From the IMG/VR virus record IMGVR_UViG_3300042387_001520, positions 1-30,149 of that record: DNA of 30,149 bases. One strand, 5' to 3'. Origin of the DNA: a virus (taxonomy: Duplodnaviria > Caudoviricetes). The translations under genes were made by a program, and so were the position numbers. Below the pieces are notes generated by a model that saw nothing but the letters and a program-made list of their open reading frames with translations, was not told the origin of the DNA and ran no database searches. Shown piece after piece: positions 1-30,149 of the stretch. Each line of letters begins with the position of its first letter. Position 1 is the first letter of the stretch.

Positions 1-1
1 C

Positions 2-217
2 TCCGACGCCACCGGCATCCCTGCCGAATACCTCCGCACCGACTACCCCCTGCTCAAGACCGACCCCTGCGGACGCTGCATCGCCCTCCGTGGCGAGGTG
101 GGCCGAGGAGTCGCCTGCGCAATTTACGAACACCGTCCGAATGCCTGCCGAGCCTTCCAGCCAGGCAGCCCACTCTGCATAGAAGCCCGCCGATCCAAAA
201 ACCTCCCAACCACCTAA
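2..217 (+). CDS. YkgJ-like (CxxCxxCC family) cysteine-cluster protein, C-terminal part (5' truncated by window)
   Basis: Translated by hand, frame 2: ...DPCGRCIALRGEVGRGVACAIYEHRPNACRAFQPGSPLCIEARR..., stop TAA 215-217. The C-x-IYE-x-RP-xx-CR pattern is typical of YkgJ/PF03692. Confidence 0.75.
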   Translation, partial: SDATGIPAEYLRTDYPLLKTDPCGRCIALRGEVGRGVACAIYEHRPNACRAFQPGSPLCIEARRSKNLPTT

Positions 218-223
218 ACGCCC

Positions 224-778
224 ATGTTTAACTACAACCCCACCGTCAACGACAACTCCGGCCAAATCACCGCTGGATACCAAACCCGCAGCGCCGAAAT
301 CAAAGCCGCTGGCAACGAAGCCCTGGCCAATGGAATCATGCAAGGAGCCACCAGCGCAATCGGCGGCGTTCTGGGGGGGGTCACTAAAACCAATACCTCG
401 GGGATGATTACGGATTCCAAAGGTAATGCTGTTCCGGGATTAGGCAAAACGCTTGATGATGTGAGAGCTCAGGCCATCAAATACGAAACCGCTGCGGGAA
501 TGCTGGATTCTTACAAGCAGAATGCCAACGCACTTGGGCTCGATTTGCAAATGCTCGATGGCATCGGAGAGAAATACAAAAACAAACCTAACGAACTCTT
601 AGGCGCTCTTACGGTAGTGGAAAGAATCGGCAACAACAACATGGAGCTGGCTCGTCAAAAAGCTCAATACGACGGCGCTGTCCAAGTAGCCCGCCAGAAA
701 GCTGCCCTCGGCGGCGGCGGTTCCAATCCAGCCCTCTCGGTGGAGGTCGCCGATGGTATTGACATTTGGCAGGATTGA
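224..778 (+). CDS. Hypothetical protein, probable internal virion/ejection protein
   Basis: 184 aa, Gly/Ala-rich N-terminal half, helical C-terminus; lies upstream of the giant virion protein. Confidence 0.6.
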   Translation: MFNYNPTVNDNSGQITAGYQTRSAEIKAAGNEALANGIMQGATSAIGGVLGGVTKTNTSGMITDSKGNAVPGLGKTLDDVRAQAIKYETAAGMLDSYKQNANALGLDLQMLDGIGEKYKNKPNELLGALTVVERIGNNNMELARQKAQYDGAVQVARQKAALGGGGSNPALSVEVADGIDIWQD

Positions 779-794
779 CACCCGTCAGTAAAAT
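775..794 (+). promoter_or_regulatory. TTGACA-N8-TAAAAT motif (copy 1 of a repeated late-region motif)
   Basis: TTGACA 775-780, TAAAAT 789-794, ATG at 801; similar motifs at 22254 and 28945. Confidence 0.5.
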
Positions 795-800
795 ATCCCC

Positions 801-1802
801 ATGGCCTCCCCCTCACAAAGCGATTACTCCGGCCCTCTTCCGTCGGCGGACACGGACCCGAACGGCATCCTTCCAACCGGCAACGCGCTCATGGCTGTCG
901 TTCCCAACGAGCCTGCCACAGCACAGCAACCTCTCGGCAACGCGATGGATGCCATGGACGGGCAGGAAGAGGAGCCGTTAGACAACTTGGCTGCACAGCT
1001 TGCCGCAGGGAAACGCATTCGTATTACAAGCAAAGAGCAGTGGGCGGCCATGTCTCCGCACCAGAAGGAAGTTGTCCGTGCTGCCATGGCTACCGGAGGC
1101 AAGATGCGTGCCGGTGATGCTGTGCGCATCTACCAGGACAGCGTGAAACGCTCCCGCGCCAACCAAGTCCAAACCGTAGCCCTGCCCGATGGCCGCACGG
1201 TGTATTTTGCAAATGGCCATCGAATTGAAGCAGATAAACAACCGGAGCCGGTCAAACGCGAGATCAGGGAAACGGCTGACGGCTTGCGAGCTATTGATCC
1301 CCTCACCGGAGAATCATTCCAAGTTTACGATAAATACTCAGGCTCCGCTGTAACTGGTAAGCCTAAAATCTCGGAAGACAACCGAGTGCAATTTAACCAG
1401 GCGCACATCGAGCTTCAGCGCATCCAAAACGAGTTGAATCAAGTCAACGCTATTCCGTCTAATAAGAAAGTGACCCAAAACGAAAATGGAATGTGGGTTC
1501 CTTCAGATAGTTTTTTTGGAGGAGAAAACCCAGAGAAGGTTAAAGCGCGATTGCTCAAGGATGCGGATTTTCAAAGCGAGAAGATCCGCAAGATCGACCC
1601 AACCAACTCGGTAAGCGCAGCGGCCGCCTCGCAACCCGCTCCCACGCCACAGGCTACGCCATCCCCCACGCGCAGCCTCACGCCCTCGCCGACACCTCGT
1701 CCAAACCCCATGCCTACCCCTGACAAGTTCGAAGTCGGAAAACCTTACCGAGATGCCAAGGGAAATGTGAAAACCTACCGTGGCAATGGAGTTTGGGAAT
1801 GA
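801..1802 (+). CDS. Hypothetical protein, probable ejection protein
   Basis: 333 aa, Pro/Thr-rich linker, short C-terminal module FEVGKPYRDAKGNVKTYRGNGVWE; ATGA overlap with the next gene. Confidence 0.65.
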   Translation: MASPSQSDYSGPLPSADTDPNGILPTGNALMAVVPNEPATAQQPLGNAMDAMDGQEEEPLDNLAAQLAAGKRIRITSKEQWAAMSPHQKEVVRAAMATGGKMRAGDAVRIYQDSVKRSRANQVQTVALPDGRTVYFANGHRIEADKQPEPVKREIRETADGLRAIDPLTGESFQVYDKYSGSAVTGKPKISEDNRVQFNQAHIELQRIQNELNQVNAIPSNKKVTQNENGMWVPSDSFFGGENPEKVKARLLKDADFQSEKIRKIDPTNSVSAAAASQPAPTPQATPSPTRSLTPSPTPRPNPMPTPDKFEVGKPYRDAKGNVKTYRGNGVWE

Positions 1803-4800
1803 GTTTCGATCCCTCCACAGCCGTCCTTCTCGAAGAGGATGCCCCGGCGTTTGACCCCACCACCGCCGTTCCTCTTGAGGAATTTGATGTTTCCTCTGCT
1901 GTATTGGTCGAGGAAGATCCCGCGCTCCCATCCGCCGTGCCATCCGCCGTGCCTCAGCCGGACGAGGCGATTGATTTCCTGCGCGATGCCGAACGCAACG
2001 GCCAAGCCGCCGACGACCAAGGCATAAAAGAAGGTATCTTCCCCCAGGGCAGCACGCCGTGGAAGACCCTCGATGGCCGTCTCTACATCGACCCCGCCCG
2101 CTACAACATGGCAGTGGAGCAAATGTGGAACCTCGGCGTGATCGACTCCACCAACTACACCGAACTCCTCAAAGGCACGGTGGACCAATGGGACGAAGCC
2201 AGCCAGAGCTACATACCAAGCGTCGAGAAAGCCACCGCCGCCCGCCGCGACTTGGAGCGCCGCGCCGGTGCCTACCCCGAAGCCAAAGCCGCCGCCTCCG
2301 GTCTTCTCAAGGGAGCCATGCAGACGGGAGCTGCCATCGTCGCAGGCCCGGCCACCGCCGCCGCCACCATCCCGACCGGCCCTGGTGCAGTGGTTGCCGG
2401 TATTGCCGGAGGCACAGCCGCCGCCCTGGGCACAGGAGCGGCCTACGACAAAGCCCTCGAAGCCTCAGCCAAGGAGAGCGAACTACTGGATAGCTTCTAC
2501 GCCGCGAACCAACTCGCCCCCGGCTACAACTCCGCCGGCCAACTCGTCTCGATCCTCGCCCCGACTCCGGTCTCGGTCTCGCGCCTGGCTAACGCCGCCA
2601 ACCTCATCCGCGCCGAAAAGGGCGGAGCCGAAGCCGCCAAATTTATCAGCGGAGCCCTCGGCACCGGAGCAGCCATAGGCGTGGGAACGGATGTCGCAAT
2701 CCAAGCCGCCAACATCGGCCTGGATAAACTCATCCACCCCGAGATCAACCCCCTCATCGCCGCCGAGCAATACCGCCAGACAGGCCAGCAGCCGCCGCAA
2801 CGCCCCGAGTTTGACCCCGCCAGCACCGCCATATCCGGCACCCTCGGCGCACTCACCGCAGGCATCGGCGTGAAGGCTCGCAATAAAACCTACGCACCCG
2901 AGGAGCTTGTCACCCTGGAGAACCAAGTCCGCACCGGCCGCGCCAGCCGACAAGAAGCCGAGGACTACAATGTCATGCGCCAAGCGGTGCAAACCCTCCG
3001 CGCCGACGAACGCCTCATCGACGCCCAAGCCATCCGCCGCGCCACCGTGGACGCCGCAGGCTTCCGCTTCCTCGACACCACCGAGATCATCAACCCCCGC
3101 TTCCAGCAAGCCGCCCTCGCCGACGCAGGCTTTACCCCCCGCCCAAGCCAGCCCGCCATACCCTACGCCACCGAGAATCCCCAAGCCGCCATCCCTCTCC
3201 AAGGCCAACCTGCCGCCTACACCGGCCAAGCGTTCCTCAACCGAGGCGGCGCAGCGCCAGCCTTCCAAGGCGGCAGCAACGCCCTGCCCGGCCCCGAGGG
3301 GATTCAAGCCCTACCAGCACCGGCCGCAATTAACCCACAGGTTAACCCGCCCGAGACCTTCGACCCTTCGACCGCAACCGAAATCCCCCCGAACACCTCT
3401 ACGGCCCCAGCCGCCGCAAGTGGAGCGCCTGCATCAACAGGCTCACCCGAATTGATCAGCGGGGAGGGGGCCTCTGTTTCCAAGCCAAAGCGCAGGTTCC
3501 CTCGCATATCCTACGATCCCGCTATGTTTCCTGTCCTCTCCGCGCTGCAAGAAAGCCCAATGCGCCCCAGCGCCAGCGGCAAAGCAGGCGGGGAGAATGA
3601 CAACTGGAATGAGATACGCCGCACCGGCAGGCACTTTGCCGAGACGCACCGCTCCACCGGCAAGCCCTACGATGTCCGCGCCGAGGAACTCTACCGCGAC
3701 CGCGTTATCTCTGACCCATCTCCCGACGCCCTTTTCAACGCCTACATGGCCGAGGTGAATAGCTACCGGCAGCTCAAGGATGGCGACCCGCAAGAAGCCG
3801 AATACAACAAGCTCCAGAAGCAATACGACAATTTCTCCAAGCACGCCCTCGATCCATCCGACTCCAAGAAAGCGAAGCTGCAACCCATCTCTGCAAGCTC
3901 GCTGCAAATCGGCGACAAGGTGAAGATCGGCGACGAGTGGCTCAATGTGAAAGCCATCGACCCCGAGACATTTACCATCTCCCTCCAAGACGGTTCAAAA
4001 TTTGGCCTCCAGAAAGTGGAAGACGGCACGCAAATGTGGGTGCAGGAAGCCGAGCTCGCCGCCCCGCCCACCGGCGACATAGACAACTTCTTTGGCGAAC
4101 CCATCGACACGCCTGCCCCTGCCAAGCAGAACGATCCTTTTTCCGGCAATATCTTTAGTCCGTCCGAAATGCCATTCAGCCTCGACCGCCCGGTGCTGGA
4201 TGACAGCCTAACAATTCAACGCGAAGCCGACGAAGCCAAGCGCCAACAAGCGGCCTACGAGGAAGCGCAAAAGGGACAAACCAAAATGGCATTTGCCGAC
4301 GCCGGACCGCAAGGGCCGGTCATGCCCGCAGCGGCCACCATCCCCAAGCCCGCGCTCAACACCTACAATGACGCCCAGGTCTTTGCCGACTACCCCGACG
4401 CCGTGGGCGTAGTGCGTGCCATGAATGGCACCTGGACCATGCCGCTCATCCTCGGCGGCCTGGACAAGGTGCCGGTGGTCGAGATGCCCGAGGCCGTGGA
4501 GTTTGTCAAAGCCCTCTCCGGCGGCAGCCCCACGGTGCAAATTCCTCGCAAGCGCAATGCGCTGGGGAGCTTCAGCCCGAACGGCCAAGGCGTCATCACC
4601 CTGCACCCCGACCTCATCAAGGCCGGTGGCGAAGCCTCGGCCATGATGACCTTCATGCACGAGATCGGGCATAATATCCAATTCATGGATGACTTCCGCA
4701 TGGAGAAGGGGAATCTCCTGGGAATCATTTCTGGAAACCCAACGCTCAAGCAAAGCATCCCGCTCGATCCTAACCCCGCGCCGGTGGAAGGCTGGGCCTA

Positions 4801-7800
4801 CAGCCAGCAACCCATCACCAGTAAGCAACGGGAAGCCATCCGCACAAAAGCCGAGGCAGACCTCCGCGCCTCCCTCGAAGGCGAGGTGCGCAAGGTGATA
4901 GTCAACGAGCCCATCTACGCACAGAGCGGAGTCACCCCCGAGATCGTCAAAGGACTCTTCGGCCTCGACGCCCGCGAGCAATGGCCGGAACTCTACGATT
5001 GGTTCGCCCGGCAGGACGGAGCCACCAAAGCCAACATCGTTAAGCAGGCTATGAAGGGAATCCTCGACGCCCGCCTGGCAAAGTTCCAAGTTCAAGGCGC
5101 TCAAATCGGCACCAACACCCGCGAGGAAACGCAGACCGTCGGCGGCCGCGAGCCGACCCAAGACGAACTCCGCGAAGCATTCCACGCCGCCATGCGCAGC
5201 GAGATGAACGCCCGAAATGTGGCCGACCTCAAATACATCCGCCAAGAACTCATCGACCTGACCAAATGGTGGAAGCCCTTCGACATTACCCGCGCCACCC
5301 CCGAGCACCTCGCCTACCGCTTCAGCTCCGAGGAACTCTTCGCCGACGCCATGAGCGTCCTCCTCAACAGCCCCGCCGACCTCAAAGCCCGCGCCCCCAT
5401 TTTCTACGATACCTTCTGGAACAACCTCGACTCCCGCCCCCAAGTCAAAGCCAAGCTGGCAGAAATCTACGACCGCATCAGCAAAGGCCGCGACGCCGTG
5501 CTGGATAAACGCCTCGCCCGAGACATGGAGGCATTCAAAGCCGGTGCTGAGATTTTCATTAGCAAAAGCGCCGCCGCTCAAGCCCGCCGCGCCAGCCTCA
5601 CTGGATGGTGGGAGAATCTCAAAGACCAGTATTGGAATATCTACCAGCCGATCATTGATTCTGCCGCAAAGGCTCGCGCTGCCGGGAAGATCACGCCAGC
5701 CGAGGAGGACAGCATCCGCTGGTTCACCGAGGAGCATCCGCTTGCCGAAAGTAAACTCCAAGAGAAGCTGGCCGACATAGGCCGCCTCTACCAAAGCCTC
5801 GATGCGGCCGGTGTAGCCCGCGAAAACTTCGGCATCTTCCTCAAATACCACCGCATCGCCAATGAGCGCCTCGAAGTAACCCGAGAGATCGACGGGCAAA
5901 TGGAAGTCGTCGGAGAGACCGGCCGCGCAGTCATGTTCAACCCCGGCGGCGAGACAGACCGGACGGCAAGGGAGGCGCTTGCCAGGCTGCAAGCAACGCT
6001 TGGTCCCGAGGGCTACGCCGCGCTGGAAACCGCAGTAAGCGGGTTTCGTGATGTGATTTACTCCATCATGGAAGACGCCAATCAGTCCGGCCTTTTTTCA
6101 GCAGAGCTGTGGAAAACGATCAGCACAAACAAGGACAACTACGCCGCGTTCACTCCGCTCGAATATGTCCAAGAGTATCTTCCTTCAACGATCCGCAAGC
6201 AGGTAGGCACCTTCAAGGAAATCGCCGACCCTCTCCAGCAGACGGTGCTCAAAGTCATAAGTATCCACCGCGCCGCGCAGAACAACAGGTTCACCCGAGA
6301 AGCCGTGCGGGTAATCAGGCAAACCTCGCCCGAGCTCGTCACCACTGCGCCCATGAAATACAACGGCAAAACCATGGAGCCGCAGCCTCCCAAAAATTCG
6401 GCATTGTCTATGGTGGAGTGGAAAGTAAATGGCCAGCGTGTGGGCGCTCATATCCCCAAACGCTACGCCGCCATGTGGGAAGACAAATCCCCCGCCGAGC
6501 GCGATGCGATCCTGCGCCTGCTTTCGACGGGGTTTCAACGCCTCGTCTATGGGGCCATCATTCGCTACAACCCGGCCTTCCAGCTTTTCATGTCTCCCCT
6601 CCGCGACTTGCAAAGGTCACTCACCAACATGCCAGGAGGCATCAAAGGCCGCGCAAGGTTTGTCATGCGCCTCCTCGACCCCGAAGCTTGGGGAGCGTCC
6701 ATCGATTGGGCGCAAGGAGATGTGGGCAAGACGCAACTTATGCGCGAAATGATCGAAAGCGCCGCGACAGGGGGTCCTCACTCGGCCTTTGGCGGCCCCA
6801 TGGGGAGTAATGATGACAGCATCGATGCCATCCTGCGCAAGTTTCACCTCCAAGACCAGAAGTCGCGCAATGTTTATGTGCGAGCCCTCATGGCCCCGCT
6901 TAAAGCCATCGAGTTTGCCGGGCAGATTCTCCAGATGCTTCCCAAGGCGTCGGCCTACAAGGTGCTCGTCAAGGATATGGGAATGCCCGCACCGCAAGCC
7001 GCCAACACGATCCGCAACCACATCGGCATCCCCAACTACTACAAGAAAGGCCGCCACGCTTCATCAGCCGGGGCCATTGTGCCGTTTCTCAACATTTTTC
7101 TGCGGTCCTACGAATCGCTCCAGCGCAATTTCCGTGGAGCCGAGCGCAACATGAACGCCAAGGAATGGTGGCTCGCCTGGCTCTTCACCGGCGGCGGCCT
7201 CATAGCCGTGCTGCAAACACTCGCCAAGGAAGGCGTCCTCGGCGAAGAACTGCAAAAACTCTACTCCCGCGTGCCGAACTGGGACATGACCAACTTTGCC
7301 GTCCTTCCCCTGGGGAATGTCTCCACCGGCGACACCGGCGGCAAGACAGCCTACCTCCGGCTGCCGCAAGATGAAGGGCTGCGCGTCATCAATGGCGTCG
7401 TCGGCAAAGTCCTAAGCGCTTCGATCCGCTCCGCCAAAGGCGACCCCACCGCGCCGCAGCTTGGCGATGTCTTCGCAGGCATCAGCTCGCAAGTGCCAGG
7501 GCAAAACACGCTCATCGAGGTCGGCCAAAACTGGACAACCTTCTTGGCCGGCCGAAACCCGAGGGATAATTTCCGCAACCGCAACATCCTCTCCGAGGAT
7601 CAATGGCTCGCCGGGGGATGGGAAGCAACCAAGCCCATGCTCGGCTGGACGCTCGGCGCAACCGGCATCACAAACTTCTTCAACTACGACACCGAGGCCG
7701 ACACCCTCACCGAAATGACAATCAGCGCCACGCCGGTGCTGAACAAATTTCTCAAGATCAGCGACAGGGGAGTTTACCAAAACGATCTGAAGCTGAACCA

Positions 7801-8068
7801 GGCCGACGAGCGCGACATGGCTAAGGTGCGCCTCTCGCTGCCAGATTTCGTCAACGGGCTCCGCACCGAATACAACTACCTCAAAACCCGCAGCGAACAA
7901 CGCAGCGAGCGCGAAGAATTTAGATACCAAGAGCTCGGAATGTGGAACCGAGCCTATCGAAACGCCATGGACGAAGTGGAGACATCCATGGAACTCGGCA
8001 ACCGCTCAAGCGCCCAAAGCGCCATCCGCTCCCTCGTCCAAGAAAGCCAATACTACAAGCAACGCTAA
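1799..8068 (+). CDS. Large polyvalent internal virion protein (zincin-like HExxH metallopeptidase domain; LPD38-like C-terminus)
   Basis: ~2,089 aa from ATG 1799 (ATGA overlap). N-terminal FDPxTA repeats, Gly/Ala hydrophobic segments, MHEIGH (4658-4672) with downstream EELFADA (5330-5350), and C-terminal YLRLP...IE...N...F.AGRNP resembling LPD38. Confidence 0.75.
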   Translation: MSFDPSTAVLLEEDAPAFDPTTAVPLEEFDVSSAVLVEEDPALPSAVPSAVPQPDEAIDFLRDAERNGQAADDQGIKEGIFPQGSTPWKTLDGRLYIDPARYNMAVEQMWNLGVIDSTNYTELLKGTVDQWDEASQSYIPSVEKATAARRDLERRAGAYPEAKAAASGLLKGAMQTGAAIVAGPATAAATIPTGPGAVVAGIAGGTAAALGTGAAYDKALEASAKESELLDSFYAANQLAPGYNSAGQLVSILAPTPVSVSRLANAANLIRAEKGGAEAAKFISGALGTGAAIGVGTDVAIQAANIGLDKLIHPEINPLIAAEQYRQTGQQPPQRPEFDPASTAISGTLGALTAGIGVKARNKTYAPEELVTLENQVRTGRASRQEAEDYNVMRQAVQTLRADERLIDAQAIRRATVDAAGFRFLDTTEIINPRFQQAALADAGFTPRPSQPAIPYATENPQAAIPLQGQPAAYTGQAFLNRGGAAPAFQGGSNALPGPEGIQALPAPAAINPQVNPPETFDPSTATEIPPNTSTAPAAASGAPASTGSPELISGEGASVSKPKRRFPRISYDPAMFPVLSALQESPMRPSASGKAGGENDNWNEIRRTGRHFAETHRSTGKPYDVRAEELYRDRVISDPSPDALFNAYMAEVNSYRQLKDGDPQEAEYNKLQKQYDNFSKHALDPSDSKKAKLQPISASSLQIGDKVKIGDEWLNVKAIDPETFTISLQDGSKFGLQKVEDGTQMWVQEAELAAPPTGDIDNFFGEPIDTPAPAKQNDPFSGNIFSPSEMPFSLDRPVLDDSLTIQREADEAKRQQAAYEEAQKGQTKMAFADAGPQGPVMPAAATIPKPALNTYNDAQVFADYPDAVGVVRAMNGTWTMPLILGGLDKVPVVEMPEAVEFVKALSGGSPTVQIPRKRNALGSFSPNGQGVITLHPDLIKAGGEASAMMTFMHEIGHNIQFMDDFRMEKGNLLGIISGNPTLKQSIPLDPNPAPVEGWAYSQQPITSKQREAIRTKAEADLRASLEGEVRKVIVNEPIYAQSGVTPEIVKGLFGLDAREQWPELYDWFARQDGATKANIVKQAMKGILDARLAKFQVQGAQIGTNTREETQTVGGREPTQDELREAFHAAMRSEMNARNVADLKYIRQELIDLTKWWKPFDITRATPEHLAYRFSSEELFADAMSVLLNSPADLKARAPIFYDTFWNNLDSRPQVKAKLAEIYDRISKGRDAVLDKRLARDMEAFKAGAEIFISKSAAAQARRASLTGWWENLKDQYWNIYQPIIDSAAKARAAGKITPAEEDSIRWFTEEHPLAESKLQEKLADIGRLYQSLDAAGVARENFGIFLKYHRIANERLEVTREIDGQMEVVGETGRAVMFNPGGETDRTAREALARLQATLGPEGYAALETAVSGFRDVIYSIMEDANQSGLFSAELWKTISTNKDNYAAFTPLEYVQEYLPSTIRKQVGTFKEIADPLQQTVLKVISIHRAAQNNRFTREAVRVIRQTSPELVTTAPMKYNGKTMEPQPPKNSALSMVEWKVNGQRVGAHIPKRYAAMWEDKSPAERDAILRLLSTGFQRLVYGAIIRYNPAFQLFMSPLRDLQRSLTNMPGGIKGRARFVMRLLDPEAWGASIDWAQGDVGKTQLMREMIESAATGGPHSAFGGPMGSNDDSIDAILRKFHLQDQKSRNVYVRALMAPLKAIEFAGQILQMLPKASAYKVLVKDMGMPAPQAANTIRNHIGIPNYYKKGRHASSAGAIVPFLNIFLRSYESLQRNFRGAERNMNAKEWWLAWLFTGGGLIAVLQTLAKEGVLGEELQKLYSRVPNWDMTNFAVLPLGNVSTGDTGGKTAYLRLPQDEGLRVINGVVGKVLSASIRSAKGDPTAPQLGDVFAGISSQVPGQNTLIEVGQNWTTFLAGRNPRDNFRNRNILSEDQWLAGGWEATKPMLGWTLGATGITNFFNYDTEADTLTEMTISATPVLNKFLKISDRGVYQNDLKLNQADERDMAKVRLSLPDFVNGLRTEYNYLKTRSEQRSEREEFRYQELGMWNRAYRNAMDEVETSMELGNRSSAQSAIRSLVQESQYYKQR

Positions 8069-9159
8069 AGCGGCTTCGGGCGGTTGATGAGATTGTGGTA
8101 GTGATTAAATGTGGTCTGGATGTCCCTGTGCCGCAGTAACCGGCTCGCCACCTCGATGCCATCCCTCGCCGCAATCTGAGCGCCGTATTCTTTACGCAGG
8201 TTGTAAGCGCCCTTCTCCCCGTCAGGAATGTAGAGCCTCACAAATTCATTGATGCCGTAATGCGTCAGGTCAAAAGCCTCCGTCTTGCTTGTCCTGGGAA
8301 TCACATACTCGCTCTCGCCTGCAAGCGCCTTTTGGATCAACCGCAGCAACCGCGCCCGCATCGGCACGCGGCCGCTCCGGCCTTTGGGAGCCCAGTCGTC
8401 GCGCTTAATCAATACCAGGTCCGCCGTGCCATCCTCCTGCCAATCCACCCAGCTCCACTTGAGATATTGCACCTCGTCATTGCGCAAGCCCGCCTTGCGC
8501 ATCAGCCAATAGATAGCCCAGACCCGAGCATTTTGACGCCGCAGCGGGATCCTCGCCGCCCGATCCATACGCCGGAGCGCCTCGCGGTCGATAGGCTGAT
8601 AACCCTCCGTCGTTGCCGAGCCCCCCGACACCGCCCAGAAATCCGTCAGATTCGGCAGCTTCAATTTTTCAAACAGGTAAAATCTTTTACGGGCCACCAC
8701 GCTCTTGATCGTCTGAACATCGGTATGGATGCCGCTCTCCGAGCGCCCCGCCTTTTTCTGGGCCTCAATCCATCCCCGCATCGCCGAGGCCGTCAGCACC
8801 AGGTGCGTGCTCTGCTCCTGCCAGTCCTGCCGCTCTGTCACCTCCCGCACAAAAGTCGCAAACCGGCTTAGGCTCTTCGTCTTCGAGGCTGCCGGTCCAT
8901 GCTCCTTGTAAATCTCCGCCACCTCGCCGCACTTCGCAAAGCCCGGCCGCTTCACCACCGCAGCAATCTTGTGCTCGTCCGCCGTAGCCAGCGCCAAGGC
9001 AATCGCCTTAGCCCTCACCAGCGCCGCCGCCTTCCCCGCCGCCGAGTGCACATGCACGCCCGTGCTCTTGCTCACCCGCTCGCCATCTACCTGGACGCGG
9101 AAATACCAAGTATTTTTCGCCGCAATCCAATCGACCGAAATCTCGCCATGTTTTCTCAT
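8065..9159 (-). CDS. int: Tyrosine recombinase / phage integrase
   Basis: GLRNDE (catalytic R), PKGR (K), YNLRK (H-x-x-R box with Y in place of H), LLRHRDIQTTFNHY (H and catalytic Y). N-terminal arm-binding-like beta region WYFRVQVDGERVSKSTG. Start moved to ATG 9159 because the upstream extension runs through the att arm repeats. Confidence 0.92.
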   Translation of the reverse strand: MRKHGEISVDWIAAKNTWYFRVQVDGERVSKSTGVHVHSAAGKAAALVRAKAIALALATADEHKIAAVVKRPGFAKCGEVAEIYKEHGPAASKTKSLSRFATFVREVTERQDWQEQSTHLVLTASAMRGWIEAQKKAGRSESGIHTDVQTIKSVVARKRFYLFEKLKLPNLTDFWAVSGGSATTEGYQPIDREALRRMDRAARIPLRRQNARVWAIYWLMRKAGLRNDEVQYLKWSWVDWQEDGTADLVLIKRDDWAPKGRSGRVPMRARLLRLIQKALAGESEYVIPRTSKTEAFDLTHYGINEFVRLYIPDGEKGAYNLRKEYGAQIAARDGIEVASRLLRHRDIQTTFNHYHNLINRPKPL

Positions 9160-9164
9160 AATAG

Positions 9165-9188
9165 GGACACCACTTTGGACACCACTTC
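9165..9188 (+). repeat. Integrase arm-type sites, tandem pair GGACACCACTTT GGACACCACTTC
   Basis: Two 12-bp direct repeats immediately upstream of the int start codon; same consensus as 9285 and 9395. Confidence 0.75.
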
Positions 9189-9284
9189 GACCCGAAAAAC
9201 AAAGCAAATCGCGCAAGCATTGCAAGCCCTCGAAAACCCAACAAGCAGCAATCTTCTGAGTGCTACAGAGGGAAAACGGCGCAA

Positions 9285-9296
9285 GGACGCCACTTT
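9285..9296 (+). repeat. Integrase arm-type site GGACGCCACTTT
   Basis: Matches the consensus GGWCRCCACTTT; lies between int and the att core. Confidence 0.7.
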
Positions 9297-9312
9297 AAGA
9301 GAAGAGGGGGAG

Positions 9313-9355
9313 TGCAGCCATGAGGAGTCGAACCTCAAACCTTCTGATCCGTAGT
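9313..9355 (-). other. attP: attP core: 3' half of tRNA-Arg(ACG)
   Basis: Minus strand reads ACTACGGATCAGAAGGTTTGAGGTTCGACTCCTCATGGCTGCA, i.e. anticodon loop CTACGGA, 3' anticodon stem, T-arm GAGG-TTCGACT-CCTC and 3' acceptor strand. The 5' half is absent. Adjacent to int and flanked by arm repeats. Confidence 0.88.
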
Positions 9356-9394
9356 TTGTGGTTGGTTCGTTCATTATTATTGACTTATGTTTAA

Positions 9395-9418
9395 GGTCGC
9401 CACTTTGGAGGCCACTTG
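9395..9418 (+). repeat. Integrase arm-type sites, tandem pair GGTCGCCACTTT GGAGGCCACTTG
   Basis: 12-bp direct repeats on the other side of the core, same orientation as the left-arm copies. Confidence 0.75.
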
Positions 9419-9661
9419 CTACTTGCGGATTTGTCGCCATTCCTCGGGGTCGGGGCGTTCGGGGCGGCCGGTGGCGGTGTTGAGTTGGCGGCGGATCCAG
9501 GCGCTGAGTTTTTCGGGCTTGGCGGCTCGGACCCAGGCGGATTTTTCTTCGGGGTAGCAGAAGAAGAGGATTTTGCTGGTCATGTTTTCGGCTCCCTCGG
9601 GGTCGCGTGCGTTGTTGCGGTTTCCGGTGTTGCCGTGGGGTTCGTTGAGGTCGGGTGTCAT
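9419..9661 (-). CDS. Small DNA-binding protein, RHH-like
   Basis: HGNTGNRNNA N-terminus, then a beta strand (SKILFFC) and two helices (PEEKSAWVRAA, KLSAWIRRQLN); last gene of the leftward operon, abutting attP. Confidence 0.6.
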   Translation of the reverse strand: MTPDLNEPHGNTGNRNNARDPEGAENMTSKILFFCYPEEKSAWVRAAKPEKLSAWIRRQLNTATGRPERPDPEEWRQIRK

Positions 9662-9831
9662 TGATTAAATGGGATGGGATGTTTTAACAGGATTTTCTCG
9701 GCGCTGGCTACAGCTTGGGCTAAAAAGTTGAGGTTGGCGGCGAGGCTGGAGGGGTTTTCTATGTCGCGCAAGACAAGCTTGGCCGTGTCGGTGAGCAATG
9801 CCAGGGCGTTGTAGATTTTTAAGGTTTCCAT
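9658..9831 (-). CDS. Hypothetical protein (57 aa, METLKIYNALALL...)
   Basis: Not in the ORF track; translated by hand; ATGA overlap with 9419..9661. Confidence 0.6.
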   Translation of the reverse strand: METLKIYNALALLTDTAKLVLRDIENPSSLAANLNFLAQAVASAEKILLKHPIPFNQ

Positions 9832-9894
9832 TGATGAGGTGCCGGAAATCGTCCGGCGCGGGTTGAGTTTTTATGGGGTGGGGTGAGTTTGGGT

Positions 9895-10089
9895 TTAAAT
9901 TTTGCGCCCTTCAGACATGCCGGAATTAGGCTCGGGGGTAATTACCGGCTGGCCATCCACCAGGGCGGGCAGAATTTCGGCGTCGTCGGCGGCCAGCTCG
10001 GCCGCCGTGGTGATGCCGGGCTCGATGTCGAGACGGGCAAGCGCCGCCTCCATCGAGGAGGCGGCGCGGGTGAGTTGCTCGGGGGTCAT
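9895..10089 (-). CDS. Hypothetical protein
   Basis: 64 aa; ATGA overlap with the upstream gene in the leftward operon. Confidence 0.55.
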   Translation of the reverse strand: MTPEQLTRAASSMEAALARLDIEPGITTAAELAADDAEILPALVDGQPVITPEPNSGMSEGRKI

Positions 10090-10466
10090 TTTAGAATTAC
10101 GCGGAAAGCGGGATTGTTTCCGTAATCGACATGATCGGATGTCCCGTCTTGAACGACTTCGGCGACGCCTGGCATTTTTTCAATTTGGGAAATGATGTTG
10201 TCCCGGGCGTTGCCTCGCTTGAGTTCGTCGGCTGCCGAAAAGGTTCGGAAGGCGTAAATGTCGAGTGAGATCCAAAGCGTTCCCTCGTCGATGGCTTCTT
10301 GCAAAGTTGTGTCGGCGTGGATGCTTCCGTCTTCGTTGTTTGGAACGCAAAGGATTTGGGCGATTTCCTCGGGCTTTTCGAGGTTGTTGATAGCGTCGAG
10401 GAGGGCGTTTATTTCTTGAATTTTCATTTTGTGGCTTGGTTTGGTTGGTTTTTTGGTTTGTGTCAA
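10086..10466 (-). CDS. Hypothetical protein
   Basis: 126 aa ORF (alternative ATG at 10427), operon-coupled. Confidence 0.6.
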   Translation of the reverse strand: MTQTKKPTKPSHKMKIQEINALLDAINNLEKPEEIAQILCVPNNEDGSIHADTTLQEAIDEGTLWISLDIYAFRTFSAADELKRGNARDNIISQIEKMPGVAEVVQDGTSDHVDYGNNPAFRVILK

Positions 10467-10792
10467 TAGTCGGCTGGCTCGCCGGTGGCGGCGGCGATGG
10501 CTTCGGCGATCTGGTCGCGGAGCTGCTCGCCCTCGGTCTCGGGCGTCGTAGGTTCAAGGGCGGCGCGGAGTGCTTCGAGCATCTGCGGAGCGGCGGCGAT
10601 CAAGCGGGCGTTGGCAAGCGGTTCCTCTAAATGTGGGGCGTGGGCTGCAACATTGATATTTGCGATTGAAAGGGGCCCTTGCGGGTGGTCGTCTCCCCTT
10701 GGGTCAATTATTCGGAGGATGCTTTGCGCAGAGTCAAATGCATCCGATTCAAAGTAAACGCGCCAAGGGCCGGGTGTGTGTTGCGTGCTCAT
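10463..10792 (-). CDS. Conserved phage early protein (HTPGPW...ANARLIAAAP family)
   Basis: MSTQHTPGPW ... EPLANARLIAAAPQMLEAL is a recurring phage early-gene signature; start at ATG 10792. Confidence 0.75.
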   Translation of the reverse strand: MSTQHTPGPWRVYFESDAFDSAQSILRIIDPRGDDHPQGPLSIANINVAAHAPHLEEPLANARLIAAAPQMLEALRAALEPTTPETEGEQLRDQIAEAIAAATGEPADY

Positions 10793-10983
10793 AGGTTGGC
10801 GGAGATTTCGTGGGCTGCTTCTTTGTTTGTTTTGAGGTCGGCGATTTTTGCTGGCGGGTTGGCGGCGTTTACAAATTCCAGGATGACCTGGGGACATGTA
10901 ACGCGGCCGGCTTCGATGAGTTGGGCCAGCGTCAAGCCGGTCCAGTTTTTAAATTCCAATGTTTTTAGTGCTGTGGTGCTCAT
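10789..10983 (-). CDS. Hypothetical protein
   Basis: 64 aa, ATGA-coupled to the downstream gene. Confidence 0.6.
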   Translation of the reverse strand: MSTTALKTLEFKNWTGLTLAQLIEAGRVTCPQVILEFVNAANPPAKIADLKTNKEAAHEISANL

Positions 10984-11027
10984 GTTTTGAAAGGTGGCGA
11001 GGGGATCGGACCCTCGCCGGGTTGAGA

Positions 11028-11894
11028 TTAGGCGGTTTTCAGTTTCTTCATTTCCTCAGCCAGTGCCCACAGGGCGCGGTTGATGTTGGTGTTTTGGTCG
11101 ATGCCTCCGATTTCGCGGGTGCGGCGGCGGGCTACGAGGCGGCCGTTTTCGTTGCGTTGGACATAGCCAAGGCCACCACGGACGAGGTTTTCTTGAACTG
11201 CGTTTAATGTGTTCCACATGGTCGGGGCTGCGTCCTCATGGCGCCGGAGGGTGAGGATCTGCTCGGCTTTGACGGGTGCGGGCTTCTCGGGGTCGTCATA
11301 TCTGGCGACCAGGGCGGCGCGGGCAAATGCTTGTTGCTCGCCTGGGGTGAGTCGGAGGGCGTCCATTTCGCGGATGCTCTCGGAGACCTCGGGGAGCCGG
11401 TCGAGGATGCTGATGCAACCCTCGATGACTTGGCCCTCGATGTTTCCTTTGTGGGGGATGCGGATGTCGTCGATGAGGTTTTGAGCAACTACCATGCCGT
11501 TGCCACAGATGAGGCGGAAAACTCCGGCCATGAGGCGGTAGGATGAAGTTCCGTCATGCGAATTTAACAGAACGATCTCGTTATGCGTGCCGCCGACTTG
11601 GAGCGGCTGGCTATCGTGGCGGAGGCGGATGAGGTGCTTTGTGAACCCGCGTTTTTCTTCCTCCCTGCTGCCGCCTTGCATGACTGCGTAAGGGCGGAAG
11701 CCCTGCCGGGCAAGGCCGGTGAGAATTTCGCTCGTTGGAATGTATTTGTATGCGGCGGACCGGCTGCCGTGGGCCTGCTCGGCGAATACCGATGGCGCAA
11801 TCTGGCGGAGGCGTTCGGGTTCGATGGATCCGGTGCGGCTGGTGAAGTTCACCGCGCCGTTGCTGCGTGTCCTGGCGAATCGTGTGATTGTCAT
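11028..11894 (-). CDS. DUF932-family protein
   Basis: RSAAYKYIPT, GFTKHLIRLR, EIVLLNSHDGTSSYRLMAGVFRLICGNGMV and WNTLNAVQENL match the plasmid/ICE/phage DUF932 family. Confidence 0.85.
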   Translation of the reverse strand: MTITRFARTRSNGAVNFTSRTGSIEPERLRQIAPSVFAEQAHGSRSAAYKYIPTSEILTGLARQGFRPYAVMQGGSREEEKRGFTKHLIRLRHDSQPLQVGGTHNEIVLLNSHDGTSSYRLMAGVFRLICGNGMVVAQNLIDDIRIPHKGNIEGQVIEGCISILDRLPEVSESIREMDALRLTPGEQQAFARAALVARYDDPEKPAPVKAEQILTLRRHEDAAPTMWNTLNAVQENLVRGGLGYVQRNENGRLVARRRTREIGGIDQNTNINRALWALAEEMKKLKTA

Positions 11895-11909
11895 AATATG
11901 GGGCCTTTC

Positions 11910-12077
11910 TTAAACGGTGCGGTTGAGGATTGCGGTGGAGAGGCCGAACAGCAGAAACCCAGTCAGGCCGAGCATGAACGCTTCGGGGCCGTGAATAAGG
12001 GTGAACGACGAGCCAAGCGCAAGGCTGGCGGTGGATGCTGTAGCGAGTGTCACAGCGAGGATGGTTTTTAGTTTCAT
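11910..12077 (-). CDS. Small membrane protein (55 aa, two hydrophobic segments)
   Basis: Translated by hand: MKLKTILAVTLATASTASLALGSSFTLIHGPEAFMLGLTGFLLFGLSTAILNRTV; not in the ORF track. Confidence 0.6.
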   Translation of the reverse strand: MKLKTILAVTLATASTASLALGSSFTLIHGPEAFMLGLTGFLLFGLSTAILNRTV

Positions 12078-12138
12078 TTATTGTTCCAGGATTCGCCTGG
12101 CCGAGGTCTTTATTTTTTCCAGTTTCGCTGGACCGAGG
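12078..12138 (-). repeat. Two 29-nt direct repeats, each containing a 5-bp hairpin with a CGAAW loop
   Basis: Minus strand: CCTCGG-TCCAG-CGAAA-CTGGA-AAAAATAA (12110-12138) and CCTCGG-CCAGG-CGAAT-CCTGG-AACAATAA (12078-12106). Confidence 0.8.
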
Positions 12139-12164
12139 CGGGCCGTGGTTGGCTCGCTTGGAAA

Positions 12165-12195
12165 TGAATCTATAAAGATTCAAAAGGGGCGCAAG
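12165..12195 (-). promoter_or_regulatory. Putative leftward early promoter with overlapping palindromic operator
   Basis: Minus strand TTGCGC-N16-TAGATT with an AT-rich upstream tract; palindrome TGAATCT-ATAA-AGATTCA at 12165-12182. Confidence 0.5.
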
Positions 12196-12279
12196 AATTA
12201 TTTTTATTTTTTTTGAAAATATTTTTTCAGAAAGTGCTTGACACTCGCGGAGGCTGATAAAATGAGGCTCTGCGGGTGG

Positions 12280-12678
12280 CTATGGAAATTTGGCCAGCGG
12301 TTTTTTCTTTTCGTATCCCCAGTAAAGTTCTTGGACGGGGGAAATGATTGCGATGCGTTGCGGGGGCATTTCGTCGGGTAGAAATATCTCGGCGGTGCGG
12401 TCGCCGTTGGGCCAGCGGGCGCGGAAAATGTGACTGAGTGCGCCGGTCTCGGGCCAGCGTGGGCGGCCGCTTGCGGTGAGGTCGGGGCGGATTTTTAGCG
12501 TCACGGGGGCAGCGCCCAGGACATTGCCATTCCAATCAACGATGCCGCCGGGTGGGCTGGTTTCAATGAGGATTTCCATGGGCGGCGCAACTGGCCGGGC
12601 TCGCGGTGCGTAGGTCTCGGGCTCAGGGCTGGCGCAGGCCGCAAGGAGGAGGGCGAGCAGGGCGAGAAGTGGTTTCAT
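12280..12678 (-). CDS. Lipoprotein with PEGA-like domain
   Basis: MKPLLALLALLLAAC is a signal peptide II with lipobox LAAC; ILIETSPPGGIVDWNGNVLGAAPVTL resembles PEGA. Confidence 0.75.
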   Translation of the reverse strand: MKPLLALLALLLAACASPEPETYAPRARPVAPPMEILIETSPPGGIVDWNGNVLGAAPVTLKIRPDLTASGRPRWPETGALSHIFRARWPNGDRTAEIFLPDEMPPQRIAIISPVQELYWGYEKKKPLAKFP

Positions 12679-12703
12679 GGGCTGGTTAGGTCGTGGATTT
12701 CGC

Positions 12704-13015
12704 TTATCCAGCCTGGCGGGAGTTCGGGGTTGTCTGAGTTGATAATCCACCATCGGAGGTTTGCAATGGATTCACCACATTCTGGGCATTGTCCTGGGGA
12801 GGATGGTTTCCCTGCGGGTTTGTTCTGGTAGTGGTTTTTGCGTAGCAGGCAGATTCTGATGCCGCCTCTGTAAGTGCAGCACGCGCCCAGCCGCCGCGAG
12901 TCAGCCCGCTTCGGGCTGCCAGTGCGTCGATTTGCTCCATGGTTTTTTCGTCCACCGAGGTAGAAATAGACACGGACCCTTTCCCTACTCCGTGCCCGGT
13001 TTTTTCTTTTCTCAT
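12704..13015 (-). CDS. Ribbon-helix-helix (CopG/Arc-like) regulator, putative immunity repressor
   Basis: VSISTSVDEKTMEQIDALAARSGLTRGGWARAAL follows the RHH strand-helix-G-x-T/S-R-helix pattern; divergent from the early rightward operon. Confidence 0.7.
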   Translation of the reverse strand: MRKEKTGHGVGKGSVSISTSVDEKTMEQIDALAARSGLTRGGWARAALTEAASESACYAKTTTRTNPQGNHPPQDNAQNVVNPLQTSDGGLSTQTTPNSRQAG

Positions 13016-13063
13016 AAGAGACTTGTAAAGCAGGAAAAATTTCTTTCAATTTTTTTGTTGCAT

Positions 13064-13164
13064 TCTCACGAGAAACCTACGAGAAACGAGGAAGTGAGGT
13101 GAACACCCCACTTGACCACATGAAAACTCTACAAACTCAAATCTCACGAGAAATCCACGAGAAA
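13064..13164. promoter_or_regulatory. Duplicated operator-like sites TCTCACGAGAAAnCyACGAGAAA
   Basis: 13064-13086 and 13142-13164 match at 21/23. Each has two ACGAGAAA units 11 bp apart and a TCTC-AC-GAGA palindrome. Confidence 0.7.
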
Positions 13165-13266
13165 ATCGAGCAGATGGCCAAGCGCCAAATGATCAGCCGG
13201 GCCGCCGTTGTGCGGCAACTCTTAGCAAAAGCCGTTGAGAAAGCGACAGCGGAGGGCCAGATATGA
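13120..13266 (+). CDS. Ribbon-helix-helix regulator (48 aa), Cro-position gene
   Basis: Translated by hand: MKTLQTQISREIHEKIEQMAKRQMISRAAVVRQLLAKAVEKATAEGQI; not in the ORF track. Confidence 0.75.
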   Translation: MKTLQTQISREIHEKIEQMAKRQMISRAAVVRQLLAKAVEKATAEGQI

Positions 13267-13409
13267 GCCGCCTTTTTTTGTGCCGGGCGATGGATCCGCT
13301 GCGGGGTCCGTTTGGCGACTATGTGCGGGCGACATCCGCAAAGGCTGCGCGGGCGCGTTTTTTTGAAATTTTTGGACTTAGGCCGTTTTCGGTGGAGGTG
13401 GACAAATGA
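13263..13409 (+). CDS. Hypothetical protein (48 aa)
   Basis: MSRLFLCRAMDPLRGPFGDYVRA...; ATGA overlaps at both ends. Confidence 0.6.
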   Translation: MSRLFLCRAMDPLRGPFGDYVRATSAKAARARFFEIFGLRPFSVEVDK

Positions 13410-13513
13410 TCACCCCTGATGCGATTCATTTTATCGGTTGGACCTGGGAAGCGCTGTGCGCTCTTGGACCGGCTGCGGCGCTGGCGTTGCTCGCCTGGAG
13501 GATCGGGGAATGA
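13406..13513 (+). CDS. Small hydrophobic protein (35 aa)
   Basis: MITPDAIHFIGWTWEALCALGPAAALALLAWRIGE; ATGA overlaps at both ends. Confidence 0.55.
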   Translation: MITPDAIHFIGWTWEALCALGPAAALALLAWRIGE

Positions 13514-13734
13514 TTGAGCAGCATTATAGCCCGGCCCAGCTCTGCAAGCTGCTTAGTCTTTCCAGGTCGGCGGTGCAATCGAGGCTCTATGACGGGACTT
13601 TTCCTCATGTCCGCCTGGGTGATCGCATTTTGATTCCGGAGTCCAGCATCAAGCGGGTGCTCGAGGAAGGCCGCATTGGTGGCTCGGTGTATCTCCGCCC
13701 TGGTCGCAAACCGTGGGCCGCGTCGCTCACTTAG
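13510..13734 (+). CDS. Excisionase-like winged HTH protein (HTH_17)
   Basis: YSPAQLCKLLSLSRSAVQSRLYDGTFPHVRLGDRILIPESSI matches the Xis/HTH_17 pattern; start at ATG 13510. Confidence 0.8.
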   Translation: MIEQHYSPAQLCKLLSLSRSAVQSRLYDGTFPHVRLGDRILIPESSIKRVLEEGRIGGSVYLRPGRKPWAASLT

Positions 13735-13756
13735 CGCCGCCGCTTTTTTGTTTTTT

Positions 13757-14593
13757 ATGGAATCCCCTTTGATGAAAGCCGACGCCTTAGAATCTGCCGC
13801 GCCTTTTCTTTTTGCGGAGGCGGAAATCGGGGCTGAGAAGCTCGAAGCCACGGGAGAGTTTAGCGGTGAGCGGTTGCTTGCCCGTCGGCCGGAGGTTTAC
13901 CGGGCGATCTGCCGCATGAGCGCCGAGGGGCTGAGTATGTCGGCCATGGCTCGGGCGTTGGGAGTGAGTAGGAACACGGTGGCGGCCGTCCAAGAGCGGG
14001 AACAATTTCCTATAGAGCAGCAGAAAAAGGAGTTGCTCAAGAATGTGAGGACTGCGGCCCGCCTTTCGGTGGAGCGAGTTGTCGAGTTGGTGCCTTCCAT
14101 CAACAATGCCAAAGATGCGGCCATCGTCGCTGCGGTGATGGTGGACAAGCTCCAGTTGCTTTCGGGTGAGGCCACAGCCCGAGTGGAGCGAGTCGAGGTT
14201 AACCAGGATAAACTCTCGGAGATGCTGGCCAGCCTGCCGGTGCTCGAGGCTGAGGTGCTGCCGGTAACCGGTCCACACGGGAGCGGGTCGGGACAAAAGG
14301 GGTCGGGCGGATCGGGCGGATTGGACGGATCTGGGAGCGCTGCCGATGCGGTCTCTGATACCGAATCAGAAGGCTCTAACTACGCAGGAGGGCTGCGGGT
14401 CGCCACTTTGGATGCCACCTGCGCCGTCGAGCCGGTCGAGGTCGAGGCCGTGGCGGTCGATCAGGAGGGGGGGAGGGGGTCTGGATTTTCGGACACCCCC
14501 CCTATGACACCCACTGATTTGGGTGAGCGGAAAATTTTATGCAAAGGGGTCTCTTCGTCGCAGGAGGCCGCTGAGGAGCTTTCAACTAACTAA
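13757..14593 (+). CDS. HTH protein, putative terminase small subunit, with low-complexity C-terminal tail
   Basis: HTH GLSMSAMARALGVSRNTVAAV, then a helical region KDAAIVAAVMVDKLQLLSGEATARVE reminiscent of TerS oligomerisation segments; the tail overlaps G-run/C-run DNA. The TerS call is inference. Confidence 0.55.
   Translation: MESPLMKADALESAAPFLFAEAEIGAEKLEATGEFSGERLLARRPEVYRAICRMSAEGLSMSAMARALGVSRNTVAAVQEREQFPIEQQKKELLKNVRTAARLSVERVVELVPSINNAKDAAIVAAVMVDKLQLLSGEATARVERVEVNQDKLSEMLASLPVLEAEVLPVTGPHGSGSGQKGSGGSGGLDGSGSAADAVSDTESEGSNYAGGLRVATLDATCAVEPVEVEAVAVDQEGGRGSGFSDTPPMTPTDLGERKILCKGVSSSQEAAEELSTN
14354..14421 (+). other. Second att-like site (core mimic plus arm-type repeat pair) inside the putative terS
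   Basis: TCTGA-TACCGAA-TCAGAAGG (14354-14373) and GGTCGCCACTTT GGATGCCACCTG (14398-14421). Confidence 0.6.
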
Positions 14594-14596
14594 CCT

Positions 14597-14884
14597 ATGG
14601 CTGACTCAAAAAATAAAAAAAACGCGGCGGTGGCCGCTGCTGTGACTCCGGAGGCGGTGACGCCTGATCCGGTGAAGGTGAAGGTGTATCGCCCGACTCC
14701 GAACCGCTACTTGGTGCAGGTGCAAATTCCTACGGGCGAGGCGGGCACGATGCGCGTGGCGCTCATGCGCGTGAAGGACAGCCGGTTCTACCGCCCTGGT
14801 GAGATGATTCCGGCGCTGCCTGGAGAGCGCGATATTTGGGCTCCTCTCAAACAACGGTTTTCTCCTGCTATTGGCACTTTATGA
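14597..14884 (+). CDS. Hypothetical protein
   Basis: 95 aa, beta-rich, operon-coupled. Confidence 0.65.
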   Translation: MADSKNKKNAAVAAAVTPEAVTPDPVKVKVYRPTPNRYLVQVQIPTGEAGTMRVALMRVKDSRFYRPGEMIPALPGERDIWAPLKQRFSPAIGTL

Positions 14885-14976
14885 AAAAAACAACAACCCT
14901 GTTTCAGTCTGCGGCTGTGAGCGTTGCGCTCTATCGCCGTTTTATTGAGCAAAAAAAAACGGCCCCGAAAAAATGA
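14881..14976 (+). CDS. Small hypothetical protein (31 aa)
   Basis: MKKTTTLFQSAAVSVALYRRFIEQKKTAPKK; ATGA overlaps at both ends. Confidence 0.45.
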   Translation: MKKTTTLFQSAAVSVALYRRFIEQKKTAPKK

Positions 14977-15203
14977 AAATAACCACAGAGAACACAGAGA
15001 ACACGGAGATGGAGTGGCGGGATGCTTCAGTGACGCTTCCTGACGATGGCGAGACGGTCATCATTCACACGCTGGGCGGTGAGGTTTGGACGGGATTCCT
15101 TGACGGAGACATCTGGCGCAATGTCGCCGGGTATCGCATTCACGAGGAGGAGCCGGTTTTGCATTGGATGCCGCTTCCAAATCCCCCGAAGGAGGCAAAA
15201 TGA
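14973..15203 (+). CDS. DUF551-like protein
   Basis: WRDASVTLPDDGETVII ... VLHWMPLPNPP signature. Confidence 0.8.
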   Translation: MKITTENTENTEMEWRDASVTLPDDGETVIIHTLGGEVWTGFLDGDIWRNVAGYRIHEEEPVLHWMPLPNPPKEAK

Positions 15204-15778
15204 AATCACGACTCATTGTCATCGACACGGAGACGGGGGGCTTTGACCCCTCGAAGAATGCGCTTCTTAGCGTGGCGGCGGTGGATTCCATGGATAACGA
15301 GGCGTTTACTGCGATTATCAGGCCAAACCCTGAGTGGCTTTGCGAGCCGGATGCGCTGGCAAAGAATGGCTTTACTCTCGATTTTCTGGAAAAAAACGGG
15401 CGGCCGGAGCGCGATGTGATGCAGGATCTGGCCCTCTGGCTGGGTGAGCGGCGCTACTCGGTGCTGGCTGGCTGCAATGTGGCGTTCGACCGCGACTTCC
15501 TGCGGGCGGCGTTTGCGCGGAATGAACTGACTTGGCCGATGGGCAAGATGGTGGACCTGCAAGCGACGGCGTGGCTGGCCTACGAGGTGGGGGCTCTCAC
15601 CCTGCCGGTGGGCAAGGATGGGCAGCCTCGGCTGAATCTGGACCATATCGCAGCGGCGCTGGGCTTCTCCCGATCTGGCAAGACGCACAATGCGCTGGAA
15701 GATGCGCTGATGACGCTGGCGTGCTTCCACCGCCTGCGTCGGCGCGTGGAGATGGCACCTGAGCCTATCACCGCATGA
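15200..15778 (+). CDS. DEDDh 3'-5' exonuclease (DnaQ/RNase T-like)
   Basis: ExoI VIDTETGG, ExoII GCNVAFDRDFL, ExoIII HNALEDA. Confidence 0.9.
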   Translation: MKSRLIVIDTETGGFDPSKNALLSVAAVDSMDNEAFTAIIRPNPEWLCEPDALAKNGFTLDFLEKNGRPERDVMQDLALWLGERRYSVLAGCNVAFDRDFLRAAFARNELTWPMGKMVDLQATAWLAYEVGALTLPVGKDGQPRLNLDHIAAALGFSRSGKTHNALEDALMTLACFHRLRRRVEMAPEPITA

Positions 15779-15987
15779 AAGGCGTGGACTACGACCAGCA
15801 CCAGACGCAGAACGCCCAATCAAACTCCGTGCAAGCCCTGGAGCCGGGCGATGCACGGGTGGGTTGGATCTCTGTGCGCGACAGCCGGGCGATCTCGGCG
15901 GCCTGCGACCGCTGGCTGGAAAAAAGAGGCGTCCGGACGCGCAGCGTTTGGTGGGACTCTCAGCTTCAAAATCGAAAGAAAAAATAG
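15775..15987 (+). CDS. Hypothetical protein
   Basis: 70 aa, ATGA overlap with the exonuclease gene. Confidence 0.55.
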   Translation: MKGVDYDQHQTQNAQSNSVQALEPGDARVGWISVRDSRAISAACDRWLEKRGVRTRSVWWDSQLQNRKKK

Positions 15988-15990
15988 AAA

Positions 15991-16872
15991 ATGCACTTTT
16001 ACAGATTTAATATCAAGGACTATGCGGTTAATACAACGCATCTCACTAATGAGGAAGATTTAGCGTATCGCAGGCTTCTTGACCTCTACTACACTGACGA
16101 ACAACCTATACCAAACAATAACCAATTGGTTAGTCGTAGGATTCGTATTGCGGCAGAAGTTGTCGATGTTGTGTTGAACGAGTTCTTCGTGCTCACGGAA
16201 AATGGCTGGATTTGCGGCCGAGTAGAGGAAGAAATCGAAGGTTACCGGAATCTTTGCCGTAAGCGTAAAGAGGTGGGGGCCAGTGGTGGACGCCCTCCAA
16301 AAAAACAAGCTAAACCAAAAGGAAAGCAAGATGAAACCAATAGGTTAGCAATTGCGCCGATACCAGTAACCAATAACCAGTATATATCCCCTATAGTCCC
16401 CACAGGGGACATGGAGTTGGAAATCGAAGAAACTCCAAAGCCAGAAACGACGCATCCTGTCCTGACCCGCTTCCGAAATCTCTTCAACCTTCGAGACTCG
16501 ACACCTCTTGACTCCTCCTCCTCCCGTGCTTGGGAGAAAAATAAAAAAGCGGCGGTGGCCGTGAGCGAAGATGATTGGCGCTTCCTGGAGTGGGCCTATC
16601 GGCAAAAAGAAGGCGCGGCGGCGCAGTTTCGCCGCAAGGACTTAGCTACGCTTTTGAATAACATTCTCACCGAGGTGAGCCGGGCAAGGGATTGGGCAGG
16701 GCGCAGTGGGGCGAGCGTGAGCGCAACGGCTCCTGTCTCCACCGAACCCGCTGGATGGCGTGATCTTATCGAGACGGAATTTCCCGAAGTGAACCTCACC
16801 ACTTGGGCGCTTCTCCCCGACAGCATGAAATCTTGGGTTCGTGAAAAACAACGCGAACTCGCAGCAGCATAA
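15991..16872 (+). CDS. Phage replication initiator, YdaU/DUF1376-like N-terminus
   Basis: FYRFNIKDYAVNTTHLTNEEDLAYRRLLDLYYTDEQPIP ... VLNEFF ... GGRPPKK; upstream of DnaB; internal iteron-like repeats. Confidence 0.85.
   Translation: MHFYRFNIKDYAVNTTHLTNEEDLAYRRLLDLYYTDEQPIPNNNQLVSRRIRIAAEVVDVVLNEFFVLTENGWICGRVEEEIEGYRNLCRKRKEVGASGGRPPKKQAKPKGKQDETNRLAIAPIPVTNNQYISPIVPTGDMELEIEETPKPETTHPVLTRFRNLFNLRDSTPLDSSSSRAWEKNKKAAVAVSEDDWRFLEWAYRQKEGAAAQFRRKDLATLLNNILTEVSRARDWAGRSGASVSATAPVSTEPAGWRDLIETEFPEVNLTTWALLPDSMKSWVREKQRELAAA
16313..16380. repeat. Putative replication origin iterons within the initiator gene
   Basis: AACCAAAAGGAAAGCAA (16313) and AACCAATAGGTTAGCAA (16335), 22 bp apart; related palindrome AACCAATTGGTT at 16120; TACCAGTAACCAATAACCAG at 16361-16380; AT-rich surroundings. 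Confidence 0.55.
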
Positions 16873-16883
16873 TAAAAACCAAC

Positions 16884-17201
16884 ATGATACAAACAATCGA
16901 AACAATAGAAAAAGAAGGCGTGGTCTATGTCGTGACACGGCATAACCCCGAGTGCAAGAATGATTTCCTGCAATGGCAGGTGGGCGTCTATGAGAGCCGC
17001 CCAGTCGAAGACCCGATCTACGAGACCATGTGGCGCGAGGATGGATCGCCGGTGACAAGCGATGATGGGGCAATCCAATACCGCCTCATGGGTTACGAGT
17101 TGAATACACGGGTGTCGTGTCAGGTTTTCAACCTCCTCGGGTTTGGCTCAAATTTAAAAAAGGCGCGGGCCATGGCGAAACATAAACTCCTCGCTGCGTG
17201 A
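16884..17201 (+). CDS. Hypothetical protein
   Basis: 105 aa between the initiator and the helicase. Confidence 0.65.
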   Translation: MIQTIETIEKEGVVYVVTRHNPECKNDFLQWQVGVYESRPVEDPIYETMWREDGSPVTSDDGAIQYRLMGYELNTRVSCQVFNLLGFGSNLKKARAMAKHKLLAA

Positions 17202-18568
17202 TGAAAAGCATCCTTCCCGAAAATCAAATCGCCGAAAAAGCCGTGGTCGGCGCGGCGATCACCGATGGCCGCACGGCAGATAGCGTGTTGGAGGCGCTGT
17301 CGCCCGAGCAGTTTGTGCTGCCCGCGCATCAGACGATCATGGGTATTGTCGCCGCCATGCGGCAGGCTGCCCGGCCGGTGGACCTTATCCTGGTGACGAC
17401 CGAGTTGGAGAAGGCGGGCCAGCTTGAGGAGTGCGGCGGCTATGCCTATGTGACTGAGCTGGTGCAGGAACTATCCATCACGATGAATTGGCGGCACTAC
17501 GCTGCCGAGGTGCTGGATGTCTGGAAACGCCGTGCCATGCGCCAAGCGGCCCTCGCCATGGCCGAGGCGGCAAACGACTTTGCACTCACCACAGAGGATG
17601 CCCAAGAACGCTGCGAGCAGGCGCTGTATGCCCTCCGAGAGCACTCGACAAGGGAAAACCCTGTCTCGCACTGCAAAAACGCCGTGCTGGCCGCCGTGGA
17701 GCATATCGAGAAGGTGTATCACACCCGAGGCGAGACCGTGGGGCTGGAGACCGGCATCCATGATCTGGACCGCTCGACCGGCGGGTTCCTCGGCGGGCAG
17801 ATGATCGTCATCGCCGCTCGCCCTGCCTGTGGCAAATCGGCGCTTGGCATGCAGATAGCCCTCCACGCGGCCATGCAAAATGCCGTGCCGACGCTGGTCT
17901 TTTCGGTGGAAATGCCCAGCTCCGAGCTGATGATTCGAGCGATCTGCTCCGAGGCAGGCTTGGACCTCCAGCGCACACGCGACGGGTTTTTTGACGGCCG
18001 AGCCATGGGGAATGTCTCGGGCGCAGCCACCCGGCTGGTGCAGAGCAAGCTCTACCTCGACGACACGCCGGGCCTCACCGTGGCGCAATTCCGCAGCCGG
18101 GCGCGGCGGGCCAAGTCGCAGCACGGCCTCGGCCTCATCGTGGTCGATTACCTGCAATTCATGCACGGATCCTCCAAGCGGGCAGGCGAGAGCCGGGCGC
18201 TGGAAGTGAGCGAGATTTCCAAGGCGCTCAAGACCACGGCCAAGGAGCTGAACATCCCCATCATCGCCCTGGCGCAGCTCAACCGCGACGCCGACGAAGG
18301 CTCCAAGCCAAAGCTCTCGAACCTCCGCGAATCCGGCAGCATCGAGCAAGACGCCGACACCGTGCTCCTCATCCACCGCCTGGACAAAAACAAGAAAAAA
18401 TCCGACGCCGACGATGAGCCGATGGATCACAACACCTTGCTCATCCTTGCAAAACAAAGAAACGGCCCGACGCCGGAAATCAAAATGAACTTCATCGGCC
18501 AGCACACGCTTTTCAAAAATGTGACCGAAAAGGCGTATAGCAACAACCAGAACGAAAGACAGAAGTAA
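17198..18568 (+). CDS. dnaB: Replicative DNA helicase DnaB
   Basis: AARPACGKS (Walker A), FSVEM, IVVDYLQ, LAQLNR, LRESGSIEQDAD, KQRNGP. Start is GTG 17198 or ATG 17201. Confidence 0.96.
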   Translation: MMKSILPENQIAEKAVVGAAITDGRTADSVLEALSPEQFVLPAHQTIMGIVAAMRQAARPVDLILVTTELEKAGQLEECGGYAYVTELVQELSITMNWRHYAAEVLDVWKRRAMRQAALAMAEAANDFALTTEDAQERCEQALYALREHSTRENPVSHCKNAVLAAVEHIEKVYHTRGETVGLETGIHDLDRSTGGFLGGQMIVIAARPACGKSALGMQIALHAAMQNAVPTLVFSVEMPSSELMIRAICSEAGLDLQRTRDGFFDGRAMGNVSGAATRLVQSKLYLDDTPGLTVAQFRSRARRAKSQHGLGLIVVDYLQFMHGSSKRAGESRALEVSEISKALKTTAKELNIPIIALAQLNRDADEGSKPKLSNLRESGSIEQDADTVLLIHRLDKNKKKSDADDEPMDHNTLLILAKQRNGPTPEIKMNFIGQHTLFKNVTEKAYSNNQNERQK

Positions 18569-18579
18569 AAAATAAAACC

Positions 18580-18816
18580 ATGACCATCAGCCACAAATCC
18601 ACGCGCAGCATCACGGAATATCATTTCCAACTTACCTCAGACATCGCCGCCCCAAAGTGTCCGGACACTTTGGGCAAAGTGATCATTACCTTCGAGAACG
18701 GCAAATTTTCTCGGTGCGATTTCCCGTTTAAAGGCACCTATAACCGCGAGCAGTGGTCGATGCTGGCGGAGATCGAGAACGAGATTCACCGCATCGAGCT
18801 AAGTCTTTTGCGATGA
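18580..18816 (+). CDS. Hypothetical protein
   Basis: 78 aa following dnaB. Confidence 0.6.
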   Translation: MTISHKSTRSITEYHFQLTSDIAAPKCPDTLGKVIITFENGKFSRCDFPFKGTYNREQWSMLAEIENEIHRIELSLLR

Positions 18817-19006
18817 GCGAATCGGTAAGCCGTGAGTGCCAGTCGGTGAGAGTCACGCGAGGAGGCCGCAGTCTGAACGGAATTTGCGCGGATGGCTTAA
18901 AAACTAATGACCTCCCTCTGAATGGTCTCCACAAACCACGGACTCAGAGCCGGGGCGCGACGGATACGCGCATTCACCCTTTTAACCCCATACAACACCC
19001 ATAAAT

Positions 19007-19252
19007 ATGTCAATAGTATCTGATTCAGCGATAGCCTGCCCCGCCTGTCACCGCGAGTGGCAGGATCACCCTGGAGTGGCGCATTGTTGCAAGCTCTCGG
19101 TCGAGCTGGCCGCCAACCTCCGCGCCGTCCTCACCTATGTGAAACCACCGGAATACACCCGAGACATCGGCGAGCAGGAGGTTTTCTTCGACCTCATGGA
19201 AAATGCCAGGCGCTTGATCGTGAAAGCGCGAACTTTTGAAAGTGAATTATGA
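19007..19252 (+). CDS. Hypothetical protein with CPAC...HxxxxHCC motif
   Basis: 81 aa; possible metal-binding motif. Confidence 0.6.
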   Translation: MSIVSDSAIACPACHREWQDHPGVAHCCKLSVELAANLRAVLTYVKPPEYTRDIGEQEVFFDLMENARRLIVKARTFESEL

Positions 19253-19434
19253 GTGACGAACAAAAACACGGGGTCATGCTCGGCCAGATAGCCTGCCTGG
19301 TTGAGGAGTTCTGCACCGCAGAAGAAACCACATTACAAGGCGTGGCGCATCTCATGGCCAGGTATTTCGACCTACGAGCAAAGCAAGCATGGGATTTTGT
19401 CGATCAACTCAAAGAGGAGGCCAACGATGAGTGA
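19249..19434 (+). CDS. Hypothetical protein
   Basis: 61 aa, ATGA-coupled. Confidence 0.6.
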   Translation: MSDEQKHGVMLGQIACLVEEFCTAEETTLQGVAHLMARYFDLRAKQAWDFVDQLKEEANDE

Positions 19435-19657
19435 ATTTTTAAGCGAAAACCGGCGACTCCAAGCGGAAGTCGAAAAGCTCATCGAGGAAAACATGAACCT
19501 TACCAGCGTGATCCGCACGCTGCGGAAGAACTTGCGCCATGACAATGAGAAGCTGGAAACGGTGAGTCGTGAGCTATGGCTTTGGAAAAATGGGAGATAC
19601 CATCTCGATTGCGTAGCGACTGAAGACTGCAAGAGTGAAGCAGAGGTGAGGGGATGA
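19427..19657 (+). CDS. Hypothetical coiled-coil protein
   Basis: Start at ATG 19427 (MSEFLSENRRLQAEVEKL) after GAGGAGG. Confidence 0.6.
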   Translation: MSEFLSENRRLQAEVEKLIEENMNLTSVIRTLRKNLRHDNEKLETVSRELWLWKNGRYHLDCVATEDCKSEAEVRG

Positions 19658-20199
19658 CTCCGAACGAAATGCTTTCCATGATCGCGCAGCTCCGGCGCGA
19701 GCGCGACGAGGCGAGGCGGCAGTTTGAAAACTTAAAGGCCGCCGCAATCCACACTTGTCACGATCAATGCCAAAGGCCGATGTGCGTATTGAGGCGCGAG
19801 TGCAATGAGGCGAGGCAGCAATACGACGACCTCGCCACCGAGCATATGCTGGCAGTCAATAAACTCGCTGAAGAGCGCGACCAGGCGCTGATGGATCGTG
19901 CCAATGGGGATATGGCCACAATGACCATCAACCACTACGAAAGACTTATCAAAGAGCGGGACGAGGCGCGAGCCGATGCGGCCAGAATTGCGGACAAATT
20001 GTCCGGATTGGAACTTCGTTCGACTGAGGAGTTGGCGAGGCTGGAGCAAGAACGCAACGAGGCTTTGGCTCAAATCAAAGAGCTAATGTATATCGGGGAA
20101 CGCGCTATTGCGTTGGCTGAAATAGATTTTGAGAACGACAAGTTCGGCGTTGTATCTGAACTCCGGGATGATTTGGCAAAAATAAAGAAATCCAAATGA
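19654..20199 (+). CDS. Coiled-coil protein built from ERDEAR-type repeats
   Basis: RERDEAR, RECNEAR, EERDQAL, KERDEAR, QERNEAL. Confidence 0.7.
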   Translation: MTPNEMLSMIAQLRRERDEARRQFENLKAAAIHTCHDQCQRPMCVLRRECNEARQQYDDLATEHMLAVNKLAEERDQALMDRANGDMATMTINHYERLIKERDEARADAARIADKLSGLELRSTEELARLEQERNEALAQIKELMYIGERAIALAEIDFENDKFGVVSELRDDLAKIKKSK

Positions 20200-20378
20200 A
20201 CTCCCTGCGCGACTACATCGCTTTCCGCCGGATCGACGCCACCCATGCGCTGAACCTTCTTCAAGACGCCGGGGTTATCTCCGATCTGTGCGTGACGGTC
20301 GATGATGTTGGCGATGCTGGGAAGGCCGTAGCCTGGTTAAGCCTGCATGAACACGAACTGAAAAGGGCTGCAAAATGA
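20196..20378 (+). CDS. Hypothetical protein
   Basis: 60 aa, ATGA-coupled. Confidence 0.6.
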   Translation: MNSLRDYIAFRRIDATHALNLLQDAGVISDLCVTVDDVGDAGKAVAWLSLHEHELKRAAK

Positions 20379-20557
20379 AAGAAGTAGATTGTCTCGTGCA
20401 TACATCCGCTGATGATTTGCGGGTTCAAACCAAGTATTTCCGCATGACGGGCGTTTATCCTGAGAGCGCTGTTTTGCGTGAAGCTCACGAAACTTGCGTG
20501 CGGCTTGGCTACAAAACGAAAGCGAAAATTTTGCAGCCTCTTCTCAAGCGCCCATGA
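20375..20557 (+). CDS. Hypothetical protein
   Basis: 60 aa, ATGA-coupled to terL. Confidence 0.55.
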   Translation: MKEVDCLVHTSADDLRVQTKYFRMTGVYPESAVLREAHETCVRLGYKTKAKILQPLLKRP

Positions 20558-22257
20558 TTCCCCAAACGCAAAACCCTGTTATCCCGCTCATCGAGGTTGA
20601 AGGCCGGTTGGCCGATGGACGCTTTGTTGTTCGGTATCAAGGCCAGAAAGTCGCCGCCACGGAGGCGCAGTTGCTTGCCATTCACCGCGAGCGGGAAGAG
20701 CAGATCGCCCGCATGGTCGAAGACCCTTGGCGGTATGGCTGGCTGAATCCAGCCTGGGAGCGGGCGGATGCGGCTTATGCGGAGCTGCGGGAGAGATTCC
20801 CGAAGGGCGTCACGGAGCTGCTTATCCTCGGCGGCAACCGCTCGGGCAAGTCGCGTTACTTTGCACGGAAGGCGATGCAGCATTTGGTGAACACGCCGGG
20901 CGCGAAGGTGTGGTGCCTGCAATCCACCGAAGCGGCATCCATCCAAAACCAACAGCCCTATTTGTGGGAGTATCTGCCGAAAGAATGGAAACCCTCCGCC
21001 AGCGGCAAGCTCAAGAAGGGCGCGGTGGCGAATATCACCTACTCGCAGAAGGGCGGCTTCACCGAGAACAGCTTCGTGCTGCCGAATGGCTCGCAGTGTT
21101 GGTTCAAGTTCTACTCGATGGATGTTTCCTCGATTGAGGGTGCGGAGTTGAATTTTTGTTGGGCAGACGAACTAGTAACCCCCGACTGGCTGGAAGCACT
21201 TCGTTTTAGGCTACTTACGCGAGACGGTGAACTCGGCATCGGCTTCACGCCGGTGGAAGGCTACACGACCACGGTCAAAGAATACCTCGACGGCGCAAAG
21301 ACATTGGAAGAATGCGACGCCCCGCTCCTGCCGCGCTACCGCGATGGCAACTTGATCGGCTTAGAGCAAGTGCCGCGCATCCAGCAATGCACCAGGGAAA
21401 AAGCCCGCGTCGTTTATTTCCACACCTCGGACAACCCCTACGGCAACCCCGAGGCTATGGAGACCGAGCTGCGCGGCAGCAACCGCGAGCGAATCTTGAT
21501 GCGTGCCTACGGCGTGCCGACCAAGGCGAGGATGTCGATGTTTCCAAAATTCCGCGACACGGTTCATGTGGTGCCTGCCGACAAGGTGCCGGGCGATGGC
21601 ACGGTCTTTCACTTTGTGGACCCCGGCGAGGGCAAGACATGGGCCATGCTTTGGATCCGCTACACGCCGGATGGCCGGTGCTGGATTTACCGCGAATGGC
21701 CGGACCAGATCGAATACATCGAGGGCGTGGGCTATCCCGGCGCGTGGGCCGAGGCAGATGGCAAGCTGCAAGACGGCCGCCCTGGGCCAGCGCAAAAAGC
21801 CTGCGCGGGCTTTGGCTTTGAGGATTACAAACGCATCATCGACGCTGCCGAGAAAACCGACTCCGCCGAGCCCTCCGAGCGTTGGATGGATAGCCGCTAT
21901 GGCAACACGCCGACGATGACACAGGAAGGCGTGCGAACGCTCATCGAGCAATGCAGCGACCGCATCGGTCTCGACTTCCGCGCCACCAGCGGGCAGGCGA
22001 TTGTGGAAGGTGTCACGCTCATCAACGATTGGCTCGCCTACAACGAAGACGCGCCGGTGGATGCGCTGAACTCGCCGCGCCTCTACATCTCTCAACGCTG
22101 TCAGAATCTCATCTATGCGCTGAAAACATGGACCGGTGCCGATGGCAAAAAGGGAGCGACAAAGGACTGGATCGACATTCTCCGCTACATCACGCTCTCC
22201 GGCGTAGGCTACGAAGACCCCGCCATGCTCAAAGCCCGCCCAGGAGGCAGCTATTGA
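20554..22257 (+). CDS. terL: Terminase large subunit
   Basis: Walker A LILGGNRSGKS, Walker B FCWADE, motif III FTP, nuclease-domain FVDPG ... KDWIDILRY; start at ATG 20554. Confidence 0.93.
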   Translation: MIPQTQNPVIPLIEVEGRLADGRFVVRYQGQKVAATEAQLLAIHREREEQIARMVEDPWRYGWLNPAWERADAAYAELRERFPKGVTELLILGGNRSGKSRYFARKAMQHLVNTPGAKVWCLQSTEAASIQNQQPYLWEYLPKEWKPSASGKLKKGAVANITYSQKGGFTENSFVLPNGSQCWFKFYSMDVSSIEGAELNFCWADELVTPDWLEALRFRLLTRDGELGIGFTPVEGYTTTVKEYLDGAKTLEECDAPLLPRYRDGNLIGLEQVPRIQQCTREKARVVYFHTSDNPYGNPEAMETELRGSNRERILMRAYGVPTKARMSMFPKFRDTVHVVPADKVPGDGTVFHFVDPGEGKTWAMLWIRYTPDGRCWIYREWPDQIEYIEGVGYPGAWAEADGKLQDGRPGPAQKACAGFGFEDYKRIIDAAEKTDSAEPSERWMDSRYGNTPTMTQEGVRTLIEQCSDRIGLDFRATSGQAIVEGVTLINDWLAYNEDAPVDALNSPRLYISQRCQNLIYALKTWTGADGKKGATKDWIDILRYITLSGVGYEDPAMLKARPGGSY

Positions 22258-22274
22258 CACCCTCACCCTATAAT
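22254..22274 (+). promoter_or_regulatory. TTGACA-N9-TATAAT motif (copy 2)
   Basis: TTGACACCCTCACCCTATAAT, 9 nt before ATG 22284. Confidence 0.55.
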
Positions 22275-22283
22275 CAAAAAAGC

Positions 22284-22436
22284 ATGAAACTTCTCCGTCG
22301 CCGCGATGTCATGGCCCGCCTGGGCGTCACTGCAAAGCAAATCACCAAACTCATCGACTCGGGCATTCTTCGCCCGATCTGCAAACGCGGATGCCGCGCT
22401 TGGTATCGCGCCGCTGATTTAGAAAAACTCGCATGA
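22284..22436 (+). CDS. Small winged-HTH DNA-binding protein (AlpA/MerR/Xis-like)
   Basis: MKLLRRRDVMARLGVTAKQITKLIDSGILRP...RAWYRAADLEKL. Confidence 0.75.
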   Translation: MKLLRRRDVMARLGVTAKQITKLIDSGILRPICKRGCRAWYRAADLEKLA

Positions 22437-22699
22437 ACGAAAAACGAATCCGATTTGATGGCACCCTGAGCCGAAACAAAAAACAGGAAAAGCCAACGCA
22501 GCCTTCGCATAGAGGGTCATGCACCATCGAAGGCGTTGCCTACTGGATCAGCGGCTATGTCAACGAGAACCGCGACAACGGCGAGAAGTATTTCAAGCTC
22601 TACTTTGAACCAAAGAAAACCGAAGCAGCAAGCGAAGCCGCGCCAGCCGCAGAGCCAGTCGCCGTGCCGCTCTCCGAGTCTCCTGACATTCCTTTTTGA
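22433..22699 (+). CDS. Putative ssDNA-binding protein (DUF736-like) with SSB-type C-terminal tail
   Basis: GTLSRNKKQEKPTQPSHRGSCTIEGVAYWISGY...KYFKL; ends in acidic DIPF. Confidence 0.65.
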   Translation: MNEKRIRFDGTLSRNKKQEKPTQPSHRGSCTIEGVAYWISGYVNENRDNGEKYFKLYFEPKKTEAASEAAPAAEPVAVPLSESPDIPF

Positions 22700-22935
22700 T
22701 GAGTGCTGAAGACCTACAAGCCGCATGGTGCGTGCCGCCCGAGGAACTCTGGTTCCGCAGCGTCATCGCAAAAATAAACGACGCCATCGAAGACGCTGCC
22801 GAAATTACCTGCATGCCGCAAACCGCACAGAACCCCGGCCTGCTCGCCCACAGCGCAGGCGGCTTGGAAGCCCTTCGCACCTTGCGCGAAGAAATCGAGC
22901 GCACCCGCGCCGAGGCATTCGATTCCAAGAAATAA
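22699..22935 (+). CDS. Small helical head-module protein
   Basis: 78 aa; LAHSAGGLEALRTLREEI resembles the small gene preceding the scaffold in podovirus-like head modules. Confidence 0.55.
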   Translation: MSAEDLQAAWCVPPEELWFRSVIAKINDAIEDAAEITCMPQTAQNPGLLAHSAGGLEALRTLREEIERTRAEAFDSKK

Positions 22936-23075
22936 ATCGTCGGACCTTTTGTTCTCTGCCAGAGGCAGGAAACCTACAGAGGCTTGACCACTGAGCCAGC
23001 AATGCAAATCAGTGGTAACTTCCCCCTCCTCCGTGCTCTCCGTGTCCTCCGTGGTTAATCTTTTCTGCAATCTTT

Positions 23076-23124
23076 TTAGCCCCCGTTAGCCCCCATTTAG
23101 TCCCGTTTGCACCCGTTGCGCCCG
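23076..23124 (+). repeat. Five degenerate 10-bp tandem repeats
   Basis: TTAGCCCCCG TTAGCCCCCA TTTAGTCCCG TTTGCACCCG TTGCGCCCG. Confidence 0.7.
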
Positions 23125-23265
23125 CAGCCTCTTCCGCTCTGCAAATTTGGCGGGCAGATTCCGATTTACCGCGAGTGCTGAACTACTCGCCGCCTGCGCG
23201 TGGAACCCGTGCGTGCTGGCAACCACCTTAGTTCTGACACCGCGACTTGGACGCAACGAAAAACC

Positions 23266-24318
23266 ATGGAACAGACGACAGAAACAGCATTCAGCATCGG
23301 CGAAGTCATCGACCAGTTGGGCATCAAACTCCCGACCGTAGATGAGACTCCGGCGGCCCCCGAGGCCGAACAGGAAGCAGTCGCGGATGAGACCCCTACT
23401 GACAACACCCCAGAAGATCAGCCCGAAGACGCCGATCCCGCCGAGTCCACCGAGGATTCGTCTGATCCGTCCGATTCTGAACAACCCGAAGACGCCACCG
23501 AGGAAGACGCCGACGAGACCGCCGAGGAAGACCCTGAGTCTGCCGAAGCGCCCGCCGTGAAGAAGCTCGCCAAGCGAGTGGACAAGCTCACCGCACGCGC
23601 CAAAAGCGCCGAGGAGCAAGCCACCACGCTGCAAGCCGAACTCGCCGCCGCCAAGGATGCGCTCACCCGCGCCCAGCCGATTGTATTGCAAGATGCAGCC
23701 GACCCGCTGGCCGATGTGACCAGCGCCGAAGCCCTCGAAAGCCGCCTCGCCGCAGCCAATACCGTGCTCGACAATGTGCCCGATCTCATTGCAAAGGCCG
23801 ACTACGAAGGCGGCGAAGTGGAAGTGCCTATGGGAGACGGCAGCACCCGCAAGTTCACGAAGCAAGAGCTTCAAGAGCGCCTGCGAGTCGCCCGCCAGAT
23901 TCTCAAGGCCGAGCCTGCCCGCCGGACCTACCTCGCTCAACGCGAGAGTTTCCAGCACGAAGCCCGGCAGGTTTACCCCGAGTTGTTCCAAGAAGAATCC
24001 CAGGCCAGGCAAATGATGATGGCTACGCTCCAAGCGTATCCCGGCATCGCCAAGCTACCGAACCTGGAGCTGATCATCGGTGACGCCATTCGTGGACAAG
24101 CCCTCCGCTTCCAGCAAGCCGAGGCCATCCAAAAGAAAGCCGCCACAGCCAAGGCCAAGCCTGCCGCACCGGCAGCCGCCAAGCCAGCCGTAGCCCCGAA
24201 AGTTGTCAGTCCCTCAGCCGCCCCCAAGACCAAATCCCAAGCCGACCCGCTCGAAGCGTTGAAGAAGTCTGGAAACCGTGACGCCGCCGAAAATTTCGTC
24301 GCCTCACTTTTCAACTAA
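23266..24318 (+). CDS. Capsid scaffolding protein
   Basis: Very acidic disordered N-terminus, coiled coil KRVDKLTARAKSAEE, Ala/Pro/Lys tail; directly upstream of the capsid gene; start at ATG 23266. Confidence 0.8.
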   Translation: MEQTTETAFSIGEVIDQLGIKLPTVDETPAAPEAEQEAVADETPTDNTPEDQPEDADPAESTEDSSDPSDSEQPEDATEEDADETAEEDPESAEAPAVKKLAKRVDKLTARAKSAEEQATTLQAELAAAKDALTRAQPIVLQDAADPLADVTSAEALESRLAAANTVLDNVPDLIAKADYEGGEVEVPMGDGSTRKFTKQELQERLRVARQILKAEPARRTYLAQRESFQHEARQVYPELFQEESQARQMMMATLQAYPGIAKLPNLELIIGDAIRGQALRFQQAEAIQKKAATAKAKPAAPAAAKPAVAPKVVSPSAAPKTKSQADPLEALKKSGNRDAAENFVASLFN

Positions 24319-24353
24319 CCAACCCCAAAACCTAATCCCCCCAAACTACTACT

Positions 24354-25364
24354 ATGCCCGCAACCCCCATCACTACAGTCAAAGGCCAACGCGAGGATCT
24401 TTCCGACGCAATGGTCCTCATCGAACCCGGCGACACACCGCTTTTCTCCATGTGCAAAAAAGCCAAGGAGCCAGCCAATGTGCTCTTCCAATGGCCTGCC
24501 GACCGCTACAACGACCCGCAAACCGCAGGCGTCCTCGCTAACGATGATGTCTCCAGCTTTGACGACCAGCACGCCAACCGCGTCCTCCTCAGCGGCCGCA
24601 TCCAGAAAGTGCGCCGTTCGTTCCAAGTGGACGACCTCGTTGAGAATGTCGCCGACCTCGCAGGCGTTGGCCGCAAGCAGGCTTTCAATAAGTCCGCTGC
24701 CAAAGCCCTCGTTGAGCTGAAGATCGACATCGAGGCCATCATGGGTAGCGACAACGACAGCCAAGTGCAGTCCGGCGCAAACCCCTACAAGACCCGTGGC
24801 GTTGGCTCATGGATCAGCTCCACCGCGCAATCCGACGCAGCCACAGCAGTGGATGCCGCGTTCCGCACCCCAGCCGCTTCGATCAACACGACTGCCACCA
24901 CTTCTCTCACCGAGAACAATGTCATCGATGTGCTTCAGTCCATCTACGGCGTGCGCCGCGCTCGCCGGAACTACGACCTCGTTTGCGGCACCAGCCTCAA
25001 GCGTGCGTTCACCAACTTCATCCGCACTCAGACTGGCTCGACAAATGTCATGTCCAGCGTCCGTGGCTTCAACAGCAATGTGGAAGACAAGAAGATCGTG
25101 AACACCATCGACATCTACGAAGGTGACTTCGGTATCCTGTCACTCCATGTGTCCACCTACCTCGCCCATGGCGCGGCAGCAGCCGTCTCGGCCGCCCGTG
25201 GCTATGTGCTCGACATGGACCTCCTCTCCATCGGTTTCAATCGCAAGCCTCGCATGGAAGAGCTCGAAGACCGTGGCGGCGGACGCCGTGGCTTCTGCGA
25301 CGCCATCTTCGGCGTTGCCGTGAGCAACCCGCAGGTTCTCGGAAAATTCGCAGCTACTGCGTAA
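24354..25364 (+). CDS. Major capsid protein (DUF5309/SU10-like, HK97 fold)
   Basis: GQREDLSD...PGDTPLFSM...FQWPAD, QKVRRSFQV, ELKIDIE, IDIYEGDFG; 336 aa. Confidence 0.88.
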   Translation: MPATPITTVKGQREDLSDAMVLIEPGDTPLFSMCKKAKEPANVLFQWPADRYNDPQTAGVLANDDVSSFDDQHANRVLLSGRIQKVRRSFQVDDLVENVADLAGVGRKQAFNKSAAKALVELKIDIEAIMGSDNDSQVQSGANPYKTRGVGSWISSTAQSDAATAVDAAFRTPAASINTTATTSLTENNVIDVLQSIYGVRRARRNYDLVCGTSLKRAFTNFIRTQTGSTNVMSSVRGFNSNVEDKKIVNTIDIYEGDFGILSLHVSTYLAHGAAAAVSAARGYVLDMDLLSIGFNRKPRMEELEDRGGGRRGFCDAIFGVAVSNPQVLGKFAATA

Positions 25365-25381
25365 CACCCGCCCCCCAGCCC

Positions 25382-25420
25382 TTGCCGGTGGCCCCTCGTC
25401 TCAGGACAGGCCACCGGCAA
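25382..25420 (+). terminator. Strong hairpin after the capsid gene (terminator or mRNA stabiliser)
   Basis: TTGCCGGTGGCC (25382-25393) / GGCCACCGGCAA (25409-25420), 12-bp perfect stem; short T-run further downstream. Confidence 0.55.
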
Positions 25421-25441
25421 CCGGGGCTCCCCTTTTCAATA

Positions 25442-25789
25442 ATGGAAATACTCAAAGAAGCGTTAAGCGACATCCCCGGCGAGGTGGCCGAGGGCGTAAA
25501 GAACGAGCTCCTCGCCCAGTGGAACTCCAAGGCCGTCCAAGCCGACGCCCGCCAACACCTCATCGCCGCCGACCACGCCAAGCAAGACCTCCGCTCCATC
25601 GAGGGCGTAGGCGCTTTGACTCTCTCCATCGACGCTCAGATTTACCACTTCTGGAACTGGCAACTCCCCGGTTGCTGGAACGACCCAGACTTCATCCCAT
25701 GGTTCAAGCGAAACTACCCCCAGTGCGTCGTGCGCTGCGGCGGCACAGGCAAGACCATGCTCCTCATGCCGGGCCTCAAAGCAGCATGA
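25442..25789 (+). CDS. Hypothetical head-module protein
   Basis: 115 aa from ATG 25442; ...YHFW...GCWNDPDFIPWFKRNYP. Confidence 0.7.
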   Translation: MEILKEALSDIPGEVAEGVKNELLAQWNSKAVQADARQHLIAADHAKQDLRSIEGVGALTLSIDAQIYHFWNWQLPGCWNDPDFIPWFKRNYPQCVVRCGGTGKTMLLMPGLKAA

Positions 25790-25898
25790 CAAATCTTTTT
25801 GCCAGTTCACGCATTGCGGCGGGGTTTGTTTCCCTGGTCATTTCATACGCGCTGGCCGTAACCGCATTAAAAGCGGCCTCTGGCAACTCTTTCATCGC

Positions 25899-27992
25899 AT
25901 GAAGTCCTACGACGACGAGCCAGACCGCGACACGAAGTATTGGGTAGGCCAGCTCACCGAAGCCGCTACCGATGGCAGTTGGTTCTCCGCCGTGCGCAGC
26001 CGCAACTACGACACCCGCATGTCGCTCTGGGACGGGCAGTCCTCGGATGGCCGCAAGTGGGCCAGCAACTACGGCAAAAATGTTTTCCCCTGGGAAGGCG
26101 CTGCCGACAGCCGCATCCGCCTCGCCGATCTTGTTTGCAACCGCGAGACCCAGCTTTGCCTCACCTCGACCTTTGCCGCCCGCCTGCAAATGATGCCGGT
26201 GGAGTCCACCGACGCCATGTCCCGCACGGCCGCCGAGTCTGTGCTGAAGTGGATGCTCTTCACCCACTGCGCCTCCGACCTCCGGCGCGAACTCGAACTC
26301 GCCCTCAACATCCGCGCCACCTACGGCCTCGCCATCATGGGCGTGTTTTGGAAAACCACGACGCGCATCGAGGAAAAATCCGTCAGCCTCGAAGACCTCA
26401 TCGTTATGGCCCAAGAGCAGGGCGACCCCGCCTCCCCCCTCGCCATGCTCATCGGCGCAATCCTCGATCCACTCCAAGAGGAAGTGGCTATCGAGCTGGC
26501 CGAGCAATTCGCCCCCGGCACCGGCACCGCCGCCAATATCCGCAAGCTCCGCGAAGGGGGCACCGTCGAATACACCGAGCCCTACATTTTTGAGAGCAAG
26601 CCTGAGTGGACGGCGTTGGAGCCTTTCAACGACATTATTTTCCCCACTGCCACCTACGACCTGCAACGCGCCCCATGGATCGCCCGGCGCGAGATGGTGA
26701 CTTGCGAGGAGCTGGAGGAACGCACGCTCACCGAAGGCTACCCCTACGAATTTTACGAGAAGGCCAAGAACTACAAAGGCGCAAGCCTGTGGCCCGTCTA
26801 TTCGCAGCAGAACCACAACCGCCGCGATAGCATCCTCTGGCAAGACTACCGCGACCTGGTGGAAATCTGGCATGTTTACAGCAAGGAGACCGACGAGAAG
26901 ACCGGCGCTACCAAAGTCATGTGCCGCGTCATGCACCCGAATGTGGACATCTTCGCCAAGGAGGAGATTTCCCCCTACTCACACGGCGAGTATCCCTTCA
27001 TCGAGTTGGCCCGCGAGCGTGTGAGCCGGTGCATCCTCGAAGCCCGAGGCATCCCCGAGATCGTTTCGACGATGCAGGCCGAAATCAAGACCCAGCGCGA
27101 CTACCGCACTGATCGCGCCGGGATCGCCATACTTCCCCCAATGCGCATACCGAGCAATAGGGGGAAACTTGACATCGTGCTCGGCCCCGCCGTCCAAATC
27201 CCCGAGCGCCGCCCGAATGAGTTTGGCTGGATGCAACCGCCGCCCTTCGACCAAGGCACCATCGAGATCGAACGCGCCGTGCGCCGTGATGTCAACGAAT
27301 ACTTCGGCATGGCAGGCGAGGGAGTCGATCCCAACTATGTCGCCTTGGTCACACAGCACACGGTGGACCGCTGGCTCCGCGACTTCAAGGCCATCATCAC
27401 CCAGACCTACCAGCTCATGCAGCAATACATGCTGCCGGTGCAAATCCTCCGCGTCTCCGGCGGGCAGGCTCTTCCCTTCCAGGCCGACCGCGAAAGCATC
27501 CAAGGCAAGTTCGACCTCATCATTGATTGGGACGCCAAGAACCTCGACGCCGAAGCCCTCGGCGTGAAGCTCAATTATATCTCCCAAGCCATCGTCCCAA
27601 TGGATGTCGCCGGTGTCATCGACCGCGCCGGGCTCGTCAAATTCATCATGGCTGCGGTTGACCCAAACCTCGCCGACATCCTCGTCCGCGACCCCGGCCC
27701 CGCCGCCGCCATGGAGGCCAACGAAGAACAACTCGCCTTCACAAAGATCGCCGCAGGCACCGAGCCCGAACTTCCCGCCGAAGGGCAGAACCACCAGCTC
27801 CGCGCCCAAGTTCTCCAAGGCATCATCCAAGCCAACCCCGCCCTGCAACAACGCATCCAGCAAGACGAGATTTTCCGCAACATGATCGAGGCGCGAATGA
27901 AGGGTTTTAACTTCCAGCTTCAACAACAGCAAAACGCCCAGATAGGCCGCCAAGGCACCCTGCCCGCGTTGCAGCAAGGAGGCCCACAATGA
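25899..27992 (+). CDS. Portal protein (P22-like size)
   Basis: 697 aa; FPWEGAAD, YGLAIMGVFW, PYSHGEYPFI, RGIPEIV, Gln-rich C-terminal helix; located in the head-tail module. Confidence 0.85.
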   Translation: MKSYDDEPDRDTKYWVGQLTEAATDGSWFSAVRSRNYDTRMSLWDGQSSDGRKWASNYGKNVFPWEGAADSRIRLADLVCNRETQLCLTSTFAARLQMMPVESTDAMSRTAAESVLKWMLFTHCASDLRRELELALNIRATYGLAIMGVFWKTTTRIEEKSVSLEDLIVMAQEQGDPASPLAMLIGAILDPLQEEVAIELAEQFAPGTGTAANIRKLREGGTVEYTEPYIFESKPEWTALEPFNDIIFPTATYDLQRAPWIARREMVTCEELEERTLTEGYPYEFYEKAKNYKGASLWPVYSQQNHNRRDSILWQDYRDLVEIWHVYSKETDEKTGATKVMCRVMHPNVDIFAKEEISPYSHGEYPFIELARERVSRCILEARGIPEIVSTMQAEIKTQRDYRTDRAGIAILPPMRIPSNRGKLDIVLGPAVQIPERRPNEFGWMQPPPFDQGTIEIERAVRRDVNEYFGMAGEGVDPNYVALVTQHTVDRWLRDFKAIITQTYQLMQQYMLPVQILRVSGGQALPFQADRESIQGKFDLIIDWDAKNLDAEALGVKLNYISQAIVPMDVAGVIDRAGLVKFIMAAVDPNLADILVRDPGPAAAMEANEEQLAFTKIAAGTEPELPAEGQNHQLRAQVLQGIIQANPALQQRIQQDEIFRNMIEARMKGFNFQLQQQQNAQIGRQGTLPALQQGGPQ

Positions 27993-28936
27993 AAGCGACG
28001 CCCTACCGCACCGTCCGCGATGGCGTGATTTCCCGCATGGGCATCGACCCCGCGCAGCCGCTTATGGCCTCGCAAGCCACGGCGCTGGCTGAGTATTTGA
28101 CCACCGCTGCGGCGACGGCTTGGACCTTCTTTGATTGGCCGGATGTCTATCTCACCGAGGCCCGCACGCCGGTGGGCGAGGGCTATGCGCCGGGGCTTTA
28201 TACCTATGAGTCGGATTATGTCGGCACGACCTCCTACATCGGCCGCGCCTTGCAGGGATCGCAATTTGCGGACCCTGTGTGGCGCATCAAGCGCGTCACC
28301 ACGACCGCTGCGGGCGATATGCTAAATATCGACACCGCCGTGGATGTCGCTTGGAACGACCGCACGACCGCGACCTACATCGAGACCAGCACGAATGCGC
28401 CTGCGGAGGAGTTCATCCCCTACATCCCGCTGCTCGCTCCAGGCCAGAAGGCCATTGGGAATGTGCTTAAGGTTTATGACATCAAGCCCGACGAAGGCCG
28501 CGTCACACTCTCGCTGGATTTCGTCGTCACCGAAGACCGCATCCTCATCACCGATACGGACTACATCTCCGGCCAAGTCTGGGTGGAGTTCTCGCTGCCT
28601 CAGCCCCGCTTCACAGCGACCGCTTTCAACGCCTCCACCGCCTACTCCGCTGGCGACATCGTTTACTACAACACCACCGGCGATTGCTACGAGGCCATCG
28701 CTGACACGACTGGCAATCTCCCGACGAATGAGGAGTTCTGGCTACGCCATCGCATCCCCGCGTTCTTGGCGGACTACCTCAAGTTCTACGCGCTCGCTGA
28801 AACGCTTTCCGAGGACGGCCAGATGGACAAAGCCAACTACCAGTTCGCCCGCGCCGAAGGCATCCTGCAACAACGCATGGACGATGCCTGGCTGCGCAAA
28901 GGCGAGGTGCGCCGCTACAGCGCCAGCTTCCAATAA
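27989..28936 (+). CDS. Putative head-tail adaptor / tail tubular protein with inserted domains
   Basis: Helical N- and C-termini (AW..FDWPD; IPAFLADYL...EDGQMDKA) directly after the portal; internal CBM5/12-like segment. Confidence 0.6.
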   Translation: MKATPYRTVRDGVISRMGIDPAQPLMASQATALAEYLTTAAATAWTFFDWPDVYLTEARTPVGEGYAPGLYTYESDYVGTTSYIGRALQGSQFADPVWRIKRVTTTAAGDMLNIDTAVDVAWNDRTTATYIETSTNAPAEEFIPYIPLLAPGQKAIGNVLKVYDIKPDEGRVTLSLDFVVTEDRILITDTDYISGQVWVEFSLPQPRFTATAFNASTAYSAGDIVYYNTTGDCYEAIADTTGNLPTNEEFWLRHRIPAFLADYLKFYALAETLSEDGQMDKANYQFARAEGILQQRMDDAWLRKGEVRRYSASFQ

Positions 28937-28944
28937 CCACCCCC

Positions 28945-28964
28945 TTGACACCCTTCACCATAAT
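28945..28964 (+). promoter_or_regulatory. TTGACA-N8-CATAAT motif (copy 3)
   Basis: TTGACACCCTTCACCATAAT, fully intergenic, 12 nt before ATG 28977. Confidence 0.55.
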
Positions 28965-28976
28965 TAAATTAACGAC

Positions 28977-29273
28977 ATGAGTAACCCCACAATTCAGATC
29001 GCCGCTCGCAACACCGCTGGCATTGTCCAGCCCGTCCAAGCCACACCAGATGGGGCTCTGCGGGTGAGCACAGGTTTTCCCACTCCCGCTTACACGAAGT
29101 ATGAAAATGTTCGTTTCACATCCCCCGCGACAAACAACACAAGCTATGTCGATTTCACTTTCAACGGCACCTCAGTAGCTCGAATCGTGAATACCTATTT
29201 CGGAGCCAACCCCCCCACAGCAGACAACGCCGAACTCCGTAGCGCCGAGATTAAATTCCCGCCCTATACCTAA
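28977..29273 (+). CDS. Hypothetical virion protein
   Basis: 98 aa, beta-rich, in the tail module. Confidence 0.65.
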   Translation: MSNPTIQIAARNTAGIVQPVQATPDGALRVSTGFPTPAYTKYENVRFTSPATNNTSYVDFTFNGTSVARIVNTYFGANPPTADNAELRSAEIKFPPYT

Positions 29274-29539
29274 TGTCGCAGGTTTTTTTCAATCCCCTTT
29301 CCGGCGCAGCGCAGAATATCGCTCTGCCCCAACTCGACTCATCAGGCCAACTCTCTGGCGATCTCATTCCGAGCGACTTCGACGATGTTCAGCGCTTTGA
29401 CAATCTCGCTGCATTCCCTGCCGAGGGCGTCGTAGCCCGCATCTATTTTGCTGCCGACAGCAACCTCCCATACCGATGGGACCCACCCACACTTTCCTAC
29501 CAGCCCATCGTCGCCGATTCGGACGGCGGTGAGTTTTAG
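29273..29539 (+). CDS. Hypothetical tail-fibre-associated protein
   Basis: LDSSGQL...IPSDFDDV..F.NLAAFPAEG...IY.A.DSN..YRW ... DGGEF, a segment commonly seen in phage fibre proteins. Confidence 0.65.
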   Translation: MSQVFFNPLSGAAQNIALPQLDSSGQLSGDLIPSDFDDVQRFDNLAAFPAEGVVARIYFAADSNLPYRWDPPTLSYQPIVADSDGGEF

Positions 29540-29579
29540 GACCACCCCGCAGTAACAACCCCCCAAAACATTAAATAAT

Positions 29580-30149
29580 ATGCCCTCAAACATTCGCATC
29601 AAACGCCGCTTGACCGGCGCAGCCGGAGCCCCAGCCAGCCTGCTCGCAGGTGAGCCAGCCTGGAATAAAGTAAACGAGGTTCTCTATCTCGGTTCCGAAA
29701 ATTCCATCGACGCAGTAGCAGGCCGTGGCGCAGTCGTCATGCTCGACGGCGCACAGACCGTTGCAGGCGTCAAAACCTTCTCCGACACCATCACTGGTTC
29801 CGTCTCTGGCAACGCAGGCACAGCCACCGCGCTTCAGACCGCCCGCGACATCTCGCTCACTGGCGATGTCACAGGCACAGCCTCTGCCTTTAACGGCTCG
29901 GCCAACGCCTCCATCTCCGCCACTCTGGCCAACAGCGGCGTCTCCGCAGGCACGCACACCAAAGTCACCGTGGACGCCAAAGGCCGCGTCACCGTTGGCG
30001 CAAACCTCGAAGCCAGCGACATCCCATCGCTCACCGCGTCCAAAGTCTCCGACTTCGACACCCAGGTTCGTTCCAGCCGCCTCGACCAAATGGCCGCGCC
30101 AACCGCGTCCGTTTCGCTCAACAGCCAAAAGATCACCGGCCTCGCCGAG
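29580..30149 (+). CDS. Tail fibre protein, N-terminal part (3' truncated by window)
   Basis: Translated by hand: MPSNIRIKRRLTGAAGAPASLLAGEPAWNKVNEVLYLG ... QTVAGVKTF ... GNAGTATALQTARDISLTGDVTG ... GTHTKVTVDAKGRVT; open to the window end; absent from the ORF track. Confidence 0.85.
   Translation, partial: MPSNIRIKRRLTGAAGAPASLLAGEPAWNKVNEVLYLGSENSIDAVAGRGAVVMLDGAQTVAGVKTFSDTITGSVSGNAGTATALQTARDISLTGDVTGTASAFNGSANASISATLANSGVSAGTHTKVTVDAKGRVTVGANLEASDIPSLTASKVSDFDTQVRSSRLDQMAAPTASVSLNSQKITGLAE

Follow-up and report, generated by a model that had tools for sequence, protein, structure and literature searches.

Why would a phage carry, within the tail of its putative terminase small subunit gene (terS) and 5 kb away from its attP, a second set of sequences resembling the recognition elements of its own integrase? 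The question was raised by a first-pass annotation of a linear virus record (30,149 bases, 73% complete), the whole of which is referred to here as the window.

Gene order and integration module

The genes of the window appeared in the order integrase (minus strand, 8065–9159), attP, a leftward block, an excisionase-like gene, an HTH gene (the putative terS), replication genes, terL and a SU10-type capsid gene. The excisionase-like HTH_17 gene (13510–13734, plus strand; Pfam HTH_17 at 5e−9, phrog_66) lies directly 5′ of the terS-like gene (13757–14593, plus strand), and the gene of the terminase large subunit (20554–22257, plus strand; Terminase_6N, phrog_2) is found 6 kb 3′ of the latter. The roughly 6 kb of replication genes between the two (14597–20553) separate genes whose counterparts in phage C75C1 are nearly adjacent. 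Moreover, the leftward block holds a DUF932 gene (11028–11894), which is also present in the relative L003. The relatives came from lake metagenomes and from genome bins titled Verrucomicrobia or Chthoniobacter.

The tyrosine integrase (364 aa; Pfam and PHROG integrase matches) has the three-domain layout of the lambda type. Residues R226, K259, R322 and Y354 were invariant in all 29 aligned relatives, and the predicted model, with an N-terminal three-stranded sheet plus helix, could be aligned over its full length to lambda Int (1z1b). Both an N-terminal arm-binding domain and the catalytic R-K-R-Y residues of a heterobivalent integrase were thus found, and the protein is predicted to be catalytically intact and, as modelled, lambda-like in fold. 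The first His position of the HxxR motif was Tyr in 29/29 aligned integrases, several of which also lacked the second His. Furthermore, the N-terminal and catalytic parts of the L012/L054 and L013 integrases were of different ancestry, the arm sequences following the N-terminal part.

A total of five arm repeats were identified in attP, namely a pair of 12-bp direct repeats on the int side (9165–9188, plus strand), a single repeat (9285–9296) and a pair on the phage-only side (9395–9418, plus strand). The single repeat belongs to a tRNA-side block (9252–9296, plus strand) that also comprises a putative core-type half-site (9252–9259) and a candidate accessory-protein motif (9263–9272). The common core (9312–9355, minus strand; overlap at 9348–9354) corresponds to the 3′ half of tRNA-Arg(ACG), and contigs from public runs had 9312–9355 in common with the window and then continued into the 5′ half of the tRNA. 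The additional half-site at 9252–9259 precedes the single arm site by about 25 bp; it recurred at matching places in relatives and tracked the tRNA target, being of the Lys type in Lys phages. In five loci (L102, L103, L104, L107 and L109) the int-attP cassette was inverted and attP held the 5′ instead of the 3′ half of tRNA-Arg, the 7-bp overlap being identical.

Anatomy of the second site

In the second core (14351–14373, no strand assigned), a 7-bp spacer of its own (14359–14365) is flanked by two core-type half-sites in inverted orientation. The inverted repeat that had been described around this spacer was present at 14354–14373 and was the only one of its kind in the window. With one mismatch allowed, the chance mean was 0.04 and 4 of 100 shuffles reached one match, and the core in the window alone, before relatives are counted, is only modestly above chance. 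The core is no copy of the attP core; it is made of two copies of the tRNA-side half-site and is more symmetric than attP. A cryptic tRNA was discarded at this position, as no tRNA was called.

The second arm-type pair (14398–14421, plus strand) showed the similarity previously claimed for it, with two mismatches in the 25 positions compared (14398–14422 against 9395–9419 in attP; 23/25). A 21-base arm pattern shared by both places had two matches in the window and none in 100 dinucleotide shuffles, which rules out a chance repeat. The two further differences from attP that had been pointed out were also confirmed: the spacer was identical to the attP overlap at 3/7 positions in either orientation, and the spacer-to-arm distance was 32 bp at the second site and 40 bp at attP. 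Between core and arms, a linker motif (14379–14387, plus strand) resembling 9263–9272 was kept in 17 window-type tails and may be bound by Xis or by some other bending protein; in several clades it resembled, as judged by eye, the motif in the phage's own attP.

The site is located in frame in the variable tail of the terS-like protein, which has HTH matches and consists of an HTH and a helical body of about 162 conserved residues followed by that tail. The reported position in the tail was correct, while ‘terS’ stays a putative label, the fold having no significant match. In the same manner, a G-run starts about 44 bp past the arms, close to the 40 bp reported to a ‘pac-like’ region, and only the distance was corroborated, the label being retained as putative.

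Survey of terS-like tails in relatives

Loci L003–L116 were fetched by protein searches in which the terS-like body and the integrase served as queries, and loci found by scanning for the core pattern were left out of all counts. A total of 102 loci (window included) reached the tail, which resulted in 75 distinct tails after collapsing those with identical first 160 bases. An Int-type core was found in 63 of them and a dif-like 11-6-11 site of 28 bp in the other 12, with no tail presenting both or neither, these being counts of related sequences and not of independent events, obtained with patterns written after the sequences had been inspected. The match rates in shuffled stretches were 5e−4 for the Int-type core and 7e−5 for the dif-like site.

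All 63 Int-type tails presented inverted core-type sites around a 7-bp overlap, and all 63 cores were in the terS frame. The codon GAT was found in 63/63 and TCA in 62/63, while the spacer codons encoded many different residues; since the core codons are fixed and those of the spacer are not, the constraint acts on the DNA, and a constraint on the protein is ruled out by this codon pattern. Overall, the second site is real and under selection.

Co-variation with the integrase and the tRNA target

If the tail motif were read by the integrase, it should co-vary with the arm sequences and the tRNA target of each phage, and it did. Both an integrase and a tail were available for 50 distinct phages (three of them paired across two loci of one contig), 41 of which were of the Int type. 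The core class agreed with the tRNA target in 37/37 Arg and 4/4 Lys phages, and the four Lys-type tails were dispersed over a quick TerS tree, each at a different position. The tail arms had a score of 18.7 of 22 when compared with the arms of their own attP and of 15.8 with those of other phages. Moreover, arm similarity correlated best with the similarity of the N-terminal 75 residues of the integrase (rho of 0.69), followed by that of the whole integrase (0.60), and far less with that of the adjoining TerS body (0.33, and 0.07 within the close clade). In particular, the window and L003 have TerS proteins 99% identical, integrases 63% identical and different arms, each fitting its own attP (20 and 20 vs. 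12 and 13). Where the N-terminal domain and the remainder of the integrase have different nearest kin, as in L012 and L013, the arms followed the N-terminal domain.

The tail arms scored best against their own integrase cluster in 34 of 41 phages, six others being near ties (another cluster ahead by ≤1.5 points) and one a clear miss. This exception, L062, scored 15 for its own integrase and 19.4 for another cluster, and could be a recombinant or a chimeric assembly. The proposal that the second site is an integrase-recognition site is supported by this co-variation.

The partner of the second site

A secondary integration site was ruled out by the spacers, which do not match attP. A total of 21 different spacers were found, and the identity to the phage's own attP overlap was 2–4 of 7 in 41/41 cases, never exceeding 4/7. 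No second site thus had the overlap identity expected of a partner att site, which places it outside the set of attP, attB, attL and attR. One option in the first-pass annotation had been a rare exchange with attP that inverts or deletes the 5-kb control region, and it could draw on both sites being read by the same integrase 5 kb apart and on the inversion of int-attP in a distant clade. However, it fits neither the spacer mismatch nor the orientation of the sites: in five distant phages with an inverted int-attP and a tRNA 5′ half, the tail site kept the same orientation to terS, so that its orientation relative to attP is not conserved. Furthermore, no joint between attP and the second site was among the 15 joints listed in four runs (a weak test, based on contigs only, two of these runs being possible sources). 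Likewise, eight matches were obtained in metagenomes, and the four of them that were phage hits all had normal and no hybrid flanks (also a weak test). Such an exchange is scarcely credible.

The spacer mismatch had also led to the suggestion that the integrase may bind here without recombining. This was not supported, as a match between the spacer and attP is not required when the site pairs with another copy of itself. The inner spacer varied less than its flanks in three of the four integrase clusters (0.11–0.24 vs. 0.31–0.45 in clusters 1–3), and in cluster 0 its variation was about equal to that of the right flank.

A dif-like cassette as replacement

The dif-like sites in 12 of the 75 tails are 28 bp long (11-6-11; two of the 12 have one degenerate arm and needed a looser pattern), with arms like those of the host dif and with 6-bp centres of their own. 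A pattern derived from them found similar sites in genomes of the host family, and, once refined, gave one match each in 15 of 102 incomplete host-family genomes and none in the control. The two host copies inspected were intergenic and in a housekeeping context (lepA-like and obg-like, judged from translations), and each of four host-family genomes encoded two strong tyrosine recombinases of 300–365 aa, the size of XerC/D. The IHF-type consensus, used here for the motif scan, had a match exactly 65 bp 5′ of the dif-like site in 7/12 tails, with a second one at 27 bp in three, and in none of the 63 Int-type stretches; the other five dif-like sites had no strict IHF-type motif. The host-family site is similar to ACTTCGCATAATATATGTAATGCCAAAT, the predicted dif of Akkermansia (PMC3025954).

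These sites do not replace the integration module, as all nine paired dif-type phages keep an integrase and a tRNA attP, and integration at dif by a phage that has no integrase of its own does not describe them. In the L113 prophage, the junction with host genes lies at a tRNA-Thr-like sequence (by eye), the dif-like tail site is found intact at about 4.6 kb into the prophage, and that of the host is on another contig; therefore, the dif-like cassette is not the integration site. The L113 junction (6090–6200, G001:C4) was found at a tRNA-Thr-like 3′ half with arm-like repeats of its own, and could represent a third target for these phages. No integrase was found in L113 using that of the window as the query.

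The interchange of Int-type and Xer-type sites is a natural experiment that points to a crossover rather than mere binding. An integrase bound at the second site could act as a roadblock for the replication operon, as an end-protecting cap or as a decoy, and there is precedent in integrases that repress through their att sites (as reported in PMC2951348) and in the extra arm-like sites of mycobacteriophages, for which a regulatory use is considered in PMC3706429. However, no promoter-like match was found in 12900–15000, an integrase decoy could not be replaced by a Xer site, and mere binding needs neither an exact 7-bp or 6-bp spacer nor one that varies less than its flanks, as seen in three of four clusters. 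The roadblock and decoy options of the first-pass annotation, as well as its idea of an integrase bridging att and pac, leave unaccounted for the 12 tails that have instead a site of the host Xer type, which is armless and has no link to attP. A binding-only role is accordingly given little probability.

A crossover of some kind between two copies of the second site is thus considered highly probable. One source of two copies would be the phage circle itself, which may form dimers or multimers when it replicates or is excised, and which the site would resolve to monomers. Such a role would involve the same anatomy and the same Int/Xer interchange, and the IHF-type motif at a fixed distance from the dif-like sites recalls Xer sites under accessory control, such as cer and psi, which carry accessory sequences. 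Moreover, plasmid prophages carry Xer-like recombinases for dimer resolution (described in PMC8026635). However, it would leave unexplained the location in a coding tail and the constant proximity to the G-run (≤125 bp), tRNAs are the integration targets of these phages, and the one complete relative gave no hit to a partition gene. Dimer resolution is the main rival to the reading proposed below, and is itself rather unlikely.

The G-run and the ends of the genome

The G-run is followed by a C-run and an A/T block (14464–14540, plus strand), a putative packaging-start or terminus motif found in all 71 tails long enough to reach it, the remaining four of the 75 being too short. It was located 88–123 bp from the spacer end in Int-type tails (n = 59) and 16–63 bp from the dif-like site (n = 12), the site lying leftward of the G-run in both cases. 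The same G-run was found in phage C75C1, about 170 bp 5′ of the gene two ORFs 5′ of terL. The TerL of C75C1 is 32% identical to that of the window, and the product of the gene that follows the G-run aligned weakly with the terS-like protein in a profile comparison (109 columns, 28%, E of 0.0096, probability of 4%). As the G-run in C75C1 precedes a gene that is near terL and aligns in this way, the terS identity and a packaging or terminus role of the motif are likely. C75C1 encodes an Erf-like protein, and no look-alike of the second site was seen in it by eye.

The terS-like protein had no match in INPHARED and its fold none at E ≤ 0.001 in BFVD and the PDB, its neighbours in the Atlas being unnamed viral HTH proteins. 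The TerL of the window matched two phage records and had no significant match in the PDB, and a further search with the TerL of C75C1 gave uncultured records. Kin of the capsid protein at 23–32% identity include LUZ24-like and Vibrio podoviruses. LUZ24 has an annotated terminal repeat of 184 bp that is rich in G runs and does not contain the exact motif of the window, which is only a hint as to the ends of the window phage.

Several candidate ends were rejected. Contig starts about 1.2 kb 5′ of terS were caused by a heptamer (GGTGGCT) repeated in tandem, at which assemblies break; this array was found ~1.1–1.25 kb 5′ of the terS-like start in L005, L010, L011, L012 and L039, is absent from the window, and may be a slippage tract near a lipoprotein-like gene. 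Among five near-complete records, G107 opens inside this array. The end overlaps of G104 (328 bp, covering the second site) and G105 (174 bp) have internal mismatches and look like strain bubbles, and those of G106 and G108 (126–127 bp) are assembler overlaps. The depth per contig in four runs showed no consistent step. Separately, Roseobacter phage CRP-603 (L188, 7380–7560) has IHF-type motifs and then a G-rich block 5′ of its terS-terL module, a layout like that of the dif-type tails.

The constant link to the G-run could also mean that the recombinase acts in packaging, a broader form of the att-pac bridge of the first-pass annotation, where crossover or nicking between neighbouring copies would build concatemers or restore a terminal repeat, or where the bound complex would position the terminase. 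The tight linkage and fixed orientation to the G-run, the Xis-like gene in the same operon, the candidate Xis motif in the linker and spacer-to-G-run distances peaking at 101, 110 and 122 bp, roughly helical steps, would agree with it. However, in-frame indels alone impose steps of three, the distances from dif-like sites (16, 23, 33, 36 and 63 bp) show no clear phase, and the integrase and XerCD would both need to serve the terminase. A packaging role is deemed distinctly improbable.

Proposed function of the second site

The reading that is preferred here is that the main job of the second site would be the cyclisation of a linear, end-repeated phage genome after infection, with a probability of roughly 0.5. 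Common to both cassettes is a tyrosine-recombinase crossover site with a self-matching spacer, predicted to pair only with another copy of itself and located no more than ~125 bp from the putative terminus motif; the tight tie to the G-run favours an end-repeated genome over a dimer as the source of the two copies. The G-run would mark the packaging start or terminus, and the second site would fall inside the terminal repeat or redundancy, resulting in one copy at each end of the virion DNA. The integrase would bind and cut the site in an attL-like complex comprising the core, one arm pair and a bending protein, and the private spacer would insulate it from attP and attB, so that it could pair only with another copy of itself. 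A crossover between the two end copies would then close the linear genome into a circle, a job that would fall to the host XerCD in the 12 dif-like tails. No PHROG hit to an annealing protein, a partition protein or a second recombinase was obtained in the one complete relative (111 six-frame ORFs of 110–900 aa, E ≤ 1e−4).

The main weakness of cyclisation is that a cut at or to the right of the G-run, followed by packaging along the direction of terS transcription, would leave the site at one end only; the first molecule packaged could therefore not be closed, and dimer resolution or a role at the packaging stage would take over. Further points against it are the weak identity of TerS, L062 together with the arm misfits in 6/41 phages, the 5/12 dif-like sites with no strict IHF-type motif and the presence of the G-run with no second site in C75C1.

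In its full form, the proposal is that one integrase carries out two insulated reactions, integration at attP and genome closure at a site with a private spacer in the terminase gene, the second of which can be handed over to the host XerCD by a cassette swap; this is advanced tentatively, at somewhat under even odds. Under this proposal, a lambda-type integrase would perform a second reaction that is orthogonal to the first. Circularisation must precede integration in temperate phages whose ends are repeated rather than sticky, by a route that is assumed for most of them, and these freshwater phages show a candidate solution readable in the sequence. If true, it would be a general and overlooked way for such phages to circularise with no phage recombination protein, and it provides a search image for other phages, in which the packaging motif would be accompanied either by a symmetric core with the phage's own arm pair or by a dif look-alike.

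Comparison with known systems

In a full-text literature search, no title or abstract opening among the papers listed described a second site for a phage's own integrase at terS or an Int/Xer swap. A close likeness is found in phage P1, which has terminally redundant virion DNA and whose pac site is located in the gene of the small terminase subunit, not far from loxP. Linear DNA packaged by P1 is cyclised by Cre, which acts on identical lox sites (as described in PMC2841073). In both cases a tyrosine-recombinase site would act on a second copy of itself, for which identical spacers suffice, and Cre-loxP also resolves plasmid dimers. Unlike loxP, the second site has no dedicated Cre, a single tyrosine recombinase hit having been found among the 111 ORFs of the complete relative, and its predicted reader is the tRNA-targeting integrase. 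Moreover, it has arm-type repeats and a 7-bp spacer, lies in a coding tail about 100 bp from a putative terminus motif and can be swapped for a host Xer site.

Regarding lambda, exchange between two attL sites occurs. As reported in PMC4880445, attL, made of the core and one arm pair, forms a synapsis-competent complex. The second site has the same build. However, attL arises by integration and contains the attP overlap, whereas the second site is a permanent extra that is located far from att and differs in its spacer and in the symmetry of its core. The 12 dif-like cassettes are in turn similar to the XerCD sites cer and psi, having two 11-bp dif-like arms, a 6-bp centre and, in 7/12, a fixed upstream motif for protein binding. 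Dif-using phages such as CTXphi and gokushoviruses integrate at dif, while the dif-type relatives keep their own integrase, a tRNA attP and private centres. Bacillus tyroviruses have short terminal repeats, tyrosine recombinases and an 11-6-11 site to which the account in PMC9703825 assigns no known role; nevertheless, they have three phage recombinases, and their site is found in the tail module, next to a recombinase gene and not at the packaging motif. By analogy, the second site would work like loxP and the Xer resolution sites while belonging to neither.
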